Of a stretch of 37,692 nt of DNA, positions 1-37,692 are shown one piece after another (positions within the stretch are counted from its first letter, which is position 1; each line of letters opens with the position of its first letter). A model generated the notes under the pieces. It was not told the origin of the DNA. It saw nothing but the letters and a program-made list of their open reading frames with translations, and did not search any database. The stretch comes from a virus (taxonomy: Duplodnaviria > Heunggongvirae > Uroviricota > Caudoviricetes), in the IMG/VR virus record IMGVR_UViG_2645727775_000019, positions 1 to 37,692 of that record; one strand, written 5' to 3'. The translations under genes were made by a program, and so were the position numbers.

Positions 1-1158
1 ATGCTCACCGTTAAGCAGATTGAAGCAGCAAAGCCGAAAGAAAAACCATACCGCCTACTCGATGGTAATGGCCTGTACCTTTATGTCCCTGTATCAGGGA
101 AAAAGGTATGGCAGCTTCGCTACAAGATTGACGGTAAGGAGAAAATCCTGACCGTCGGAAAATATCCGCTTATGACTTTGCAGGAGGCAAGGGATAAGGC
201 ATGGACTGCGAGGAAAGACATCTCGGTTGGCATCGATCCGGTAAAGGCGAAAAAGGCTTCGTCTAACAACAATTCCTTTAGCGCCATTTACAAGGAATGG
301 TACGAGCACAAGAAGCAAGTCTGGTCAATAGGCTATGCAACTGAACTTGCAAAAATGTTTGATGACGACATTTTACCTATCATCGGCGGTCTTGAAATTC
401 AGGATATTGAGCCGATGCAACTGCTGGAAGTAATCCGCAGATTTGAAGATCGCGGTGCAATGGAACGAGCCAATAAAGCCCGCAGAAGATGCGGCGAGGT
501 TTTCCGTTACGCTATTGTCACCGGAAGGGCTAAATATAACCCGGCACCTGACCTTGCAGACGCCATGAAAGGATACCGCAAGAAGAACTTCCCGTTTCTT
601 CCAGCAGACCAGATCCCTGCATTCAACAAAGCACTGGCAACATTTTCAGGAAGCATCGTATCGCTCATTGCGACCAAAGTTTTACGCTACACAGCCCTAA
701 GAACGAAAGAGCTTCGTTCCATGCAATGGAAGAACGTCGATTTTGAAAACAGGATTATCACTATCGACGCCAGTGTGATGAAGGGCCGCAAGATTCATGT
801 TGTTCCTATGTCAGACCAGGTGGTTGAACTTCTCACTACGCTAAGCTCCATCACTAAACCAGTATCAGAGTTTGTTTTTGCCGGGCGCAACGATAAGAAG
901 AAGCCAATCTGCGAGAACGCGGTATTGCTTGTGATCAAACAAATCGGCTATGAGGGTCTGGAAAGCGGTCACGGATTCAGGCATGAATTCAGCACAATTA
1001 TGAACGAGCACGAATGGCCTGCTGACGCTATTGAAGTGCAACTGGCACATGCCAACGGCGGATCTGTGCGTGGGATTTACAACCATGCTCAGTATCTCGA
1101 TAAACGCAGAGAAATGATGCAATGGTGGGCGGACTGGCTTGATGAAAAGGTGGCATAG
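1..1158 (+). CDS. intS: P4-family tyrosine integrase (IntS-like)
   Basis: 385-aa ORF; N-terminus MLTVKQIEAAKPKEKPYRLLDGNGLYL is the typical P4-integrase arm-binding domain; C-terminal catalytic domain; length matches IntS. Confidence 0.9.
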   Translation: MLTVKQIEAAKPKEKPYRLLDGNGLYLYVPVSGKKVWQLRYKIDGKEKILTVGKYPLMTLQEARDKAWTARKDISVGIDPVKAKKASSNNNSFSAIYKEWYEHKKQVWSIGYATELAKMFDDDILPIIGGLEIQDIEPMQLLEVIRRFEDRGAMERANKARRRCGEVFRYAIVTGRAKYNPAPDLADAMKGYRKKNFPFLPADQIPAFNKALATFSGSIVSLIATKVLRYTALRTKELRSMQWKNVDFENRIITIDASVMKGRKIHVVPMSDQVVELLTTLSSITKPVSEFVFAGRNDKKKPICENAVLLVIKQIGYEGLESGHGFRHEFSTIMNEHEWPADAIEVQLAHANGGSVRGIYNHAQYLDKRREMMQWWADWLDEKVA

Positions 1159-1164
1159 CGCCAC

Positions 1165-1554
1165 CTACATCACAGGGCAATCATCAAACTCACCAGAACG
1201 CGCATCATTGATGATGTACGTTATCACCCCAAACAAATGCGACTCATCATCAAACAGGCTGGTCGGCTTTGGTATCTCCTCTACCGCTCCAGTCTCAAGA
1301 TTAATCAGATGTGGTTTAGGGTAGCGCTTGTATCGCTTCACTCTGAACTCATTGTCAACTGAACAAATCAGCAACGAGCCATCAAACGGCATCAGTGAAC
1401 TGTCAACGACGAGCAAAGCACCGTACATGATGCCTTCTCGCCAGTACGTTTTCCCTGACCGCATGAAGTACGTTGCCGATGGTTTGCTGATTAACGTCTC
1501 GTCGAGCGATATGCGTTGCTCAACGTAGTCTGCAGCCGGACTCGGGAATCCCAT
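1165..1554 (-). CDS. UmuD'-like (HumD-like) S24-fold protein, starting at the position of the UmuD self-cleavage site
   Basis: 129 aa beginning MGFPSPAADYVEQRI, matching UmuD from Gly25 onward (recalled sequence); true ATG start; the GDSM nucleophile motif reads GKTY here. Confidence 0.75.
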   Translation of the reverse strand: MGFPSPAADYVEQRISLDETLISKPSATYFMRSGKTYWREGIMYGALLVVDSSLMPFDGSLLICSVDNEFRVKRYKRYPKPHLINLETGAVEEIPKPTSLFDDESHLFGVITYIINDARSGEFDDCPVM

Positions 1555-1573
1555 GATGCACCTCAGTCATCAA

Positions 1574-1593
1574 TACTGGATAAAATCACAGTA
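1574..1593. promoter_or_regulatory. LexA (SOS) box overlapping the promoter of the UmuD'-like gene
   Basis: Plus-strand TACTGGATAAAATCACAGTA fits TACTG-N10-CAGTA; lies ~20 nt upstream of the minus-strand ATG and overlaps a TATACT -10-like hexamer. Confidence 0.6.
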
Positions 1594-1971
1594 TAAATGC
1601 TCTATATCAAATCAGCAAAGGAATAGGATAAGAATCTTTGCTGAACCGGTCTATATCATGAGACCCTTTGCAGGTTTACCAGAAAAAACCTTAGGTTTTA
1701 ATGAGCTAACAAAACGTGTCCTCCTAATCATTCTGGGTGCAAAGGTTAAGTTAATTCCTATGAATGAAATTCATGAAACAGTGCAAGTACAAGATGATAA
1801 AGAAGGTCTGCCATGAGTGCTTAAGGATGTGTTTGAATAATCCGCTATGCGTATGACATCCCTGGCTAAGGATAGTTCGCCATGTAGAGTTGTAGAATTG
1901 ATACAGGCTACCAGCATAATATCCAACGATAGCCTGCTCCGTATGTAGACATTATCTATATATAGATCCAC

Positions 1972-2946
1972 CTAAGTATATATTTTTGAGTTTGGTAATG
2001 CCTTCCTGAGCGCTTTAAAAACTATTGAAAGTACGTATTTATATACGTATGCAAAAATACAAACAATTACAACAAACAAGACGGATTTTATCCCATCTGA
2101 ACTTATAAACGATAATAAATGGTATGCTTTCATCAAAAACATGAATTCTATAAGATACATCTCGTAAGATAGTATGCCAATAAATTTCAATGGTGTTATG
2201 TTTATATTTGCAACTCTAAGAATCGATGTAATTCCAATTATAAGAAATGCGCTTGCTATATTTGTTGCTGCATAGTCAAAAAAACTAACATCAATCCCTT
2301 TATAAAAATAAAGGGATAAAATTAAGGACACCAAAGAAACTATGACAAACAAAAGTAATATCCATTTATCTATTGCATATCCTTTGACTTTTTCATACAC
2401 CACTCCAATTAGTGAACCTAGTGGAAATGCAGCAACGTATAGTCCGGCCCCTGCTGGAGGAGGGAATATATCTGCGTTTTTGTAAAGCAATACAGAAAAA
2501 AGGAAAAGGAAGGCTATTTTAATATTAATAGAGATATTAGCGCTAAAAATTAGAAAAAAAGCCAGATACCATATTATTATAAAAGATATATACCACATAC
2601 TAGGATCTATAGTGGCATTCAAATCAATGCCTAGTATGGTAATCGCTAAATGATAAAAGTCATCATTTGTAATTGCTGGATGTCCAAAAGCAATAATCCA
2701 AACAATGGTTATAATAGCGTATGGAACAAGTACTTTTGATAGCCTTTTTGAAAAAAAAGAATCCAACCCTGATTTAATGTAAGATTGCACAAGGCCAAAG
2801 CCTGACAGCATAAGGAATAGAGCAACACCATATGCCCCGGCGTGCGGGATTACATTTACATGCCCAAGCATGACAAGGAGAATAGCAACGCCTTTTAGTT
2901 CAATGGTGTGATCTCTATCAAAAATTACATTACTTATTTTTCTCAT
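1972..2946 (-). CDS. Acyltransferase family 3 integral membrane protein (O-antigen/LPS O-acetyltransferase-like), probable lysogenic conversion gene
   Basis: Multi-TM protein with N-terminal RKISNVIFDRDHTIELKGVAILLVMLGH motif typical of acyltransferase_3; very AT-rich compared with flanks; start taken at internal Met MRKISN. Confidence 0.75.
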   Translation of the reverse strand: MRKISNVIFDRDHTIELKGVAILLVMLGHVNVIPHAGAYGVALFLMLSGFGLVQSYIKSGLDSFFSKRLSKVLVPYAIITIVWIIAFGHPAITNDDFYHLAITILGIDLNATIDPSMWYISFIIIWYLAFFLIFSANISINIKIAFLFLFSVLLYKNADIFPPPAGAGLYVAAFPLGSLIGVVYEKVKGYAIDKWILLLFVIVSLVSLILSLYFYKGIDVSFFDYAATNIASAFLIIGITSILRVANINITPLKFIGILSYEMYLIEFMFLMKAYHLLSFISSDGIKSVLFVVIVCIFAYVYKYVLSIVFKALRKALPNSKIYT

Positions 2947-3149
2947 TTCATGACTACCTGCGCAGTTTTTCATTGCTAATGAATGTTGCATACTTTACAA
3001 AAGTATACTATACAGTATTTGCGTTGTCATTGAATATAAATATACCTGCGGCAGAATCATTATTGAGGAGGCCATAGCAGTGGATAATTCATCCACTGCC
3101 TAGTGCATATATCAATCGCATGATTGTATTTTTGACAAACCTGATTTAG

Positions 3150-3581
3150 CTATTCATCTGGAAAGGTTGGCCATATCACATGCTCTGGATCGGTTGAGAC
3201 ATTGATAGATTTAACGTCATTTTTAAATGCCAACCACGCCGACAGTTTCTCCTTGTTGGTGTCGTTGATTTCACCGAGCATCAGTTCTGTTCGCCAGTCG
3301 AGCATAGTTTCGTCCGCATGTGCCAGCAGTTGCTGGCGAATTTGTTCAGCGGCAGCAATAAGTTCGTCGTGTGTCGGTGGAGGCATATCCCCCCAGGCAG
3401 GATGTCCATCATCACCCGCGATGCGTACTTTCCCTTGCAACGTTCTGTCTTCAATAAATTCCAGGTAAGTGTCATATGTCACTTCGACAATATCAGCAAG
3501 TTCCCATCCGGCCTGTTCATGTTTCGCCACATCATTTTTAGCGAAAAAACTATTATTTGAGGCGCTATAAACCATTTCCAT
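3150..3581 (-). CDS. Tail fiber assembly protein (Tfa)
   Basis: 143 aa; start 1 nt after tail fiber stop; C-terminal region resembles Tfa chaperones. Confidence 0.8.
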   Translation of the reverse strand: MEMVYSASNNSFFAKNDVAKHEQAGWELADIVEVTYDTYLEFIEDRTLQGKVRIAGDDGHPAWGDMPPPTHDELIAAAEQIRQQLLAHADETMLDWRTELMLGEINDTNKEKLSAWLAFKNDVKSINVSTDPEHVIWPTFPDE

Positions 3582-3582
3582 A

Positions 3583-4374
3583 TTAATACCCTACTGCAAT
3601 ATAAAAAACTGATTCACCAGCGTCCTGAGAACCTACCCCCGGAACGCCAGACCAGGCTTTGTTAATGAATGCAAAACCGGTATTACTCAGATCAGATGCT
3701 CTGTACATCGGGCTGAACATCCAGTAGTTGGCTACATATGTTTGTCCGAAAACAATGCCATAGCACTGATTTGTAAATGGCGTAGAAAATAATTTTCCAC
3801 CAGTACCAGCGATAGTCCCGAATCGCATCTGGAACCCATTCGGGAAATTAATTCCGCCTGCCGGTGAAGACCAGTAAGACATATCAGGTATTTGCCCAGC
3901 ACTATTTCCCACGTTTTTTGTTGCAACGGTTCCTAACCCAAGATTAGCTCTTGCATCAGATTTATTTGTTAACTCATAAAGATTATTTTCCTTTTGAAGT
4001 GCTCCTGTTATGCGTAAATCATCACCAGCGGCAACGGTTCCGACTGTCGTGCCCACATCCCTTTTCGCCGCTTCTCCTAAACCAAGGTTTTCGAGAGCCG
4101 TTTGCACAGTGCCATCCGATTTGATATCGCCAAACGGATTCTTGCGGCTTAACAGCAGCGCACGAAGTGCGGTAAGCAGCTGGTCATGCCGCCCTTTCTC
4201 CAGGCTGGCACCGGAGGCCTCCACCACGCTACAAAGTTCTTCCTGCAACATGTCAAAGTAGTCATCATCCAGATCGGTGGCAGGCGTGCCAGTCTGGGGG
4301 TTACCACGGGTAAAACCGTTCTTACCCGCGCCGAACTTATCCTTCTGCGCGGTTTTCGTGTCTATACGATGCAT
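3583..4374 (-). CDS. Tail fiber protein (short, 263 aa)
   Basis: N-terminal [21 protein letters not shown] and repeated ANLGLG-type fiber motifs; position just upstream of Tfa. Confidence 0.75.
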
Positions 4375-4377
4375 GGA

Positions 4378-4962
4378 TTACTCCGGATATTTAAAAATTA
4401 CGTAGGTATGCGAAGGGCAGAGTTTGTTAAGCACGCACTCGACAACGGTGTCGCCCCAGATACGCAGTGCGGAATCACAGGGATCGCCACATGTCATCCA
4501 GGTGGTGTTGGTGGCGGCTGGCATGTTGACCTGCCAGTAATACCGCCATTCCGGCGCATTCACCGCGTCAGTACAGGCCGATGAGCAGGTGAACGTGCTT
4601 TTATCGTATCGCGTGATAGTGGCGTCTGGTCTGCCCAGGGCAGCAAGCTGTGCAAGGTAAAAATCCTCATTGATGCCGCCCGCCAGATTAACCTTCGCAT
4701 CCAGCCGTTGCTGACGCTGGCGAAGGGTCTGTGTCCCTGCGGGAATACATTCATCCGGCAGACCGCACAGACGCTCCCAGCGGTTTATCAGTTCAGTGGT
4801 GGTGCGCGGATCCAGCTCCCGCATCAGGGCATCCGCACGCTGATGAACACGGGTTAATGACGGTGCCGCACCTGCAATCGCCGGATCGCTGGCTGACCAC
4901 GCCGGACCGGGCGGCAGCAGTGTCGACAACAGACGGATGTAATCATCGTTTGTCACGTCCAT
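4378..4962 (-). CDS. Mu gp48-like / YmfQ-like tail protein (DUF2313-type)
   Basis: 194 aa; position after baseplate J-like gene; resemblance to YmfQ-type tail proteins. Confidence 0.65.
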
Positions 4963-6011
4963 GAAATCGTCCCCAGAACCGCCAGTTCATTTTTTGCAAT
5001 GGAGATATTGTCCGCCGGTGCAAGCAACTGATGGCTGTATTCCCCGTTCGCACCGGAAATCGCTTCACTGATACGTGACACCTTCAGTTCTCCCTGCGGA
5101 TAACCATCACGCAGCAGGAACGAACGCAACTCGGCGGTGATGGCAGCCCGTATTTCCGGTGTGTCCGGCGTCACGCGGATATGAAAATCCACTTTATGCG
5201 CCACCGGCCTGAACACATACAAATCAGAGCCTGCCACCGGGGCCAGTGGCCAGATATGTTGTCTTGCCGCCGTTTCCGTTGATTCTTCCGGAATGGGATT
5301 AATCAGGTCACTGCTGGCAATCATCACACCGACAGTTCCCGTTCCCATCCAGTGACGGTATGTCCATGCGCGGGTAATGCCGGGCACTTCTTTAGCCCAG
5401 ACGACATAGTCCCCGTCAGCCCCGCCCTGCGGCGTCCAGTAATACCGCTCAATGACGCGGGCGCGCCACGTTTCCAGATCTTCAGTATCGAATCCGCCAG
5501 TCAGGGTATCTGCAACACCGGAAGACGGCAGACCATTCACCGGCGTGACCAGGATTAATGCCGTACCGTCGTCAGCGTTACCGACCGCGCCTGTAGTTGA
5601 GCAAGTGATCGGCACACGCAGGACACCACCGGAGCTGGTTGCATCGGCAGTTGCCGTGTACTGAACCAGGTCATCGCGCTGAATCACGCTCCCGGCAGTC
5701 ACCTTCAGGCCATCGCTGACACCTTCCCAGCGCATATACCCGCTGGCAGCCGTGGCCCCCTTGCGCGGACACCGTTTCATCGCAGCATGTCGCGCCAGCC
5801 AGGACTCATCGCACAGGTCAGGCAGCATATTCATTGCCAGATAATCGATGTACCCGTAAACCGTATGCAGCGCCGCCGCATACACCTTTGCCCGCACGTC
5901 TTCATCCATGCGCCGGAGCGTGTCGCTGACGTCCAGCCTGGCGAATAAATCGTTACGGAGCATACTGATATTTTCTGCCAGCGTCGGGCGCTGAAATTCA
6001 CTGTCCGCCAT
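4953..6011 (-). CDS. Baseplate J-like protein (Mu gp47-like)
   Basis: 352 aa; synteny with gp45/gp46-like genes; baseplate J family resemblance. Confidence 0.8.
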
Positions 6012-6426
6012 GCGTTATCGCACTCCACAGATCATCAAAAGAAATCATTACCGGTCCGTCACGACGCCAGAGAGTGATACTGTTACCCAGCTCATTAATC
6101 CCGGTGCGGCGGATATCCAGATCAATACGGGACACCACGCCGTCATCAATCATCCATTGCAGGCATTCGCGGATATACCCCCTTACCGTCTGCACCAGCT
6201 GATTGGTCAGTTTGCTGCGCTGAAGCAGCCACAGTCGGGAGCCGTAACGGTCATTCTGTACCGCAGGCCAGGTATCCCCCCACCATCCCATCGGGACGTC
6301 GGCGTTGTCATCAGGCTCCGCCCGCCGCCAGGTGAACAGGGAAATCACCACGGCGCGGGTCAGCGGATCCAGCGGTGCGCTGGCGCAGGTGCGTTTACCG
6401 TTCACCGTCAGCCACAGTTCCATCAT
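5998..6426 (-). CDS. Mu gp46-like baseplate protein
   Basis: 142 aa; between baseplate V-like and J-like genes. Confidence 0.7.
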   Translation of the reverse strand: MMELWLTVNGKRTCASAPLDPLTRAVVISLFTWRRAEPDDNADVPMGWWGDTWPAVQNDRYGSRLWLLQRSKLTNQLVQTVRGYIRECLQWMIDDGVVSRIDLDIRRTGINELGNSITLWRRDGPVMISFDDLWSAITHGGQ

Positions 6427-6971
6427 GCCTCCATCGCTTTATCAGGTTTGTCGGTGTTACTGCCCTGACCGTTCTCTCTGTGACGATGCCCGTTATAGGC
6501 AAGCCGCATCGCTGACATGGTGGTGCCGCCGGAGTCGCACAGGTCTTTCACCTGTCCTGTCACTTCCAGGTCCATTTCAAAACGTGCTTTAGGTGAATTG
6601 CGAAACGTGATCGTTTTACCTGCACCGTCCACCACGATCCCCTCCCGGGTCAGCGTCACGGACTGCCCCTGATCGTCATAGACAGCCACCTCACCCGTCT
6701 GCAGCCCTTTCAGGCGGTAGCGCCGGTCCGACACCGTAACAACCACCGCATGAGAACGGTCGCCATCCGGAAACAACACCACCGCTTCCGCACCGCTGTT
6801 TGCCCTTGCGGTAAAACCGTAGGGTTCAAGATGTTCAACCCCGGCTTTGGGTTCACCGGCAATCAGAGACACATCCACGGTCTGACATTTCGTGGCGGCA
6901 CTGATGCTTTTCACCACTGCCCGCCCAATCAGGCCGAGGAGTTGTCGCTGCATGGCTTCAATCGTCCTCAT
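6423..6971 (-). CDS. Baseplate assembly protein V / spike (Mu gp45-like)
   Basis: 182 aa; 4-nt overlap with downstream gene; family resemblance. Confidence 0.75.
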   Translation of the reverse strand: MRTIEAMQRQLLGLIGRAVVKSISAATKCQTVDVSLIAGEPKAGVEHLEPYGFTARANSGAEAVVLFPDGDRSHAVVVTVSDRRYRLKGLQTGEVAVYDDQGQSVTLTREGIVVDGAGKTITFRNSPKARFEMDLEVTGQVKDLCDSGGTTMSAMRLAYNGHRHRENGQGSNTDKPDKAMEA

Positions 6972-8050
6972 CAGAACGGGTCCTCCTGTACTCTGGCTTT
7001 TTTCTTTTTCCGCGCGCCGGGGGCTTCGGGTTCAGGCAGATAAGCATCAGGTGGGCCGACACGGATTTCCGTCAGGGTGCCGTTCTGGTCCTGAGTAAAC
7101 GTGACTTCCGAAACAAGCAGTTCGGTATTGTCGAAACCACAGACCGGATCAAAGACAATCACCCGCTGGTTGGGCTGCCACAGCGTACCGTTACCCTGTC
7201 GCCAGCCCTGCACCACATAGGTGGTTTCATCCGTCCGCGCCGCCCGTTGTCGGGCTTCAAAGTCCGCACGGGCAATACAGCCTGCCCCCGTAGCCTGCCC
7301 TGTCTGCCTGATATACATCGGACGGTAACGGGCAATAAATGCATCCTCTGTGCGGGCCCGCAGCGCGGTGGTGGTGGCCTCACCGAAATCATCATCGTTT
7401 CCGGCACGCTGCCCCGCCACCTGGTAAACTGAAAACCGCTCCCGGATACTCTTCTCCGTATCACAGGAAAGGATGTTTTCCCCAAGTACCAGCGCGGTAT
7501 GTGCCCGCGTTGAGCCAATACCGCCAATCACCAGCCTGCCGTGCGGGTCGTCGTAAGCCAGTGCCTGCTGCTGACCGAGTATTTTGTTGATTACCTCAAT
7601 CACCGTTTCACCGTGATCAGGCTGGACATCAGGAATAACACCCGACGGCGCACCGCTGTTCACCACCTCAATGCCGAAAGGCGCAGCAAGCGCCTGCGCA
7701 ATCTGTACCAGCGATCGTCCGTTAAACTGTGTCGGTTCGGCTGCACAGTCAATCAGGTCAGCGGTCAGACTGCGTCCGGCAATACCGGTGCTGACCGAAC
7801 GGGCATCGTAACGAACGGGCGTCGCCTCCACCCAGCCGGTGATCACCAGCTCATCACCAATCAGCACCTCCACTTTTGAACCGTTTTTAATGCGCGGCTG
7901 AAGCGTGGTAATCCCCTCATCTCCCGGCCACTGGCGGGTGATCTCCACACTGAAATCCCGCGCCAGCCGTTCAATACCGGCACCGATGCGCACTGATGTC
8001 CAGCCATTCCACTCCCGGCCATTTACCCGTAGCGTGACATTGTCGTTCAT
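6971..8050 (-). CDS. Mu P-like tail/baseplate hub protein (late control D family)
   Basis: 359 aa; follows DNA circulation protein as in Mu-like tail modules. Confidence 0.75.
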   Translation of the reverse strand: MNDNVTLRVNGREWNGWTSVRIGAGIERLARDFSVEITRQWPGDEGITTLQPRIKNGSKVEVLIGDELVITGWVEATPVRYDARSVSTGIAGRSLTADLIDCAAEPTQFNGRSLVQIAQALAAPFGIEVVNSGAPSGVIPDVQPDHGETVIEVINKILGQQQALAYDDPHGRLVIGGIGSTRAHTALVLGENILSCDTEKSIRERFSVYQVAGQRAGNDDDFGEATTTALRARTEDAFIARYRPMYIRQTGQATGAGCIARADFEARQRAARTDETTYVVQGWRQGNGTLWQPNQRVIVFDPVCGFDNTELLVSEVTFTQDQNGTLTEIRVGPPDAYLPEPEAPGARKKKKARVQEDPF

Positions 8051-9423
8051 TGCACTGGCACCTTCAGAGGGATCACCGGCACAAAGCCGGGATGCGTAAT
8101 GGCATTACGCCGGATAATGTCCGCGTCACGCGCCGCGTTATCAAACCAGGCCGCCGCCAGCACCAGCGCGGGTAAAACCTCATCCGGTGTGCGCTGAATG
8201 ATCCGTGCAGACTGTTCAAGGCGCGTGTTGATATCCGCATTCAGATCTGCTTTCACCCGGCGCAGCGCCAGAAACAGCGCATCACTGGTTGTACGGGACA
8301 ACTCCTTATCAATTGCCGTATTCAGTGTGTCGCGAATGTCGGTCAGTTCTTCCCACGTCGGCAGGTCAACCGTGTTTTTCACCGCCGGTGCATTGTTCAG
8401 TGCCGGATGCGTGACGGAAGGCCAGCAAGTGCTCTGCGCAGGTGTTGTTGCCTGCCCCACTGCGGCATTCTGCATCACCGCGGAAGTTGTTAGCGCAGGC
8501 AATCGGGTGACGGCATACGCCGCTTCGCTGATTGCGGTCGTACGAAGGGTGCTGGCAACCACGTTACGCTGCTGCGTCGCCGTGGCGGTGGTTTTACTGT
8601 CCGTTTTCCAGACGCCGCGCGGTTGCAGATCGCTGCCGAGGCTGACACCGGAAAGCGTTTTGATCATGGTGACCAGGTCGCTGGCGTTACCATAAAGGCG
8701 TTTCCCGGTACGCCACATTTTCTGCACCTGCTCAACGAAATTTTTGCCTGACGATGGCGGCGGCAGAAGTACCGAGATATCCCCCTGCAACAGCCTGGCG
8801 GCATCCGATACGGCAGAATCCACCACTTTCATCGCATCAGAAACATACCCCAGCATTATGCTGGCATTACCGATAACGTCGTTCTGCACGAAATCCGCCA
8901 CACCATCGATACTGAAACCGCTGAAGCTGTCACTGATGCAGTCATCCAGTGCAGAACAGGATGACATCAGCGTCTGCGCCGTCGCCGCACCTGATGTGGG
9001 GTAAGAGAGTTCTCCCGCTTCGACAAACTTCAGGTCAAAGCGGACAATACGCCCTTCACTCTTCGATGTGCTGACCCGAACTTCTCCGTCAACACAGACT
9101 TTCAGCTCACCGTATGTCGGATGGACAAGCGTGCCGGGACCGGGTTTATTCAGCGCGTCAATCAGGCGATCGCGCTGGTCAAAGCAGTCATCTCCCACCA
9201 CATAAGCCGTGATGGACGGGCGAAAAGTGATTTTCCCCAGGTCTTCGGTATAGGGTTTGTCGCGGTTCGGGTATTCATGTGTTTCCACACGGCGACCGGT
9301 TCCCGCACTTTCTTCTTCAACCTTAAACGGCACGCCGCGAAATGACGCGTCCTGGAGTCTGTCACGCCAGCCTGAAGACGACGAAAGTAATGAAGGTCGG
9401 GTGGGAAATGAGGATAAATCCAT
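8047..9423 (-). CDS. Mu N-like DNA circulation protein
   Basis: 458 aa; N-terminal domain resembles Mu gpN DNA circularisation protein; directly downstream of tape measure. Confidence 0.75.
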   Translation of the reverse strand: MDLSSFPTRPSLLSSSSGWRDRLQDASFRGVPFKVEEESAGTGRRVETHEYPNRDKPYTEDLGKITFRPSITAYVVGDDCFDQRDRLIDALNKPGPGTLVHPTYGELKVCVDGEVRVSTSKSEGRIVRFDLKFVEAGELSYPTSGAATAQTLMSSCSALDDCISDSFSGFSIDGVADFVQNDVIGNASIMLGYVSDAMKVVDSAVSDAARLLQGDISVLLPPPSSGKNFVEQVQKMWRTGKRLYGNASDLVTMIKTLSGVSLGSDLQPRGVWKTDSKTTATATQQRNVVASTLRTTAISEAAYAVTRLPALTTSAVMQNAAVGQATTPAQSTCWPSVTHPALNNAPAVKNTVDLPTWEELTDIRDTLNTAIDKELSRTTSDALFLALRRVKADLNADINTRLEQSARIIQRTPDEVLPALVLAAAWFDNAARDADIIRRNAITHPGFVPVIPLKVPVQ

Positions 9424-9447
9424 AGACTGACCTCAAAAAGGACTGCG

Positions 9448-11355
9448 TTATCGTGGAAAACGAAAAGGGGAATACCCCACATCGTGCGTGATTTTCATCA
9501 GGGGATCGGCTTTGCCCGGTACATCAATTATCTTCATACCTGGCGGAGCATTCTCGAACGTGACTTTCAGCTCGCTGTGCTGTGTCATGGAAGAAGATGG
9601 ATTCAACAGCGGAACATTGGGTTTGTACTGGCTCAGGCTGGCCTGATACTGCTCGTACTCTTTACGATCAAAAAAAGGCGTCCAGTCTGAAGCCAGAAAC
9701 AGCCCTTTATTATCCAGCCAGTTAACCGTATCTTCAGGAACAACACTTTCCAGAGTATCTTTAACCGGCTCATACATCAGGGTTCCCAAAAAACCATATA
9801 CCCCGGCCTTCCCGATAAAGCCGCGGCCTTTCCCCATCAATCCCGTTTCTGCCGATACCTTCCCCAGCGTACGCATCTCTCTGGTCACTGCGGTAATGGA
9901 TTTGGTAACGTCAGCAACCCATTTGGTTGCCATAAACAGGGCAATCGCTTTCAGAACAGTTTCCCATCCCCCCATCACCTGCGCCGTTTCATCCACCACG
10001 TGCCAGACTTTTTTTATGACAGGGCCTACGGTTTCCCAGTTATCAATAATGAGGTAAGCGCCACCAACCAGAAGAGCAATCAGCCCCTTAGCAGGCGTCA
10101 TATTCATCACACCGCCGAGAACTTTCATGATTCTGGACAAAGAGCCTGCAGCGGCCCCCACTGTCAGTAAAGCCAGACCGATTTTAGCAATGGTCTTAAC
10201 GAGCTCCGGGTTTTCACGGACAAACGTTCTCACTTCCTCAAGGAGCGGTTTTACCGCTTCAAGACCATCATTAACCTCAGGAAGAAACGTTTCCCCCAGC
10301 GTGGAAGAAATGGCATCAAGTTGATTTTGCAGAAGTAAAAGCTGGTTTTCCGTCGTCGCTGCCCTCGAAGCATATTCCTTCTGCATCGAACTGCCATACT
10401 GCTGGGAATCCGCAACCCGCCTGAAGTTGGTACGCAACAAATCAAGGTTAGTCAGCAGAGGTGCTATCGCGCCCAGAGACTCTTTCCCGAACAGGGCATT
10501 CAGCACAGCTGCCTGTTTTTCTTTAGGCACTTTAGCCATCGCATCCAGTACAGACAGTATGGTGCCCCGGGCATCTTTCTGCATATCAGCAGCTAATTTC
10601 TTCGGATTGATCCGCAGAAAACGCAATGCCTGTTTCTGCGATTTTGTCGCAGAATTTCCCGCGGTCAGGGAAAGCATGAAGTTCTTGATCCCTGTGGCGG
10701 CAATTTCTGACTCCACGCCCATCCCGGCAATGGTTGCCCCCATTGCCGCGATTTCGCCGGAAGCCACACCTGCAACACCACCTAAAGGACCAATACGCGT
10801 AACAATATCGGAGATTTTCTTCGCGTTCGCCGGGCCGGTATTACCAAGGTAGTTGATTTTGTCAGCCAGCCCGGCCACTTCATCCTGCGTCATATTAAAC
10901 GCAGTACGCCACTGGGCCATCATCTGCCCGGACTCTTCAGCCGTGGTATCAAAGGCCACGCCCATCTTCACCGCATCAGTGGCAAACTGCATCAGTTCAT
11001 CACGTGCAATCCCGGCCTGACCGCCAGCCGCCACAATTTCCGCGATCCCGTCTGCAGACATGGGAAGCTCAGTAGACAAAGCGCGTACCTGCTCCGTCAT
11101 GGCCTTAAACGCATCCGGCGTATCCAGACCGTCCACCACTTTGCGGACATCAGCCATCTTCGATTCAAGGGTGATGGCTGATTTTACAGGGAGTGCCAGT
11201 GCCCCCATTATTGCAGTACCCGCCCCGGCAGCGCCCAGAGCAAGGCTGGAGACTTCTTTCTGAAACCCCTTAAGCTGACGCTGCATACCTTTAAGCGGGC
11301 CGGACAGCCTGTCAACAGCGGTGATGATGGCTTTCAGCTGAAAATTATCAGCCAT
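9448..11355 (-). CDS. Tail tape measure protein
   Basis: 635 aa, Ala/Gly-rich helical protein with hydrophobic segment; downstream of sheath-tube-chaperone. Confidence 0.85.
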   Translation of the reverse strand: MADNFQLKAIITAVDRLSGPLKGMQRQLKGFQKEVSSLALGAAGAGTAIMGALALPVKSAITLESKMADVRKVVDGLDTPDAFKAMTEQVRALSTELPMSADGIAEIVAAGGQAGIARDELMQFATDAVKMGVAFDTTAEESGQMMAQWRTAFNMTQDEVAGLADKINYLGNTGPANAKKISDIVTRIGPLGGVAGVASGEIAAMGATIAGMGVESEIAATGIKNFMLSLTAGNSATKSQKQALRFLRINPKKLAADMQKDARGTILSVLDAMAKVPKEKQAAVLNALFGKESLGAIAPLLTNLDLLRTNFRRVADSQQYGSSMQKEYASRAATTENQLLLLQNQLDAISSTLGETFLPEVNDGLEAVKPLLEEVRTFVRENPELVKTIAKIGLALLTVGAAAGSLSRIMKVLGGVMNMTPAKGLIALLVGGAYLIIDNWETVGPVIKKVWHVVDETAQVMGGWETVLKAIALFMATKWVADVTKSITAVTREMRTLGKVSAETGLMGKGRGFIGKAGVYGFLGTLMYEPVKDTLESVVPEDTVNWLDNKGLFLASDWTPFFDRKEYEQYQASLSQYKPNVPLLNPSSSMTQHSELKVTFENAPPGMKIIDVPGKADPLMKITHDVGYSPFRFPR

Positions 11356-11439
11356 GCTTCATCTCCTCATTTATACGGACAGCCTCTGCCTCCAGATCAG
11401 CAAAGTGGGAAATAGCCGTCCGGCGAAGTTCAAGGGGGT

Positions 11440-11763
11440 TTAATTTCCAGAACCACGCGACATTGTAGAATCGCTTCCGGAGCTCTCTTCCGTCTCCAAG
11501 CCGGTAAAAAAACGCATTACAATCATGCCTGCCTTGAAAATATCCAGCTTCGTCATCTGCGCTGCAGACGAGCGCGGGATCCCGGCCAGAAGCGGGATAT
11601 ATTTCAGCGCCACCTGACTGTCCATTTTCATACCACCATCAGGCGAAACAGAGAAAGGGAACCCCAGCGCCTCAATCTCGTCATACGTAGGCTCACGTAT
11701 TTCCAGCACATGCAGTGTTTCTTTGTGGGCGATGATCGGTTTTTTAAGTACAAGCTCAATCAC
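11440..11763 (-). CDS. Tail assembly chaperone (P2 gpE / Mu-like)
   Basis: 107 aa between tube and tape measure; T-run slippery site near 3' end (see findings). Confidence 0.6.
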   Translation of the reverse strand: MIELVLKKPIIAHKETLHVLEIREPTYDEIEALGFPFSVSPDGGMKMDSQVALKYIPLLAGIPRSSAAQMTKLDIFKAGMIVMRFFTGLETEESSGSDSTMSRGSGN

Positions 11764-12116
11764 TGGTAATCCCCTTCTTCACCGTGGAACTCAAGATCAA
11801 CCGTGCCTTCTTCGGCATTATGGTTCGCTTCGCCGTGCAGCCAGGCAGACGACAATACATAGACCTGACCGTTCGCCAGCTCGGCAGTGATGGTCATCTC
11901 ATCAGACGAGGTGATTTTGTTCACCGGAAAATTCTTCGGCACCTTGAAAGTCCCTTTGACATAAGGCGCACGGTGAGTTTCCTTGCGGTCCACTGAACCG
12001 TCCAGGCCGATGATGTCATCATTGACCGTCCTGTTCATGGGCACCTCAATGCCGCCGGTCAGCGATAGCTGTTGACCGTCAATTTTGAAATAACAGGTTC
12101 CCCCGATACGGGCCAT
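11760..12116 (-). CDS. Tail tube protein
   Basis: 118 aa immediately downstream of sheath gene with 4-nt overlap. Confidence 0.75.
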   Translation of the reverse strand: MARIGGTCYFKIDGQQLSLTGGIEVPMNRTVNDDIIGLDGSVDRKETHRAPYVKGTFKVPKNFPVNKITSSDEMTITAELANGQVYVLSSAWLHGEANHNAEEGTVDLEFHGEEGDYQ

Positions 12117-13609
12117 TATGCAGACTCCTCTGAATACTGAAGACGGAACTGGTTAACCACGGCAAAGACACGCAACTGGTTAACATAGTCAGGCGGGAAC
12201 AGCGTGTTCAGGCGGTTCGGATCGCTGGCATCACGCTCCACAACCAGGTACTGCTTAAACAGTTCGTAGTTTTCCACGATCCCCGCACGCTCAAGCTGAC
12301 GGTAGGTTGCCAGCAATTCCCCTTTGATCACCGCCGGTGTGACAATCGCCTGACCGGGACCAAAGCGGGTACCGTCGCTGGCAAGCTTGTGACGCCCGTA
12401 CTTACTGGTAATGACGGATTTCAGTTTGCGCAGCACATACGCGCTGGTATGCAGCGTCTCGCTGTCGAGGTAGCTGTTATCCGCAACACCGTAAGCGTTT
12501 TTCCTGTACGTGGTGACATCACGCTGAATGCGCAGCACCCCGCTTTCGACATACGCCGTTGCCACGCCATGAGACAGCAGGGTCTGTTGTTCGGTCATCG
12601 TGAACCGTTTCCCCTTCGGCGCAGGCAGCATACCCACCAGCTCACCGGTCTGCGTGGGACGTGCCGGATCGTTGCGAATAAACACCGCTGCGCGGGCGGT
12701 ACGGCTTGCCGCCAGCTCGTCGGCAGGCGTCTGGGTCTCTTTTTCGTATCCCGCCAGGGTAATGTGCTGCTGGTTAAACTGGTCACCTGCGGTCACCAGT
12801 TCTGACAGCGTGCCGATCTTTGCCGTATACACATGACCATACAGCTGACGCGCATAGCTCCAGCGACCGCTGGTATCGTTCATCTCGGTCACCAGCGTGT
12901 TAACGGAGGCCGTGTCGTTGAACGGCAGGCCGATATAATCAAACGGCTCATCCGCCATTGCAGCCACCGCGCCGGTGAGAACCGGAGCACCCGTTCCGGC
13001 GGTACCCGTCGCCACGGCAATCTGTACGCCCGCTGGCAGCACTTCGCCCCCACCAAAGCCGTAGTAATTGAGGCTGACAGGAATTTCATTCCCGCAAAGC
13101 CCCTTATGACGCGCGGTCAGTGTGACCACGCCTGCCGAAGATGAGGCAGTAAACGGCAGGGTCGGAACGGCATTGATGGCATCCTGGATACTGCTGGCAA
13201 TCGTCGCAACGTTATCGCCGTTGGTCACCGGTGCCTGCACGCGGGTACGTCCCACATAAACATTCACCGTGCCGCTTTCGGTTGCTTCCCCGGTCACCGT
13301 CAGCGTAACCGTTGCCGCCGCGCCTGTGGCTTCCGGAACGGCAATCACATACAGCTCACCAAACGGGTCGGTCTGGCGATAAGCCTCGACCATACGCGCC
13401 AGCTGACTTCCCGCACCACAAATCTGGCGTGCATAGTCTGCCGATGGCATCAGCACCAGACTGTTGGCAACAATCTCTGCACCGTTATTGGCATGACCAA
13501 TCAGCAGCGATGCTCCGCTGTCCTGTGCAGTATTCGCCGCCGAGTTATCCATTTCCGCATAAAAAATCGGAACCAGCGTATTTGACGGAATGGTGTTAAA
13601 GCTCGTCAT
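12116..13609 (-). CDS. Contractile tail sheath protein (Mu gpL-like)
   Basis: 497 aa; sheath family resemblance; AGGTG ribosome binding site upstream. Confidence 0.9.
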   Translation of the reverse strand: MTSFNTIPSNTLVPIFYAEMDNSAANTAQDSGASLLIGHANNGAEIVANSLVLMPSADYARQICGAGSQLARMVEAYRQTDPFGELYVIAVPEATGAAATVTLTVTGEATESGTVNVYVGRTRVQAPVTNGDNVATIASSIQDAINAVPTLPFTASSSAGVVTLTARHKGLCGNEIPVSLNYYGFGGGEVLPAGVQIAVATGTAGTGAPVLTGAVAAMADEPFDYIGLPFNDTASVNTLVTEMNDTSGRWSYARQLYGHVYTAKIGTLSELVTAGDQFNQQHITLAGYEKETQTPADELAASRTARAAVFIRNDPARPTQTGELVGMLPAPKGKRFTMTEQQTLLSHGVATAYVESGVLRIQRDVTTYRKNAYGVADNSYLDSETLHTSAYVLRKLKSVITSKYGRHKLASDGTRFGPGQAIVTPAVIKGELLATYRQLERAGIVENYELFKQYLVVERDASDPNRLNTLFPPDYVNQLRVFAVVNQFRLQYSEESA

Positions 13610-13771
13610 CGGTATTCACCTTTTCATTCACGCGCCGGATATCACCCGCTGCTTCACGGCGCAGCCAGTAGTTGTTCTCATCAACATTTCGCCCCTCGGC
13701 GGGCAAAAGGTCTCCGCGGGCAGGGTCAGGCACTGACCGCCCTTTAACAGGTTTCACAAACATGAAGATTC

Positions 13772-14332
13772 TCAGGAAGGAAGGGTTATTTCGGTGTGAT
13801 GTTCGATATCGCCGTCAGGCCCGTTACCGGGATCGAGATAATCAACATCAATCGCCAGCGTTCGCAGTTCATCCAGACTGTTCAGGTCATCCTGCTGGCG
13901 GGTATCGTCTTCGGTCAGCTCGCTGATGACCGAAAAATCGAACTGATAAATCAGCTCATGACGATTCAGATCCAGCAGCGTGCCGCCGTCATAGGTAATC
14001 GGGTTACCGCACGCTTCCGGGTTCCAGCCCAGCAGGGCCTTAAAGAGCATCTGCCGGACATCGTCCACCACATCATACGAGGCAAACTGACCGCGCTCAT
14101 CACGCCCGTTACTCAGTATGACAACCACGGAGAAGCCCTCTTTCAGCTCCTGCCAGTAGTCGGTCTGGCTTTTGTTTTCTCCCGGAGAGTCATCACCCGG
14201 TACCACATACGCCGCCGGGAGTCTCAGCTTTCCGACCTCCGGCAGATTTTTGAACTGTGCCGCGCCTGCCACCCGGTTTTCAAAATACGGGCAGCGGGCA
14301 CGCAGCGCAGCAATAACAGGCGTCAGTTTCAT
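13772..14332 (-). CDS. Tail terminator / tail completion protein (Mu gp37-like)
   Basis: 186 aa between head-completion genes and sheath. Confidence 0.55.
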   Translation of the reverse strand: MKLTPVIAALRARCPYFENRVAGAAQFKNLPEVGKLRLPAAYVVPGDDSPGENKSQTDYWQELKEGFSVVVILSNGRDERGQFASYDVVDDVRQMLFKALLGWNPEACGNPITYDGGTLLDLNRHELIYQFDFSVISELTEDDTRQQDDLNSLDELRTLAIDVDYLDPGNGPDGDIEHHTEITLPS

Positions 14333-14835
14333 CTGCGTCGTCGCTCCGGCTTCAGTGATTTACGTAATTCCCTCGCCAGAAAATAGCGTGTCCAGCTGCG
14401 GTTCTTTTCAAGAGTTTCCACCATAAAGTTATTACGTGGAGCCAGCCGCCAGCCGCTGCCACCAGATGCACCACGATGATGACTACGACGACGTTTTGCT
14501 CCTCCCCGGACACCAAAAAACAGAAACGCCGGATAGAAGTCACCAGAGATCATCCGGTTCCCCTTCCCGTTGCGCTGGTTAGGGGCAATGCGTGTCATAA
14601 AACCGGCTCGCTTTTTACTGGCTCTCGGCACCATGTAACCAATCGAACGAGCCAGGCGTCCGGTCTGATAACCGGGGTTTTCACCCGGTGCCGACCGCGC
14701 ACGGCGCATCACCAGCCGACGGGCATCACGCATATGACGCTGCCCAATCGTGACAAACGCCCGCCGGACACGGGCGCGGTTAAAGCGCATCTCCGCGGGC
14801 TGCTGAACATCAACGTGAAAAAAGGGAGTCGCCAT
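14329..14835 (-). CDS. HK97 gp10-family virion morphogenesis protein
   Basis: 168 aa, basic N-terminus; synteny. Confidence 0.65.
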   Translation of the reverse strand: MATPFFHVDVQQPAEMRFNRARVRRAFVTIGQRHMRDARRLVMRRARSAPGENPGYQTGRLARSIGYMVPRASKKRAGFMTRIAPNQRNGKGNRMISGDFYPAFLFFGVRGGAKRRRSHHRGASGGSGWRLAPRNNFMVETLEKNRSWTRYFLARELRKSLKPERRRR

Positions 14836-15220
14836 TGCTGCCTCCGTGACTCTGCGTAAATTCGCCCAGTTCCGTACACTCCAGCAGCAGAAAGCGCCGC
14901 GCCCCGTTCAGATCGCGCTGACGTTTCACCCGGTACACACTGTCATCACAGACCACCTCATAATCAGCAGTGATCCCGCGGCGGTAGCGAATGGTGATGT
15001 AATGGGTGATGGCATCTCCGGTCTGCGCGGTTTCCTGCCAGGTGGTGGCACTGGTCTGGATAACCTTCGCCCATGCCCGGAACGCAACCGGGTATTGAGG
15101 CTCCACGCCAAAGTTATCCGCGGGCATATCCACCCGCTGGCGGATCAGGACGCGTTTATTCAGTTCGCCGGGGTCCGGCAGTATGTAGGTTGCGCTGGTC
15201 TGCGCCTGACGAATTTTCAT
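14810..15220 (-). CDS. Head closure / head-tail adaptor protein
   Basis: 136 aa following connector gene. Confidence 0.65.
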   Translation of the reverse strand: MKIRQAQTSATYILPDPGELNKRVLIRQRVDMPADNFGVEPQYPVAFRAWAKVIQTSATTWQETAQTGDAITHYITIRYRRGITADYEVVCDDSVYRVKRQRDLNGARRFLLLECTELGEFTQSHGGSNGDSLFSR

Positions 15221-15540
15221 AGTGGTATAAGGCGATAAGGAGCAACCAACCAGTTAAAACTCATTGGCAACTCCATTTTCTCAACGTCTGTAACCGTTGA
15301 GCGGTTTTCGTAGAAATGGCTGACAAGTAGCAGAAGCGCCAGCTTCACATCATCAGATATCACAAGCCCATCAGGATCATCCGCAGGCCTGTCATCTGCG
15401 GTTGCATACAACTTACGGTTAAGGAAGTTTTCCGTACGACTCTGAGCGGCCTTACCAAGCAGTTCAAGCAACTCATCTTCATCAGAGAAATCATCATCCA
15501 GACGGAGCTGAAGCTTAATCTCTTCCATTTTTAACAGCAT
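15217..15540 (-). CDS. Head-tail connector (gp6-like)
   Basis: Start chosen at ATG (MLLKMEEIK) 7 nt after an AGGAGG site; acidic protein. Confidence 0.65.
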   Translation of the reverse strand: MLLKMEEIKLQLRLDDDFSDEDELLELLGKAAQSRTENFLNRKLYATADDRPADDPDGLVISDDVKLALLLLVSHFYENRSTVTDVEKMELPMSFNWLVAPYRLIPL

Positions 15541-15550
15541 AAAACCTCCT

Positions 15551-15592
15551 GTGCCCGCCAGAACGCGGGCACAAAAAAACCGCATTACGCGG
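15551..15592 (-). terminator. Two hairpins, one with a U-run, downstream of the major capsid gene (partial intrinsic terminator)
   Basis: Minus strand reads CCGCGTAATGCGG followed by TTTTTTT, then GTGCCCGCGTTCTGGCGGGCAC, then AGGAGG and the connector ATG. Confidence 0.55.
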
Positions 15593-15618
15593 CGTGCTGT
15601 ATTACGTAAAAAGACTAA

Positions 15619-16848
15619 TCAACCACCAACGCTACCTTTCCCCACCAGCGCTTTAATGGCAGAGGTGTCTTCCAGGATACAGTCAAAACGATGGAAGGCC
15701 AGAAAACCGGTCTGATCATATTCCGCGTAACGCTCAACCAGACGTTTAAGAATCATGTATCGCACACGACGGATAATGAAGCGATCAAAGTCACCACAGA
15801 ACATGAATTTTTTACCCGCCCCGATATCATCAATTTCCTGATCAATGACATACGGTACATTCAACACTGAAGCAGGTGCCACACCAACAATATCCGGCAA
15901 CCATAAAGGGCGTCCCTGACCGTCTTCCATCTCACTGATCAGTTTCAGCGTATTATCGTTAAACGCCAGGCGGAATTTCGGTCCGCGACGATATGCAGGA
16001 TCAATGCTGTGTTTCAGAGCCAGAATTTCCTGCCACTTCACCGTATTTGCCGCGGCAGTCTGTGTTGTGCCGGTCACAGATGCGACCAGCCCTTTGGGTT
16101 GTTTAGGCGTACCAGCACCCGTCCCCTGAATCAGATAACGGGCTTCACCACGACCAATACGTTCAGCAATGCGACGGGCAAGATAAGCTTCCATATCGAT
16201 CGCGCTGTCCTGCAGCAACTCATTAGACACACGAATGATTTTCGATGTCATTTTGAGCGCCCCAAGACTTCCCATACCGAAATCGGTGTCTTCTTCACCG
16301 GCTTCTTCATTTTCGCCCAGCAGAACACCAACTTCGGAAGTACCATCAGCTGTTGCCCACTCCATGGTGTGACCGTCAGAAGTGGTCAGAATCTGCGCCA
16401 CACTGGCGATGCCACCGTAGGATTTCATCTTCTCAACAACTTTCGCCAGGAATGTTTCTGGTACGGTATATCCGCCCTTTTCATCCTGAGCTACACCCTG
16501 GGCACGAAGTTCACGCAACGCCTTTCGCTCTTCTGATGTCAGCTCACTGGCACCGTGACGCATCCACTTATCAAAAACCTGAGCTCGTTTCTCATCCTGT
16601 TGCGAATTGTTTTCCGGATCAAGATTCTGACGCTGCTCTTCCTCATTGCTTTCAATGTACGCCTGATCCTGACGACGCAGTTCTTCTTCGCGTGCAATTC
16701 GTTCATCAAGCGCTTCCAGTTCGGATTTTGCTTTGTTCCACTCAGTGCGCTGCTCTTCCGTCCATGCGTTATCACCAATTTTTTCATTCAGGGCGCGCAT
16801 GTCAGTTGCGATAGTATTACGTTTCTGTTTCAGTTCATGCAGTTTCAT
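15619..16848 (-). CDS. Major capsid protein, HK97 fold, with N-terminal coiled-coil delta domain
   Basis: 409 aa; charged coiled-coil N-terminus then capsid domain; AAGGAAA ribosome binding site. Confidence 0.9.
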   Translation of the reverse strand: MKLHELKQKRNTIATDMRALNEKIGDNAWTEEQRTEWNKAKSELEALDERIAREEELRRQDQAYIESNEEEQRQNLDPENNSQQDEKRAQVFDKWMRHGASELTSEERKALRELRAQGVAQDEKGGYTVPETFLAKVVEKMKSYGGIASVAQILTTSDGHTMEWATADGTSEVGVLLGENEEAGEEDTDFGMGSLGALKMTSKIIRVSNELLQDSAIDMEAYLARRIAERIGRGEARYLIQGTGAGTPKQPKGLVASVTGTTQTAAANTVKWQEILALKHSIDPAYRRGPKFRLAFNDNTLKLISEMEDGQGRPLWLPDIVGVAPASVLNVPYVIDQEIDDIGAGKKFMFCGDFDRFIIRRVRYMILKRLVERYAEYDQTGFLAFHRFDCILEDTSAIKALVGKGSVGG

Positions 16849-16858
16849 GATGTTTCCT

Positions 16859-17461
16859 TTACGCGTTAAGAAGGGTCAGGACGCGTTCACGCGCCATACG
16901 TTGATTAATGGCTTTCTGTAGCGCGCCGCTGTTGCGCGCCTCCTGCCATGCTTTCATGGAGCGAACAGCCGAGTCAGCTTCCTGATAGGCAGGATATGTC
17001 ACAGGACTGACATCCAGCAGACGGGAAAAGCGGGTTATCTCGCGAATAACAACCCCGTCCTCATCCTGATACCACTCTTCACCGTCACGGGCGACACGGA
17101 AAGCGAAAGATGACTGGTTAATATCTCCACGTTGCATCGGGGCCAGCACTAGATCACGAATGGTCTGTGTCTCCGGAGCCTGGATGTCATAGCGTAATCC
17201 GCGCTCATCAACTGAAAGATTCAGCGTGCCTGCTGCACTACGCCCAAGAATAAAATTAGGATCGTGGTTAAACAGTGCGCGTACATCATCACCAAGCACA
17301 TCGTCAAAAGCGCCGGGCCGGATGATTTCGCGGAATGAACCGAATATCAGCTCAGAACGACAGTCAAACACCGATCCATAACCGATAATGTGCGCCGGGT
17401 TATCGTCATGCCTCTCAGCACGCACCTCACCGCTGTAACAACGGATTTCACGGTCATTCAT
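16859..17461 (-). CDS. Prohead protease (HK97 family)
   Basis: Start at MNDREIR with GAGGGA site; ORF-track start at 17518 would overlap the portal gene by 64 nt. Confidence 0.8.
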   Translation of the reverse strand: MNDREIRCYSGEVRAERHDDNPAHIIGYGSVFDCRSELIFGSFREIIRPGAFDDVLGDDVRALFNHDPNFILGRSAAGTLNLSVDERGLRYDIQAPETQTIRDLVLAPMQRGDINQSSFAFRVARDGEEWYQDEDGVVIREITRFSRLLDVSPVTYPAYQEADSAVRSMKAWQEARNSGALQKAINQRMARERVLTLLNA

Positions 17462-18680
17462 TGGTTTTTCCCTCATCGTTTTTTGGGGGCTTAAAATCTC
17501 CTGCCGGGTTAGCAGCATTCACGCTTACCAGCATCTCGTCCAGCCCTTCAACCGGATTCATATCCTCGAATGCGCGGGCCTCATTACGGCTCATCCATCC
17601 ATCGGTAATAGCGAAGTGATAGAATTGTGCGCGCTCCTGCGGAGTTCCGCGTAAAAGCCCCGTCAGATTGAACCTGACGTAATACCCGGCGGCTAACTCA
17701 GCGCGGGTAAACAAGCGACGGTTAAGCTCCTGCTCCCAGTTCGTCACCCACGGCATCATCGTGTAGCGGACAAACTGAATCGCCTGCGCAGAAATATTGG
17801 AGAAAGTGGCTTTTTCGAGGTCATTAATCATGTGCGCAGGAATATTGAAAATACCGGCGATCATTGAACGGTTCAGCTTCATCATGTCAATGATCTGAGC
17901 GTCAACTGGCGACACAGTCAGTGCCTTGTAATCCAGATCGGCTGGCAGCAGCATGGTTTTGTTTTCCTGGCGGCGTAACGCCTGCGATGCCTTCTGCCAC
18001 TGATCTTTAAGCCAGCCCCAGCTTTCCTTATTGAGTCCGCTTTTAACGGATACTATCCCCGCCGGACGGGCATTACCGCTGAAGAAGCTTTCTGTGTACT
18101 TCTGACCGCTCATCCCCATGCCTATTGTTTCGGCATGTTGCATAATCGGACTCAGCCCCATCTTCTGATTATTACCCAGCGCACGGATGTGGATCATATC
18201 GTCCGGACTGATCGCAAACGCCCCATATTCGTTGTACAAACCGTAGGTATATCGGCCACCAGTATTCATCAGCGTCGTTTCCCACGGCATACAGCAATCC
18301 AGGGATATGACTTCACCGCGACGATTACGTTTCACCCAGGTATACCCATTCCCCCAGCCAAGGATGTGACGTTGCTTCAGTTCGCGCCATTTGTAGCTGG
18401 TTTGCCAGGTATTGGGCTCATCATGAACCAGATAAAACGCCGGATGATCGCGTGCGGGTTCAACCTTCCCCTTGTGCCTGCGCATAACATGCAACGGCAT
18501 CTGGGCAAGGCTGGAAGACAGGACATAGATACAGGAATACACCGCAGCCAGTTTCATCGCAGTCTCAGGACTGACATAAACGTCTGCCCGGAACAGCCCA
18601 TCAGTATCAACGGCATCACCGGTTATCGGGGTGGAAGGATTCTCCAGTGATTTACTTCTGAACAGAGCATCAAGCAGCAC
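17454..18680 (-). CDS. Portal protein (HK97 family)
   Basis: Probable GTG start giving (M)[16 protein letters not shown]; the longer ORF-track start (18728) lies inside the upstream small ORF. Confidence 0.8.
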   Translation of the reverse strand: MLLDALFRSKSLENPSTPITGDAVDTDGLFRADVYVSPETAMKLAAVYSCIYVLSSSLAQMPLHVMRRHKGKVEPARDHPAFYLVHDEPNTWQTSYKWRELKQRHILGWGNGYTWVKRNRRGEVISLDCCMPWETTLMNTGGRYTYGLYNEYGAFAISPDDMIHIRALGNNQKMGLSPIMQHAETIGMGMSGQKYTESFFSGNARPAGIVSVKSGLNKESWGWLKDQWQKASQALRRQENKTMLLPADLDYKALTVSPVDAQIIDMMKLNRSMIAGIFNIPAHMINDLEKATFSNISAQAIQFVRYTMMPWVTNWEQELNRRLFTRAELAAGYYVRFNLTGLLRGTPQERAQFYHFAITDGWMSRNEARAFEDMNPVEGLDEMLVSVNAANPAGDFKPPKNDEGKTNE

Positions 18681-18831
18681 GCGCCCCCCTTCTGGCCATA
18701 GCCAGTGCGCCCACCAGCAGTAAAGCACCGGACAAAATCAGAGCCGGAGCCATACCAAACTGCAGGTAAACCCCGCACGTAAGCAGGCCAAAACCAGCCA
18801 GCCCGATAACATCAGCAATTAGTGATTTCAT
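18670..18831 (-). CDS. Small hydrophobic protein (53 aa) between terminase large subunit and portal
   Basis: ATG overlaps terL stop as ATGA; translation [53 protein letters not shown]; below ORF-track length cut-off. Confidence 0.4.
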
Positions 18832-20561
18832 AGAATTAAGAGATCATCGTCCGGATCAAGAGATGAGAGGAAATCGTCAGGTTCTTTGAGCATTGCCCGA
18901 CCGATCGTCATAATCAGTGCAACCGCACCATCGATTTTGTTTTCCGCCTGCTCCTTGACGGGCTTCACTAAATCATCGTTACCTGGCATGTTTTTGCCGA
19001 CCACATTGCCGATACACCAGGTCATGATGGGATTGCCGTCATGATGAAAGCGTCCCGATTCAATCGCTGCCTCCAGCTCTTTCATCGGGTCGGACATATT
19101 GGCGAAGTTCTGGACGATAGTGACGGGATTCAGGTCTTCATCAGCAAGGTCATGTGACAACCCGGTCGCCCCGAAGGGGTCGATGGGTGACTCACTGACC
19201 GGGCTGATTTTGTTCGCCGCTTTGGCCTCTTCGAGGATGTAGCGATAATCCACCTCCGCACCATCGGTAACGGTCAGAACGCCCATTTCCACCCATTTCT
19301 GAAAACGTTCGGCTGTCCGGCGATCTTCATTTTTCTCGACGCTGTACACCGTGTCATACGGTACCCAGAAACGCGGGGCCACACTGTAGTAATGCGTTTT
19401 ACCGTCAATCTCGCGGGTATAAAGTCGCGCCATACTGTTCATATCCAGCTTACGCGCCAGGTCAAAAGCCAGAATGCACGGCTGCCCCTCGAACTGCTCA
19501 AGGGTCAGTGATTTATCCTCGCAGCTCTGCCAGCTCACCAGGTTGAAATACGCCGAACGCGCCGACACCCAGATATTGAGGTGTTTTGTTTTAAAGACGT
19601 TTGCCAGACGGGCGTTATTTTTCGCACGCTGCTGCTGACTTAACAAAAATTCGCGATAAACCGACACGCCAATATTTGGATTGGCTTTTTCCAGCACCTG
19701 CGGGTCGGTCCAGTCATCGCCTTCGTCAACGGTATAGATGATCCCGAACAGTTCATCGTTGGGTACCGACCCGTTGAGCATCTCGATAACTTCCCGTCGC
19801 TTGTCGTAGCACGGCCCCTCAATGTTGTACCCGGCAGTAGTAATGGCCCACATCAGTGGCTGACGTCGCGCCCCCATCCCGGTAAGCATCGTGGTGTAAA
19901 GCGCATCGGTGGCGTGCTCGTGATATTCATCCACCACCGCACAGTGGGGTGATGAACCATCACCGGGGTTACCGATCAGCGGTTCAAACCGCGCGCCATC
20001 CTCCGGACGATTCATGTTTGAGGCGTTAACCTCAATCCCGAACGCTTCCGTCAGCATGGGTGTGCGTTTACACATCAGTCGCGCCGGGCGAAAGACTTCC
20101 CACGCCTGTTTCTCTGTCGTGGCACCGGAATACACTTCCGCGCCAAACTCGTTATCACAGGCAAAACAATACAGGGCAACACCGGCAGAGATTGCCGATT
20201 TGCCGTTCTTACGGGGGATTTCGGTATACACCTCCCGGAAGCGGCGCAGCCGGGACCCTTTATTGACCCAGCCAAACGCACAGCAGACCACAAATAGCTG
20301 CCACGGCTCCAGCGTGATGGGCATCCTCTTGAATGCCCACTCACCCTTGGTGTGCGGCAACAGCTGAATAAATTTGGCGGCCCGTTCAGCCAGGTCCTTG
20401 TCGAAGCGGTAACGAAACGACTTACTTTTTTCCGCCATCAGGTCATCAAGATGGCGCTGGCAGGCCTGAATCACAAACTGGCAGGCCACAATCTTTCCCC
20501 GCACGACATCACGGGCATACTGATTGGCAGCATTTACGTTGGGGTAAGATTTCCGGCTCAT
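18828..20561 (-). CDS. Terminase large subunit
   Basis: 577 aa; ATPase and nuclease regions; ATGA overlap with terS. Confidence 0.9.
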
Positions 20562-21052
20562 GATTCGATGATTTTCAGAAACGGGTTAGTGGCTTTCTTC
20601 TGCCCCGCCAGGCCAATCAGACGCTGGCGGCTGCTGGGGTCGAGTCCGAGCATTGCCCCCGTGCTGCTCATCTCGGACTCCTGTTCTTTCTTGGCGGTCA
20701 GCTCCGGATTTTTGACCATGCCACCCATTGCACCGGTGATGGTGTTGCCCTGTCTGGCAATATTTTTCACGGCACGCCGCCAGAACTCGTAGGCCACGCA
20801 CCACCGCTCAAGCACCGCGAGGTCAGTCACGCACAGCAGGCCCTGACCGCAGAGTTCTTTGGTTGTCAGTTGCCACATGATCGTGGCGAGAGGGAGATCT
20901 TCTTCAGCGAACCACTCCGGTGGCTCAACACCTTTGATGGGCGTAAAAACAGGTTCATCTTTATTCAGGGCTCGCTTGCCGGGGTTTCCGGCCAGCGCCT
21001 TGCGCGCCGTTGGCTTGGGGCGACGCCCGGAACGCCCCGCCGTTCCAGCCAT
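20558..21052 (-). CDS. Terminase small subunit (P27 family)
   Basis: Start at ATG ([14 protein letters not shown]) with AGGAG site 9 nt upstream; ORF-track start is GTG at 21061. Confidence 0.8.
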
Positions 21053-21177
21053 ATGCGGCACTCCTGGTTAAATTTCATTTTTCGCGGGTATAAAAAAACG
21101 ATGGGGCGGGCAGTCCGGAAGACGTCAGGCCGCAGGGATTTGACCCGCCCCTCCCCTCAGGCAGTTGAGAATCATTA

Positions 21178-21528
21178 TCACTTCAACCGTTCACGGGCCG
21201 TCTTCGCCTTATGGCACGGCCAGCACAGGCTCTGCAGATTACTGTCTGCATCGGTGCCGCCATGCGCTTTAGGGATGATGTGGTCAACGGTTTTAGCTTC
21301 ACGCACCACACCGGCACGCAGACATAACTGACACAGGCCTTTGTCACGTTTCAGCACACGCGCACGGATAACGTCCCACTTCGAACCGTAGCCGCGCTGA
21401 TGACGGGATTGTCCTGGCTTGTATTGCTTCCAGCCTTCGCTTTTGTGGCTTTCGCAGTAGCCTGACGGGTCTGTCGTGGTATTACGGCAGCCGCGAACGC
21501 GGCAGGCTTTTGGAGTTCGAGGGGGCAT
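21178..21528 (-). CDS. HNH endonuclease (terminase-associated)
   Basis: 116 aa with CxxC...H-N-H...CxxC pattern; located just upstream of terS as in HK97-like cos phages. Confidence 0.85.
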   Translation of the reverse strand: MPPRTPKACRVRGCRNTTTDPSGYCESHKSEGWKQYKPGQSRHQRGYGSKWDVIRARVLKRDKGLCQLCLRAGVVREAKTVDHIIPKAHGGTDADSNLQSLCWPCHKAKTARERLK

Positions 21529-21554
21529 AAATATATTCCTGTTCTTTGTTCGGA

Positions 21555-21827
21555 CTATTTGACTGCTGCCAGCAAAGCGTTACGGCGCATCTCGATACTT
21601 CGAATCCCCGCTTTGTCAATATTGCATTGTCCCAACGCCGAAAGCAGGCTCACATTCAGATCCAGACTGGCCCCATAGGTCAGCGGCTCGGGAATGACTG
21701 GCTGGGGAGTTTCAGTAGTCAGGCTTGCTGGCAACGGTACCGCCGGAATCGGTACGTAAACTGTTCGCGTACTTCCGCAACCGGTCAGCAGCGGCAGCAG
21801 GCACAGGGCGTACAGCACAATCATCAT
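21555..21827 (-). CDS. o-spanin (Rz1-like outer-membrane lipoprotein)
   Basis: Starts MMIVLYALCLLPLLTGC (lipobox LLTGC), Pro-rich mature part; other frame than Rz, overlapping its 3' end. Confidence 0.6.
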   Translation of the reverse strand: MMIVLYALCLLPLLTGCGSTRTVYVPIPAVPLPASLTTETPQPVIPEPLTYGASLDLNVSLLSALGQCNIDKAGIRSIEMRRNALLAAVK

Positions 21828-22104
21828 CCGCAACAGCCACTTTGATATCAGCCTGGGTTCTCTGTGACTCCAGTGCGATCTGCTGTTTTGCATGCTGGTT
21901 AGCCTCCAGAACTGTATTGACGATTTGCAGTGATTGCAGGACGTTATTGGTAATAGCGGTTGCCGATTCGGCATTTTGTACAGCCTCATCAGCACGTTTC
22001 TTTTCGCGCTGGTATTTGCTGTGGTAGTGGTTAGCTGACCAGACGAGAGAACCGAATAAAGTCAGGAGGAAAGCAGAAATAACCAGCTTATAGCGAAGTT
22101 TCAT
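21712..22104 (-). CDS. i-spanin (Rz-like)
   Basis: Start at MKLRYK with GGGGTGG site; N-terminal TM helix then helical periplasmic domain; follows endolysin. Confidence 0.6.
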   Translation of the reverse strand: MKLRYKLVISAFLLTLFGSLVWSANHYHSKYQREKKRADEAVQNAESATAITNNVLQSLQIVNTVLEANQHAKQQIALESQRTQADIKVAVADDDCAVRPVPAAAADRLRKYANSLRTDSGGTVASKPDY

Positions 22105-22564
22105 TAACCACCCCGCCAGCTTCTTTGAATTTGGCAATCAGACTATCGATCTTGTGTTCATACTGACCGTAGCCAGCACCGGGCAATGAAGCCCAAATAT
22201 TGCTGCAACGATCAATAGCCTGACGAATATCCCCCCGATCAATCAGCGGCAGCGCGCCGCGTTCTTTAATCTGCTGTAACGCCACCGCATCCTGGCTTTT
22301 CGGGGAGAAATCTTTCAGTCCAAGCTGTTTACGGTAGGCGTCCCACCATTTCGACAGCAGTTGATAACGCCCGGCGGCGGTGGATTTCAGTTTCGGGTTA
22401 AGCGTAACCAGCTTACGTGGATGATCGGAGTAATCAGTAAGCAGTTCGCCACCAACGATAACGTCATAACCATGATTTCTGGTCTTCTGCCATCCGTTAT
22501 CAGTTCCTTCTGACCACGCCAGCATATCGAGGAAGGCTTTACGCTGAGGATTAAGGTTTTGCAT
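22088..22564 (-). CDS. Endolysin, lambda R-like lytic transglycosylase
   Basis: 158 aa; QRKAFLDMLAWSEGTDNG...RYQLL...SQDAVALQQIKERGAL closely matches lambda R as recalled. Confidence 0.9.
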   Translation of the reverse strand: MQNLNPQRKAFLDMLAWSEGTDNGWQKTRNHGYDVIVGGELLTDYSDHPRKLVTLNPKLKSTAAGRYQLLSKWWDAYRKQLGLKDFSPKSQDAVALQQIKERGALPLIDRGDIRQAIDRCSNIWASLPGAGYGQYEHKIDSLIAKFKEAGGVVNETSL

Positions 22565-22868
22565 TTTTCACCCCTGTCAGTCGTTCCCAGAAGTAAGTCA
22601 GCGCAACTGAACCCATTGCACCGCTGATCCCTGCTGTGGCGAGAATCATGTAAATGCTAAATCCGCTTTCGATACTTATCAGGCCACCAATAACACCGGT
22701 AAAACCCGATACCACTATCTGAGCCAGAGCATTAATCCAGCTCCATGTTGCTTTGCTCTGCTTCACATCAATCAGGTAACGGACAAGCCCGCCCCAGCAC
22801 GCGAAGATCAGCAGAACGAGCCAGGACATCCCGGCAATGCTCTCTTTTTCGTGCATATGAATAGCCAT
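22551..22868 (-). CDS. Holin (non-lambda-S type) with possible dual-start motif
   Basis: 105 aa from MAIHMHEK; three hydrophobic segments; immediately upstream of endolysin. Confidence 0.7.
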   Translation of the reverse strand: MAIHMHEKESIAGMSWLVLLIFACWGGLVRYLIDVKQSKATWSWINALAQIVVSGFTGVIGGLISIESGFSIYMILATAGISGAMGSVALTYFWERLTGVKNAKP

Positions 22869-22897
22869 GATTTTGCCGCCGACGGATGATCGGGACT

Positions 22898-23395
22898 CTA
22901 AATGATAGGGAACAGACTCACGGGGTAATTTAACGACAAAGCACGGAGTTGAAGATCCCCACAAGCCTGGAATAAAAAAGCCAGCGACAGGCTGGCAATG
23001 TGAGGGTAACGCAAAGTGCTTAGAAACAAAAAAAGGCCGCCATCGGCGACCTTCGAGGTATCTAGCGTGCTGGATACTTTCAGCTTCGCCTTCAATTCAG
23101 CGTTGATTTCTTTCAGGCGATCAACATCGTTTTTAAGTTTTTCAATGTCTTGCCCTTTATTATCAAGGTCGCGCTGAAGACCTTTAATAATTTCTGTTTG
23201 GGCCGCCTGTACTTCTCGTGTCGTCTGGAGAGACTTATCAATATCATCAACTTGGTTAATCAAGCGTGTACCGAAAAAGCCTACAACTAACATAGTTATC
23301 CCAACCATAAAGTTGAGAACCCAGACTTTTGTTCCGGAAGCAGTGTTTGGAGTTTCGTCGATAAAGTGCACCTTATGCCAGTTAAAGTTACCCAA
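22898..23395 (-). CDS. Hypothetical membrane-anchored coiled-coil protein (cargo gene Y)
   Basis: TM segment VWVLNFMVGITMLVVGFFGT then heptad-like coiled coil; ORF-track start is TTG; 3' portion reads through the terminator hairpins so the true extent is uncertain. Confidence 0.45.
   Translation of the reverse strand: MGNFNWHKVHFIDETPNTASGTKVWVLNFMVGITMLVVGFFGTRLINQVDDIDKSLQTTREVQAAQTEIIKGLQRDLDNKGQDIEKLKNDVDRLKEINAELKAKLKVSSTLDTSKVADGGLFLFLSTLRYPHIASLSLAFLFQACGDLQLRALSLNYPVSLFPII
22971..23051 (-). terminator. Two tandem intrinsic terminator-like hairpins upstream of the holin
   Basis: Minus strand: GGTCGCCGATGGCGGCC then TTTTTTTG, and GCCAGCCTGTCGCTGGC then TTTTTTATT. Confidence 0.6.
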
Positions 23396-23482
23396 CGTCT
23401 GCGCAGATCGTTAGATTCGGCAACATTGTAACTGGATAAGGAATAGAAAACCTTGGAATTTTAAGAAGAAACTGATTGATCG

Positions 23483-23572
23483 ATTATTTAACGAGCGAAC
23501 ACATCCATACACCCCAGACGGGTACTACGACAAAGGCCATGAAATAAGTAACTTTTGCTTGAATGTTTTGCA
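23483..23572 (-). CDS. Candidate 29-aa hydrophobic peptide
   Basis: ATG preceded by AAGGAAG; MQNIQAKVTYFMAFVVVPVWGVWMCSLVK; in AT-rich leader upstream of gene Y, downstream of a TTGATG-17-TAATAT promoter-like site. Confidence 0.3.
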
Positions 23573-23759
23573 TTTCGCTTCCTTAGCAGTCCGATAAGTA
23601 CTGTCTGCTCATCCAACCTAACGAATGTAGATCAGAATGACAAGTCTTTCGCGCTAATTTCAATTTGATATCTGTTCGTAAACATGATGGCGCGAAATAT
23701 TACGCATGAAGTGCTTCTACATCAACATAAAAGTTACTTTTTTTGTGTTCACAGCATGT

Positions 23760-23788
23760 AAAGTAAAAGCCCCGCACGATGGCGAGGC
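23760..23788 (-). terminator. Intrinsic terminator-like hairpin downstream of cargo gene X
   Basis: Minus strand GCCTCGCCATCGTGCGGGGC followed by TTTTACTTT. Confidence 0.5.
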
Positions 23789-23854
23789 TGTTAATTCTTT
23801 GTCGACCAACAAAGCTATGGCGACGATATCAGATTTACATGAAATATAAGCGTT

Positions 23855-24520
23855 TCAGTTCGGTTTTGCAAGACTTACGTGCGAACTTGTCGCCTTTTGT
23901 TGTGAACGTGATCGCGTTACTGAGATAAGCGCACCGCTATCGAGTCGCATAAAGCAGCTACGCATTGCCAACCAGTGAGGCAGGTATGTCTCTGTCCAGG
24001 TGGATTTCGCCACGCCAACCAGTTCCGCCAGCTTCTGGTATTCGTAGGCATCTTTCCCGACCAACCCTGCTTTGACATCCTGCGCTGCCAGCCATATCAG
24101 CTTCTTCAGGCGCTCCATGGTCTTGCCTGCCACCCTCTTCGCGCCGAGATACCCCCTGAATTCAGACCACGCCCACTGGGTGATCGCCACCTGGTATTCA
24201 AAGCTGATGTTTTCACTGTAACTCCACAGCAACCACGCTTTCTGATGTTCTTCGAGAGACAGAACCGCGCGGCGCCATGAAGATGTTGAGAACTCAACCT
24301 GGCTGACCAGTGCAATGGATGAACCTTTTGCGTACGACTGCTTACCGGAAATCGGCGGATTATCCAGCGTAATCATCTTGCCCGTTACCTCATCCAGAAT
24401 GCGCGGCTTCTTTCGTTTATATGTACCAGTATCAAATTGTGCATGCTCCAGCCAGGCTTCAAGCTGTTCAACAGTCATACCAGGGTTAAAAAAATATGGC
24501 TGCTGCTTTTCGCCCTGCAT
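23855..24520 (-). CDS. Hypothetical protein (cargo gene X, 221 aa)
   Basis: Start at MQGEKQQPYFF with GGAGG site directly after the tR'-like terminator; the first 23 codons of the ORF-track version are the terminator hairpin itself; no family recognised by eye. Confidence 0.55.
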   Translation of the reverse strand: MQGEKQQPYFFNPGMTVEQLEAWLEHAQFDTGTYKRKKPRILDEVTGKMITLDNPPISGKQSYAKGSSIALVSQVEFSTSSWRRAVLSLEEHQKAWLLWSYSENISFEYQVAITQWAWSEFRGYLGAKRVAGKTMERLKKLIWLAAQDVKAGLVGKDAYEYQKLAELVGVAKSTWTETYLPHWLAMRSCFMRLDSGALISVTRSRSQQKATSSHVSLAKPN

Positions 24521-24531
24521 TATTGACCTCC

Positions 24532-24560
24532 AGAAAAGCAAAAACCCCGCCGAAGCGAGG
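24532..24560 (-). terminator. tR'-like intrinsic terminator just downstream of Q
   Basis: Minus strand CCTCGC-TTCG-GCGGGG hairpin followed by TTTTTGCTTTTCT. Confidence 0.65.
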
Positions 24561-24670
24561 TTTGTTATGATTTCGTTAACGGCAGACATACAAAGCCCAT
24601 CGTTAGGAGAATCCTAACCATATTTTTTGAAAAATGCAAGCATCATGTCGCCATCTTCGGCGAAAATCAT

Positions 24671-25423
24671 TTATCTTGTCACTTTTCTCAATTGTGTCTC
24701 TGCATATGCTTCTTCCTGCCAGCACTTTGTAACCAGTTTATCAATAACATCTGCATATCCTTTGTACCACTGATAATCCGTCAGGTCCGGTACCAGCTTC
24801 TGGACATGATGCCGCGCCAGTGTGGTTGGTAAACGGCTAAACCGGTTTCCATTGCAACGCCCACAAATCTTATAAACAGGCGTGCCATGAAGCCGGGTCC
24901 TTTTTTCATCCAGGACAATACCTTTACCCTTACACCCTCTGCACGCTGTGCTGACTTCTCCCTTACCATGACAATGCTGACATAGTTCCTTCACCCACTC
25001 CTCCTTGATAACAGATTCACCGCTTCTGGAGTGTTTCACCACTTCGCGCAATACATTATGAAATCCAGTACCTGCACAATGCTCACAGCGAGCCTTACTT
25101 GCCGCAGACCTGGAATAATCAGCAAAGGCAAAATTCACAAGGTAAGGGATGATCTGTAACCGGGTTTCTTCACTCAATTTGTTCAATGTCGGGTTATCCA
25201 GTGCCATCGCGTAATTGAGCAGACCTTCAATCGCAAATTGAGGATCCTGAACACCAACTTTTGCCAGGAATAAGGCAAACCCAAGCGGTGCTTTCGACTG
25301 CACCATCCCCTGCGCAGCCATCACATCCGTAATCGTTAAACCACCTGAGCCTGTCGCCGGTGCGTCATCGCTCAATTTTGGAGATTTTGGGGAGTAATAT
25401 TTTGGTAAGGCTTCAAGGTTCAT
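24671..25423 (-). CDS. Late-gene antiterminator Q (lambda-Q family, QuuQ-like)
   Basis: YYSPKSPKLSDDAPATG...TDVMAAQGM, FAFADYSRSAA, Cys-rich zinc-binding region and C-terminal ...RKVTR parallel lambda Q as recalled; ATG with GGAG site, 250 aa. Confidence 0.8.
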   Translation of the reverse strand: MNLEALPKYYSPKSPKLSDDAPATGSGGLTITDVMAAQGMVQSKAPLGFALFLAKVGVQDPQFAIEGLLNYAMALDNPTLNKLSEETRLQIIPYLVNFAFADYSRSAASKARCEHCAGTGFHNVLREVVKHSRSGESVIKEEWVKELCQHCHGKGEVSTACRGCKGKGIVLDEKRTRLHGTPVYKICGRCNGNRFSRLPTTLARHHVQKLVPDLTDYQWYKGYADVIDKLVTKCWQEEAYAETQLRKVTR

Positions 25424-25436
25424 GCTCGTTCTCCAC

Positions 25437-26432
25437 TTACGCCAATACGCCAATTGCCAGCGCACGATCGATAAAACGAAATATCAGCTCCAGCTGGGAG
25501 CCATACTTCTCTTCAAATGCCACGGTATCCGCATGCAGCTCGTCGTGATGCTTTCTGCACAAAGGCAACACAAAGAGGTCATGCGCTTTTGTACCCATTC
25601 CCCCCTGACCGTGACCTATCAGGTGGTGGGGATCATCAGCGGGCTTTCCACAACATGCACACGGCTGTGTCTTAACCCAGCGCGTGTACTTTTCATTAAC
25701 CCAGCGGCGACGTTTTGGGCGTAACATAAAAGACTCCGGCGACTCCGGATCCACTTTCAGCGCCAGCACCTTTTTCGCTTTATCTTGGATGATGCTGGTG
25801 GCAGGAACCGAAGGCACAAGGTCACTTTCCCGGGTGACAGACGGCACAACAGGTTTCGGTAATCTCAGCGCCTTACGGGCTGCGCTTTCAGGTAAGGCAT
25901 CCGCCAGGTCATTACGAATCAGCCACCAGCACAGTTCCGGCATTGTCACGGCATGGTTATCATCAAAACCGAGATCCCGACGGACTACAGACAACACCCA
26001 GCGGGCACAGTTATCCGTTGCCATTGATTCCAGCCGTTCCGTGAACTGATCGCGCAGCTGGTTATCGCAGTGCCAGCACAGACGGATTGCGCCCGGAGCG
26101 TGTCGCATTGTTGTCATGTTCTCGCTGTGCCAGTCGGAATGAAGCCACTGGCAGCCTTTTTCACGAAGTAACCAGCTTTCAAGACATTCCACGCCACCAG
26201 CACGACGGATCACTGCCTCATTGCGGAACACGGCCCGAACGGCAGGATCATCCGCCAGCGGTTGTGATGCCGCGGGAACGGCACCACTGGCGAAAGATGA
26301 ATAACGTTCCGGCTCAGGCTCCAGCAGGACACGCCCCTGCATAAACAAGGGCATCAGCTCTGAACCTGGCCTGAACAATACGATCCCCATACGCGGGGCA
26401 ATTTCAGGGGTCAGTAGTGCTCTCACGGTCAC
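25437..26432 (-). CDS. DUF968-family protein (YdfU-like) with C-terminal Cys/His HNH-like motif
   Basis: 331 aa; C-terminal CACCGKPADDPHHL...CRKHHDELH; located upstream of Q as ydfU is upstream of quuQ in Qin-type prophages. Confidence 0.65.
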   Translation of the reverse strand: MTVRALLTPEIAPRMGIVLFRPGSELMPLFMQGRVLLEPEPERYSSFASGAVPAASQPLADDPAVRAVFRNEAVIRRAGGVECLESWLLREKGCQWLHSDWHSENMTTMRHAPGAIRLCWHCDNQLRDQFTERLESMATDNCARWVLSVVRRDLGFDDNHAVTMPELCWWLIRNDLADALPESAARKALRLPKPVVPSVTRESDLVPSVPATSIIQDKAKKVLALKVDPESPESFMLRPKRRRWVNEKYTRWVKTQPCACCGKPADDPHHLIGHGQGGMGTKAHDLFVLPLCRKHHDELHADTVAFEEKYGSQLELIFRFIDRALAIGVLA

Positions 26433-26433
26433 C

Positions 26434-27243
26434 TCAATGAACGGTATCGAGCAGCTTTAACAGCTCTGGGAATCGGGATTCGAAGAAATGCGGCTGCGTC
26501 TCGCGCGGATTTGCGGGACTGGTGATGTTCTTGCCGAACATGCAGCCTTTCGCTGTCAGCGACCAGAATTTTTTGATGTTGTTAATCGCGGTACGGCTGT
26601 ATCGTTCGCGCTGCTCGACGATCCCCAGCTTCACCATCTGGTGATATGCCTGATTAGCTGTCAGGCGGATACCATACTGCTTCAGCAGTGCACTCAGTGA
26701 CAGCGTGGGGCGGCTTGAGCCATCAGGCGCGTCAGCAGGAGCATCAATGGCATAGCGCGGTGCCAGATTCGGTAAGCCAACAGCCTCCTGGAGTTTCTGA
26801 CAGGCACCAAGCACTGAAGAGTTAGACAGGTTTAATTCCCGGCGCATAAAGTCCAGCAGAATCACACCAGCCTGCATCTTGTCAGCAGCCTGTCCGGATA
26901 ATTTTTCCGGTGCGCTGGTTACCATGTCGAAAGTACGGATCACCTTCAGATGGAATGACGGGCTGATCCACATTGCATAGGCATACACCAGTTCCTTGCA
27001 GACATACGTTCCCCGTTCATTTCCCCCATGAATCACACTCACCGGGTCAACACCCAAATTCTGGGTGTTGGTCAATTCATGAACAAGCTCAACAGTTTGT
27101 TGGCTGGAAAGAAACTTTCCTGGCTCCTTGGTTCTGGCATTTGCACCAGATGCTACTGCTGCGCGATGCAGATCGTTCAGACTGTAACGCCCATAAGCAT
27201 CACGACGAACTTCAATACCATCAATGACCATCAGATTATTCAT
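26434..27243 (-). CDS. KilA-N domain protein / antirepressor-like
   Basis: 269 aa; N-terminal KilA-N-like region; AGGAG site upstream. Confidence 0.65.
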   Translation of the reverse strand: MNNLMVIDGIEVRRDAYGRYSLNDLHRAAVASGANARTKEPGKFLSSQQTVELVHELTNTQNLGVDPVSVIHGGNERGTYVCKELVYAYAMWISPSFHLKVIRTFDMVTSAPEKLSGQAADKMQAGVILLDFMRRELNLSNSSVLGACQKLQEAVGLPNLAPRYAIDAPADAPDGSSRPTLSLSALLKQYGIRLTANQAYHQMVKLGIVEQRERYSRTAINNIKKFWSLTAKGCMFGKNITSPANPRETQPHFFESRFPELLKLLDTVH

Positions 27244-27262
27244 ACTTCGTTTCTCCTCTTAA

Positions 27263-27652
27263 TCAGGCGGCTGCACCCGCCGTTTTCTCGAACTTACTGA
27301 TAGTGATCTCGACCTTCCCTTTCGGGATAACCGGTCCCCACTCAACCAGCATTCTTTTCACCTGACTGTCGTCTTCCCACACACCCGCGTGGGTCAGGGC
27401 GTCAAACAGCGCCTTGTTATAGTTGTCCAGATCGCGGATCCGGTTATCCGGAGGAAACAACACAATCTCTACTGAAGCTGGTGCCGACGTTGGTTTCGGC
27501 AAACGACGTAACTGCTCAACTATTGCTGAGCACGCCGCGCTCTGGAATTTGCGCCCCGCCGCGCTTATCAGGCTCTTACCTGCAAACGCCCCTTTGTTGG
27601 GGTGTCGCCAGTACGAGTTCACGCTGGGCGGGAAAGGCAGGATCAGCTTCAT
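27263..27652 (-). CDS. rusA: Holliday junction resolvase RusA
   Basis: 129 aa, MKLILPFPPSVNSYW start typical of RusA. Confidence 0.85.
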   Translation of the reverse strand: MKLILPFPPSVNSYWRHPNKGAFAGKSLISAAGRKFQSAACSAIVEQLRRLPKPTSAPASVEIVLFPPDNRIRDLDNYNKALFDALTHAGVWEDDSQVKRMLVEWGPVIPKGKVEITISKFEKTAGAAA

Positions 27653-27975
27653 ACTTTCAGGCCCCTCTCATGTAACCAGTGGGCTGCACGCAGCCTGCCG
27701 TTTTCCTCACCGGCAAGCAGTGCGCGGATAATCCCGACCGCCTCGCTGTCGTCGTCCTTCACCGCGGTATGAAGCGTTATCCCCCGGGCCACGCCACGCT
27801 TTATCGTGATGACGCCTTTTTTCTCCAGTGCACGAAGATGCTCTACCGCTGCATTCACTGAACGGTATCCCAGCATGGTTGCCACCTCCTGATTGGTTGG
27901 CGGAAAGCCACGCTCTTTCTGGTAAGAAATCAGCATATCCAGCACCTGCTGCTGGCATTGAGTTAACGTCGTCAT
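27649..27975 (-). CDS. LexA-type N-terminal DNA-binding domain protein without peptidase domain
   Basis: 108 aa; QQQVLDMLISYQKERGFPPTNQEVATMLGYRSVNAAVEHLRALEKKGVI resembles the LexA winged-helix domain; no S24 domain follows. Confidence 0.55.
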   Translation of the reverse strand: MTTLTQCQQQVLDMLISYQKERGFPPTNQEVATMLGYRSVNAAVEHLRALEKKGVITIKRGVARGITLHTAVKDDDSEAVGIIRALLAGEENGRLRAAHWLHERGLKV

Positions 27976-28625
27976 GCCGCCATCTCCCTGACCAGTTTTT
28001 CCGCCTGCTGGCGAACCTGCACCAGAAAGGCCTCACCACATGCCTCAAGTTCATCGCGCCCGATGTAGCTGATTGTCGGTCCCTTCCAGGTCTTGTCGAA
28101 AACAGCAATAGCACCAGCGAAGAACGCTCCTGTCGGCACCTGCTTCTCGTCCTTCGGGATAAACCAGGCAGGCAGTTCAAAACCAATACGCCCGCGAATA
28201 AAAGCAATATGGTCCGCATCTTCCGGCCACCACACTTCGCTGGTGGCAGCTTTGATCAGGAAAACATAGCGCCCGCCCTTATCACGCATGGCACTGGCAT
28301 GTTTCATGATGTAACGCATGCCGGTGATGTATTGCCCCTCATGCTGACTGGCGCGGCTGTATGGAGGATTTCCAAAGGCAGCACCTTTAAGCTCCGCAAG
28401 ACGTTCTGACCAGTCATGCGCCAGCGCGTTGTCTTCCGCCGTGTAATACGCGGCGCATTTGGCGTTATCACCGTCAGTAAACAGATCCAGAACAAACGGG
28501 CCAAACAGGGTGTTAATTCCCCAGAAAATGTTGTCCGGTGTGCGCCACTGATCGCCCACTTCCTTCAGTTCATGGGCTGGTTTGTTTCGCAACTCCACCA
28601 GCGCCTGGCAATATTTATTACTCAT
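27972..28625 (-). CDS. Phage N6-adenine DNA methyltransferase (Dam-type)
   Basis: NPPY catalytic motif (FGNPPYSRA); ATG start at MSNKYCQ overlaps upstream stop as TAATG. Confidence 0.75.
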   Translation of the reverse strand: MSNKYCQALVELRNKPAHELKEVGDQWRTPDNIFWGINTLFGPFVLDLFTDGDNAKCAAYYTAEDNALAHDWSERLAELKGAAFGNPPYSRASQHEGQYITGMRYIMKHASAMRDKGGRYVFLIKAATSEVWWPEDADHIAFIRGRIGFELPAWFIPKDEKQVPTGAFFAGAIAVFDKTWKGPTISYIGRDELEACGEAFLVQVRQQAEKLVREMAA

Positions 28626-29113
28626 TAAGCCCCCACGTAATTCCCTGACAGATACCACTCATCACCCGATACAGCGCGCTTGCTGCTTTTCCGTAAGCAC
28701 CGCTCACGATGCGCCAGAAAATTGTTTCGTTCTGGCTGGGAGTGGCTTTCACGGAATGCCGCCATCCACACCGTTGCAGCACGACGGTATAAGCCCCTTG
28801 ACTCCAGTTCTTCAGCCTGGCGGGTCAGGCACAAAATCACCCGGGGATCGTTAGTGCCGACATAGAAATTGCGCACAGGTCTGGTTTCACGAACTGGTTG
28901 TGGTTCCGACTCCTGCGCTCTCTCAGTCAGGCGCGGGAAATGTCTGCGTGTATCTCCTTCACAACGGTGAGCCACACGCCCACTCTGACGTAACTTGCTT
29001 GCTGACTGCAGAACGCGCTGCCGTGAGTAACCTGCAAAAGCATCCGCAATGTCTCCGGAAGTACACCCCGGATGGGCTTCAATGAATTTCTGAACTTCAT
29101 TCAAAAGACTCAT
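28625..29113 (-). CDS. Hypothetical regulator with C-terminal ANR/PerC-like motif
   Basis: Start at ATG (MSLLNEVQKF) with GGGGGTG site; C-terminal RGLYRRAATVWMAAF resembles ANR-family small regulators. Confidence 0.45.
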   Translation of the reverse strand: MSLLNEVQKFIEAHPGCTSGDIADAFAGYSRQRVLQSASKLRQSGRVAHRCEGDTRRHFPRLTERAQESEPQPVRETRPVRNFYVGTNDPRVILCLTRQAEELESRGLYRRAATVWMAAFRESHSQPERNNFLAHRERCLRKSSKRAVSGDEWYLSGNYVGA

Positions 29114-29115
29114 AA

Positions 29116-30057
29116 TCACCCCCTGAATCCTGCCGGGATCTGGCTGTAGTCCACATTGTCGTAACTGGCTTTGAAGTACGGGTCTTCACGTTTTTCTGTG
29201 TGCGTGCTGACGGACGGCGATAAGCGCAGGGAAAGCTCATCCCATTTTTCCCGCAACTTCGACGGGCTGAGCACGTTACGGCACCAGAACGGATCGCGGC
29301 TGACGCGGCTGTACATCTCGCAGATTTGTTTGTGAGTACGACCATCCTGCACACACATCAGGCGAATTTCGTTTGCCCAGGCTGTCCAGTTAGGTTCTTT
29401 GGGACGAACCACCTCGCCGTCACATTCGGCGGCCTGCTCGTACAGGGCGATGATTTTTTTCCAGAGCCACTGTGCGCAGGTCAAATCATCCTGCGTTCCC
29501 CACTGGCGCTTTTTAGGGCTGAATACAACCGCATCAGGATGGCGAGTTAAAAAATCCTGTTCATCCATCTGCGTGTCCGGTTGCGAAGCGTCCGGACGAG
29601 AAGGTTTTTTATCTGATGGATCATGTTTTGATTTTACTGACGGATCCCCGCCAGATTCTGACGGGTGAAAACCCGCTTTTTTGCCAGATTTCGACGCATC
29701 AAATTTTGACGGGTCAGATTTTGATGCGTCAGATTTTGACGGGTCAGAATCTGACAGTTGAGAAAATGCCGCTGCCTGAAGCTTCGCAACGTTAAGCTGA
29801 TAAACATTCGACGCATTGCGGTTACCCTGGCGACGCGCCTTACGCGTTAACCAGCCTTCTGCTTCCAGCCGTGCGATAGCCGTTCTGACGGTACTCATCC
29901 CCGCGCCAATCTGGCGGGCAATGGTTTCAATTGATGGCCAGCACACACCTTCGTCATTACTGAAATCAGCCAGGCGGGCCATAATTGCCACGCTGGATAA
30001 TTTCATGCCTGACGCTGCGCAACCATCCCATACATAGCCGGTTAATTTAGTGCTCAT
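29116..30057 (-). CDS. Replication initiator (lambda O-like, HTH N-terminal domain), origin embedded in gene
   Basis: 313 aa; N-terminal HTH replication-protein domain; central linker encoded by tandem DNA repeats (iterons). Confidence 0.7.
   Translation of the reverse strand: MSTKLTGYVWDGCAASGMKLSSVAIMARLADFSNDEGVCWPSIETIARQIGAGMSTVRTAIARLEAEGWLTRKARRQGNRNASNVYQLNVAKLQAAAFSQLSDSDPSKSDASKSDPSKFDASKSGKKAGFHPSESGGDPSVKSKHDPSDKKPSRPDASQPDTQMDEQDFLTRHPDAVVFSPKKRQWGTQDDLTCAQWLWKKIIALYEQAAECDGEVVRPKEPNWTAWANEIRLMCVQDGRTHKQICEMYSRVSRDPFWCRNVLSPSKLREKWDELSLRLSPSVSTHTEKREDPYFKASYDNVDYSQIPAGFRG
29653..29760. repeat. Iteron array (putative ori) inside the O-like gene
   Basis: Three perfect and at least two degenerate ~15-bp tandem units ATTTTGAC(G/A)(G/C)GTCAG, each with internal TGAC/GTCA symmetry; AT-rich stretch adjacent at ~29600-29645. 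Confidence 0.6.
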
Positions 30058-30226
30058 GACCGACCTCTATTTCCCTGAATTTACGACGAAACTGTTCGAG
30101 CGGACTGAAGCATTCATGCTCATAGCCTTCGCGGAGGTAGATAACCCGTTGTGTTTCCGGTTCCCAACGAATGACTCTGACGGGCACTCCGTAGTGATCT
30201 TTGAACCAGCGGTTAACTTGTCGCAA
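30047..30226 (-). CDS. Candidate DUF4222-like small protein (59 aa) in alternative frame, TTG start
   Basis: AGGAG 8 nt upstream of TTG; translation [59 protein letters not shown]; overlaps ORF 30067..30405. Confidence 0.4.
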
Positions 30227-30405
30227 AGGACTGTCTCCTTCTGCCGGTTGAAATCACCCACAGCCCACTCTGCAAAGCTGTGGGTTACAATTTCCCTGTC
30301 ACCTGGTACATTCACTGCATAGCAATATTCCACCTTCGCTTTTCCACCCGGAACAGGAAGCGCAATCAGTTGCGAGCGACGGTAGTGTGTTGTTAAACTG
30401 TTCAT
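30067..30405 (-). CDS. Hypothetical protein (ORF A); 3' portion probably not genuine coding
   Basis: ATG directly after the CII-like stop; first ~55 aa look protein-like, the remainder overlaps the alternative-frame small gene. Confidence 0.35.
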
Positions 30406-30971
30406 GCGTTAGTTTCTCCACAACCAGAAGCAATCGACGCCACGACGCCCGGAGCTGCACACTCGCGGGCGTCATTACTTTCTGAAATGCAAAAAATTTT
30501 GTAGACAAGTGCTGCATGCTCCTGCAGCTTCGAAATTGAGAGATACAGCTCGTCGTTAATTGCTGTCTTCTCATGCGGTTCCACCACACCGTCTTCGATT
30601 GCTGAACGAATCTGTTTTGAATAACTGCCGATCTGTTCAATGACTTCCAGCAGACGCTGGTTAATATCGGCGTTGTCCACATCCTCGACGTCAGGAAGAG
30701 ACACAAAGACGCCATTTGCAGACTGCGCCACAGCATCAGCAATGAAGTGAGTGCCACCAGCACGCTGTAAAACCATTGCCCATCCCAGCGGGAAAATCTG
30801 ATCGCCATCTGCACGAAGGCGGTTGAATAAAGCGTTTTCTGTTACATCGAGCCAGTCAGCCGCTTCAGCGTAACCACCCGGCAACGCCGCGATAGTTTTT
30901 CTGACAGCTTTCACGTACCACTCAGGCTGTTTTTCTATTTTCCAGTGATGCTTACCCACGATTAGCCTCAT
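30402..30971 (-). CDS. CII-like phage regulatory protein
   Basis: 189 aa immediately downstream of cro; resemblance to phage CII/CP76-type regulators. Confidence 0.55.
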
Positions 30972-31002
30972 CGTTCTGTGGTTAAAAATTGAAAGTGTTC
31001 TG

Positions 31003-31203
31003 CTAATCTTTCGGATAGATATCCGGTCTTAAGTCAGATTTCGTAATTGCACCTGACGTGCATTGCTCAAGTTTTTTAGCCAGCACAAAACTGGCTTTTT
31101 TATAGCCATTGAAAACCAGCCGTAAGTAGCCAGGTGTTGAGCCAACTTTTCCGGCCAACTCGCCCTGCTGTTCTTTGGTTAAAGAGTCCCAATACGCTTT
31201 CAT
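31003..31203 (-). CDS. cro: Cro-like HTH repressor
   Basis: 66 aa from MKAYWDSLTKEQQGELAGKVG; divergent from cI across operator region; longer ORF-track version would run into cI. Confidence 0.75.
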   Translation of the reverse strand: MKAYWDSLTKEQQGELAGKVGSTPGYLRLVFNGYKKASFVLAKKLEQCTSGAITKSDLRPDIYPKD

Positions 31204-31293
31204 ACAATATGTACCTCCTGTGTACATATTACATGATTGAAATGAACCTTCAAGATACTTGTACCTTAACGGTACAAGGGTTTTAATTTCGTT
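31204..31293. promoter_or_regulatory. OR-like operator/promoter region between cro and cI
   Basis: Perfect palindromes ATATGTAC-N7-GTACATAT (31207-31229) and CTTGTACC-N5-GGTACAAG (31258-31278), both of form TGTAC-N7-GTACA. Confidence 0.6.
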
Positions 31294-31968
31294 ATGAAAA
31301 CAATCCATGACATCCGGCGGTCTAACGCCAGAAAACTGAGAGATGGTGTTGGCGGGAATTCTTCCTTTGCCACTATGATTGATCGCGAGCCAACCCAGAC
31401 CAGCAGGTTTATGGGAGATGGTGCTACTAAAAATATCGGTGACAGCATGGCACGACACATCGAAAAATGTTTCGACCTACCTGTCGGATGGCTCGATCAA
31501 GAACACCAGACAACGAACATCACAAAAAAACCTGATGTTTCAATCACTAATAAACAAATCACATTAGTCCCTGTCATATCATGGGTACAGGCCGGAGCAT
31601 GGAAAGAAGTTGGATATTCTGAGGTTGATTTGAGCACAGCAGAAACGTATCCCTGCCCTGTACCCTGTGGGGAAATGACTTATATCTTGCGGGTGATAGG
31701 TGATTCAATGATTGATGAGTACCGCCCGGGAGACATGATTTTTGTCGATCCTGAAGTACCTGCCTGCCACGGTGACGACGTTATTGCATTGATGCACGAT
31801 ACAGGTGAAACCACCTTCAAAAGGTTAATAGAAGATGGGACACAGCGTTATCTCAAAGCGTTAAACCCAAACTGGCCTGAGCCTTACATTAAGATCAACG
31901 GTAATTGCTCTATAATTGGTACAGTGATTTTCTCAGGAAAACCAAGAAGATACAAAATCAAAGCCTAA
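31294..31968 (+). CDS. cI: CI-like repressor (HTH plus S24 autopeptidase domain)
   Basis: 224 aa; C-terminal GDSM Ser and FKRL Lys dyad intact. Confidence 0.85.
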   Translation: MKTIHDIRRSNARKLRDGVGGNSSFATMIDREPTQTSRFMGDGATKNIGDSMARHIEKCFDLPVGWLDQEHQTTNITKKPDVSITNKQITLVPVISWVQAGAWKEVGYSEVDLSTAETYPCPVPCGEMTYILRVIGDSMIDEYRPGDMIFVDPEVPACHGDDVIALMHDTGETTFKRLIEDGTQRYLKALNPNWPEPYIKINGNCSIIGTVIFSGKPRRYKIKA

Positions 31969-31980
31969 TCAATGTTTATG

Positions 31981-32004
31981 AACCTGCTTCGGCAGGTTTT
32001 TTTA
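31981..32004 (+). terminator. Intrinsic terminator after cI
   Basis: AACCTGC-TTCG-GCAGGTT hairpin followed by TTTTTTTAT. Confidence 0.7.
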
Positions 32005-32007
32005 TAC

Positions 32008-32036
32008 TTGACAATGTACCTTTGAGATACATAATG
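32008..32036 (+). promoter_or_regulatory. pL-like promoter with overlapping operator-like half sites
   Basis: TTGACA, 16-17 nt spacer, CATAAT/ATAATG; TGTAC half-sites similar to OR inside and beside the spacer. Confidence 0.5.
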
Positions 32037-32212
32037 TACCCAAGAGAAACAACGAACAGGCAGGACGCCCACGAAGTAGCCGCCTGGGGCATATGAAGTC
32101 CAGGATGATTCGTTGAGTCATGTTGTGCCACTAGGCACTCATGTTAAAGCAGGTGTATGAAATGAAAGTCCAGATTTTAAACAATAACTGTGAAGTCGTT
32201 TGGGCGTAAAAC

Positions 32213-32419
32213 ATGACCGCGCGTAGACCAAGGGAGGAAAAAGTGGGAATAGTTAGAAATCAAGCAGATATATTGAAAATCAGCTCTGAATTACTTGGAG
32301 TTTTGAAAAGTGAGCTCACCGCACATGGCATCGAGCCCACTGACGAAAATTTAAGATGGGTTTTGTCGATTATTCAACAATCACTCAAGCCCAGCCTCAG
32401 CAAACTTTTTATCGAGTAG
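32213..32419 (+). CDS. Hypothetical small protein (68 aa; alternative GTG start at 32243 with GGGAGG site)
   Basis: AT-rich; Arg-rich N-terminus MTARRPREEK; first gene after pL-like promoter. Confidence 0.4.
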   Translation: MTARRPREEKVGIVRNQADILKISSELLGVLKSELTAHGIEPTDENLRWVLSIIQQSLKPSLSKLFIE

Positions 32420-32572
32420 TGCTTCGAACTTATCGTAAAGCTTGCTTATGTCGTCTATCGGGTTTTCTGACGTACTGTAATTTTTATCTGATGTCATGGC
32501 AGCAGTCTGATATGCAGTGTGAGTCTTAACCGATAGTTGGAATAAATAAAGAATTTTTTCTTCTTTGGTCAT
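32381..32572 (-). CDS. Hypothetical small protein (63 aa), convergent and overlapping with previous
   Basis: ATG with AAGGAAA site; MTKEEKILYLFQLSVKTHTAY...; 39-nt 3' overlap with the plus-strand small gene. Confidence 0.4.
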   Translation of the reverse strand: MTKEEKILYLFQLSVKTHTAYQTAAMTSDKNYSTSENPIDDISKLYDKFEALLDKKFAEAGLE

Positions 32573-32682
32573 AACTATTTCCTTCTTGGCTATATGAAAA
32601 CACCAAGATACCACCGAGCCTGAAGTGGTGAAAAGACAGGCACATAACAGCTAAGTATTTTCAACCAAAGAGAATCCTTAGC

Positions 32683-32960
32683 GTTGTGGTGAATGCGGCT
32701 CAGCGCACGCGGGTTAAGGTTGAGGCTGACAGTCGACCTTCTGTGGATACCCACCCGTCTGGTGTGCAACCTTCGCCAGGCACCGGGAGGCACCCGGCAC
32801 CACAACTTTATGCTGTGTGTAGTCCTGGCGGTACCAGTTTGTACCCTTGCTTCCGGCTGGTACCGTCCTTTTTACAAAACAGAGAAGAGCATCACCGGAC
32901 GACGGGCTCATAACCCAATCCATCCGGGCGGCTGCCACCGCAGGTGTTCTTCTCTGTTTT
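32683..32960 (+). other. GC-rich non-coding segment with multiple long-range inverted repeats (candidate structured RNA or cis-regulatory element)
   Basis: GTTGTGGTG/CACCACAAC (9 bp), CGGTACCAG/CTGGTACCG (9 bp, then CCTTTTT), AAACAGAGAAGA/TCTTCTCTGTTT (12 bp); translations in all frames are not protein-like. Confidence 0.3.
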
Positions 32961-33010
32961 GTGGAGAAACTAATCGGCCTTGCAGGGTCGATATGATGAG
33001 GAGCAGCAAA

Positions 33011-33373
33011 ATGGCTAGCGAACGCAGTACTGATGTGCAGGCATTTATCGGGGAGCTGGACGGCGGCGTATTTGAAACCAAAATCGGCGCAGTTCTCAGT
33101 GAAGTCGCTTCCGGTGTGATGAACACGAAAACCAAAGGTAAGGTCTCACTCAACCTGGAAATCGAACCATTTGATGAGAACCGTGTGAAAATCAAACACA
33201 AACTCTCATATGTTCGCCCGACTAACCGCGGGAAAATTTCCGAAGAAGACACCACCGAAACGCCGATGTATGTCAATCGCGGTGGTCGCCTGACTATTCT
33301 GCAGGAAGACCAGGGACAGTTACTGACTCTTGCCGGTGAACCTGACGGAAAACTCCGCGCAGCAGGTCGTTAA
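33011..33373 (+). CDS. yfdP: YfdP-like prophage protein
   Basis: 120 aa from MASERS with AGGAG site; the ORF-track N-terminal extension is non-protein-like. Confidence 0.6.
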   Translation: MASERSTDVQAFIGELDGGVFETKIGAVLSEVASGVMNTKTKGKVSLNLEIEPFDENRVKIKHKLSYVRPTNRGKISEEDTTETPMYVNRGGRLTILQEDQGQLLTLAGEPDGKLRAAGR

Positions 33374-33438
33374 TATCGTTTTTAATTAACTGATTATTTA
33401 TCTCATCACTGAATATCTTTATATAGTGAGGACTTATT

Positions 33439-34263
33439 ATGTCTCAGAACTTAGACGCAACCGCAATTAATCAAATCCATGCCCTTATTTCTGCTCAGGG
33501 TGTTAATGAAATTATCAGTAAGATTGGTGCCGATGCTGTGGCATTGCCTGAGAATTTCCGCATTCATGATCTGGAAAAATTTAATTTAAATCGCTTCCGT
33601 TTCCGTGGTGCGCTTTCCACTGCCAGCATCGATGACTTTACCCGTTATTCTAAAGATCTTGCAGATGAAGGCACCCGCTGCTTTATCGATGCTGATAATA
33701 TGCGTGCCGTCAGTGTGCTTAACCTGGGTACTATTGATGAACCAGGTCACGCAGATAACACCGCCACTCTCAAACTGAAAAAGACAGCACCGTTCTCTGC
33801 TCTGTTGTCTGTTAACGGCGAGCGTAACTCCCAGAAATCACTGGCAGAATGGATTGAAGACTGGGCCGACAACCTTGTGGGCTTTGATGCTAATGGTGAC
33901 GCCATTCAGGCAACAAAAGCGGCTGCGGCAATCCGTAAAATCACGATTGAAGCAAACCAGACCGCTGATTTTGAAGATAATGACTTCAGCGGCAAACGCT
34001 CCCTGATGGAATCTGTCGAAGCGAAGACCAAAGACATTATGCCAGTGGCATTTGAATTTAAATGCGTTCCGTTTGAAGGTCTGAAAGAACGTCCGTTTAA
34101 ATTACGCCTCAGCATTATCACTGGCGATCGTCCTGTACTGGTTCTGCGCATTATTCAGCTGGAAGCGGTGCAGGAAGATATGGCTAACGAATTTCGTGAT
34201 CTGCTTGTTGAGAAATTCAAAGACAGCAAAGTAGAAACCTTTATTGGTACTTTCACCGCCTGA
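33439..34263 (+). CDS. yfdQ: YfdQ-like protein (DUF2303-type)
   Basis: 274 aa; size and position match yfdQ of CPS-53. Confidence 0.7.
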
Positions 34264-34390
34264 TTTCATTACTGCAAATGCCCCTGCGGGGGCATTTATG
34301 GAAACGTAATTAACTCAATAATCACCGGATGGTGAGGGCTTCCTTTTACCCAAACTCAGCGCGGTGCAGCGCATATACGTGGAGAACAAA

Positions 34391-34927
34391 ATGTCATTTA
34401 TTAAAACTTTTTCCGGGAAGCATTTTTATTATGACAAGATAAATAAAGACGACATCGTGATTAACGATATCGCGGTTTCCCTTTCAAATATCTGCCGCTT
34501 TGCCGGTCATCTTTCTCACTTCTACAGTGTCGCCCAACATGCGGTGCTTTGCAGCCAGCTGGTGCCGCAGGAATTTGCTTTTGAAGCGTTAATGCATGAT
34601 GCAACAGAAGCGTATTGCCAGGACATCCCCGCACCACTGAAACGCCTTCTTCCTGACTATAAACGGATGGAAGAAAAAATAGATGCAGTAATCCGTGAGA
34701 AATACGGGTTACCTCCTGTTATGAGCACGCCAGTGAAATATGCCGATCTCATTATGCTGGCAACCGAACGCCGTGATCTCGGGCTTGATGATGGCTCTTT
34801 CTGGCCTGTACTGGAAGGCATCCCGGCAACAGAGATGTTCAACGTGATTCCACTGGCACCGGGTCATGCCTACGGGATGTTTATGGAACGTTTTAACGAT
34901 TTATCGGAGTTACGCAAATGCGCATGA
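34391..34927 (+). CDS. yfdR: HD-domain phosphohydrolase (YfdR-like 5'-deoxynucleotidase)
   Basis: 178 aa from MSFIKTF with GGAG site; H...HD metal-binding motif (LMHDATEA). Confidence 0.7.
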   Translation: MSFIKTFSGKHFYYDKINKDDIVINDIAVSLSNICRFAGHLSHFYSVAQHAVLCSQLVPQEFAFEALMHDATEAYCQDIPAPLKRLLPDYKRMEEKIDAVIREKYGLPPVMSTPVKYADLIMLATERRDLGLDDGSFWPVLEGIPATEMFNVIPLAPGHAYGMFMERFNDLSELRKCA

Positions 34928-35280
34928 ATGTTTTCGAAATGGAAGGGTTTCTTCGCGGGAAATGTGTACCGCGAGATCTGAAAGTGAACGAAACAAATGC
35001 TGAGTACCTGGTACGTAAATTCGACGCGCTTGAAGCTAAATGTGCGGCACTGGAAAACAAAATAATACCAGTGTCAGCTGAACTGCCACCAGCAAATGAA
35101 AGTGTTCTGTTATTTGATGCTAATGGAGAAGGCTGGCTGATTGGCTGGCGTTCTCTCTGGTACACCTGGGGACAAAAAGAAACCGGAGAATGGCAGTGGA
35201 CATTTCAGGTTGGGGACCTTGAAAACGTCAATATCACTCACTGGGCAGTAATGCCAAAAGCACCGGAGGCTGGAGCATAA
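34918..35280 (+). CDS. yfdS: YfdS-like protein
   Basis: 120 aa; overlaps upstream gene; Trp-rich C-terminal domain. Confidence 0.6.
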   Translation: MRMNVFEMEGFLRGKCVPRDLKVNETNAEYLVRKFDALEAKCAALENKIIPVSAELPPANESVLLFDANGEGWLIGWRSLWYTWGQKETGEWQWTFQVGDLENVNITHWAVMPKAPEAGA

Positions 35281-35585
35281 TGACCACATTTACCAATAAA
35301 GAACTGATTAAAGAAATCAAAGAACGAATCAGCAGCCTAGAGGTTCGAGACGATATTGAGCGCCGTGCTTATGAAATCGCACTCGTATCTCTGGAAGTAG
35401 AGCCAGATGAACGCGAAGCCTATGAATTATTCATGGAAAAGCGTTTCGGTGACTTAGTAGATCGTCGGAGAGCAAAAAACGGCGATAACGAATACATGGC
35501 ATGGGATATGACTCTCGGTTGGATCGTCTGGCAGCAACGAGCTGGTATCCATTTTTCAACAATGTCACAGCAAGAGGTGAAATAA
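35280..35585 (+). CDS. yfdT: YfdT-like protein
   Basis: 101 aa; start overlaps previous stop. Confidence 0.6.
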   Translation: MTTFTNKELIKEIKERISSLEVRDDIERRAYEIALVSLEVEPDEREAYELFMEKRFGDLVDRRRAKNGDNEYMAWDMTLGWIVWQQRAGIHFSTMSQQEVK

Positions 35586-35716
35586 TGGAGCCATACAGCC
35601 TCACACTCGATGAGTCCTGTTCATTTCTCAAGATATCCAGACCTACCATTGCTGCATCAATGCGGCTTTTTATTGCCTGATTTGCAGGTTCGATTCCATA
35701 TTCGGAGATAGCACTC

Positions 35717-35917
35717 ATGCAACACGAACTACAACCTGATTCACTGGTTGATTTGAAATTCATCATGGCTGATACTGGCTTCGGTAAGACCTTCATCTAT
35801 GACCGGATTAAGTCCGGCGACCTGCCTAAAGCCAAAGTTATCCACGGACGAGCAAGATGGTTATATCGTGACCATTGTGAATTCAAAAATAAGCTCTTAA
35901 GCCGCGCCAATGGGTAA
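35717..35917 (+). CDS. torI: AlpA/TorI-type excisionase (recombination directionality factor)
   Basis: 66 aa MQHELQPDSLVDLKFIMADTGFGKTFIYDRIKSGDLPKAKV...; winged-helix Xis fold family; adjacent to attR. Confidence 0.85.
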   Translation: MQHELQPDSLVDLKFIMADTGFGKTFIYDRIKSGDLPKAKVIHGRARWLYRDHCEFKNKLLSRANG

Positions 35918-35990
35918 AATAGCGGGTAAAATATTTTTCACATCTAAAAAACACCATTCCAATCAATCCCCTGCCGCCTCAAGTAGATGT

Positions 35991-36005
35991 CTGCAGGGGA
36001 CACCA
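35991..36005 (+). repeat. attR core: copy of tRNA 3' end (CTGCAGGGGACACCA)
   Basis: Acceptor-stem 3' half plus CCA; matches argW 3' end as recalled; plus orientation as expected when int lies downstream of the tRNA at attL. Confidence 0.6.
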
Positions 36006-36444
36006 GATACCCTTCAAACGATATCTACCTTCACCCCGTAAAAGATAAGTTTGGCAGCACATTTGCCCTATCTACTCATTTTTCCTGCAACAGGTTGAAA
36101 TCTCAACACGGTCAGAAAACGCTGATGACTAAACAGCCCTGGGCCGGGCGATGTAACCATCACACACAATCCTGATCGCGAAATATGGCGTGACTTGATA
36201 CTTCACTCCACAATGCTTTCCTTGATGAATTCGCAGGCCCGTGATACACGGGACAGGTCGCTGAATTACGACAATGCCCTGGAAATCAGCGAGCCGTGTA
36301 TCCAGAGTACATTTGAGCGACTGTACCAGAACATGAATGAGGCGTTTGGATTAGGCGATTATTAGCAGGGCTAAGCATTTTGGTATTATTATTTTCCGGT
36401 TGAGGGATATAGAGCTATCGACAACAACCGGAAAAAGTTTACGT

Positions 36445-37692
36445 TTATATTGCTGAAGGTACTGGCGTTTCCATCACTATTTGCTCACGTTTTTTACTCA
36501 GGAAGAAAATGCCAAATAGCAACATCAGGCAGACAATACCCGAAATTGCGAAAAAAACCGTCTGGTAGCCTGCGTGGTCAAAGAGTATCCCAGTCGGCGT
36601 TGAAAGCAGCACAATCCCCAACGAACTGGCAATTTGAAAACCAATCAGAAAGATCGTCGACGACAGGCGCTTATCAAAATTTGCCACGCTGTATTTGAAG
36701 ACGGATATGACACAAAGTGGAACCTCAATGGCATGTAACAGCTTCACTAATGAAATAATCCAGGGGTTAACGAATAGCGCGCAGGAAAGGATACGCAACG
36801 CCATAATCACAACACCGATAAGTAATGCATTTTTTGGCCCTACCCGATTCACAAAGAAAGGAATAATCGCCATGCACAGCGCTTCGAGTACCACCTGGAA
36901 TGAGTTGAGATAACCATACAGGCGCGTTCCTACATCGTGTGATTCGAATAAACCTGCATAAAAGACAGGAAAGAGTTGTTGATCAAAAATGTTATAGAAA
37001 GACCACGTCCCCACAATAAATATGACGAAAACCCAGAAGTTTCGATCCTTGAAAACTGCGATAAAATCCTCTTTTTTTACCCCTCCCGCATCCGCCGCTA
37101 TGCACTGGTGATCCTTATCTTTAAAACGCATGTTGATCATCATAAATACAGCGCCAAATAGCGAGACCAACCAGAAGTTGATATGGGGACTGATACTAAA
37201 AAATATACCGGCAAAGAACGCGCCAATAGCATAGCCAAAAGATCCCCAGGCGCGCGCTGTTCCATATTCGAAATGAAAATTTCGCGCCATTTTTTCGGTG
37301 AAGCTGTCAAGCAAACCGCATCCCGCCAGATACCCCAGGCCAAAAAAGAGCGCCCCCAGAATTAGACCTGCAGAAAAATTGCTTTGCAGTAACGGTTCAT
37401 AAACGTAAATCATAAACGGTCCGGTCAAGACCAGAATGAAACTCATACACCAGATGAGCGGTTTCTTCAGACCGAGTTTATCCTGAACGATGCCGTAGAA
37501 CATCATAAATAGAATGCTGGTAAACTGGTTGACCGAATAAAGTGTACCTAATTCCGTCCCTGTTAATCCTAGATGTCCTTTCAGCCAAATAGCGTATAAT
37601 GACCACCACAGCGACCAGGAAATAAAAAAGAGAAATGAGTAACTGGATGCAAAACGATAGTACGCATTTCTGAATGGAATATTCAGTGCCAT
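36445..37692 (-). CDS. cscB: LacY-family oligosaccharide:H+ symporter (sucrose permease CscB-like), host gene
   Basis: 415 aa, 12-TM MFS permease with LacY-like N-terminus; outside the prophage. Confidence 0.75.
   Translation of the reverse strand: MALNIPFRNAYYRFASSYSFLFFISWSLWWSLYAIWLKGHLGLTGTELGTLYSVNQFTSILFMMFYGIVQDKLGLKKPLIWCMSFILVLTGPFMIYVYEPLLQSNFSAGLILGALFFGLGYLAGCGLLDSFTEKMARNFHFEYGTARAWGSFGYAIGAFFAGIFFSISPHINFWLVSLFGAVFMMINMRFKDKDHQCIAADAGGVKKEDFIAVFKDRNFWVFVIFIVGTWSFYNIFDQQLFPVFYAGLFESHDVGTRLYGYLNSFQVVLEALCMAIIPFFVNRVGPKNALLIGVVIMALRILSCALFVNPWIISLVKLLHAIEVPLCVISVFKYSVANFDKRLSSTIFLIGFQIASSLGIVLLSTPTGILFDHAGYQTVFFAISGIVCLMLLFGIFFLSKKREQIVMETPVPSAI

Follow-up and report, generated by a model that had tools for sequence, protein, structure and literature searches.

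Two same-strand genes, ymfM and a DUF4222 gene, probably share 160 nt in an e14-like prophage, with the ymfM frame kept free of stops

We conclude that two genes on the same strand, ymfM and a gene of the DUF4222 family, in all likelihood share 160 nt of an e14-like lambdoid prophage, and that the tail of ymfM has been overprinted on an older DUF4222 gene. The genes lie in the ymfL-ymfM-O region (positions 30047-30405, minus strand) of the window, by which we mean the whole 37,692-nt stretch of DNA analyzed (Table 1). Neither ORF is interrupted in any of the sequences compared (57/57 unique ones of the e14 group and 20/20 distant ones), and there is a signal of selection on each frame: the 59-aa ORF is a genuine DUF4222 gene under purifying selection on its amino acids, and the ymfM frame is under selection against stops, with no amino-acid constraint in the overlap. 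DUF4222 would be the older, sequence-constrained partner, translated from its own AGGAG-N8-TTG inside ymfM, and the ymfM tail would be the younger frame. Our literature search found no ribosome-profiling or proteomic report on either ORF, and no paper mentioning the overlap, WP_001250269 or a function of DUF4222.

Table 1. Positions in the window of the genes and signals of the ymfL-ymfM-O region
Feature	Positions	Strand	Evidence or remark
ymfL (CII-like regulator)	30402..30971	-	Pfam Phage_CP76, E=1.3e-13; NCBIfam YmfL equivalog, E=2.7e-50
ymfM (sfiC) ORF, 112 aa	30067..30405	-	Identity 110/113 (stop included) to MG1655 b1148; full-length match to PHROG 1170; ATG 30405-30403, TAG 30069-30067
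YmfM N-terminal module, codons 1-59	30229..30405	-	PHROG 20047, E=1e-42
TGA in DUF4222 frame	30254..30256	-	10 codons upstream of TTG; cuts the frame off from upstream sequence
Shine-Dalgarno AGGAG of DUF4222 gene	30235..30239	-	8 nt upstream of TTG; read from sequence
DUF4222 gene, 59 aa, TTG start	30047..30226	-	-1 frame relative to ymfM; TTG 30226-30224, TAA 30049-30047
Dual-coding stretch, 160 nt	30067..30226	-	DUF4222 codons 1-53 and YmfM tail codons 60-112 (DUF4222's +1 frame)
ymfM stop TAG	30067..30069	-	Formed by rare Ile codon ATA, DUF4222 codon 53
O-like replication initiator gene	29116..30057	-	Pfam HTH_36, E=4.3e-11; 'DNA replication protein O' in phage PhiR49_1; ATG 30057-30055

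The genes of this region are packed tightly. The TGA stop of ymfL and the ATG of ymfM overlap as ATGA, and the ymfM stop overlaps the GAGG Shine-Dalgarno sequence of the O-like gene (30067-30064), whose ATG is in the same frame as ymfM and follows the ymfM stop by 9 nt (3 codons). That ATG sits between the stops of ymfM and DUF4222, the latter falling 8 nt past it, so that the DUF4222 ORF and the O-like gene overlap by 11 nt. The first-pass annotation of this DNA had pointed to a 59-aa ORF in an alternative frame, preceded by AGGAG and a TTG start and running at its end into the start of O, and each of these elements was found where it had been placed, on the minus strand.

The identity of the 59-aa product leaves little room for doubt. 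It matched Pfam PF13973 (DUF4222) from end to end with E=8.6e-19 and 67.3 bits, the curated gathering threshold being 27 bits; residues 2-53 aligned to profile positions 3-52 of 53, and the resemblance to this family noticed at first pass was thereby confirmed by the HMM search that had been suggested as a check. The product also matched PHROG 1343 (E=2e-34) and is identical to RefSeq WP_001250269.1. It has all of the family residues D10, G13, V16/V18, R32, Y35, H37, C39, P42, F46 and F50; in a comparison of 74 diverse members these columns were either invariant or conserved to at least 90%. DUF4222 homologues are 53-70 aa long and mostly have ATG starts, so at 59 aa the window protein, with its AGGAG-N8-TTG, is of typical length. 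A start codon of its own was found for DUF4222 in 25/25 representatives, with an SD-like element of the GGAG or GGAGG type upstream in 21 of the 25.

The pattern of conservation in the overlap is that of a gene read in the DUF4222 frame. Across 28 species the amino-acid identity of DUF4222 is 70-98%, and pairwise differences in the overlap fall at DUF4222 codon positions 1, 2 and 3 in the numbers 2309, 1512 and 5801. The window and K-12 differ at three places in the overlap, and each difference is synonymous for DUF4222 and alters the YmfM tail; likewise, the overlap has 15 polymorphic sites among 25 E. coli haplotypes, 14 of which are silent in DUF4222 and change the tail. (The polymorphism count comes from near-identical e14 copies collected in a first IMG/VR scan, and the diverged relatives from a second scan seeded with distant members.) The first-pass annotation had called for such a comparison of frames and had named, as the pattern that would speak against its reading, a long frame conserved by synonymous substitutions; what we found is the opposite, with the DUF4222 frame kept by synonymous changes and the long frame changing its amino acids.

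Across Enterobacterales phages DUF4222 stands directly upstream of a replication-initiator gene, the start of which its stop overlaps, and it is an independent gene upstream of O in Serratia and Yersinia phages (BZS1, YeP2) and in the record titled Elizabethkingia phage EKP1; one further locus (L127) also has it as an independent gene. In its length and in its place immediately before an O-type replication gene, then, the window gene is typical of PF13973. It is overprinted by an upstream ORF, as are its counterparts in the e14 group and in several other subfamilies, whereas in phages of the Serratia BZS1 type the gene is free-standing. The protein is predicted to be a small Tudor/SH3-like beta-barrel and may bind a protein partner as an accessory to the replication module or to the early-regulatory one; the Tudor domains nearest to it in structure have RNA polymerase beta as their partner. 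A PDB sequence search with the DUF4222 profile gave chance-level matches only (E about 1), and NCBIfam and PADLOC gave no match for the 59-aa protein or for YmfM.

The long ORF, for its part, is ymfM. The gene context ymfK-ymfT-ymfL-ymfM-O is common to the window and K-12 e14, and all three differences between the window protein and NP_415666.1 (K-12 b1148, 'cell division inhibitor YmfM') lie in the tail. The N-terminal module is the sole part of ymfM conserved as protein, differences among relatives being enriched there at the third codon position, and stand-alone homologues of it, 59-68 aa long, occur in diverged lineages; over all cases the module exists alone at 59-73 aa, and many of its homologues have no tail. 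This module (about 55-60 aa) is likely the division-inhibitor part of YmfM. An exhaustive search with it also returned very long repeat proteins (Listeria-Bacteroides repeats, DUF7507), which we rejected as spurious sums of weak repeat matches. AlphaFold2 pLDDT values of YmfM were 63-80 over residues 10-66 and below 50 for residues 68-112, which are predicted to be disordered. In the tail, which is about 52 aa long, there is no amino-acid conservation: its residues undergo radical changes, and the synonymous sites of DUF4222 are free to vary. The first-pass annotation had thought the second half of the 112-aa product non-proteinaceous, a view that stands as regards its predicted disorder and absence of amino-acid conservation but not as regards the frame itself, which is conserved as open; ymfM is not a dispensable ORF, and selection holds its frame free of stops.

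How strictly is the frame kept open? The +1 frame of DUF4222 is stop-free in 57/57 unique e14-group sequences and in 20/20 distant sequences that follow an N-module, and the ymfM frame is likewise open in all 44 diverged representatives, among them 24/24 of the e14 group, the median nucleotide identity of which is 72%; under a synonymous-recoding null the probability of an open frame is 0.06-0.29 per sequence. The contexts at risk are those in which a V, L or I codon of DUF4222 precedes a codon beginning with A, as a final A or G in the former would create a stop. Such codons never end in A or G, either in the e14 group (0/86) or in the distant subfamilies (0/41; together 0/127). Where DUF4222 stands alone the figure is 59/83, and over the remaining genes of the window it is 289/596, with the proviso that the compared loci are related by descent and the counts are therefore not independent trials. 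Stand-alone DUF4222 genes have 1-5 stops in the +1 frame (1-4 in a second count), the exception being that of phage YeP2, which has none.

The place at which the frame ends is fixed too. Of the sequences with Ile at residue 53 of DUF4222, 13/13 use the rare codon ATA, and 19/21 representatives share one column for the ymfM stop. Wherever an O-like gene follows (e14 type), 3 codons separate the stop from the next ATG, a start that we read from the sequence and not from annotation. Other arrangements do occur: some subfamilies have a tail ORF that runs past the downstream ATG and ends 8-80 nt beyond it; in one clade (L169/L172/L184) it is a separate cistron with an ATGA overlap with a shortened YmfM-N, and is still open; and in mEp460/ST64B the frame continues without stops into the next gene, an Ash-Rha regulator.

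What, then, is a frame without amino-acid constraint being kept open for? We tentatively propose that the +1 frame over DUF4222 is a 'relay' ORF to the replication gene or, in mEp460-type phages, straight into the next gene, in which case the tail would be kept open for its translation and not for the peptide it encodes. Ribosomes would be coupled from ymfL into ymfM through the ATGA overlap, those in the ymfM frame would cross the weakly initiated DUF4222 gene, and they would be released at the Shine-Dalgarno sequence and ATG of the replication gene in a form of termination-reinitiation coupling. Support for such a relay comes from the detached tail cistron kept in one clade with an ATGA overlap and from the frame running into the next gene in mEp460/ST64B. 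A possible corollary is that the SfiC filamentation phenotype belongs to the N-module alone, or even to DUF4222. Several considerations weigh against the relay. DUF4222's own stop abuts the start of O, and coupling could in principle use DUF4222 alone; the tail ORF overruns the downstream ATG in some subfamilies; and a disordered tail with a protein role that does not depend on its sequence (a degradation handle, say, or a spacer) would also explain the avoidance of stops without amino-acid constraint.

That last consideration amounts to an explanation of its own, which accepts the overlap but holds that selection acts on the tail as a portion of the YmfM protein: either a sequence-independent disordered extension that sets stability, by serving as a protease handle like those of other division inhibitors, or a spacer. 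A tail predicted to be disordered and unconstrained in sequence, and yet never truncated, is what one would expect of it, and mEp460-type phages have the same frame fused to a real Ash-Rha protein. It is harder to reconcile with the clade in which the tail is detached from YmfM-N and still open and ATGA-coupled, with the many YmfM-N homologues that are tail-less, and with the fixed column beside the next ATG at which the tail ends, which a length-tolerant tail does not need. We regard this explanation as unlikely, while giving it some weight.

It is improbable, to our minds, that only DUF4222 is real across the overlap, the N-terminal ORF of ymfM being no gene or its tail an unselected accident. 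This is implicitly the view of the NCBI annotation pipeline PGAP, which leaves 30227-30401 without annotation in E. coli genomes, and it accommodates the predicted disorder of the tail and its lack of conservation as well as the 6-29% of synonymous recodings in which chance alone opens the frame. It does not accommodate the total absence of stop-creating codons from the at-risk contexts when they are so common in stand-alone genes, the open frame of every diverged representative or a stop whose position is fixed and made by a rare codon. Moreover, the N-module is conserved as protein and found as a free-standing gene, and expression of the ymfM ORF causes filamentation.

The first-pass annotation had left a choice between two overlapping genes and one gene with a frameshift. 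The latter, whether by programmed -1 ribosomal frameshifting or by mutation, would yield a YmfM-N-DUF4222 fusion protein, and we consider it very improbable. As in dnaX and lambda G/GT, the two frames are related by -1 and an SD-like AGGAG lies near the junction; unlike in those systems, a slippery heptamer is missing, and the second frame is preceded by an in-frame stop, has its own start and occurs elsewhere as an independent gene. The window holds no X_XXY_YYZ heptamer, and the two of 25 representatives that have one between the upstream stop and the start have two different ones. In the window the DUF4222 frame is closed by a TGA upstream of the TTG, and three other loci (L007-L009) likewise have 9 open codons upstream of the DUF4222 start. 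In-frame fusions of 102-119 aa do exist in the database (P0031, P0053, P0060, P0065), but they are rare (1-14 member sequences) and differ from the wild type by indels of 1-2 nt. Because there is no slippery site, and because other phages carry the modules as two distinct genes, with DUF4222 having its own start in every representative and usually its own SD-like element, we read the locus as two overlapping genes. Least credible of all is that only the 112-aa ymfM is real and the 59-aa ORF a product of chance, as is implicit in the MG1655 reference and most phage records: MG1655 and phage PhiR49_1 carry the ymfM annotation alone and TTG is a weak start codon, but this reading is already refuted by the strong purifying selection in the DUF4222 frame, and against it stand also the end-to-end family match, the ATG start of most relatives and the independent homologues in Serratia/Yersinia phages and the EKP1 record.

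Same-strand, out-of-frame overlaps with an internal Shine-Dalgarno sequence and start, and with both frames retained in relatives, are familiar in phages from lambda Rz/Rz1, in which the embedded gene lies in the +1 frame of another lambdoid gene, and from the D/E and A/B genes of phiX174. The overlap of ymfM and DUF4222 has all of these features in common with them but differs in that the embedded gene is the older and constrained one, the outer gene's share of the overlap being kept only without stops, and in that the products are not known to cooperate. With termination-reinitiation coupling, which uses ATGA and other short stop-start spacings, the region shares the ymfL-ymfM ATGA and a ymfM stop within the Shine-Dalgarno sequence of O, but here the coupling ORF would cross the whole of another gene in a different frame. 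To our knowledge no case has been described of an ORF kept open across a neighboring gene for coupling.

The overlap bears directly on a published phenotype. [quoted passage not shown] The published ymfM construct, however, also holds the DUF4222 start and 53/59 of its codons, and the cloned ORF, library clone D1-8E and the deletion each include that start and most or all of the codons. Since every published construct or deletion covers both ORFs, the phenotype may belong to YmfM-N, to full-length YmfM or to DUF4222, and the active product of a named and experimentally studied division inhibitor is thereby at issue.

The annotation of the region is split, MG1655 and phage records having ymfM only and PGAP DUF4222 only. 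DUF4222 is not, then, the hidden gene it had been called at first pass, as PGAP, and PGAP only, has it annotated already in all sampled E. coli genomes with the region. At least 80% of the region is present in 1930 of 5426 complete E. coli genomes, and 2684 have some match to it; both genes merit annotation, in roughly one third to one half of these genomes. The locus also offers a clean natural example of overprinting, in which the younger frame is under 'no stops allowed' selection only and for which stand-alone DUF4222 genes with stops in that frame are a built-in control. For the uncharacterized DUF4222 family, the conserved place just upstream of O-type initiators provides a concrete context.

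Several lesser features of the region deserve mention. One phage record annotates a 90-aa ORF on the opposite strand (30050-30322, plus), which we rejected as a gene: relatives keep none of the antisense frames open (0-9 stops). No sigma-70-like promoter was found in 29800-31400. A known RNA family or an antisense oop-like RNA was also rejected, the Rfam match being sub-threshold only and due to iterons; 15-bp iteron-like repeats lie inside the O-like gene at 29685-29748. RNA folding around the start of O gave no structure (z=+1.2), and the Shine-Dalgarno sequence and TTG of DUF4222 are predicted to pair with each other, with a borderline z of -1.96.

All of the genes under discussion lie on the minus strand of the window. 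The region shares 98.7-99.5% identity with the E. coli K-12 prophage e14 and its intact relatives; of 5426 complete E. coli genomes, 2684 have it, and in 1930 of these the match covers at least 80% of the query. The 112-aa ORF is ymfM (b1148), which in MG1655 is annotated as "cell division inhibitor YmfM". It ends 9 nt ahead of the O ATG and in the same frame as O, its TAG overlapping the GAGG Shine-Dalgarno (SD) of O, and the DUF4222 stop lies 8 nt past that ATG. The first-pass annotation had described an AGGAG, a TTG start, a 59-aa frame and an overlap with O, and each detail proved correct when the sequence was read. The likeness of the product to DUF4222 was borne out by a profile match over its full length (Pfam PF13973, E=8.6e-19; PHROG 1343, E=2e-34). 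The gene had also been called hidden, but it is already in RefSeq (its product is identical to WP_001250269.1), and it is not unknown because PGAP calls it, in 22 of 22 sampled records covering the region, leaving the first half of ymfM blank. In the MG1655 and phage GenBank records it is ymfM that is called and DUF4222 that is missing; in none of the PGAP, MG1655 and phage GenBank records examined are the two annotated together.

Features of the ymfL-ymfM-O region and its surroundings, in window coordinates
Feature	Position	Strand	Remark
ymfT, cro-like	31003-31458	minus	
ymfL, CII-like gene	30971-30402	minus	TGA stop and ymfM ATG overlap as ATGA
ymfM, 112-aa ORF	ATG 30405 to TAG 30069-30067	minus	
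Perfect 11-bp hairpin, ACCCACAGCUU...GGGCUGUGGGU	30255-30285	minus	within ymfM N-module coding sequence
TGA in DUF4222 frame	30256-30254	minus	closes small frame 10 codons 5' of TTG
AGGAG of DUF4222	30239-30235	minus	8 nt 5' of TTG
DUF4222, 59-aa ORF	TTG 30226 to TAA 30049-30047	minus	-1 frame relative to 112-aa ORF
ymfM/DUF4222 overlap	30226-30067	minus	160 nt
O-like gene	ATG 30057-30055	minus	
Four to five 15-bp direct repeats	29685-29748		inside O-like gene; consensus CAGATTTTGACGGGT
90-aa antisense ORF	30050-30322	plus	

Which of the two frames does selection see? Loci were gathered by a search for DUF4222-encoding DNA that was blind to the ymfM frame, from one genome per species (28 loci), annotated phages and IMG/VR. 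Amino-acid identity of DUF4222 is 70-98% across Escherichia, Citrobacter, Enterobacter, Kluyvera, Klebsiella and others, and pairwise differences in the overlap number 2309, 1512 and 5801 at DUF4222 codon positions 1, 2 and 3, respectively. Read in the ymfM frame, the same differences peak at position 2, with 6551 nonsynonymous versus 807 synonymous codon differences. Three overlap sites distinguish the window from K-12; each of these differences is synonymous in DUF4222 and alters the YmfM tail. The same holds for 14 of the 15 sites that are polymorphic in 25 E. coli haplotypes: they are synonymous in DUF4222 and nonsynonymous in the tail. Synonymous conservation of the long frame and not of the small one had been named as the pattern that would count against the small gene; we found the opposite, which favors the small gene because changes in the overlap tend to be silent in DUF4222 and not in the tail. 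Such comparisons indicate that DUF4222 is conserved as a protein.

The long frame is maintained in another way. It is stop-free across DUF4222 in 57 of 57 unique e14-group sequences and open in 24 of 24 representatives (<92% mutual identity, median 72%), and synonymous recoding of the same proteins left it open in 6% of trials with the codon usage of the window and in 29% with the genes' own, already biased usage. We considered as at risk any Val, Leu or Ile codon before an A-initial codon, where an A or G ending would make TAA or TGA in the ymfM frame. The e14-group frame is open because these codons end in T or C (86 of 86, both bases occurring); the same amino acids before C- or T-initial codons end in A or G in 40 of 110 cases, and for the window's other genes the figure ahead of an A-initial codon is 289 of 596. 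The open frame goes with the overlap and not with the DUF4222 sequence itself, because distant DUF4222 genes of Serratia-type phages, which are preceded by a KilA-N gene and no ymfM-like ORF, contain 2-4 stops in the ymfM frame, and 59 of their 83 at-risk codons end in A or G, whereas 20 further distant DUF4222 genes behind a ymfM-like N-terminal part (N-module) are stop-free, with none of 41 at-risk codons ending in A or G. Neither the +2 frame nor any of the three antisense frames is open. Judged by these codon endings, the open long frame over DUF4222 is evidently not an accident.

Protein conservation in ymfM is found only at codons 1 to about 58, the N-module, whose family motif is MNSLT...PQL/F.R.LPV.GG...Y.Y...G...NH.F..WAVGD and which occurs in several divergent types and in many free-standing versions of 59-73 aa. 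AlphaFold2 modeled residues 10-66 of YmfM with moderate confidence, and neither structure nor sequence searches found a relative of known function. In the tail there is no detectable amino-acid constraint: four-fold sites of DUF4222 take all four bases, and the matching tail residue switches among chemically unrelated amino acids. The ymfM stop is built from DUF4222 codon 53 plus the base after it; where that column holds Ile (13 sequences), the codon is the rare ATA in all 13. The stop's column is shared by 19 of 21 representatives, and where an O-like gene follows, the stop lies in frame three codons 5' of that gene's inferred ATG.

We conclude that these are two overlapping genes, that DUF4222 is the ancestral, constrained one, and that the ymfM tail was overprinted on it, free of stops and ending at the start of the next gene. 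The tail appears to have been selected for being translated and not for its peptide, since it has no amino-acid constraint and yet a strictly fixed stop beside the next gene's Shine-Dalgarno and ATG. The main rival to this explanation, less probable but still plausible, is that the tail, predicted to be disordered at residues 68-112, has a sequence-independent role as protein, for example as a protease handle. Selection for translation is further suggested because the tail frame is still open when detached, in the clade typified by locus L172, and because it runs into the next gene in the mEp460/ST64B/SfV type. In the former (three sublineages, 81-85% identical) the N-module is a 69-aa gene ending ...GGA TGA, and the ATG within this ATGA serves as a new start for the tail frame, which is open across DUF4222 to just past the O ATG. 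In the latter no stop closes the ymfM-like frame after DUF4222, and the same frame runs on into an Ash (PF10554) and Rha (PF09669) regulator, giving a fused ORF of 382-383 aa that PGAP annotates whole as one "Rha family" protein, omitting the embedded DUF4222, which has a GTG start. Translation of the tail could form part of a coupling chain from ymfL through ymfM to the replication gene, in which the ribosome stream would be carried over a weakly initiated DUF4222 gene; the DUF4222 start is TTG or GTG in several lineages, and in others the SD is spaced far from it.

The alternative that the first-pass annotation had set beside overlapping genes, one gene with a frameshift, did not survive, and programmed frameshifting is rejected. 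In-frame N-module/DUF4222 fusion proteins do exist in the databases (P0031, P0053, P0060, P0065), but they are rare, with indels of 1-2 nt relative to the wild type. There is no conserved slippery heptamer, and the DUF4222 frame is closed by a stop ahead of its start. Among 25 representatives DUF4222 has a start codon in 25 (usually ATG) and an SD-like element in 21, and the two modules are found elsewhere as separate genes. The 90-aa antisense ORF, annotated as a hypothetical protein in phage vB_EcoS-733R5, is probably spurious because it is not kept open in relatives.

The steadiest feature of DUF4222 is its position directly 5' of an O-type initiator, stop and start overlapping, an arrangement that spans E. 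coli to Serratia and Yersinia phages and a record named Elizabethkingia phage EKP1. An AlphaFold2 model built on a 74-sequence alignment was confident (pLDDT 85.8), with a five-stranded small barrel and a short helix, and its structural matches include the RNA-polymerase-binding C-terminal domains of UvrD and PcrA, CarD and Spt5 KOW domains. Given this size and score, these matches point to a fold class and a likely role in protein binding, not to a function.

What, then, is the division inhibitor? Kil and DicB are other small prophage division inhibitors. SfiC was identified as ymfM through pBAD24-driven expression of the ymfM ORF and through its deletion (bioRxiv 10.1101/2020.11.19.390815), earlier library clones having carried ymfL', ymfM, ymfN' (clone D1-8E) or the ymfN-ymfK region. 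Because all such constructs and the deletion span the AGGAG-TTG start and no fewer than 53 of the 59 codons of DUF4222, any of the N-module, the full protein and DUF4222 could be the inhibitor. Its free-standing occurrence and the analogy with Kil and DicB make the N-module the favored candidate. We found no mention of the embedded gene in the literature, SfiC/ymfM papers included. That the small gene is in RefSeq and that genes overlap in phages is already known; new here are the evidence for maintenance of both frames, selection of an unusual "no stops, no sequence" kind on the ymfM tail and the ambiguity that follows for a named E. coli gene, ymfM.

Several other features of these loci were observed. 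At L172 1287-1672 (also L169, L171, L184, L198 and L205) one junction makes use of all three frames: the TGA of the YmfM-N homolog and the ATG of the tail ORF share one ATGA, and DUF4222 starts just upstream. The fused ORF is found at L115 1052-2203 (phage mEp460), L116 (ST64B), L121 and in some E. coli prophages. A Serratia-type clade (L150-L166; L152 1376-1762) has, after a lambda-CII-like gene, a different, unrecognized 128-aa ORF (MAWGKKKAEQ...) without a Pfam or PHROG family match, which crosses DUF4222 in the +1 frame and stops ~80 nt into O; DUF4222 in this clade has no +1 stops either. In some near-identical E. coli copies the DUF4222 frame is open further 5' (24 codons in L001, 9 in L007-L009), presumably through a ymfM-synonymous change removing the TGA, and P0103, an 86-aa "DUF4222" protein annotated in some E. 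coli genomes, may use this extended frame. The hairpin lies ~15 nt 5' of the DUF4222 Shine-Dalgarno; its stem in KpF5-like relatives is CUACCA...UGGUAG, and both-sided changes occur at three pairs among eight sequences, possibly representing one event only. Curated ymfT and ymfL are shorter than the mechanical ORFs, ymfT being annotated at 201 nt versus 151 aa in the ORF list and ymfL at 558 nt by PGAP versus 570 nt in phage records. Finally, the 15-bp repeats look like origin iterons, which lambda O also contains, and because of these repeats a sub-threshold Rfam match, "mir-5880", is considered spurious.

Follow-up and report, generated by a model that had tools for sequence, protein, structure and literature searches.

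The repeats inside the replication initiator gene of this lambdoid prophage very probably form a lambda-type replication origin, embedded in the linker-coding part of the phage's own initiator gene. The window, by which we mean the whole stretch of DNA analysed (37,692 bp), is an SfIV/SfII-like lambdoid prophage for which an iteron-type origin had been proposed in a preliminary description. Silent-site conservation, covariation of the repeats with the N-terminal domain of the initiator, inheritance of the region as a mosaic block and a meltable neighbouring element all lend support to that proposal, and the features predicted at the sequence level for an embedded iteron origin are all present. 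An origin inside the initiator gene is an ordinary, well-known arrangement, encountered here in a less studied initiator family.

No published origin mapping for SfIV/SfII-type phages was found in the literature. In the SfIV genome paper, a replication module is noted and no origin described, and the paper on the Stx 'Eru' replication regions does not discuss iterons. Literature searches on HTH_36 domains with iterons, on solo initiators and on phi80 gene 15 returned nothing usable.

The initiator gene and its neighbours

The 'O-like' initiator gene of the open reading frame list occupies positions 29116–30057 on the minus strand (942 bp, 313 aa). Its product begins with a winged helix, continues into a linker predicted to be disordered and ends in a domain homologous to lambda O. 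The gene is 98.8% identical to that of SfIV gp41, which carries the database labels 'replication protein', 'primosomal protein' or 'O protein family', and PHROG 391 ('replication initiation O-like') takes in the whole initiator protein (E = 1e-135). Neighbouring genes include a small gene with no assigned function (30067–30405), a CII/CP76-like gene (30402–30971) and a cI-like repressor on the plus strand (31294–31968). Directly downstream lies a PerC-like gene (28625–29119), followed by Dam (27972–28658) and, past Dam, by a LexA-like gene and then RusA. A helicase-loader gene (P or DnaC-like) is absent after the initiator in the window phage, and it is also absent downstream in SfIV, mEp460, phiNP, Klebsiella phage 1 LV-2017 and YeP3.

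Domain organization of the initiator

An AlphaFold model of the initiator was built on 30 homologs. The N-terminal domain (aa 1–98, encoded by 29764–30057 on the minus strand) is modelled with helices at residues 3–16, 20–31, 43–50 and 54–66 and a beta hairpin at 70–88 (pLDDT 61–85). Pfam places HTH_36 at residues 23–70 (E = 4e-11), with GntR and MarR-like winged-helix families also matched, and this winged helix is presumed to be the origin-binding domain. The Pfam search of the protein gave no match to the family of the lambda O N-terminal origin-binding domain, which we take to be Phage_rep_O. The best fold matches of the N-domain in the PDB are MarR-type winged-helix DNA binders, at a weak E of about 1e-2; a sequence search against solved structures likewise returned weak MarR-type matches only, for the N-domain, and no relative of the C-domain turned up among solved structures.

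The C-terminal part of the protein has a different affiliation. Its coding region (aa 166–278) spans 29224–29562 on the minus strand, and residues 189–278 are modelled as a helical domain with pLDDT of about 80–88. With tblastn, residues 166–277 match the C-terminal half of lambda O at 39% identity, and phi80 gp15 (gene 15) at 35%. BLASTP against lambda O gives 31% identity over 216 aa (E = 8e-26), a match that is significant only through the C-terminal part, and neither Pfam nor BLASTP detects similarity of the N-domain to the N-terminal half of lambda O. Judged by these matches, the initiator is a hybrid, in which the C-domain belongs with lambda O and the N-domain does not. Between the two domains, residues 102–185 have pLDDT below 50 and are predicted to be disordered. 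Since the iterons cover codons 101–136 and the AT-rich element codons 138–152, both fall within the sequence that codes for this linker, as the preliminary description had placed them.

A tandem array of palindromic iterons

A 13-bp palindrome, GTCAGAATCTGAC on the coding strand, is present in six copies inside the initiator gene. Five are arranged head-to-tail at 15-bp spacing (29683–29755), and the sixth is detached at 29650–29662. Tandem Repeats Finder reports a period of 15 at 29685–29748 (4.3 copies, 81% matches), together with a second solution of period 30 with 88% matches, and a repeat search finds six in-register copies starting at 29649, 29682, 29697, 29712, 29727 and 29742. The tandem units of about 15 bp that had been read from the sequence, ATTTTGACGGGTCAG and ATTTTGATGCGTCAG, are present on the plus strand at about 29704–29748, and the estimate of five to six units with internal dyad symmetry agrees with the repeat search, each unit carrying a dyad such as GTCAGATTTTGAC / GTCAGAATCTGAC. 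Allowing one mismatch at most, a search for the degenerate motif GTCARAWYYTGAC gives five matches in the 37,692-bp window, all within 29650–29755, against an expected count of 0.71 (0.7 when rounded); none of 100 shuffles reaches five, and no further copies occur outside this interval in the window.

Read on the minus strand, iteron 1 is GTCAGATTCTGAC (29743–29755), a perfect 13-bp palindrome, followed by iteron 2, GTCAAAATCTGAC (29728–29740), iteron 3, ATCAAAATCTGAC (29713–29725), and iteron 4, GTCAAAATTTGAT (29698–29710). Iteron 5, GTCGAAATCTGGC (29683–29695), is degenerate, with two mismatches to the motif. Iteron 6, GTCAGAATCTGGC (29650–29662), is the core of a 19-bp near-palindrome, CCCGTCAGAATCTGGCGGG, and abuts the GATC element described below. 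The 20-bp spacer between iterons 5 and 6 (29663–29682) contains an A6 run and a small hairpin, CGGGT-TTTC-ACCCG, and is conserved among group-1 relatives (see below). The functional site within each unit could be either GTCA-N5-TGAC or the overlapping TGAC-N2-GTCA. A spacing of 15 bp sets adjacent iterons about 150 degrees apart round the helix, and the stronger 30-bp super-period hints that alternate iterons may face the same way.

The array corresponds to gene nt 303–408 and reads in frame as SD(P/A)SK; the minus-strand translation of 29116–30057 contains SDSDPSKSDASKSDPSKFDASKS, the repetitive peptide that had been attributed to the array. Array length is identical in 80 of 82 close relatives, and the remaining two have one extra unit. 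Unit number in more distant proteins with the same N-domain ranges from 2 (Salmonella P0033) to about 9 (Klebsiella P0046). The P0033 locus belongs to an intact-looking prophage at icd that is present on more than 100 contigs. For two-palindrome relatives such as this one, either two sites are enough or the prophages are non-replicating.

Repeat sequence covaries with the N-domain and is inherited with it

The repeat sequence covaries with N-domain type, with four N-domain groups matched by four iteron types. Group 1 has the recognition helix and wing STVRTA / GNRNAS, the unit GTCAGAATCTGAC (also given as cGTCAGAATCTGACg) and the peptide SDPSK. Group 2 (STVKSA or TTVSAA / GGRN(V/L)S) has the unit GGTCAAATATTGACC and the peptide IDPSN/VEGLT, and group 3 (STVIT / GQRS) has GTYCAGAWTCTGRAC and PETER/SDSER. 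Group 4, with a divergent N-domain (Serratia), has GGTGARGGCTCAC and GEGSH. The 15-bp period is kept in all four groups and the encoded peptides are unrelated. The group-2 unit is used in both orientations, TTGACCCC giving IDPS/IDPP and TTGAGGGG giving VEGS/VEGL. At the position of iteron 6, every specificity group has its own palindrome exactly there.

Comparison in 60-nt blocks reveals an abrupt change of identity just past the AT-rich element, with the mosaic junction at approximately 29578–29608. Identity of mEp460 and E. coli P0038 to the window rises in these blocks from ~48% to 98–100%, and amounts to 96–100% from about gene nt 480 onward; these two have only the C-domain in common with the window, and carry other N-domains and other repeats. 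The opposite change is seen for phiNP, where identity of 83–95% falls to about 45% across the junction, and here the iteron blocks are the best conserved (90–95% vs 71–81%). Both phiNP and YeP3 have the N-domain, iterons and GATC element of the window together with an unrelated C-domain. In phiP27, L17 has the same N-domain/iteron/GATC module with a third C-domain, and DnaC-like and DnaB-like genes follow. As traced through these alignments, the unit of inheritance is the N-domain, repeats and AT-rich element, one block found with three unrelated C-domains. The N-domain and ori of lambda O are likewise inherited together as one unit.

Conservation at the DNA level in the linker-coding region

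Constraint on the repeats was assessed at silent sites in 14 homologs sharing the N-domain type, using the frequency of the same codon at identical amino acids. The sample comprised sequences from E. coli, Klebsiella, Pantoea, Providencia, Citrobacter and Yersinia and from phages phiNP, YeP3 and phiP27, and the neighbouring N-domain in each gene serves as a fair internal control. Codon identity is 0.41 in the N-domain (2532/6225) vs 0.84 in the linker (2285/2734). Pruning the sample to eight divergent genes leaves 28 pairs, and in all of them the linker exceeds the N-domain (Wilcoxon p = 7e-9, although the homologs are mutually related, so that the pair statistics and p-value overstate independence). 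Silent-site identity in these pairs is 0.64–0.95 for the linker and 0.30–0.48 for the N-domain; for amino-acid identity the order is reversed, with 0.33–0.77 in the linker and 0.57–0.87 in the N-domain. Codon choice in the linker is strongly skewed, with TCA or TCT at 82% of Ser codons and 87 AAA vs 2 AAG for Lys. These comparisons show purifying selection acting on the linker at the DNA level.

Arrays were also surveyed family-wide in 81 genes of the C-domain superfamily, comprising 80 genes taken at one genome per species and the window gene. A mid-gene tandem array is present in 70 of the 81. The procedure recovers the four iterons of lambda (gene nt 349–435) and the 21-bp repeats of phi80 (gene nt 367–439), and the lambda, phi80 and window arrays occupy an equal position relative to the homologous C-domain. 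The phi80-type 21-bp unit was found again in several superfamily loci. In 21 of the 81 genes, the period is 11, 22 or 23 bp, and arrays with such periods cannot encode a peptide repeat.

These results bear on the explanation that the repeats are a low-complexity SDxSK linker maintained at the protein level and changing by slippage, with the regularity of the DNA arising from recent duplication and codon bias. A period that is a multiple of three, the in-frame SD(P/A)SK reading, the predicted disorder of the linker and the variation of close homologs in unit number by 5-aa steps all fit such a peptide. However, conservation of silent sites is two-fold higher in the linker than in the flanking folded domain and that of amino acids lower, the peptide differs wholly between groups while the 15-bp dyad architecture persists, and dyad symmetry is meaningless at the peptide level. 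The preliminary description had itself named a protein-level repeat as the scenario that would speak against an origin; the silent sites, the 11-, 22- and 23-bp periods of sister families at the same place and the use of the group-2 unit in both orientations contradict it. We give this explanation very little credence, and a DNA-level function of the repeats is favoured over a peptide repeat by the silent sites, the family-wide mid-gene arrays, the covariation with the N-domain and the inheritance as a block.

Conservation of this kind could also reflect constraint on the transcript or on single-stranded DNA, through hairpins acting in translation pausing, mRNA stability or single-strand initiation. 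The sense RNA of 29596–29765 is predicted to fold at -53 kcal/mol vs -31 +/- 3.5 for shuffled sequences (z = -6.3), although tandem palindromes by themselves produce a strong fold score. Read on the plus strand, antisense to the initiator gene, the spacer that separates iteron 5 from iteron 6 also resembles a weak terminator (hairpin 29662–29675). Against this explanation, the long-range pairs of the predicted fold are lost as unit number goes from 2 to 9, and what is conserved is the local 13-bp dyad matched to N-domain type, the signature of a dimeric DNA-binding protein. Hairpin function in RNA or single strands is highly improbable.

The AT-rich GATC element

The AT-rich element, GATCCGTCAGTAAAATCAAAACATGATCCATCAGATAAAAAACC on the minus strand, lies at 29604–29647 (codons 138–152) and contains two GATC sites, at 29619 and 29643. 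Within it, the 30-mer at 29607–29636 has an AT content of 77%; no other 30-mer between 28.6 and 30.6 kb is less stable, and window-wide it ranks in the lowest 1.3% for stability. An AT-rich stretch following the repeats had been described, and such a stretch is real, but it is short and only moderately AT-rich, with GC falling only to 0.40 in 60-bp windows. Among the 14 homologs, silent-site identity reaches 0.93 over the segment GDPSVKSKHD, which the element encodes. When 23 relatives covering all four groups are aligned, a group-specific palindrome of ~19 bp is followed by the nearly invariant sequence GATCCRTCAGT...GATCCRTCAG, with 2–3 GATC sites per element. This near-invariance accounts for the constancy of the DPSV..DPS residues within a linker that varies elsewhere. 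From its stability and conservation, the element is presumed to be a DNA-unwinding element.

GATC shows no enrichment over the window as a whole (145 sites observed vs 150 expected) and is notable only for the conservation of the element's two sites across relatives. No DnaA boxes were found near the iterons, the sole match in the window being at 35934.

The palindromes might instead be binding sites, for the initiator or for another protein, that serve autoregulation, titration or copy control, with the true origin elsewhere. Plasmid iterons also serve autorepression and handcuffing, and under such roles a copy number of 2 to about 9 with the same N-domain would be easier to tolerate. However, the array lies exactly where the lambda and phi80 iterons sit relative to the homologous C-domain, and a conserved, easily melted element always follows it. 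Moreover, there is no second cluster of the motif in the 37.7-kb window, and no sigma-70-like promoter that such sites might control was found in 29000–30500. We consider a regulatory array with a separate origin to be unlikely.

Proposed mechanism and implications

At a lambda-type origin of this construction, dimers of the N-terminal winged helix would bind each palindrome, and the bound dimers would assemble into a multi-protein complex resembling the lambda O-some. The resulting strain would open the adjacent 30–40 bp AT-rich element (29604–29647), and the lambda-O-like C-domain would then recruit the host replicative helicase. Because no P or DnaC-like gene lies beside the initiator gene, helicase recruitment would presumably be direct or through host DnaC. 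A 15-bp period keeps the reading frame from unit to unit, so that the array at the same time encodes the SD(P/A)SK peptide repeat, which may be a by-product tolerated in the disordered linker.

A more specific version of this mechanism can be imagined, although we regard it as doubtful: a solo-initiator origin that has no phage loader, a common unwinding element that is dual-coded, and firing controlled through GATC and Dam. Under this version, the unwinding element would be common, and unchanged, to initiators of different iteron specificity, and it would be dual-coded as an invariant DPSV..DPS peptide and as DNA. Timing would be by hemimethylation or of a SeqA type, by analogy with oriC. The Dam methylase gene is nearly always found 0–1 genes downstream of the initiator.

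Initiators of the window type are very common in prophages of E. coli, Shigella, Salmonella and Klebsiella, and one 90%-identity cluster has more than 5,000 member sequences. Serotype-converting Shigella phages have them, and so does the Stx2e phage phiP27, where the C-domain is a different one. Database labels for the gene are 'helix-turn-helix protein', 'primosomal protein' or 'O protein', with no origin annotated. The iteron specificity groups could be used to foresee which co-resident prophages are incompatible in replication or cross-activate each other, and the array offers a clean example of a sequence constrained both as a DNA site and as a protein linker. Ever since lambda, textbooks have described iteron origins within the O gene, which makes the origin call an incremental gain; more unusual are the solo initiator, the common GATC element beside a recurrent Dam gene, and the dual coding.

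Comparison with known replication origins

Likeness to lambda ori had been proposed for this region, and it holds for the position of the array within the gene relative to the C-domain; it does not extend to the N-domain or to a P-like partner. As in lambda, repeated palindromic sites and an AT-rich stretch lie inside the initiator gene, between the parts coding for the N- and C-domains, at lambda gene nt 349–435 and window gene nt 303–408. In both systems, the N-domain and the origin form one specificity module. However, the N-domain of the window initiator is a Pfam HTH_36 winged helix, and no P gene follows the gene. Lambda sites are 18–19 bp long at 20–24 bp spacing, whereas those in the window are 13-bp palindromes at an in-frame spacing of 15 bp, and the AT-rich part of the window is shorter, with conserved GATC sites.

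The phi80 gene 15 (X13065) resembles the window gene in its C-domain (35% identical) and in its tandem array at gene nt 367–439. It differs in the 21-bp period and sequence of its repeats (CCGAAAACGGGAAAAnCCTTC), in having another N-domain, and in the presence of gene 14, the P analogue, directly downstream. The K-12 Rac prophage was considered as a possible relative with an experimentally active origin (oriJ); its YdaU is annotated as a DUF1376 protein.

Origins with six iterons have been described for the Stx phages 933W and 'P27' (Kozlowska et al. 2020, PMC7466680), and the number of iterons in the O gene varies naturally between 4 and 6, which lengthens the encoded protein (PMC7466680). 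This variation parallels the 2–9 units of window-type arrays. The 933W and 'P27' proteins are true lambda-O proteins with lambda-type iterons, and their binding was demonstrated by EMSA and footprinting (PMC7466680). The 'P27' O of that study was considered as an experimental relative and set aside, being lambda O with 2 residue differences and not L17 of phiP27 (NC_003356). A 16-kb circular sequence, NZ_CP148542.1, was likewise considered as a natural mini-replicon and rejected; its group-2 homolog is frameshifted, a DnaC-like gene is also present, and the record could be an artefact of assembly.

Iteron plasmids (pPS10/pSC101 RepA, F RepE, R6K pi and RK2 TrfA) offer a further comparison. Plasmid iterons lie outside the rep gene, are 17–22 bp long and are usually accompanied by DnaA boxes, whereas the window array is in-gene, each of its units is palindromic and no DnaA box is nearby. 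The likeness lies in winged-helix initiators, direct repeats and an AT-rich unwinding element, and in the recruitment of the helicase without a dedicated plasmid loader.

Variation in the AT-rich element and the iterons

The two GATC sites of the AT-rich element presumed to act in DNA unwinding (29619-29622 and 29643-29646) are kept across four iteron-specificity groups, the N-domain types that each have their own iteron unit, and a third GATC site is present in this element in some relatives. Across the whole window, GATC shows no enrichment. Every phage relative inspected has a Dam-type methylase gene downstream of its initiator gene, with 0-1 genes in between; in the window the Dam gene is at 27972-28658.

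Among initiators with other N-domains and iterons of 22-23 bp, the place of the window's GATC element is occupied by 3-4 tandem copies of a 12-mer, ACAGAGAATACA, which lie just downstream of the iterons and encode the peptide TENTTEITTENKT. These were found at gene nt ~440-570 in the compared loci L024-L031, L035, L041, L047, L058 and L164 (mEp460). Because they share the position of the GATC element, the 12-mers may be a family-specific unwinding element.

The number and orientation of the iterons also vary. Only two 13-bp palindromes precede the GATC element in a widespread 288-aa variant, represented by a Salmonella prophage at icd (L171, gene 6001-6867) that retains int, xis, cI, cro, cII, Dam, RusA, Q and holin genes, and other initiator variants carry approximately nine units. 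Among group-2 relatives, the 15-bp unit occurs in either orientation, as TTGACCCC... and TTGAGGGG... (gene nt ~345-490 in L014 and L023 from Edwardsiella and L168 from E. coli), and the motif therefore gives rise to two distinct peptide repeats, IDPS/IDPP versus VEGS/VEGL.

The plus strand at 29662-29684, antisense to the initiator gene, has a hairpin that resembles a terminator, CGGGTGAAAACCCG followed by CTTTTTTGCC, in the stretch separating iterons 5 and 6. This hairpin may be a mere reflection of the overlapping palindromes.

Genes downstream of the initiator

The O-like gene of the window is followed by PerC-like, Dam, LexA-like and RusA genes, in that order. The PerC-like gene (28625-29119) begins with GTG, and this start overlaps the initiator gene at its stop codon by 4 nt (29116-29119), an arrangement that suggests translational coupling of the two genes. 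Downstream of the O-like gene, at 27972-29119 in the window, there is no helicase-loader gene of the lambda P or DnaC type, and one is likewise absent after the initiator in SfIV, mEp460, phiNP, Klebsiella phage 1 LV-2017 and YeP3 (loci compared: the window, L001 and L164-L167). In lambda O, the C-terminal half binds P; the initiator C-domain is homologous to this P-binding half, yet the loader gene is missing.

NZ_CP148542.1 (L173) is a 15,977-bp circular record labeled as a plasmid. Its content is solely a lambdoid-prophage segment that runs from cI and cro through a frameshifted group-2 O-like gene and a DnaC-like gene on to the Q-lysis region, and the record represents either an assembly artefact or a circle resembling lambda dv.

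What the first reader, a model, noticed from the sequence alone, without database searches (positions are those of the whole stretch)
32040..32572. AT-rich islet after pL: two convergent, overlapping small genes
Where lambda has N and rex, this prophage has a low-GC block with a 58-68 aa plus-strand gene (Arg-rich N-terminus; GGGAGG-GTG or ATG start) and a 63-aa minus-strand gene (AAGGAAA-ATG) whose 3' ends overlap by 39 nt. Convergent overlapping small genes next to the immunity region are candidates for a toxin-antitoxin or exclusion module, or for antisense regulation. A 15-codon mini-ORF with an AGGTG site (32159-32206) precedes them.
Basis: seen in the sequence. Interest (0 to 1): 0.6.

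Follow-up and report, generated by a model that had tools for sequence, protein, structure and literature searches.

The report
Convergent small-gene pair after pL
Just after the early promoter of this SfII/SfV-like prophage lie two real, tiny, tail-to-tail overlapping genes that are always inherited together in related prophages; their function is unknown, and one of them is missed by standard annotation.

Summary
The window is an SfII/SfV-like lambdoid prophage. After cI, its terminator and pL comes a 38.5% GC cassette with a plus-strand gene (32243-32419) and a minus-strand gene (32381-32572) that overlap by 39 nt.

Both are real genes. Homologues of each occur in 76 fetched loci from Escherichia/Shigella, Salmonella, Klebsiella, Kluyvera and Atlantibacter prophages. 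They are always together, always convergent, and overlapping wherever I read the coordinates. dN/dS is 0.04-0.5 in the non-overlapping parts.

Three corrections:
- The conserved plus start is GTG 32243 (58 aa).
- The Arg-rich extension and the mini-ORF are lineage-specific.
- The mini-ORF lies at 32162-32209.

Neither protein matches any known toxin, antitoxin, defence or N family. Both are predicted to be small soluble helical proteins.

The plus gene is the first pL gene. The minus gene has its own promoter-like block, more conserved than the ORFs, that points towards pL. My best reading is a lysogen-state gene paired with an early lytic partner, coupled by convergent transcription. The function is inferred, possibly exclusion with self-immunity, and a classical TA system is unlikely.

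Also inside the coordinates is a 64-nt covariation-supported leader RNA (32051-32114). It sits where some relatives carry an HK022 putL-like element.

The parts
31980..31999 (+). Intrinsic terminator-like hairpin that ends the cI transcript
   Evidence: 8-pair stem followed by a T run. Annotated as a putative rho-independent terminator at the same place in SfV.
32008..32035 (+). pL-like early promoter (TTGACA, 16-nt spacer, CATAAT), flanked by TGTAC/GTACA operator-like repeats
   Evidence: 11 of 12 consensus matches. The repeats are read from the sequence. No transcription data.
32051..32114 (+). Conserved structured leader RNA at the 5' end of the pL transcript. Helix P1 pairs 32051-56 with 32109-14; helix P3 pairs 32083-87 with 32100-04; the centre is nearly invariant.
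   Evidence: 85-100% identical downstream of pL promoters of different immunity types. Covariation: 5 pairs changed on both sides, 94% of cells paired against 17-49% when the partners are slid, 0 of 500 shuffles as good. Covariance model R1 scores 95.4 bits here and finds no second copy in the window. No Rfam match.
32141..32209 (+). Spacer with the mini-ORF (22 codons from ATG 32141; 15 codons from ATG 32162). It is in frame with the plus gene and closed by TAA 32207-32209.
   Evidence: The segment is missing from most lineages, where the leader abuts the plus gene's Shine-Dalgarno site. In some E. coli variants a 66-aa ClpX-type zinc-finger gene precedes it. In SfV it is fused to the annotated orf33. 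There is no evidence that it is translated.
32243..32419 (+). Plus gene, 58 aa (GTG start, Shine-Dalgarno GGGAGG at 32232-32237). It is the first protein gene of the pL transcript. PHROG 15476.
   Evidence: Start and Shine-Dalgarno site conserved across lineages. dN/dS 0.10-0.52 outside the overlap. 41 homologues. AF2 model has helices at 7-27, 34-47 and 50-53, pLDDT 75. Not annotated by PGAP or in the SfII record.
32381..32572 (-). Minus gene, 63 aa (ATG 32572, Shine-Dalgarno AAGGAAA at 32578-32584). PHROG 2605, RefSeq WP_000159356.1, SfII_36.
   Evidence: dN/dS 0.04-0.28 outside the overlap. Homologues down to 37-41% identity are always paired with the plus gene. AF2 model is a helical hairpin, helices 3-27 and 38-59, pLDDT 78.
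32381..32419 (.). 39-nt overlap of the two 3' ends
   Evidence: In the seven other lineages whose called gene coordinates I read, the overlap is 24 to 45 nt.
32573..32645 (-). Conserved promoter and 5'UTR block of the minus gene. Candidate -35 is TTCACC (32632..32627), then a 16-nt spacer, then an extended -10 TGgTATCTT (-10 hexamer 32610..32605). The 5'UTR contains CAUAUAGCCAAGAAGG here (CACACAGCCAAGAAGG in the other lineages).
   Evidence: About 70 nt that are more conserved than either ORF across all lineages, including those with only about 40% protein identity. The promoter call is my reading of the sequence: 8 of 12 consensus positions plus the TG, below the scan threshold.

Best explanation
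This is a two-gene accessory module of SfII/SfV-like lambdoid prophages. It sits in a swap-in slot (window about 32115-32610) between a conserved pL leader RNA and a conserved backbone block.

Shown:
- Both genes encode small proteins under purifying selection.
- They are inherited as a pair.
- They always converge, and they overlap at their 3' ends wherever I read the coordinates.
- The pair always lies directly downstream of the prophage repressor and early-promoter region.

Inferred from the anatomy:
- The 58-aa plus gene is the first gene of the pL transcript. It is therefore silent in the lysogen and made at once on induction or infection.
- The 63-aa minus gene is read from its own conserved extended -10 promoter, which fires towards pL, so it can be expressed in the lysogen.
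- Because the two units converge, firing of the strong pL should shut the minus gene off through polymerase collision and a complementary transcript. In the lysogen, the minus transcript runs antisense across the plus gene and keeps leaky expression down.

Inferred function, the weakest step: the minus protein is a lysogen-state factor, most likely a superinfection-exclusion or host-modifying factor. The plus protein is its early lytic counter-factor, so that the prophage does not hinder its own lytic growth. This is the logic of sieB/esc and BstA/aba.
For: Real genes:
- dN/dS is 0.10-0.52 (plus) and 0.04-0.28 (minus) in the non-overlapping parts, with third-position changes dominating.
- A 6-codon in-frame insertion in the Klebsiella type keeps the frame.
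- The start codon and Shine-Dalgarno site of each gene are conserved.

Coupling:
- 63 of 63 loci, then 76 of 76 loci, carry both genes in convergent orientation.
- The pairing persists where the plus domain is fused to other N-terminal modules (140-173 aa proteins) and the minus protein is 37-49% identical.

Position:
- The pair is always right after a cI-type repressor.
- It is rare on plasmids: 3 of 72,556 records.

Opposite expression regimes:
- A near-consensus pL lies upstream.
- The leader RNA directly abuts the plus Shine-Dalgarno site in several lineages.
- The 70 nt upstream of the minus ATG are more conserved than the coding sequence and contain TTCACC-16-TGgTATCTT.
- The same backbone promoter region precedes a different minus-strand gene in SfV.

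Slot character:
- Other phages carry unrelated cargo between the same leader and the same right-hand block: SfV, SfIV, PhiR29_1, Kati, mEp460_4F5.
- The repressor-proximal region of lambdoid phages is a recognised mosaic hotspot that holds rexAB and bstA (PMC8585504).
- A SieB-family gene sits in the same slot in locus L082.
Against: - There are no transcription data. The minus promoter is a sequence reading with 8 of 12 consensus positions, and the scan did not list it.
- The conserved 70-nt block could instead be an RNA element of the pL transcript, or part of a divergent promoter for the neighbouring STnc100-like RNA.
- Neither protein matches any defence, toxin or anti-defence family. Fold searches gave nothing.
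- Two acidic helical proteins of about 60 aa are unlikely effectors on their own.
- Alleles of the two genes can be recombined. L065 and L068 have near-identical plus genes (dN 0.03) but very different minus genes (dN 0.43). This argues against tight cognate protein-protein specificity.
- Physical linkage alone would keep two adjacent genes together over short evolutionary distances.
Confidence: 0.45

Rival explanations
1. The pair belongs to the phage's own lysis-lysogeny or early-development control rather than to exclusion. The plus protein would be a small early modulator of a host machine, for example a protease or chaperone such as ClpXP, by analogy with lambda CIII acting on FtsH. The minus protein would be its lysogen-state antagonist or regulator.
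For: The plus domain is repeatedly fused to, or directly preceded by, a ClpX-type C4 zinc-finger module (PF06689, E about 2e-5 to 3e-5, below Pfam's cut-off) in P0053, P0064, P0066 and in E. coli variants L018/L019. It occupies the first position in the pL operon, where early regulators sit. The pair is confined to prophages.
Against: The window itself lacks the zinc-finger gene. The Pfam matches are under the gathering score. An LRVV-like stretch that recalls the SspB tail is not conserved (R is S in most E. coli-type sequences) and lies inside a predicted helix. There is no similarity to CIII.
Confidence: 0.2
2. These are two unrelated accessory genes (morons) that merely share a slot. One is an early gene and one a lysogen-expressed gene. 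They have no functional link, and the overlap reflects genome compaction.
For: The slot holds unrelated cargo in other phages. Plus and minus alleles recombine (L065 against L068). Neither protein has a known function.
Against: Co-occurrence and convergent arrangement hold in 76 of 76 loci, across lineages with only about 40% protein identity and across different domain architectures of the plus protein. Independent morons would be expected to occur singly at least sometimes.
Confidence: 0.2
3. The pair is a toxin-antitoxin system: one small protein is toxic and the other, or its antisense transcript, neutralises it.
For: Convergent genes with overlapping 3' ends resemble type I systems such as txpA/RatA or the Rac prophage ralR/ralA (recalled from the literature, not tested). 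The two genes are strictly co-inherited.
Against: Pfam, NCBIfam and PADLOC give no toxin or antitoxin match. Neither product is hydrophobic or membrane-like (sequence). The antisense partner is itself a protein gene under purifying selection. The genes are not co-transcribed as in type II systems. The pair is almost absent from plasmids and always lies at one fixed prophage position.
Confidence: 0.1
4. Only one of the two ORFs is a gene, or neither is, and the other is a chance ORF in AT-rich DNA.
For: RefSeq/PGAP and the SfII record annotate only the minus gene. Single ORFs of this length arise in 37% of shuffles.
Against: The part of the plus gene that does not overlap the minus gene shows dN/dS of 0.10-0.5, in-frame indels and a conserved Shine-Dalgarno site and start across about 10 lineages. 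Its domain also occurs at the C-terminus of longer proteins.
Confidence: 0.03

Closest known systems
sieB/esc of phages P22 and lambda (superinfection exclusion with a phage-made escape function; recalled from the literature)
   Same: It is a lysogen-expressed gene inside or next to the pL operon. The phage makes its own antidote early in lytic growth. Antisense transcription is involved in P22. A SieB-family gene occupies the same slot in related locus L082.
   Different: There is no sequence relationship: no PF14163 hit. In sieB/esc the antidote is an in-frame internal product of the same gene; here the partner is a separate convergent gene. SieB is a membrane protein of about 190 aa, whereas these are soluble proteins of about 60 aa.
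BstA/aba and rexAB: repressor-adjacent prophage defence, with self-immunity in the BstA case (PMC8585504)
   Same: Both lie in the mosaic hotspot next to the prophage repressor. Both face the need to spare the prophage's own lytic cycle.
   Different: bstA and rexAB lie between cI and pL and are co-transcribed with cI; this pair lies downstream of pL. The aba element is DNA, not a protein. There is no homology.
Type I toxin-antitoxin loci with convergent 3' overlap (txpA/RatA, bsrG/SR4; ralR/ralA in the Rac prophage; recalled from the literature)
   Same: They are small genes in prophages, with convergent units whose 3' ends overlap, so the transcripts are complementary.
   Different: Here both partners are conserved protein genes, and neither product is a hydrophobic toxin or a known nuclease.
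Convergent-promoter switches and antisense control in temperate phages (pR/pL of coliphage 186; OOP RNA against the 3' end of lambda cII; recalled from the literature)
   Same: A strong lytic promoter and a weaker lysogenic promoter face each other, and the antisense overlap lies at the 3' end of a small early gene.
   Different: In those systems the genes are the known switch regulators (cI/apl, cII). Here the CI/Cro switch is separate and the pair is accessory: it is present in only 63 of 5,426 complete E. coli genomes.
HK022 putL antiterminator RNA (PMC9378689), for the leader at 32051-32114
   Same: Both are about 65-70 nt, structured, immediately downstream of pL, and found in N-less lambdoid phages. 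Loci L066, L071 and L072 carry a putL-like sequence (83-84% identical to HK022 putL) at the same position upstream of the same gene pair. Terminator-like structures lie downstream: the end of the STnc100-like RNA.
   Different: The leader cannot be aligned to putL; only short words are shared. Covariation supports a closing helix around internal hairpins rather than two tandem stem-loops. There is no second, putR-like copy in the window. Function is untested.

Membership tests
Type II toxin-antitoxin system | Toxin and antitoxin are co-transcribed from one promoter on the same strand | tested here: not met
   The genes are on opposite strands and convergent in 76 of 76 loci.
Type II toxin-antitoxin system | A recognisable toxin domain, or an antitoxin DNA-binding domain | tested here: not met
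   No Pfam, NCBIfam or PADLOC match at E<=1. No PDB sequence or fold match.
Type II toxin-antitoxin system | Growth arrest by one component that is rescued by the other | not testable with these tools
   This needs expression experiments.
Type I toxin-antitoxin system | A small hydrophobic (membrane) or otherwise toxic peptide | tested here: not met
   Both sequences are charged, slightly acidic and lack any hydrophobic stretch. AF2 models are soluble helical hairpins.
Type I toxin-antitoxin system | The antitoxin is a non-coding antisense RNA | tested here: not met
   The antisense partner is a protein gene with dN/dS of 0.04-0.5.
Type I toxin-antitoxin system | Overlapping complementary transcripts | tested here: inconclusive
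   The gene bodies overlap by 39 nt here, and by 24-45 nt in the seven other lineages read. The transcripts themselves were not measured.
Lambda N-type antiterminator | An N-terminal arginine-rich motif that binds a boxB hairpin | tested here: not met
   MTARRPREEK lies upstream of the conserved GTG start and is absent from all other lineages. There is no Pfam hit.
Known prophage defence or exclusion proteins (SieB, RexAB, BstA, PADLOC models) | Sequence membership in the family | tested here: not met
   No PADLOC or Pfam match.
Known prophage defence or exclusion proteins (SieB, RexAB, BstA, PADLOC models) | Expressed in the lysogen and blocks superinfecting phage | not testable with these tools
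   Only the position in the repressor-proximal hotspot and a promoter-like conserved block support this.
HK022 put antiterminator RNA (for the leader 32051-32114) | Lies just downstream of an early promoter of an N-less lambdoid phage | tested here: met
   The leader starts about 16 nt after the pL -10 element. It holds the same position in 17 of 29 representative loci.
HK022 put antiterminator RNA (for the leader 32051-32114) | The put sequence and its two tandem stem-loops | tested here: not met
   It cannot be aligned to HK022 putL. Covariation supports a different topology.
HK022 put antiterminator RNA (for the leader 32051-32114) | Promotes terminator read-through in cis; abolished by mutations in the RNA polymerase beta' zinc-binding domain | not testable with these tools
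   This needs reporter or in vitro transcription assays.
Rfam STnc100 (RF02076), for 32661-32876 | Score at or above the gathering threshold of 47 bits | tested here: not met
   39.5 bits, E 7e-7, full-length match 1-206. It is a likely divergent relative (STnc100/PasD group, bioRxiv 10.64898/2026.05.13.724894).

The most novel reading that the evidence does not exclude
The pair is a previously unrecognised kind of prophage exclusion module. Its effector is a lysogen-expressed 63-aa protein, and its self-immunity factor is a separately encoded 58-aa protein, the first product of pL. The choice between the two states is enforced by convergent, overlapping transcription. It sits behind a 64-nt leader that is a second, structurally distinct class of put-like cis-acting antiterminator RNA, widespread in N-less enterobacterial temperate phages.
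Probability: 0.12. Interest if true: 0.75.

Novelty: new member of a known kind. Interest (0 to 1): 0.45.

Why it matters
If the pair works as proposed, it would be a compact example of how a prophage keeps a lysogen-state function from harming its own lytic cycle, using gene orientation as the switch.

It would also give a function to two small-protein families (PHROG 15476 and 2605). They occur in prophages of at least six enterobacterial genera and are currently either 'hypothetical' or not annotated at all.

Independently of function, three results stand:
- The plus gene is a real small gene that PGAP and the SfII record miss.
- The slot between the leader and the backbone block is a defined cargo site for comparing prophage accessory genes.
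- The covariation-supported leader RNA is a concrete candidate for RNA-mediated antitermination beyond HK022 put.

Tried and rejected
- **Family searches.** Pfam, NCBIfam and PADLOC scans of both proteins, and of the SfV cargo, gave nothing. PHROGs gave only 'unknown function' families.
- **Structure.** AF2 models searched with Foldseek against PDB and BFVD, and PDB sequence-profile searches, gave no significant match. The best was YmgB/AriR at E 9.3, which I treat as noise.
- **N-like antiterminator.** Rejected, because the Arg-rich stretch lies outside the conserved ORF.
- **Mini-ORF as a conserved leader peptide.** Rejected as unsupported. It is absent from most lineages, identical where present, and one copy has a premature stop.
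- **SfV 'transcription-termination immunity' (Roberts et al. 2007).** Considered because SfV is a close relative. The SfV record places its 'immunity region' (orf37) on the pR side, not here. The paper is not held.
- **Leader as HK022 put.** There is no alignable similarity, and the leader motif is not in the supplement text of PMC9378689. King et al. 2011 is not held, so I cannot exclude that the leader was listed there.
- **SspB-tail-like LRVV motif in the plus protein as a ClpX-binding peptide.** Rejected: the arginine is not conserved and the stretch is helical.
- **Second (putR-like) copy of the leader.** None found in the window.
- **Mobile TA-like distribution.** Rejected: only 3 plasmid records carry it, all phage-sized.

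Full report
**Setting**

The window is a lambdoid prophage of the Shigella SfII/SfV type. Window positions 32047-32979 (query bases 88-1020 of 31960-33020) are 99.3% identical to phage SfII, and the flanks match SfV, SfIV and several E. coli phages.

cI (31294-31968, Peptidase_S24) is on the plus strand. The cro-like and cII-like genes are on the minus strand. cI is followed by a terminator-like hairpin (31980-31999) and a near-consensus promoter TTGACA-16-CATAAT (32008-32035) pointing rightwards. This is the pL position. The finding therefore starts at the 5' end of the early leftward-operon transcript.

**The observation**

The ORF list confirms a plus ORF ending at 32419 and a minus ORF from ATG 32572 to 32381, overlapping by 39 nt. 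The cassette is 38.5% GC, against 50.7% for the window and 54% for the block to its right.

ORFs of this size are not rare by chance. Any ORF of at least 58 codons appeared in 37% of shuffles, and a convergent overlapping pair in 1.4%. The case for real genes therefore rests on comparison with related sequences.

**Mosaic structure**

I aligned the window with SfV and SfII and ran BLAST against further phages and contigs. These show three layers.

- A 64-nt element right after pL (32051-32114) is 85-100% identical in phages with different repressors and promoters.
- A block starting at about 32611 is shared by the same phages.
- The stretch between them is a slot with unrelated cargo in different phages.
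  - SfV has an unannotated 81-aa minus-strand ORF plus the annotated orf33.
  - SfIV and Kati have a 144-aa minus-strand gene.
  - PhiR29_1 has a 242-aa minus-strand gene.
  - mEp460_4F5 has a plus-strand HTH protein.
  - ST64B has nothing annotated there.

**Both ORFs are genes**

Protein searches found 12 relatives of the minus protein. They found 3, and then 41, relatives of the plus protein.

I fetched the encoding contigs and IMG/VR loci. Homologues of both genes were present together in 63 of 63 loci, which gave 34 distinct sequences. After adding more distant lineages the count was 76 of 76, always convergent.

Nei-Gojobori estimates on the non-overlapping parts give dN/dS of 0.10-0.52 for the plus gene and 0.04-0.28 for the minus gene. 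Third-position differences dominate. The Klebsiella-type plus gene has a 6-codon in-frame insertion.

The plus gene is absent from the PGAP annotation of E. coli genomes and from the SfII record. Both annotate only the minus gene, as a hypothetical protein.

In the Atlantibacter, Kluyvera and several metagenomic lineages the leader is followed within 24-38 nt by an AGGGGG-type Shine-Dalgarno site and a GTG or ATG aligned with window GTG 32243. The conserved product is therefore 58 aa. ATG 32213 and the 'Arg-rich' MTARRPREEK are specific to the E. coli/Shigella lineage.

The mini-ORF is at 32162-32209 (or from ATG 32141). It is in frame with the plus gene and separated from it by one TAA. It is missing from most lineages. 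In some E. coli variants a 66-aa ClpX-type zinc-finger gene precedes it. In SfV it forms the start of the annotated orf33. Nothing supports its translation.

**Depth of the pairing**

A profile search of 1.8 billion representative proteins found the plus domain at the C-terminus of longer proteins (92-201 aa).

- Some have an N-terminal ClpX-type C4 zinc finger (PF06689, sub-threshold).
- Others have N-terminal modules that also exist as separate small phage proteins: PHROG 1744, 1363 and 5259.

I fetched the contigs for two of these long versions, P0066 and P0055. In the loci where the upstream genes are visible, each sits downstream of an S24 repressor or the leader element. Each is followed by a convergent, overlapping homologue of the minus gene, 41-42% identical to the window's protein.

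The overlap length varies from 24 to 45 nt in the lineages I read, but an overlap is always there.

**Conserved block upstream of the minus gene**

The roughly 70 nt upstream of the minus ATG are more conserved than either coding sequence across all these lineages. They contain TTCACC, a 16-nt spacer and TGgTATCTT on the minus strand. This is an extended -10 promoter by my reading (8 of 12 consensus positions, below the scan threshold). A conserved 5'UTR follows.

In SfV the upstream half of this block precedes a different minus-strand gene.

**What the proteins are**

No Pfam, NCBIfam or PADLOC family matches either protein. PHROGs places them in families 15476 and 2605, both of unknown function.

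AlphaFold2 gives a helical hairpin for the minus protein (pLDDT 78). It gives two to three helices for the plus protein (pLDDT 75). Foldseek against PDB and BFVD, and PDB sequence profiles, give nothing significant.

Both proteins are charged, slightly acidic and lack hydrophobic segments.

The cassette is in 63 of 5,426 complete E. coli genomes. It is in only 3 of 72,556 plasmid records, all phage-sized and non-mobilizable.

**Interpretation**

The shown facts are these: two real small genes, strict co-inheritance, a conserved convergent arrangement with overlap wherever read, a fixed position as the first cargo after pL, and a strongly conserved non-coding block upstream of the minus gene.

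From this I infer opposite expression regimes. The plus gene is on the CI-repressed pL transcript. The minus gene is on its own promoter, which fires towards pL. Mutual antisense and collision effects would then be unavoidable if both promoters work.

The functional step is inference by position and logic only. It proposes a lysogen-state factor and its early lytic counter-factor, for example exclusion with self-immunity.

- The repressor-proximal region of lambdoid phages is a known mosaic hotspot that houses rexAB and bstA (PMC8585504).
- A SieB-family gene occupies the same slot in L082.

Against tight cognate pairing, L065 and L068 have nearly identical plus genes but very different minus genes.

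A competing reading is that the plus protein modulates a host machine such as ClpXP. It rests on the repeated zinc-finger fusions and neighbours. The window lacks that gene, and an LRVV-like motif is not conserved.

A classical toxin-antitoxin system is unlikely on orientation, protein character, lack of homology and distribution.

**The leader**

The first 75 nt of the finding's range are not part of the islet. The element at 32051-32114 forms a closing helix (32051-56 with 32109-14) and an internal hairpin (32083-87 with 32100-04).

- Five pairs show changes on both sides across 18 distinct sequences.
- 94% of cells are paired, against 17-49% when the partners are slid.
- 0 of 500 shuffles reach the observed covariation.
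- G-U pairs favour the plus strand, five cells to two.
- The element occurs in 49 phage records from Escherichia, Shigella, Salmonella, Klebsiella, Yersinia, Citrobacter, Pantoea, Pectobacterium and Providencia phages.
- It has no Rfam match.

It cannot be aligned to HK022 putL. However, three loci that carry the same gene pair (L066, L071, L072) have a putL-like sequence at that position instead, 83-84% identical to HK022 putL over 60-64 nt.

I found no N-like protein at the position where lambda has N. A terminator-like structure lies downstream at the end of the STnc100-like RNA, about 32866-32912. A put-like antitermination role is therefore a reasonable but untested hypothesis. There is no second copy in the window.

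**Verdict**

It remains an accessory cassette of unknown function in a known mosaic hotspot, with no link to known toxin, defence or regulator families.

I rate it as a new member of a known kind, with interest 0.45. The higher-value but low-probability reading combines a new exclusion/self-immunity design with a new class of put-like leader RNA.

Noticed in passing
window 32051-32114 (+): A 64-nt structured leader RNA lies directly after pL. It is supported by covariation, widespread in temperate enterobacterial phages, has no Rfam family, and sits where some relatives carry an HK022 putL-like element. It is a candidate RNA antiterminator.
   Followed up: yes
window 32661-32876 (+): A full-length but sub-threshold match to Rfam STnc100 (39.5 bits against a gathering score of 47; E 7e-7). 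It ends in a terminator-like hairpin (GGTACCAG...CTGGTACCGTCCTTTTT, about 32866-32912). It belongs to the STnc100/PasD group of prophage sRNAs. Its possible promoter lies back-to-back with the minus-gene promoter.
   Followed up: partly
window 32869-32967 (+): A very stable long hairpin with a stem of about 25 bp: -51 kcal/mol, z-score -6.3 against shuffles. It lies between the STnc100-like element and yfdP (33011-33373) and is identical in SfV and SfII. Its function is unknown.
   Followed up: partly
window 23766-23839 (-): An isrJ Hfq-binding sRNA (Rfam RF01393) at 64.9 bits, above the gathering score of 37.
   Followed up: no
L001 (SfV) 3182-3478 (+) and 3396-3641 (-): SfV's annotated orf33 starts in the non-conserved mini-ORF and may be a mis-call. 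An unannotated 81-aa minus-strand ORF with a good Shine-Dalgarno site lies behind the same conserved promoter region. Together they form another convergent overlapping pair (83 nt) in the same slot.
   Followed up: partly
L018/L019 and relatives (between leader and plus gene); proteins P0053, P0064, P0066: A 66-aa ClpX-type C4 zinc-finger gene often precedes the plus gene. In Klebsiella and other lineages it is fused to it in frame. This is a possible functional link of the plus domain to ClpX-like zinc-finger partners.
   Followed up: partly
L082 2105-3001: One Enterobacteriaceae prophage has the leader, then a SieB-family gene on the minus strand, then a partial second leader copy (30 bits), then a 140-aa plus-family gene.
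   Followed up: no
L011/L012/L013 (SfIV, PhiR29_1, Kati), minus strand upstream of their slot cargo: A direct repeat CTGGTTAT(T/C)(T/C)CCCAACAAC occurs twice between the conserved backbone block and the start of the 144-aa/242-aa minus-strand genes. It may be a regulatory site.
   Followed up: no
window 30047-30405 (-), compared with SfV orf37 'immunity region' (L001 616-1452): In the SfV record the gene after the cII-like gene is labelled 'immunity region' (transcription-termination immunity, Roberts et al. 2007). The window has different small ORFs at that position, as does SfII.
   Followed up: no

Follow-up and report, generated by a model that had tools for sequence, protein, structure and literature searches.

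Two predicted structured RNA modules, an STnc100/sRNA-17-like element and a tRNA-like junction, between cI and yfdP of a lambdoid phage

Introduction

The experimental homologue of the element described here is sRNA-17 of E. coli K1 strain RS218, a 193-nt RNA that was mapped by 5'/3' RACE and Northern blotting, is repressed by ArcA and is encoded by an mEp460-like prophage (PMC7719688). Its sequence, given in the supplement of that paper, starts with GUUGUGGUGAAUGCG and ends with GGUACCGCUCUUUU, and its authors reported no Rfam homologue (PMC7719688). In the K1 lysogen, sRNA-17 accumulates and yfdP is essentially silent (reads ~0); when sRNA-17 was deleted, yfdP reads rose from 0.49 to 47 and those of yfdR from 0 to 8.5 (PMC7719688). 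The de-repression of yfdP in this mutant is confounded, in that a resistance cassette replaced the RNA and the cassette promoter could read into yfdP.

A second group of described RNAs is the STnc100/PasD family, which also occurs in lambdoid prophages of enterobacteria. One member, EcOnc27/sRNA103 of O157:H7, binds Hfq (PMC12711010), and another, the prophage-encoded PasD, is Hfq-associated. A 2026 survey of the family makes no mention of sRNA-17, of an early-left location or of a pseudoknot. A third kind of RNA that invites comparison is the put element of phage HK022, which is ~70 nt long, consists of two stem-loops and is located after both PL and PR (PMC9378689).

The locus described here joins three literatures that have been separate, namely those on sRNA-17, on the SfV-type element and on the STnc100/PasD family.

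The Locus and Its Structure

The stretch of DNA analyzed, referred to as the window, consists of the 37,692 nucleotides of IMG/VR virus record IMGVR_UViG_2645727775_000019. Its cI gene (31294-31968) is followed by a promoter-like site, a 68-aa ORF, a minus-strand AT-rich ORF, a structured segment on the plus strand (32683-32960) and yfdP (33011-33373, +; orf32 of SfV). The latter is the first conserved early-left gene after the element, and yfdQ, yfdR, xis and int come next. The promoter-like site (32008-32035, +; TTGACA-16-CATAAT, a strong match at 11/12) is just after cI and is the sole sigma-70 site found within 31900-33100; it is presumed to be PL. The distance from PL to the first helix of the segment (P1) is ~640 nt, with a convergent ORF in between.

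The G+C content of the segment is 0.55-0.57, as opposed to 0.36-0.43 directly upstream. The slot between the repressor and the early-left genes is kept in SfV, ST64B, phiES15, 118970_sal3, a Stx2c phage and e14. A match to the element is present in 2780 of the 5426 complete E. coli genomes, mostly at 95-99% identity. We consider the element to be real and common, and mostly a new variant of an already described kind of RNA.

The structure of the segment is far above chance, and it has no coding signal. A first-pass annotation listed three perfect inverted repeats of 9, 9 and 12 bp, and their locations and the two 9-bp repeats stand (32683-32691/32798-32806 and 32829-32837/32857-32865), with the second extending to 13 bp (32827-32839/32855-32867) when G-U pairs are counted. 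The third (32874-32898/32938-32962) is 25 nt long and 84% complementary, and its perfect Watson-Crick run is 15 bp, not 12. Nine-mer inverted-repeat seeds number 7 in the 278 nt, as compared to a mean of 0.16 in 500 shuffles, none of which reached 7. Folding of the plus strand (32661-32975) gives a minimum free energy of -129.6 kcal/mol, whereas dinucleotide shuffles give -104.9 +/- 4.9 (z = -5.0; 0/100 as good), and the final hairpin by itself has a z of -7.3.

Covariation, the lack of which would have spoken against the helices, is present for P1, hp1, P4 and a pseudoknot, all described below, and for the second part of the segment. In addition, the helices retain G-U far more often than A-C (189 versus 33, and 23 versus 2 in the second part). 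This excess fits RNA that is read from the plus strand and not duplex DNA, and a cluster of protein-binding DNA sites, which was once offered as an explanation, is not supported.

The segment was originally treated as a single unit. The view that it is non-coding and structured on the plus strand is borne out, but its unity is not: megablast finds 32826-33010 in Stx2c phages, mEp460 and a cdtI phage that do not have the upstream core, and this observation separates the segment into two modules. As judged by sequence comparison, the GC-rich segment ahead of yfdP comprises two non-coding RNA modules that are conserved, A followed by B.

Module A: Core Domain

Module A (32683-32872, +) is predicted to be an RNA of ~190 nt that consists of a 125-nt pseudoknotted core, an unpaired linker and a terminator. 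The core domain, which is of the SfV type (32683-32806, +), is closed by P1, GUUGUGGUG (32683-91) paired with CACCACAAC (32798-806). P1 covaries across the family, with UA in 33 and CG in 28 sequences at one pair and GC in 50 and AU in 31 at another. A junction AAU (32692-94) comes ahead of hairpin hp1 (32694-32707, +; UGCG-GCUCAG-CGCA), which in canonical members is CCCCC-UNNGCG-GNGGGG or CCUUUC-UAAGCG-GAAAGG, with double changes in 4/5 pairs. The alignment also indicates a helix specific to the SfV type, CGGGU (32710-32714, +) with ACCCG (32753-32757, +); read directly from the alignment, phiES15 has CGGGG...CCCCG at this place, a compensatory change of U-A to G-C.

Hairpin P4 (32757-32781, +; GUCUGGUG/CGCCAGGC) has changes on both sides at 8/9 pairs over 94 distinct sequences, and its loop provides one strand (3') of the pseudoknot, in which AAGGUUG (32716-32722, +) pairs with CAACCUU (32767-32773, +). 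The pseudoknot was found and counted by searching each sequence for duplexes, with shuffled and non-cognate loops as controls; model-aligned columns were dropped because the register of the loop shifts between lineages. Across the family there are 54 distinct duplex types, with a mean run of 7.0 bp as compared to 4.4 with shuffled loops, and the phiES15 strands, for example, are AAGGCUGG/UCAGCCUU. In SfV-type cores, CGACCUU (32734-32740, +) is a local competitor of the pseudoknot strand.

Hairpin P5 (32783-32797, +; CCGGG-AGGCA-CCCGG) adjoins the 3' strand of P1 and is a near-invariant signature of the family. At least 120 viral contigs contain the exact signature 20-mer, which occurs once in the window, even when 3 mismatches are allowed. 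In Flotzy and Kp4866-6 the hairpin is GGUGG-AGGCA-CCACC, so that the stem covaries and the loop is retained. The K-12 e14 copy has lost P5 through two changes in this otherwise invariant hairpin, which implies that not every copy is under selection.

Taken over ~90 distinct phage copies, P1, hp1, P4 and the loop-linker pseudoknot covary: 87.9% of the cells are paired, whereas shuffles give 76.1% and slid controls 40-46%, and there are 348 double-change cells versus 121. An sRNA that acts by base pairing would need nothing nearly as elaborate as an invariant pseudoknotted domain of 125 nt, and so the core probably has an additional function. Since the pseudoknot is found throughout the family and the core is near-invariant, the STnc100-type 'sRNAs' may contain a folded domain with a partner of its own.

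Module A: Family Membership

In a permissive scan, the Rfam model STnc100 (RF02076) matches the plus strand at 32661-32876 over its full length (1-206 of 206) with an E value of 7.9e-07 and 39.5 bits, a score below the curated gathering threshold of 47 bits. At the gathering threshold, the Rfam scan reports only isrJ, elsewhere in the window, and not STnc100. Canonical loci score 68.6-131.4 bits with the same model, and SfV-type copies 35-41 bits. Our own covariance model, R1, which was built on 41 sequences, finds 32683-32807 of the window at 64.2 bits and has 130 hits among the loci that were fetched.

The core features of STnc100 that are present in the window are the closing helix, hp1, P4, the P5 hairpin and the conserved junctions. 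The likeness to STnc100, PasD and EcOnc27 includes the GGUGAAU junction, the CCGGG-AGGCA-CCCGG hairpin next to P1 and the pseudoknot, the last of which is an addition of this analysis and is absent from the Rfam model. The layout is also alike, that is, a core, ~20-30 nt of unpaired sequence and an intrinsic terminator, with a total of ~190-200 nt, and both types are found in lambdoid prophages of enterobacteria. Module A is thus very probably an STnc100/sRNA-17 kind of structured non-coding RNA, and the earlier suggestion of an sRNA was right for the first two thirds of the segment, given this match and the ends shared with the RACE-mapped sRNA-17.

However, SfV-type elements differ from canonical STnc100 in several respects. 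Their hp1 is GCG/CGC-based and not CCCCC/GGGG, they have the additional CGGGU/ACCCG helix, and their linker has a different conserved sequence that is specific to the subfamily. They lie between cI and yfdP, within the early-left operon, whereas the canonical members belong to the late region, where their neighbors are Q, tRNAs, stx or lysis genes. The canonical relatives are stand-alone units that run from promoter to terminator, with ~110-nt cores in units of 250 nt, and they often form tandem arrays with a period of ~255 nt. A promoter with at least 8/12 matches that ends just before P1 is present in 24 of the 46 canonical representatives and in none of the 7 SfV-type ones. For the SfV-type element, no promoter of its own scored above the shuffled background, the best candidate having 6/12 matches.

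Comparison with sRNA-17

We located sRNA-17 in a Stx2c phage by means of the supplementary alignment in the paper that described it. It corresponds exactly to positions 2355-2547 of that phage locus (L006), which is 193 nt, and its counterpart in the window is 32683-32872, or 190 nt. Both RNAs occupy the same slot, in the order cI, element, tRNA-like junction and yfdP. They also have identical P1 strands (GUUGUGGUGAAUGCG ... CACCACAAC) and a near-identical terminator hairpin with the same stems, after which comes the same module B.

Inside the core the resemblance is only loose, and an alignment of the two RNAs has 117 identical positions in 201 columns. Megablast in sRNA-17-type phages covers only 32826-33010, and the overall identity falls short of that of a single gene. 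P5 of sRNA-17 is CCGG-AGAUCAGCA-CCGG and its linker is AGCCACUGCUUUGG. Furthermore, sRNA-17 begins ~10 nt past the -10 of a TTGACA/TACATT promoter, and the SfV type does not have such a promoter. Neither Rfam nor R1 detects sRNA-17. Because the outer helix, the terminator and the locus are held in common, we regard sRNA-17 and the SfV-type element from these comparisons as siblings that have diverged, and the SfV-type element in turn is a member of the STnc100/PasD family.

Module A: Linker and Terminator

The linker (32807-32826, +) is single-stranded and contains a conserved stretch, UGCUGUGUGUAGUC (32811-24), that is predicted to be unpaired in the centroid fold. This stretch is kept in SfV, ST64B, phiES15, phiNP, Flotzy and Kp4866-6, even in those with a differing 5' domain or terminator, and it is a candidate seed or Hfq-binding stretch. 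A search of the window for a complementary target returned just the element's own gene.

The hairpin at 32827-32873 (+) has a 13-bp stem, a 15-nt loop and C-UUUUU at 32868-32873, and so the U-run that had been noticed after one of the repeats is there. It is an intrinsic terminator, as was also suggested in the first-pass annotation, it is nearly identical to the 3' end of sRNA-17, and it is predicted to form the 3' end of the ~190-nt RNA. Relatives carry other hairpins in the same place after the core, each followed by a T-run, and a T-run is found 32-82 nt past the core in 35 of the 53 representatives. As noted above, sRNA-17 accumulates in a lysogen in which yfdP is essentially silent, which points to termination and not to read-through.

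Module B: A tRNA-Like Junction

Module B (32874-32962, +) folds as a tRNA-like three-way junction in the leader of yfdP. It has a 20-bp outer stem (32874-93/32943-62, +), a first arm at 32895-32927 (+) and a second at 32928-32941 (+), with a minimum free energy of -45.5 kcal/mol (z -7.3). RNAalifold on 13 lineages gives 32 pairs, 8 of which have compensatory changes.

The tip of arm 1 (32903-32916, +; CGGG-CUCAUAA-CCC) is identical over 14/14 nt to the anticodon stem-loop of the E. coli initiator tRNA-fMet (K-12 metY), including the CAU anticodon and the three G-C pairs. At least 120 viral contigs match a 22-nt pattern of arm 1 in which two positions may vary. Homologues of the GZ7 type lie in phage tRNA arrays (late-region arrays of the ileZ-argN-argO type were compared) and carry an acceptor-like stem and an ACCA end. 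In the Klebsiella phage GZ7, the homologue comes directly after tRNA-Asn and tRNA-Arg, and it has a 6-bp acceptor-like stem followed by ACCA (GGCCUG...CAGGCC-ACCA). The module of the window, in contrast, has the 20-bp A/U-rich stem in place of an acceptor stem and no CCA, and it differs from a tRNA in that the D arm is absent and there is no canonical T loop. A tRNA gene was considered and rejected, as ARAGORN finds 0 genes in the window and RF00005 has no match at E <= 10. A literature search for a prophage initiator-tRNA mimic found nothing relevant. This mimic of the tRNA-fMet anticodon arm is a conserved feature, and in other phages it is associated with tRNA arrays.

From its fold, module B may be a processing or stability signal. 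It is plausible, purely by inference from shape, that the 20-bp stem would be a substrate for RNase III and that the tRNA-like form would serve as a signal for RNase P or RNase E.

Possible Functions

We lean towards a mechanism in which a terminator releases a small RNA and insulates the genes from yfdP to xis-int, after which comes a tRNA-like leader. Modules A and B would be transcribed on the plus strand within the early-left transcription unit. Since the SfV type does not have its own promoter, the source of this transcription would be the cI-adjacent promoter at 32008-32035. Polymerases coming from upstream would halt at the terminator of module A, and halting would release the ~190-nt small RNA and, barring read-through, would shield yfdP-yfdQ-yfdR-xis-int from upstream transcription. 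Only those polymerases that pass the terminator would read module B, taken here as a tRNA-derived junction, which would be the 5' leader of the mRNA of yfdP.

If it behaves like its Hfq-bound relatives, the small RNA would act in trans via its unpaired stretch. We infer that it would depend on Hfq and have targets in trans, that the 5' end of the SfV-type RNA would arise by processing, and that module B would have the role suggested above. If sRNA-17 is a guide, the product would be a discrete RNA with the corresponding ends, as is the 193-nt homologue, and its removal would de-repress yfdP. Since a terminator is placed between the repressor-proximal promoter and xis-int, it is plausible that the element has an effect on the excision and induction of the prophage.

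An unlikely alternative is that the core is a riboswitch-like attenuator, whose ligand is a metabolite or a factor of host or phage and which sets passage through the terminator. It would then gate yfdP...xis-int in lambdoid phages without N, with the ~190-nt RNA as a mere by-product. The core resembles an aptamer, with near-invariant junctions and a pseudoknot ~20 nt before an intrinsic terminator, which would fit such a role, as would its place at the head of the early-left operon; the Stx2c/mEp460-type elements start right at the cI-adjacent promoter, which operator-like dyads flank, and SfV has Q but no annotated N gene. The local competitor for the pseudoknot strand, which is found in three lineages of SfV-type cores, may even indicate a two-state fold, although this signal comes from 12 rows only. 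However, there is no conserved antiterminator pairing between core and terminator, and the terminators are swapped across lineages while the core and linker are constant. The tandem arrays of canonical members, each of them a complete unit from promoter to terminator, would be odd for attenuators, and the relatives accumulate as Hfq-bound RNAs. Rfam riboswitch models give only chance-level hits at E <= 10.

A bolder combination, to which we give a similarly low probability, is that the core is a sensor or factor-binding gate, working together with its terminator, into yfdP...xis-int that replaces N/nut in lambdoid prophages without N and that module B is a working decoy or processing signal built on the tRNA-fMet arm. 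The partners of this arm mimic could be an anticodon nuclease such as VapC, RNase P or the 30S P site. If true, roughly half of the E. coli genomes would contain an RNA module of two parts that controls the genes for prophage excision.

It is much less probable that the modules are functionless relics, the decaying remains of an sRNA gene and of a tRNA gene beside yfdP. The two changes in P5 of the K-12 e14 copy would agree with decay, as would the failure of ARAGORN and the Rfam tRNA model to find module B and the loss in the SfV type of a promoter found in canonical members. Yet compensatory changes preserve the helices of both modules in phages of Escherichia, Salmonella, Cronobacter, Klebsiella, Citrobacter and Pantoea, and the signature stretches are invariant. 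The matches in the 2780 E. coli genomes, at the identity given above, also argue against decay, and the homologue sRNA-17 is expressed and its deletion gives phenotypes.

A put-like element, one of the possibilities raised initially, is more doubtful still. The nascent RNA would bind the transcribing RNA polymerase and make it resistant to terminators, as does putL of HK022, and would thereby replace N/nut. The likeness is that a structured RNA is encoded in cis beyond the leftward early promoter of a lambdoid phage with no annotated N gene, with terminators to follow, and the sRNA-17 variant starts at +1 of the cI-adjacent promoter, like putL. However, the core is ~125 nt with a multi-helix pseudoknot, as opposed to the ~70 nt and two stem-loops of put, and there is no similarity in sequence or model: R1 has no match in the PL/PR region of HK022 immunity (L007, L008) better than E 3.5. 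With filters off, R1 finds no putR-like second copy on the PR side or elsewhere in the 37.7-kb window, the next best hit having 10.7 bits and E 0.5. The relatives are discrete RNAs that end at their own terminators, and the K1 lysogen expresses sRNA-17 while yfdP reads are ~0.

Annotated Reading Frames

The least credible of the alternatives is that an open frame encodes a small phage protein, for although annotators have called ORFs over the segment (a minus-strand ORF of 74 aa at 32714-32938, matching PHROG 3651 at E 8e-50 and open in both SfV and ST64B; a plus-strand ORF at 32847-32996, matching PHROG 33599 at 1e-15; and the equivalent of K-12 ymfH), there is no Pfam family match, the open frame is a different one in SfV, e14, phiES15 and the Stx2c phage, the changes compensate RNA helices instead, the ~110-nt cores of the canonical relatives are confined within their 250-nt units, and the PHROG matches are explained by gene callers repeatedly calling ORFs on near-identical DNA. 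The comparison of SfV with ST64B supports no conserved coding frame, with substitutions by codon phase of 20/16/17 (p = 0.78) and indels of 1, 5 and 20 nt. The initial statement that there is no plausible protein in any frame needs to be qualified as regards open frames, since both strands contain frames without a stop, of up to 106 codons, but is correct as to the coding signal. A search of the literature on ymfH found nothing relevant. In the databases, an element of 2780/5426 complete E. coli genomes carries the labels hypothetical protein, PGAP frameshifted pseudogene, YmfH and two PHROG families, all of which are probably spurious.

Structure and composition of the segment

On the plus strand, cI (31294-31968) is followed by a strong promoter-like site (TTGACA-16-CATAAT, 32008-32035), a 68-aa ORF, an AT-rich ORF in convergent orientation, a GC-rich segment and yfdP (33011-33373), with yfdQ, yfdR and then xis-int downstream. 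Shigella phage SfV matches window 32620-33010 at 100%. The first-pass annotation described 32683-32960 as GC-rich, highly structured and non-coding. The G+C content is indeed 0.55-0.57 versus about 0.40 upstream, the three inverted repeats lie where they had been placed, though the third, given as 12 bp, is a perfect run of 15 bp, and self-complementarity goes well beyond chance (seven nine-mer inverted seeds versus 0.16 in shuffles; fold z-score of -5.0). The observation is thus real. In the GenBank entry for SfV, a 'putative rho-independent terminator' is marked at record positions 25034-25066 (window 32561-32593), where no hairpin is seen; the hairpin and U-run at window 32827-32873 carry no annotation there.

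A variant of the STnc100 family

At curated thresholds, Rfam gives no match in the region of module A (32683-32872, plus strand). A permissive scan, which bears out the small RNA suggested earlier for the segment, finds STnc100 (RF02076) over its full length at 32661-32876 (+), with 39.5 bits (E 7.9e-07) against a family threshold of 47 bits. STnc100 and the related PasD are RNAs encoded by prophages, near Q or immediately downstream of stx2B; an STnc100 copy at the latter site overlaps EcOnc27, which, like PasD, is Hfq-associated (EcOnc27: PMC12711010). Conservation is highest in CCGGGAGGCACCCGGCACCA, a stretch present once in the window and in at least 120 IMG/VR contigs. Our own covariance model of the core, built from 41 diverse copies, gives the window 64 bits and recovers 130 copies from the fetched loci, some in tandem arrays of 3-5 units that repeat about every 255 nt. 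The canonical copies are STnc100 by Rfam (69-131 bits); the SfV-type copies of ST64B and phiES15 score 35-41 bits, below the threshold. Module A, the main part of the finding, is therefore a variant of a known family that is new and scores below threshold, and its early-left, promoter-less setting is unusual.

Canonical members have a sigma-70 promoter (at least 8 of 12 matches) ending a few bases before P1, the closing helix of the core, in 24 of 46 representatives, whereas promoter scores in all seven SfV-type representatives stay within the shuffled background. Both types have a terminator. Its T-run lies 32-82 nt past the core in 35 of 53 representatives, and in the window a 13-bp stem (32827-32867, plus strand) is followed by C-UUUUU, so that the hairpin and U-run already proposed as a terminator can be accepted as one. 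At this position ST64B, phiES15, phiNP, Flotzy and Kp4866-6 carry other hairpins, with a T-run in every case. The SfV-type also shares an extra helix (CGGGU/ACCCG; CGGGG/CCCCG in phiES15) and an unpaired linker, UGCUGUGUGUAGUCUU, which is retained despite exchange of the 5' domain, for example in phiNP. In all phages examined, the SfV-type element is flanked by the repressor gene on one side and the first early-left genes on the other.

Tandem arrays with promoter, core and terminator in each unit are found at L025 342-1038, L033 1725-2343, L070 4379-5461 and L016 2324-3351, and units within one array differ in linker and in pseudoknot sequence.

Core fold and pseudoknot

Among 94 distinct sequences, P1 and the hairpins hp1 and P4 are 87.9% paired, compared with 76.1% for shuffled columns and 40-46% for slid partners, and double-change cells number 348 versus 121 expected; these helices covary. 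Hairpin P5 (CCGGG-AGGCA-CCCGG) is invariant in this set. Flotzy and Kp4866-6 have GGUGG-AGGCA-CCACC, so that conservation resides in the loop while the stem covaries.

Reading the sequences, we noticed that the strand directly 3' of hp1 can pair with the P4 loop and that both sides change together (CCAGUC/GACUGG, AUCAGCG/UGCUGGU, CUGGUGU/ACACCGG, GCUAGGC/GUCUAGC; AAGGCUGG/UCAGCCUU in phiES15). In a per-sequence duplex search, 54 distinct duplex types averaged 7.0 bp of uninterrupted pairing versus 4.4 with shuffled loops, and 82% reached at least 6 bp versus 27% in non-cognate pairings. This family-wide pseudoknot appears to be undescribed in the literature searched. In the window, AAGGUUG (32716-22) can pair with the loop CAACCUU (32767-32773) or with nearby CGACCUU (32734-40), a competitor with analogues in two other SfV-type lineages; the mean run is 5.7 bp in the SfV-type versus 3.7 bp in canonical members, which lack such analogues. 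The fold may therefore have two states.

Such a competitor would suit a conditional attenuator, as would the resemblance of the core to an aptamer and the presence in SfV of Q without an annotated N. However, the terminators are freely exchanged without a co-varying antiterminator, and we give this explanation only a small chance, though it is harder to exclude than antitermination of the put type.

Relationship to sRNA-17

In the Stx2c phages, mEp460 and the cdtI phage, nucleotide-level conservation is limited to 32826-33010. Alignment further upstream reveals a third core version with identical P1 strands and terminator hairpin stems, starting about 10 nt past the -10 of a TTGACA/TACATT promoter that adjoins cI within operator-like dyads. 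By its sequence, this version is sRNA-17 of E. coli K1, a Northern-confirmed RNA of 193 nt by RACE that ArcA represses and that is more abundant in stationary phase, and which starts with GUUGUGGUGAAUGCGCAGGC and finishes with GGUACCGCUCUUUU in the supplementary alignment (PMC7719688). The stretch in the Stx2c phage locus is exactly 193 nt, and the equivalent window RNA is 190 nt (32683-32872). The tie between sRNA-17 and STnc100 would seem to be new to the searched literature. In the K1 lysogen yfdP is almost silent, with 0.49 reads, rising to 47 after sRNA-17 was replaced by a cassette (PMC7719688), which fits an efficient terminator shielding yfdP, with the cassette's own promoter as a confounder.

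The put element of HK022 (about 70 nt, two stem-loops) follows PL and also PR (PMC9378689), but a put-like role is unlikely here, given that our covariance model, with filters off, matches neither the HK022 PL region nor a second site in the whole window, that the relatives build up as terminated RNAs and form stand-alone units in tandem arrays, and that yfdP is silent in the sRNA-17 lysogen.

Coding potential and strand

Long open frames cover the segment on both strands, where several annotation pipelines predict genes. The claim of no plausible protein 'in any frame' thus needs a qualification, but a protein-coding reading is very unlikely: the frames have no Pfam match, substitutions are even over codon phases (p 0.78), indels are not multiples of three and the open frame differs from lineage to lineage. 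In K-12 MG1655, ymfH covers a complete copy of the element, 90% identical, in prophage e14 (L129 2501-2859), directly upstream of xisE-intE, and is probably not a protein gene. This copy has two P5 lesions, the loss of 1 nt from the loop and a G-to-A substitution in the stem, and is probably decaying. A cluster of protein-binding DNA sites, also suggested earlier, is at odds with the 189 G-U versus 33 A-C at paired positions, which point to a plus-strand RNA fold, neither DNA nor antisense.

A tRNA-like junction

Module B (32874-32962, plus strand) is a predicted three-way junction (z -7.3) with an outer stem of 20 bp, one conserved arm (arm 1) and one variable arm (arm 2); it is retained in 13 lineages, where 8 of 32 pairs show compensatory changes. 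With variation allowed at two positions, the arm-1 sequence GACGGGCUCAUAACCCAAUCCA matches at least 120 viral contigs, and the tip of the arm, CGGG-CUCAUAA-CCC (32903-16), is identical to that tRNA-fMet anticodon stem-loop which E. coli metY encodes. In Klebsiella phages the homologue lies downstream of Q directly after tRNA-Asn and tRNA-Arg, and is closed by GGCCUG...CAGGCC and then ACCA; this location and the acceptor-like ending indicate a tRNA-like RNA, one that tRNA finders miss. No description of a tRNA-fMet-like junction of this kind seems to exist in the searched literature. We infer a processing signal for RNase III or RNase P in the yfdP leader; more speculatively, it might be a decoy.

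Canonical STnc100 copies adjoin tRNA arrays and Pantoea phage PA-1 has a tRNA-like arm followed by a GUUGUGGUGAAU start, and therefore modules A and B keep company. STnc100-type units beside tRNA genes or tRNA-like elements are found at L010 8044-8560 (-), L025 342-1253 (+) and L134 1500-1620, in orders such as three tRNAs then STnc100, or three STnc100 then one tRNA. Directly 3' of the junction, all 13 early-left lineages examined retain GGAGAAAC (32963-32970); between it and the yfdP ribosome-binding site comes a small hairpin that differs from lineage to lineage.

Other small RNAs

The only Rfam family above threshold within the window is the Hfq-binding RNA isrJ (RF01393), matched over its full length at 23766-23839 (-) with 64.9 bits against a threshold of 37. 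Across the immunity region from the element, C4 antisense RNA, at 83.6 bits, and isrK, at 64-67 bits, are matched on the minus strand in the Stx2c phage (L006 125-313) and ST64B (L003 19-95), so that several known small RNAs surround cI/cro in these two phages.

Follow-up and report, generated by a model that had tools for sequence, protein, structure and literature searches.

The yfdPQRST genes in the early-left region of an intact SfV-like prophage: native context and a possible role in the takeover of host DNA replication

The genes yfdPQRST are already described from the CPS-53 (KplE1) prophage of E. coli K-12 and are annotated in thousands of E. coli genomes. The YfdR protein of K-12 binds domain I of DnaA in a Phe46-dependent manner and competes with DiaA and DnaB, which share the DnaA Phe46 surface with it (PMC4776307). 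Multicopy yfdQRS or yfdQRT blocks initiation at oriC, for which YfdR alone is insufficient (PMC4776307). However, a yfdQRST deletion had no effect on initiation, the phenotype being seen with multicopy expression only, and the authors of that study, who proposed a role in an ancestral propagative phage, also allow for an overexpression artefact (PMC4776307). YfdR, a protein of the HD phosphohydrolase fold, has no homology to DiaA, Dps, B. subtilis SirA or lambda P; the last is another phage inhibitor of DnaA, but it binds domain III rather than domain I. Related genes are found in two functional temperate phages, SfV (orf29-31, YfdQ 98% identical) and ST64B (sb37-sb36-sb35, YfdQ 57% identical), both of which carry them in the order P-Q-R after the repressor gene, while ST64B has DUF262, Ea22-like and exoribonuclease genes downstream in place of yfdS and yfdT. 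A triad of yfbR-like, yfdQ and yfdP genes is common in the early-left operons of lambdoid phages (PMC12315714). In lambda and the Stx phages, the exo-xis region occupies the same position as the block studied here, in the distal pL operon just before xis, and the literature connects it with inhibition of host DNA replication and with an influence on the choice between lysis and lysogeny; according to Sergueev (2002), as cited in PMC3824215, host DNA replication is inhibited when the lambda exo-xis genes are expressed from pL. The genes orf60a, orf63, orf61, orf73, ea22 and ea8.5 of lambda belong to families other than yfdPQRST.

In the present analysis, the window, i.e., the whole stretch of 37,692 nucleotides under study, is, judged by its sequence, an intact SfV-like prophage of the myovirus type, integrated at argW. 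Its virion genes are 96–98% identical to those of SfV, SfIV, SfII and vB_EcoM-720R4. The integrase gene intS lies at the other end of the prophage (1–1153, 97% identity to K-12), and homology to K-12 ends at 36005, which corresponds to pawZ. Of this prophage type, K-12 keeps only four pieces, corresponding to 1–1153, 4049–4312, 28359–29824 and 32992–36005 of the window, and CPS-53 aligns as a deletion derivative of it. In CPS-53 the block has the same gene content, order and spacing and is flanked in the same way (ypdJ, torI and attR/pawZ); K-12 no longer carries the repressor, cro, PL or an sRNA-like element (29825–32991), all of which the window keeps. In K-12, yfdP abuts a truncated O gene and iterons, unlike the intact early-left context observed here. 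The window shows the native context of the CPS-53 remnant, namely the early-left operon of an SfV-like phage.

A preliminary description of this DNA had proposed, from ORF sizes and position, a yfdPQRST-like operon with an HD-domain protein between the immunity region and torI. All of this was borne out by the ORF list and by protein comparison: the block (33011–35585) is, on alignment, the yfdPQRST gene set of CPS-53/KplE1, with two amino-acid differences from K-12 in YfdP, one each in YfdQ and YfdT, and none in YfdR, YfdS (both 100% identical) or TorI. At the DNA level, approximately 32992–36005 has 98.6% identity to CPS-53. The RefSeq annotation of near-identical genomes gives the same five genes, and the order P-Q-R-S-T, with all genes co-oriented, is annotated in relatives as well as in K-12. 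The overlapping stops and starts that had been described hold for yfdR/yfdS (10 nt) and yfdS/yfdT (1 nt), but not for the first three genes, which are separated by gaps of 65 nt (yfdP-yfdQ) and 127 nt (yfdQ-yfdR). The start of yfdR was placed at an ATG behind GGAG, whereas the mechanical ORF begins at a GTG at 34364. Antisense ORFs inside the block were dismissed, since they gave no family matches and fall inside conserved genes that are nearly identical. Downstream, the segment 35585–35680 of the ypdJ-like ORF matches the excisionase family phrog_2907 (E 4.7e-4), and the annotation of a relative gives it as an incomplete HTH gene. TorI produced the only PADLOC match among the five proteins and their neighbours, to mad1, which was set aside as probably an HTH family resemblance. 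The features of the region are collected in Table 1.

Table 1. Features from the repressor gene to the right end of the prophage (positions in the window).
Feature	Position	Strand	Remarks
cI-like prophage repressor, S24 autopeptidase type	31294–31968	+	Pfam Peptidase_S24 E 1.5e-26; ymfK/LexA family in relatives
Terminator-like hairpin after repressor gene	31980–31999	+	Terminator scan
PL-like early-left promoter, TTGACA-16-CATAAT	32008–32035	+	Predicted; 11/12 sigma-70 consensus match
Operator TGTACCTTTGAGATACA	32015–32031	+	Predicted by consensus; in spacer of PL-like promoter
First small ORF of early-left transcript	32213–32419	+	68 aa; phrog_15476 E 7e-49
STnc100/PasD-like prophage sRNA candidate	32661–32876	+	Rfam RF02076, 39.5 bits (gathering score 47), E 3e-6
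yfdP	33011–33373	+	120 aa; phrog_204 E 1e-49; PF27127 on homologues; 98% identical to K-12
yfdQ	33439–34263	+	274 aa; DUF2303, PF10065 E 1.9e-93
GC-rich hairpin AAAUGCCCC-UGCG-GGGGCAUUU	34276–34297	+	yfdQ-yfdR gap; from fold
yfdR	34391–34927	+	178 aa; HD-domain phosphohydrolase; phrog_318 E 1.5e-109; PDB 2gz4 E 1.3e-13
yfdS	34918–35280	+	120 aa; variable N-terminal module and DUF551; phrog_583
yfdT	35280–35585	+	101 aa; without defined domain; phrog_660 E 1.4e-30
ypdJ-like ORF	35501–35680	+	Remnant of second excisionase-type HTH gene
Terminator-like hairpin in ypdJ-like ORF	35651–35666	+	Terminator scan
torI	35717–35917	+	Excisionase/recombination directionality factor; 100% identical to K-12; phrog_66
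attR core CTGCAGGGGACACCA	35991–36005	+	3' end of tRNA-Arg argW, K-12 pawZ; right prophage end

The arrangement in front of the block runs in the order cI, terminator, PL-like promoter, yfdPQRST and torI. The PL-like promoter was the best site in the interval 31900–36450, and no further promoter-like site was found on the + strand before 36362. The window contains just three copies of the motif TGTAC-N7-GTACA, at 31210 and 31260 in the cI/cro intergenic region, and in the PL-like promoter; a first operator pattern, ATGTAC-N9-TACAT, was rejected as being no better than chance. Because the early-left promoter carries the operator motif of the prophage repressor, yfdPQRST is predicted to be silent in the lysogen. 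The sRNA candidate, which scores below the gathering score of its Rfam family, terminates on folding in a terminator-like hairpin (32838–32867) with a U-run, 135 nt upstream of yfdP, and transcripts from PL would therefore need read-through or antitermination to reach yfdP; no antiterminator was identified here. The hairpin in the yfdQ-yfdR gap may represent an attenuator or a module boundary. The K-12 literature lists yfdPQ as an operon of its own (PMC9181523).

The block is, by its distribution, a mosaic of a YfdP-YfdQ pair, YfdR, and the two variable small proteins YfdS (DUF551) and YfdT, and its five genes are, on the same comparison, not co-inherited as a single system. Diverse YfdQ loci were drawn from GenBank phages, as a scan of IMG/VR gave nothing but near-identical prophages of E. 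coli. In all five distant phages compared (Xanthomonas MET23-P3, Salmonella ST64B, E. coli ArgO145, Pseudomonas PG1 and Vibrio 24E30.2), the gene immediately upstream of yfdQ encodes a YfdP homologue, while YfdR is found only in ST64B, and YfdS and YfdT in none of them. Among 80 E. coli-type viral contigs, YfdP is present in every one and YfdR in 78, with YfdS and YfdT often absent or divergent. Conservation of the adjacent YfdP-YfdQ pair extends from phages of Xanthomonas to those of Vibrio; in enterobacterial phages YfdR usually joins it, and the last two genes vary.

YfdP-YfdQ stands out as a phage module of its own, with broad conservation and without a recognisable fold. YfdQ matches PF10065 over residues 7–272 with 313 bits against a gathering score of 26.6. 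Models of YfdP and YfdQ made with AlphaFold2 (mean pLDDT 78 and 69) gave no solved-fold match in PDB libraries that did not include 9o7m. In that entry a YfdQ homologue has been solved (9o7m_C); the chain is that of a CP2-like phage of Xanthomonas and is 98.8% identical to the MET23-P3 protein. With its 36 chains of this sequence, the entry suggests a large homo-oligomeric assembly or filament; it contains none of 24 early-region neighbours and none of the portal-to-nozzle virion proteins of that phage; no paper mentioning 9o7m was found in a literature search.

YfdR has the H...HD...D metal-binding motif of the HD phosphohydrolase superfamily (H50, H69-D70 and D119). The residues H50, H69, D70, E73, D78 and D119 are invariant or at least 90% conserved among 35 diverse homologues and align with H33, H68, D69, E72, D77 and D137 of YfbR, so that the catalytic residues, which the preliminary description had left to an alignment to confirm, are in place. 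YfdR shares the HD fold and the aligned metal and catalytic residues with the 5'-deoxynucleotidase YfbR and with Atu1052 (PDB 2gz4). [quoted passage not shown] The family comprises 22,724 representatives at E<=1e-3, and 333 phage records, those of lytic and jumbo phages among them, contain HD proteins of the YfdR type.

We consider it fairly likely, at slightly better than an even chance, that yfdPQRST forms the distal part of a repressor-controlled PL operon, and that YfdR with its partners stops host replication from oriC after induction or infection. In a lysogen, the CI-type repressor would hold the block silent; upon induction or infection, the block would be transcribed from PL. YfdR would then compete with DiaA and DnaB for the Phe46 surface of domain I of host DnaA, and jointly with YfdQ plus either YfdS or YfdT may shut down new rounds of replication at the host oriC. 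This reading is also in keeping with the plaque formation by a resident phage that YfdQ overproduction triggers (bioRxiv 10.1101/413146). The intact HD site may additionally dephosphorylate deoxynucleotides, and the relevance of this catalysis, like the contribution of YfdP and YfdQ, is inferred, as is the action of YfdR on DnaA during the lytic growth of the intact phage. As a discovery the block carries little weight, since the genes are named and the activity of YfdR is published. The native context found here supports, and makes testable, the idea of Noguchi and Katayama that a propagative phage once profited from inhibiting DnaA.

On the whole, the block looks more like a phage tool for host replication takeover than like an anti-phage defence. 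The preliminary description had drawn a link to nucleotide-depleting anti-phage systems, and in such a system YfdR would deplete deoxynucleotide pools in the lysogen against superinfecting phages, with the DUF proteins as sensors or regulators. The intact, conserved catalytic residues of YfdR fit this, as does the fact that dNTP triphosphohydrolases are found among the small HD proteins of phages (YfdR weakly matches phrog_7076, 'dATP triphosphohydrolase', at E 1e-4), and the decayed K-12 prophage still retains the genes. However, none of the five proteins matched a PADLOC defence model even at E<=1, those of the dNTPase and deaminase type included, and the genes sit in an early lytic operon behind a predicted repressor-operator promoter and are not co-inherited. 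In addition, the homologues in lytic and jumbo phages and the low published nucleotide affinities speak against it, and phage production is promoted, not blocked, by YfdQ overproduction (bioRxiv 10.1101/413146). The proposed link hence gained no support, and we regard a defence role as very improbable. On another reading, YfdR is mainly a nucleotide enzyme of lytic growth that reshapes precursor pools for phage DNA synthesis by dNMP dephosphorylation or specific dNTP hydrolysis, and its binding to DnaA would be secondary or due to overexpression. The strong conservation of the catalytic residues across the very large family speaks for this, as do the wide occurrence of the family among lytic and jumbo phages that infect hosts with divergent DnaA and its label in PHROG and in RefSeq, 'deoxyribonucleoside 5' monophosphate phosphatase'. 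Still, this is a rather unlikely explanation in view of the low affinities and the scores below the curated YfbR family thresholds; moreover, deletion of yfdR left the CMP yield of an engineered strain unchanged, whereas three other deletions did change it (PMC10870394), and the need for yfdQ together with yfdS or yfdT in the replication phenotype would be left unexplained.

It could also be argued that the genes have been domesticated for host tolerance of H2O2, acid and hydroxyurea, serving the bacterium and not the phage. Deletions of CPS-53, yfdQ and yfdS raise H2O2 sensitivity (Wang 2010, as cited by others), and the host regulator SrsR binds the yfdO/yfdP spacer in K-12. Nevertheless, the SrsR boxes of K-12 are iterons of the phage origin moved beside yfdP by a deletion that is absent here, the prophage in the window looks intact with the block in its phage promoter context, and the genes are conserved in free phages, so we give this possibility very little credence. 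Different again is the idea that YfdP-YfdQ, with or without the other genes, constitutes an unrecognised module for DNA recombination, repair or end protection. The pair adjoins RecT, exonuclease and SSB genes in ArgO145 and MET23-P3, and in a Vibrio phage its neighbour is ssb; the yfdQ deletion is weakly sensitive to MMS as well as H2O2, and the 36 chains of the homologue in 9o7m would suit a large oligomer or filament. We consider such a module improbable. With more reason, though only tentatively, YfdP-YfdQ could be an autonomous early module with an undescribed host-takeover or anti-defence function, which could enable YfdR to block DnaA. The intact prophage offers a natural test system for the function of the pair.

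At the distal end of the block, YfdS and YfdT showed no similarity by BLASTP to the Ea22-like proteins of ST64B and ArgO145, which leaves position as the basis of the parallel with the exo-xis region. YfdS matches DUF551 (PF04448) marginally over residues 50–117, with 22.2 bits against a gathering score of 22.0, and this domain is reported in the literature from V2 variants of Ea22.

On the best-supported view, the yfdP, yfdQ, yfdR, yfdS and yfdT block is a set of accessory genes that a temperate phage expresses early in lytic growth. All five genes have been described and named before, and the key activity is in the literature. The preliminary description had called them yfdPQRST-like on the strength of their sizes, which the ORF list reproduces exactly on the plus strand, and homology bears this out: window positions 32992-36005 share 98.6% DNA identity with K-12 MG1655, and the proteins differ from their K-12 counterparts at two (YfdP), one (YfdQ, YfdT) or no (YfdR, YfdS, and also TorI) amino acids. 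The identification is confirmed beyond chance. By megablast, the region is present in 4,385 of 5,426 complete E. coli genomes, with the labels yfdP, yfdQ, yfdR (5'-deoxynucleotidase), yfdS, yfdT and torI. The overlapping stops and starts also described earlier hold for yfdR/yfdS (10 nt) and yfdS/yfdT (1 nt), whereas gaps of 65 nt and 127 nt separate yfdP from yfdQ and yfdQ from yfdR. The latter gap, together with the GC-rich hairpin within it, agrees with the listing of yfdPQ as a separate transcription unit in K-12 (PMC9181523). Each of the five proteins is acidic or close to neutral.

The window holds a complete prophage, whose virion genes are 96-98% identical to those of the Shigella and E. 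coli myoviruses SfV, SfIV, SfII and vB_EcoM-720R4, and whose attR core matches the 3' end of the tRNA-Arg gene argW (pawZ in K-12), with host DNA beyond. The host gene to the right, which we take to be the sucrose permease gene cscB, differs from dsdC, present at the same junction in K-12 and strain 1217KP. CPS-53, the cryptic K-12 prophage with the same five genes, can be aligned to the window only at 1-1153, 4049-4312, 28359-29824 and 32992-36005, which makes it a deletion derivative of the intact SfV-like prophage type seen here. It lacks the entire immunity region and the genes for the virion; one deletion (29825-32991) accounts for the loss of cro, of cI and of all that lies from cI to yfdP. 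In K-12, the host regulator SrsR has been reported to bind repeats in the yfdO/yfdP spacer (PMC9181523); what the window adds is an intact regulatory context and the recognition of these "SrsR boxes" as, probably, phage-origin iterons, which the deletion would have moved beside yfdP.

Features of the prophage, its early-left region and the adjoining host DNA (window coordinates)
Feature	Position	Strand	Remarks
intS integrase	1-1153		97% identical to K-12
O-like replication gene	29116-30057	-	contains the repeat cluster
Repeat cluster	29651-29754		TCAGATTTTGA-type, 15-bp spacing; probable phage origin iterons
cro/YdaS-like gene	31003-31206	-
Predicted operators, TGTAC-N7-GTACA	31210-31226, 31260-31276		cI/cro intergenic region
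S24-type repressor gene	31294-31968
Terminator-like hairpin	31980-31999		right after repressor gene
PL-like promoter	32008-32035	+	TTGACA-16-CATAAT; 11/12 sigma-70 consensus; best site of region
Predicted operator, TGTAC-N7-GTACA	32015-32031		spacer of PL-like promoter
Small ORF	32213-32419	+	68 aa; phrog_15476
Convergent small ORF	32381-32614	-	63-77 aa; phrog_2605
STnc100-like sRNA candidate	32661-32876	+	RF02076, 39.5 bits vs gathering score 47, E 3e-6
yfdP	33011-33373	+	120 aa
yfdQ	33439-34263	+	274 aa
GC-rich hairpin	34276-34297		yfdQ-yfdR gap (fold)
yfdR	34391-34927	+	178 aa from ATG behind GGAG; mechanical ORF starts at GTG 34364
yfdS	34918-35280	+	120 aa
yfdT	35280-35585	+	101 aa
ypdJ-like ORF	35501-35680	+	truncated second excisionase-like gene; overlaps yfdT end
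Terminator-like hairpin	35651-35666		ahead of torI
torI	35717-35917
attR core CTGCAGGGGACACCA	35991-36005		right prophage end; identical to K-12 pawZ tRNA-Arg fragment
Host ORF	36445-37692	-	415 aa; right of attR

The promoter, operators and terminators were recognised by their agreement with consensus patterns, not by experiment. At up to one mismatch, the 37.7 kb contain only three copies of the inverted repeat TGTAC-N7-GTACA, where chance would give 0.6, and these copies are restricted to the cI/cro interval and the spacer of the promoter resembling the lambda early-left promoter PL; with cI followed by a terminator and then PL/OL, this points to a lambda-like layout of left and right operators (OL/OR). 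Downstream of the PL-like promoter, a consensus scan found no plus-strand promoter-like site before 36362, and the order is small ORFs, sRNA-like element, yfdP to yfdT, ypdJ, hairpin and torI, so that the block would occupy the distal early-left operon, directly before the excisionase gene torI. The exo-xis region of lambda has the same position, directly ahead of the excisionase, and expression of its genes from pL inhibits replication of the host DNA (Sergueev 2002, as cited in PMC3824215).

Several smaller elements accompany the block. The PL-like promoter and the sRNA-like element are separated by two small ORFs, which overlap convergently and belong to phage protein families without known function; the one on the minus strand would run antisense to early-left transcription. 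The STnc100-like candidate has a strong terminal hairpin (GGUACCAG...CUGGUACC) and a U-run, 135 nt 5' of yfdP, and the same stretch is labelled "frameshifted hypothetical protein" in a near-identical genome; STnc100 is related to PasD prophage sRNAs (2026 preprint). The C-terminal part of the ypdJ-like ORF resembles an excisionase N-terminus (phrog_2907, E 4.7e-4), so that a second xis-type gene probably once stood upstream of torI, of which this ORF is what remains. TorI itself has a PADLOC match, to model mad1 (mads_1), at E 7.6e-14, and we do not read this as a MADS system, the match being probably mere family resemblance of Xis/AlpA-type HTH proteins.

YfdR matches the HD families weakly (PF12917, 24.3 bits, cut-off 25.9; NF003009, 19.9 bits, cut-off 122) and falls clearly in phrog_318, "deoxyribonucleoside 5' monophosphate phosphatase" (E 1.5e-109), with Atu1052 (PDB 2gz4, E 1.3e-13) as its nearest solved relative. 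Since H50, H69, D70, E73, D78 and D119 are invariant or at least 90% conserved among 35 diverse homologues and align with the motif residues of the 5'-deoxynucleotidase YfbR, the HD protein proposed earlier retains its catalytic residues. We take these six residues to be metal-binding and catalytic. The family numbers 22,724 representatives at E<=1e-3, and members turn up in 333 phage records, among them those of lytic and jumbo phages that infect Caulobacter, Bacillus, Ruegeria and other hosts.

Experimental work on the K-12 proteins, from which those of the window differ little or not at all, comes from Noguchi and Katayama 2016 (PMC4776307). They recovered yfdQRST as genes that, in multicopy, suppress hda-185 over-initiation, showed that YfdR binds DnaA, and found that multicopy yfdQRS or yfdQRT inhibits initiation at oriC, in the wild type too. 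Deletion had no initiation phenotype; the authors consider an overexpression artefact possible, and suggest that an ancestral phage, still able to propagate, made use of this function. In a lysogen of the present phage, the block would be silent under the CI-type repressor; on induction, it would be expressed from PL, and YfdR would target domain I of DnaA, stopping new rounds of host replication. The sequence analysis itself establishes what the genes are, where they lie, how promoter and operators are arranged, how modular the block is and that the active site is conserved, and the published work establishes DnaA binding and a block of initiation on overexpression. We infer this timing in the phage life cycle, as well as any part that HD catalysis and the partner proteins may have in it.

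The make-up of the block varies among phages. When its five proteins were compared by tblastn with the YfdQ loci of five distant phages (YfdQ identity 38% in Xanthomonas MET23-P3, 57% in Salmonella ST64B, 52% in E. coli ArgO145, 43% in Pseudomonas PG1 and 41% in Vibrio 24E30.2), a YfdP homologue (33-60% identity) lay directly upstream each time, YfdR was present in ST64B only (67%), and YfdS and YfdT were found in none. Among 80 IMG/VR contigs with nearly identical YfdQ, YfdP occurs in all and YfdR in 78, and 31 have both YfdS and YfdT at >=90% identity; in the remaining contigs, YfdS and/or YfdT are absent or divergent (51-88% identity). The block is a mosaic in which YfdP-YfdQ form a separate conserved module, a pattern that agrees with the yfbR-like/yfdQ/yfdP triad described as common in lambdoid early-left operons, where it co-occurs with complete Rec modules and P and Q have no known function (Genome Res. 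2025, PMC12315714).

An HD phosphohydrolase had also suggested, in the preliminary description, an anti-phage defence by nucleotide depletion. [quoted passage not shown] The strongest rival to an early lytic role against host replication is a purely metabolic YfdR that supplies phage DNA precursors, which may coexist with DnaA binding; deletion of yfdR left the CMP yield of an engineered strain unchanged (PMC10870394). A cryptic recombination function of YfdP and YfdQ is unlikely, because the pair co-occurs with full Rec modules and neither protein shows fold similarity in the structure libraries searched.

A YfdQ homologue is present in the PDB (9o7m chain C, "YfdQ Protein", E 3e-44) as 36 chains of one sequence, derived from a Xanthomonas CP2-like phage and sharing 98.8% identity with the MET23-P3 homologue (5962-6786). 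The first YfdQ chain listed is C, and chains A and B must therefore be other molecules; none of the MET23-P3-type early-region neighbours and virion proteins searched for is in the entry, and no publication on it was found in the literature searched. YfdP carries the newer Pfam family PF27127, and its model (pLDDT 69) has a long helix, a meander of three strands and a tail that is disordered yet conserved; no known fold gave an informative match. No defined domain was found in YfdT. In YfdS, a variable N-terminal module is joined by a match to DUF551 that is marginal (22.2 vs 22.0 bits); DUF551 occurs also in an Ea22 variant (PMC10834534). Overproduction of YfdQ yielded plaques from a strain with the resident phage SW1 (bioRxiv 10.1101/413146).

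Follow-up and report, generated by a model that had tools for sequence, protein, structure and literature searches.

The right end of this prophage raises the question of what two separate pieces of a tRNA gene are doing on either side of torI, which encodes the RDF (excisionase). The window, by which we mean the whole stretch of DNA analysed (37,692 nucleotides, IMG/VR record IMGVR_UViG_2645727775_000019), had been predicted from its letters to hold the 3' half of argW in two blocks, separated by the torI segment. We asked whether these blocks are what they appear to be, and which explanation best accounts for the one upstream of torI.

Two argW-matching blocks at the right end of the prophage

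The argW gene at the unoccupied argW-csc site of another E. coli (L004 1441-1515) served as the reference, and against it the original prediction was borne out letter by letter. The 16-nt T-arm-identical segment before torI (block 1) equals argW nt 46-61, the acceptor 3' end after torI (block 2) equals argW nt 61-75, and the two, which have C61 in common, together rebuild the contiguous last 30 nt of the gene. DNA 3' of block 2 (GATACCCTTCAAACGATATCTACC) is identical to that 3' of argW at the empty site. The search for block 1 carried an expectation of 0.03 chance matches with up to two mismatches, and the match cannot be ascribed to chance because it extends over 16 of 16 positions in precisely those 16 nt that abut the core in the tRNA. 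A mismatch between argW and block 1, or absence of the block from related attR regions, had been named as observations that would speak against the relationship; neither was made, and block 1 is present unchanged in K-12, E2348/69, Sf6 and HK620. The T-arm is the same in argW-type tRNAs flanking 91 prophage contigs from several hosts, and its identity in all argW-type tRNAs recovered leaves no variation for a comparison of co-variation between block and tRNA. From these sequence matches we conclude that block 1 is related to the tRNA gene, either by descent or via a shared binding protein.

The window comprises one entire prophage and its right junction, opening at the intS ATG and ending inside cscB on the minus strand (Table 1). 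Over positions 1-1152 it shows 98.7% identity to HK620 Int in a tblastn comparison. ARAGORN found 0 tRNA genes in the window; argW is missing because the window opens at the intS ATG, which places argW and attL just to the left of base 1. The TorI protein is 100% identical to that of many E. coli loci, and homologous loci are named torI in RefSeq. With the argW module of KplE1 (CPS-53), HK620 and Sf6 the locus shares the 16-nt core, torI beside attR, intS at the other end and the GGGTAAAAT repeats, and the DNA from torI to the core is 96-98% identical to theirs. Nothing essential is different, the present element being a full-length (~36 kb) relative that lies beside csc instead of dsdC. All the defining features of the module that a window of this extent can reveal were found, and the locus is a typical representative of the KplE1/HK620/Sf6 argW group. 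The DUF4942 fragment in the bacterial flank also occurs at the unoccupied site L004 and for this reason represents a relic of an older element at the argW hotspot, not a part of the prophage.

At the right end lies attR, where a KplE1/HK620/Sf6-type prophage in argW joins the bacterial DNA. The duplicated core of KplE1 is the 16-nt CTGCAGGGGACACCAT (PMC2951348), which is also the annotated attP core in the HK620 and Sf6 records. Positions 35991-36006 agree with it at 15 of 16 bases, the exception being the last base, G, which comes from the bacterial flank; this base is G because the flank next to csc begins with G, and strand exchange must therefore fall to the left of it. Homology to the empty sites of thousands of E. 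coli genomes starts exactly at 35991. The 7-nt TGCAGGG is enclosed by GATGTC (35986-35991) and GACACC, which are imperfect inverted repeats of one another, and we propose that GATGTC-TGCAGGG-GACACC is a C-O-C' core with a 7-nt overlap. At several attR junctions in other genomes (L012, L014, L021, L033, L136, L137 and L383) identity to argW is lost straight after GACA, which suggests that these are secondary-site insertions sharing little beyond the overlap; this pattern, too, underlies the proposal.

The attR substrate used in vitro is 135 bp long and has attR-IHF2 (CTCTTAAGCCGCGCCAATGG) as its left primer (PMC3509656); this primer maps to positions 35894-35913 of the window. The search for IntS arm-type repeats that the original prediction had proposed returned two copies of GGGTAAAAT within this 135-bp stretch, TAAA being the IntS arm-type motif (PMC2951348). 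A perfect 8-nt inverted repeat, TCCCCTGC (35967-35974) and GCAGGGGA (35993-36000), 18 nt apart, links the P arm to the overlap and C'. It overlaps the IHF-like sequence, its CCCCTG is retained in 25 of the 27 lineages described below, and as RNA it would give a GC-rich hairpin followed by CACCA.

Table 1. Positions of the features discussed, from the left end of the prophage to the bacterial flank
Feature	Position	Strand	Basis or remark
intS, integrase gene, left prophage end	1-1158	+	ORF 1-1158; HK620 Int tblastn match
Truncated SfV/DLP12-type xis remnant; left junction of the torI-attP-intS module	35585-35680	+	DNA identity to SfV xis
Terminator-like hairpin and T run, directly 5' of block 1	35651-35676	+	Hairpin 35651-35666 plus tail
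Block 1, TTGCAGGTTCGATTCC (argW nt 46-61)	35682-35697	+	Only exact copy in the window
Conserved 13-bp unit, CAGGTTCGATTCC (argW nt 49-61)	35685-35697	+	Part of block 1
torI Shine-Dalgarno, GGAG	35704-35707	+	Pairing possible with UUCC at the end of block 1
torI (RDF/excisionase), 66 codons	35717-35917	+	Reads toward the core, adjoins attR
Functional P arm of attR, overlapping the last torI codons	35894-35990	+	Left primer of the in vitro substrate
IntS arm-type repeats, GGGTAAAAT	35912-35920, 35924-35932	+	Overlapping the torI stop; within the 135-bp attR
IHF-like sequence, AATCAATCCCCTG	35961-35973	+	Within the P arm
Probable core-type site C, GTAGATGTC	35983-35991	+	TT.GAT-type in-register T-loop similarity, most lineages
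Block 2, attR core, CTGCAGGGGACACCA (argW nt 61-75)	35991-36005	+	Match to argW and to the published core
Probable 7-nt overlap, TGCAGGG	35992-35998	+	Inferred from the inverted repeat
GACACC, 3' of the overlap	35999-36004	+	
Bacterial flank B'	36006-36444	.	Contains the DUF4942 gene fragment
DUF4942 fragment, 56 codons	36195-36365	.	Pfam E = 7e-6
cscB	36445-37692	-	

To the left of block 1 the module meets a different backbone. The 5' end of SfV xis shows 94% DNA identity with window positions 35560-35646, and homology to prophages with the SfV/DLP12-type xis stops at ~35647. Positions 35585-35647 (and likewise L002 3306-3371) hold the first ~21 codons of this xis (MEPYSLTLDESCSFLKISRPTI), followed by an unrelated tail into the terminator. 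In strain E-93 the same run of yfdR-yfdS-yfdT-xis' is followed by intD at argU, and because the same xis' fragment precedes intD there, the prophage backbone must once have carried another integration module. Homology common to HK620, Sf6 and E2348 begins at 35662, within the T run, despite otherwise unrelated phage backbones; the breakpoints near the terminator-like hairpin, which is stronger in its HK620 version, lie at query 383 and query 103. These sequence comparisons speak for replacement of an xis-int module by the torI-attP-intS module, with a junction at about 35647-35661.

Conservation and copy number of block 1

Block 1 lies between the terminator-like hairpin and the torI Shine-Dalgarno sequence. 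To follow it beyond E. coli, some 190 loci encoding TorI homologues (from genomes, phages and viral contigs) were reduced to 27 lineages whose xis genes are less than 93% identical in nucleotide sequence. The conserved unit proved to be the 13-bp CAGGTTCGATTCC, located 16-19 nt before the start of xis/torI, and the extra TTG that makes up the 16-nt form is specific to the E. coli lineage. In Serratia L015 and Pantoea L018 the tRNA match is instead extended on the right by TG (to CCTG). The core of the unit, GTTCGATT, ends 18-21 nt before the xis ATG in 15 of the 27 lineages, which include representatives from Escherichia, Citrobacter-type hosts, Serratia, Pantoea, Erwinia, Hafnia and Edwardsiella. 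All eight positions of GTTCGATT are invariant among 14 lineage representatives, which had been chosen for a block with at most one mismatch and none of which had any; the flanking CAG and CC are 79-100% conserved. By comparison, conservation is 36-64% at neighbouring leader positions, and of the fourfold sites in xis no more than 11% are invariant.

Within E. coli, block 1 shows singleton variants only, and common polymorphisms are found in the adjacent leader. One of these, a C-to-A change at 35698, directly 3' of block 1, gives CCATATT in place of the CCCTATT of HK620, Sf6 and K-12, and is shared with several E. coli prophages (the L052 group, L067, L071, L085, L098 and L101). The A creates CATATT, which together with TTGCCT 18 nt upstream forms the nearest sigma-70-like promoter of the leader (8/12). 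A further resemblance in this region, that of CCTGATTTGCAGGTT (35676-35690) to torI codons 7-11 (CCTGATTCACTGGTT, 35735-35749), was considered as a duplication of the torI 5' coding sequence and rejected, since 12 of 15 identical positions is roughly what 391 nt would yield by chance and falls far short of the match to the tRNA.

The same argW core is accompanied by 0 (12 of 27 lineages), 1 or 2 copies of block 1, and the block is consequently dispensable. Erwinia-type phages (L007 2484-2512, L154, L178 and L174) possess two tandem copies of CAGGTTCGATTCC, 16 nt apart, upstream of xis, while L140 has GTTCGATTCC and GTTCGATTAC 14 nt apart in the same location. Such tandem copies are as expected for a binding site. 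The idea of an operator repeated elsewhere in the phage was discarded: in the window GGTTCGATTCC, with two mismatches or fewer, occurs 8 times against 11 expected, and is thus not over-represented. In two viral contigs (L331 and L383) the leader with its block precedes a second, divergent type of xis (MRELRDDSLIDMKFMIEDAGF...); the arm repeats there have another sequence (GGGCATA), while the argW core is unchanged. Leader, xis gene and arm sites are thus exchanged independently of one another.

Alternative readings of block 1

To explain the two blocks the original prediction had put forward the architecture of attR, the insertion of a torI cassette, or a scar of tandem integration or excision. 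Its architectural part stands insofar as the site is attR of a KplE1-type prophage at argW, with block 2 as the att identity segment and torI on the adjoining phage arm; the notion of torI interrupting the tRNA 3' half does not. A 30-nt attP identity segment split by a torI cassette, or a pair of repeats left behind by tandem integration or excision, would account for the exact abutment of the blocks in argW and for the location of block 1 ~20 nt within a boundary of the mosaic. With its unusual order of xis-attP-int the module makes such a story of acquisition tempting, and the varying extent of the match, from TTG in E. coli to CCTG in Serratia L015 and Pantoea L018, is compatible with descent from a longer tRNA piece. 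However, block 1 is not part of attR as defined in vitro, the substrate beginning 197 nt to the right of it, and the left half next to the core is still in place, if degenerate. Across the 27 xis lineages, TGCAGGG is preceded by the 11 bp nnTT(C/A)GATGT(A/C), in which TT and GAT agree in register with the T-loop in 21-26 lineages and the next two positions never or almost never do so; some other elements that use argW carry TCGATTCCTGCAGGGGACACCA contiguously. The occurrence of 0, 1 or 2 copies of the block beside an unchanged core also argues against a split site, and its strong conservation among saturated lineages is unlike that of a neutral scar. We looked for a decayed second core after block 1 and rejected it: 15 leaders aligned to TGCAGGGGAC(A/G)CCATT no better than did shuffles with GGAG fixed, and the corresponding comparison with TGCAGGGGACACCAT gave p = 0.27-0.96. 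As there is no second core, a scar with flanking repeats cannot be shown. No intermediate with a recognisable second core (TGCAGGGGACACCA after block 1, directly upstream of xis) was found, and three candidates for a minimal argW-torI-core remnant in E. coli genomes proved to be ordinary P22-like prophages. The cassette and scar explanations are thus very unlikely, and the sequence comparisons do not support block 1 as the displaced left half of the attR core, while block 1 itself may descend from a tRNA or att sequence in the distant past.

Other explanations place the function of the block in a transcript or in the start of one. In read-through transcripts the block (GGUU..AUUyCC) might pair with the Shine-Dalgarno region (GGAGAU..AACC), with additional pairing of UUGCA and AUGCAA in E. 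coli, and so occlude torI initiation. In the proposed helix 82% of cells can pair, compared with 34-61% when the 3' partner is slid, and leaders of the Citrobacter type, L014 and L018 have minimum free energies of -10.4 to -11.1 kcal/mol against approximately -5 +/- 2 for shuffles. However, covariation is not evident (score 0.161, versus 0.165 for shuffles), the E. coli and Erwinia leaders fold no better than shuffles, Rfam gives 0 matches at E<=10 across 35300-36300, the invariant CG of the block is left unpaired, and the needs of pairing cannot account for 13 invariant bases; control by RNA is accordingly quite unlikely. The block could instead belong to a 'pI' promoter, activated by cII or C1, that reads across attP into int, as annotation would have it: the HK620 record places a protein_bind feature 'cII' (TTGCCTGATTTGC) and a 'phage integration' promoter over this stretch, and the Sf6 record a 'pI' feature. 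In lambda and P22 the cII sites are TTGC-N6-TTGC. Here the repeats are separated by N5, TTAC replaces the first TTGC in K-12, E2348/69 and others, and both repeats are missing in other genera in which the block persists. The leader shows neither a conserved -10 nor a sigma-70 match, and a promoter at this position would also produce Xis, which is counter-productive for integration, making this reading highly improbable. Translation of a short upstream ORF (...LPDLQVRFPIRR*) that spans the block, with coupling to torI, is almost certainly not the explanation. One frame is open in most lineages, ending in TAG, TAA or TGA 7-8 nt before the ATG, and the TTC/TTT and CCT/CCA/CCG differences look synonymous, but the ORF has no conserved start, a stop lies just upstream in Edwardsiella and P. 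stewartii, Erwinia leaders interrupt the frame, and GTT and CGA never vary at their third positions, in contrast to the fourfold sites of xis. It was rejected on these grounds.

It is also conceivable that TorI limits its own synthesis through block 1, as it does that of the integrase at PintS. Binding of TorI to attL is abolished by mutating the pentamers GTTCG, GATCG or GTCCG, and TorI itself represses PintS (PMC2951348). Block 1 contains GTTCG at 35688-35692, L143 and L157 read CAGTTCGA, which is near to a CAGTTCGY consensus, and in L021 a second GTTCG follows 12 nt later. P2 Cox and P4 Vis are likewise RDFs that double as repressors. We compared the block with the TorI-type sites of the P' arm, of which phages of Escherichia, Shigella, Klebsiella and Erwinia possess five at fixed offsets of 9, 29, 72, 82 and 92 nt after the core, the last abutting the TTGACA -35 of the int promoter. 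The 49 sites collected from 10 attP forms (L005-L009, L042, L087, L157, L179 and L181) have the consensus YA-GTTCG-Y, whereas the corresponding letters of the block are AG-GTTCG-A; none of the 49 has an A directly 3' of GTTCG, and none an A at -2. The conserved ATTCC tail falls outside the 8-bp TorI site, and most lineages have a single copy of the block, whereas TorI sites act in phased arrays. A TorI operator is therefore unlikely.

A candidate cis-regulatory site in the torI leader

The reading that we prefer, with a probability of roughly 0.4, is that block 1 represents a conserved cis-regulatory site in the torI leader, most probably bound by a recombination protein, with IntS as the favoured candidate. 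A DNA site for a protein is indicated because an upstream ORF, an RNA structure and a cII or sigma-70 promoter each agree poorly with the sequence. On this preferred reading block 1 would reproduce, over 13 bp (and over 16 bp in the E. coli lineage), the attB 'B' half-site on the tRNA side of the overlap. Strand exchange does not need it, and through it, in the manner of an operator, a recombination protein would control expression of the RDF. The right edge of CAGGTTCGATTCC coincides with the start of the presumed overlap TGCAGGG in attB, the unit being equal in sequence to the attB 'B' half-site, and the phage core-type site C shares TTnGAT with block 1 in the same register in 21-26 of the 27 lineages. 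A mimic of the attB half-site recognised by IntS is favoured because the 13 bp abut the overlap, because their right edge is the start of TGCAGGG, and because the C site shares TTnGAT.

The first choice of putative binder is the core-binding/catalytic part of IntS, which must recognise the same 13 bp in attB; TorI would be the second choice, and a complex of IntS and TorI may also be considered. We infer both the binding and its sign: the protein would keep torI from being expressed leakily in the lysogen. Excision of KplE1-type elements is controlled mainly at the level of RDF expression, and TorI and IntS both repress at PintS (PMC2951348); a damping of torI would fit with both of these published observations. 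Block 1 lacks an inverted half-site facing it over a 7-bp overlap, the spacing to the Shine-Dalgarno-side sequence varies between lineages and that sequence shows no significant likeness to TGCAGGGGACACCAT. A lone half-site of the 'B' type should bind integrase weakly. The more specific proposals, that a mimic of attB 'B' couples integrase occupancy to torI synthesis or that the block is a trace of a P4-type module acquiring an RDF beyond attP, are doubtful on the sequence evidence.

Comparison with other systems sets these suggestions in context. As in lambda attP and attR, a heterobivalent integrase with arm-type and core-type sites is combined with an IHF site and an RDF, but here xis and int flank attP and the canonical cII repeat is not found, although the GenBank annotation of the block region takes lambda pI as its model. 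The KplE1 system is further unlike lambda in having its RDF sites, five of the GTTCG type, on the P' arm of attL, and an int gene with its own autoregulated promoter (PMC2951348). Recombination proteins that act as regulators (TorI and IntS at PintS, P2 Cox and P4 Vis) similarly have sites overlapping expression signals. These are arm-type or RDF sites inside att, however, whereas block 1 is a putative site that is core-type-like and lies outside the functional att. Direct-repeat scars at tRNA genes also leave extra partial copies of the tRNA 3' end near the integration site, but such scars repeat the crossover core and decay neutrally, whereas block 1 is non-core T-arm sequence with no core remnant and is conserved across genera.

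What is new is that a stretch annotated at most as a putative promoter is a copy, conserved across genera, of the T-arm half of attB. Published accounts of the module (PMC2951348, PMC3509656 and PMC8787464) describe only the 16-/17-nt core and not the T-arm copy, which may have been mentioned elsewhere, and describe no cis element for torI itself. The present analysis is a caution that tRNA-like fragments near att sites should not be over-read as integration scars. A 13-bp element identical to the target half-site of the integrase could explain the silence of torI in lysogens and, if block 1 is indeed such a mimic or a trace of acquisition, it would constitute a new regulatory or evolutionary element in a textbook-style module common to many phages of the Enterobacterales.
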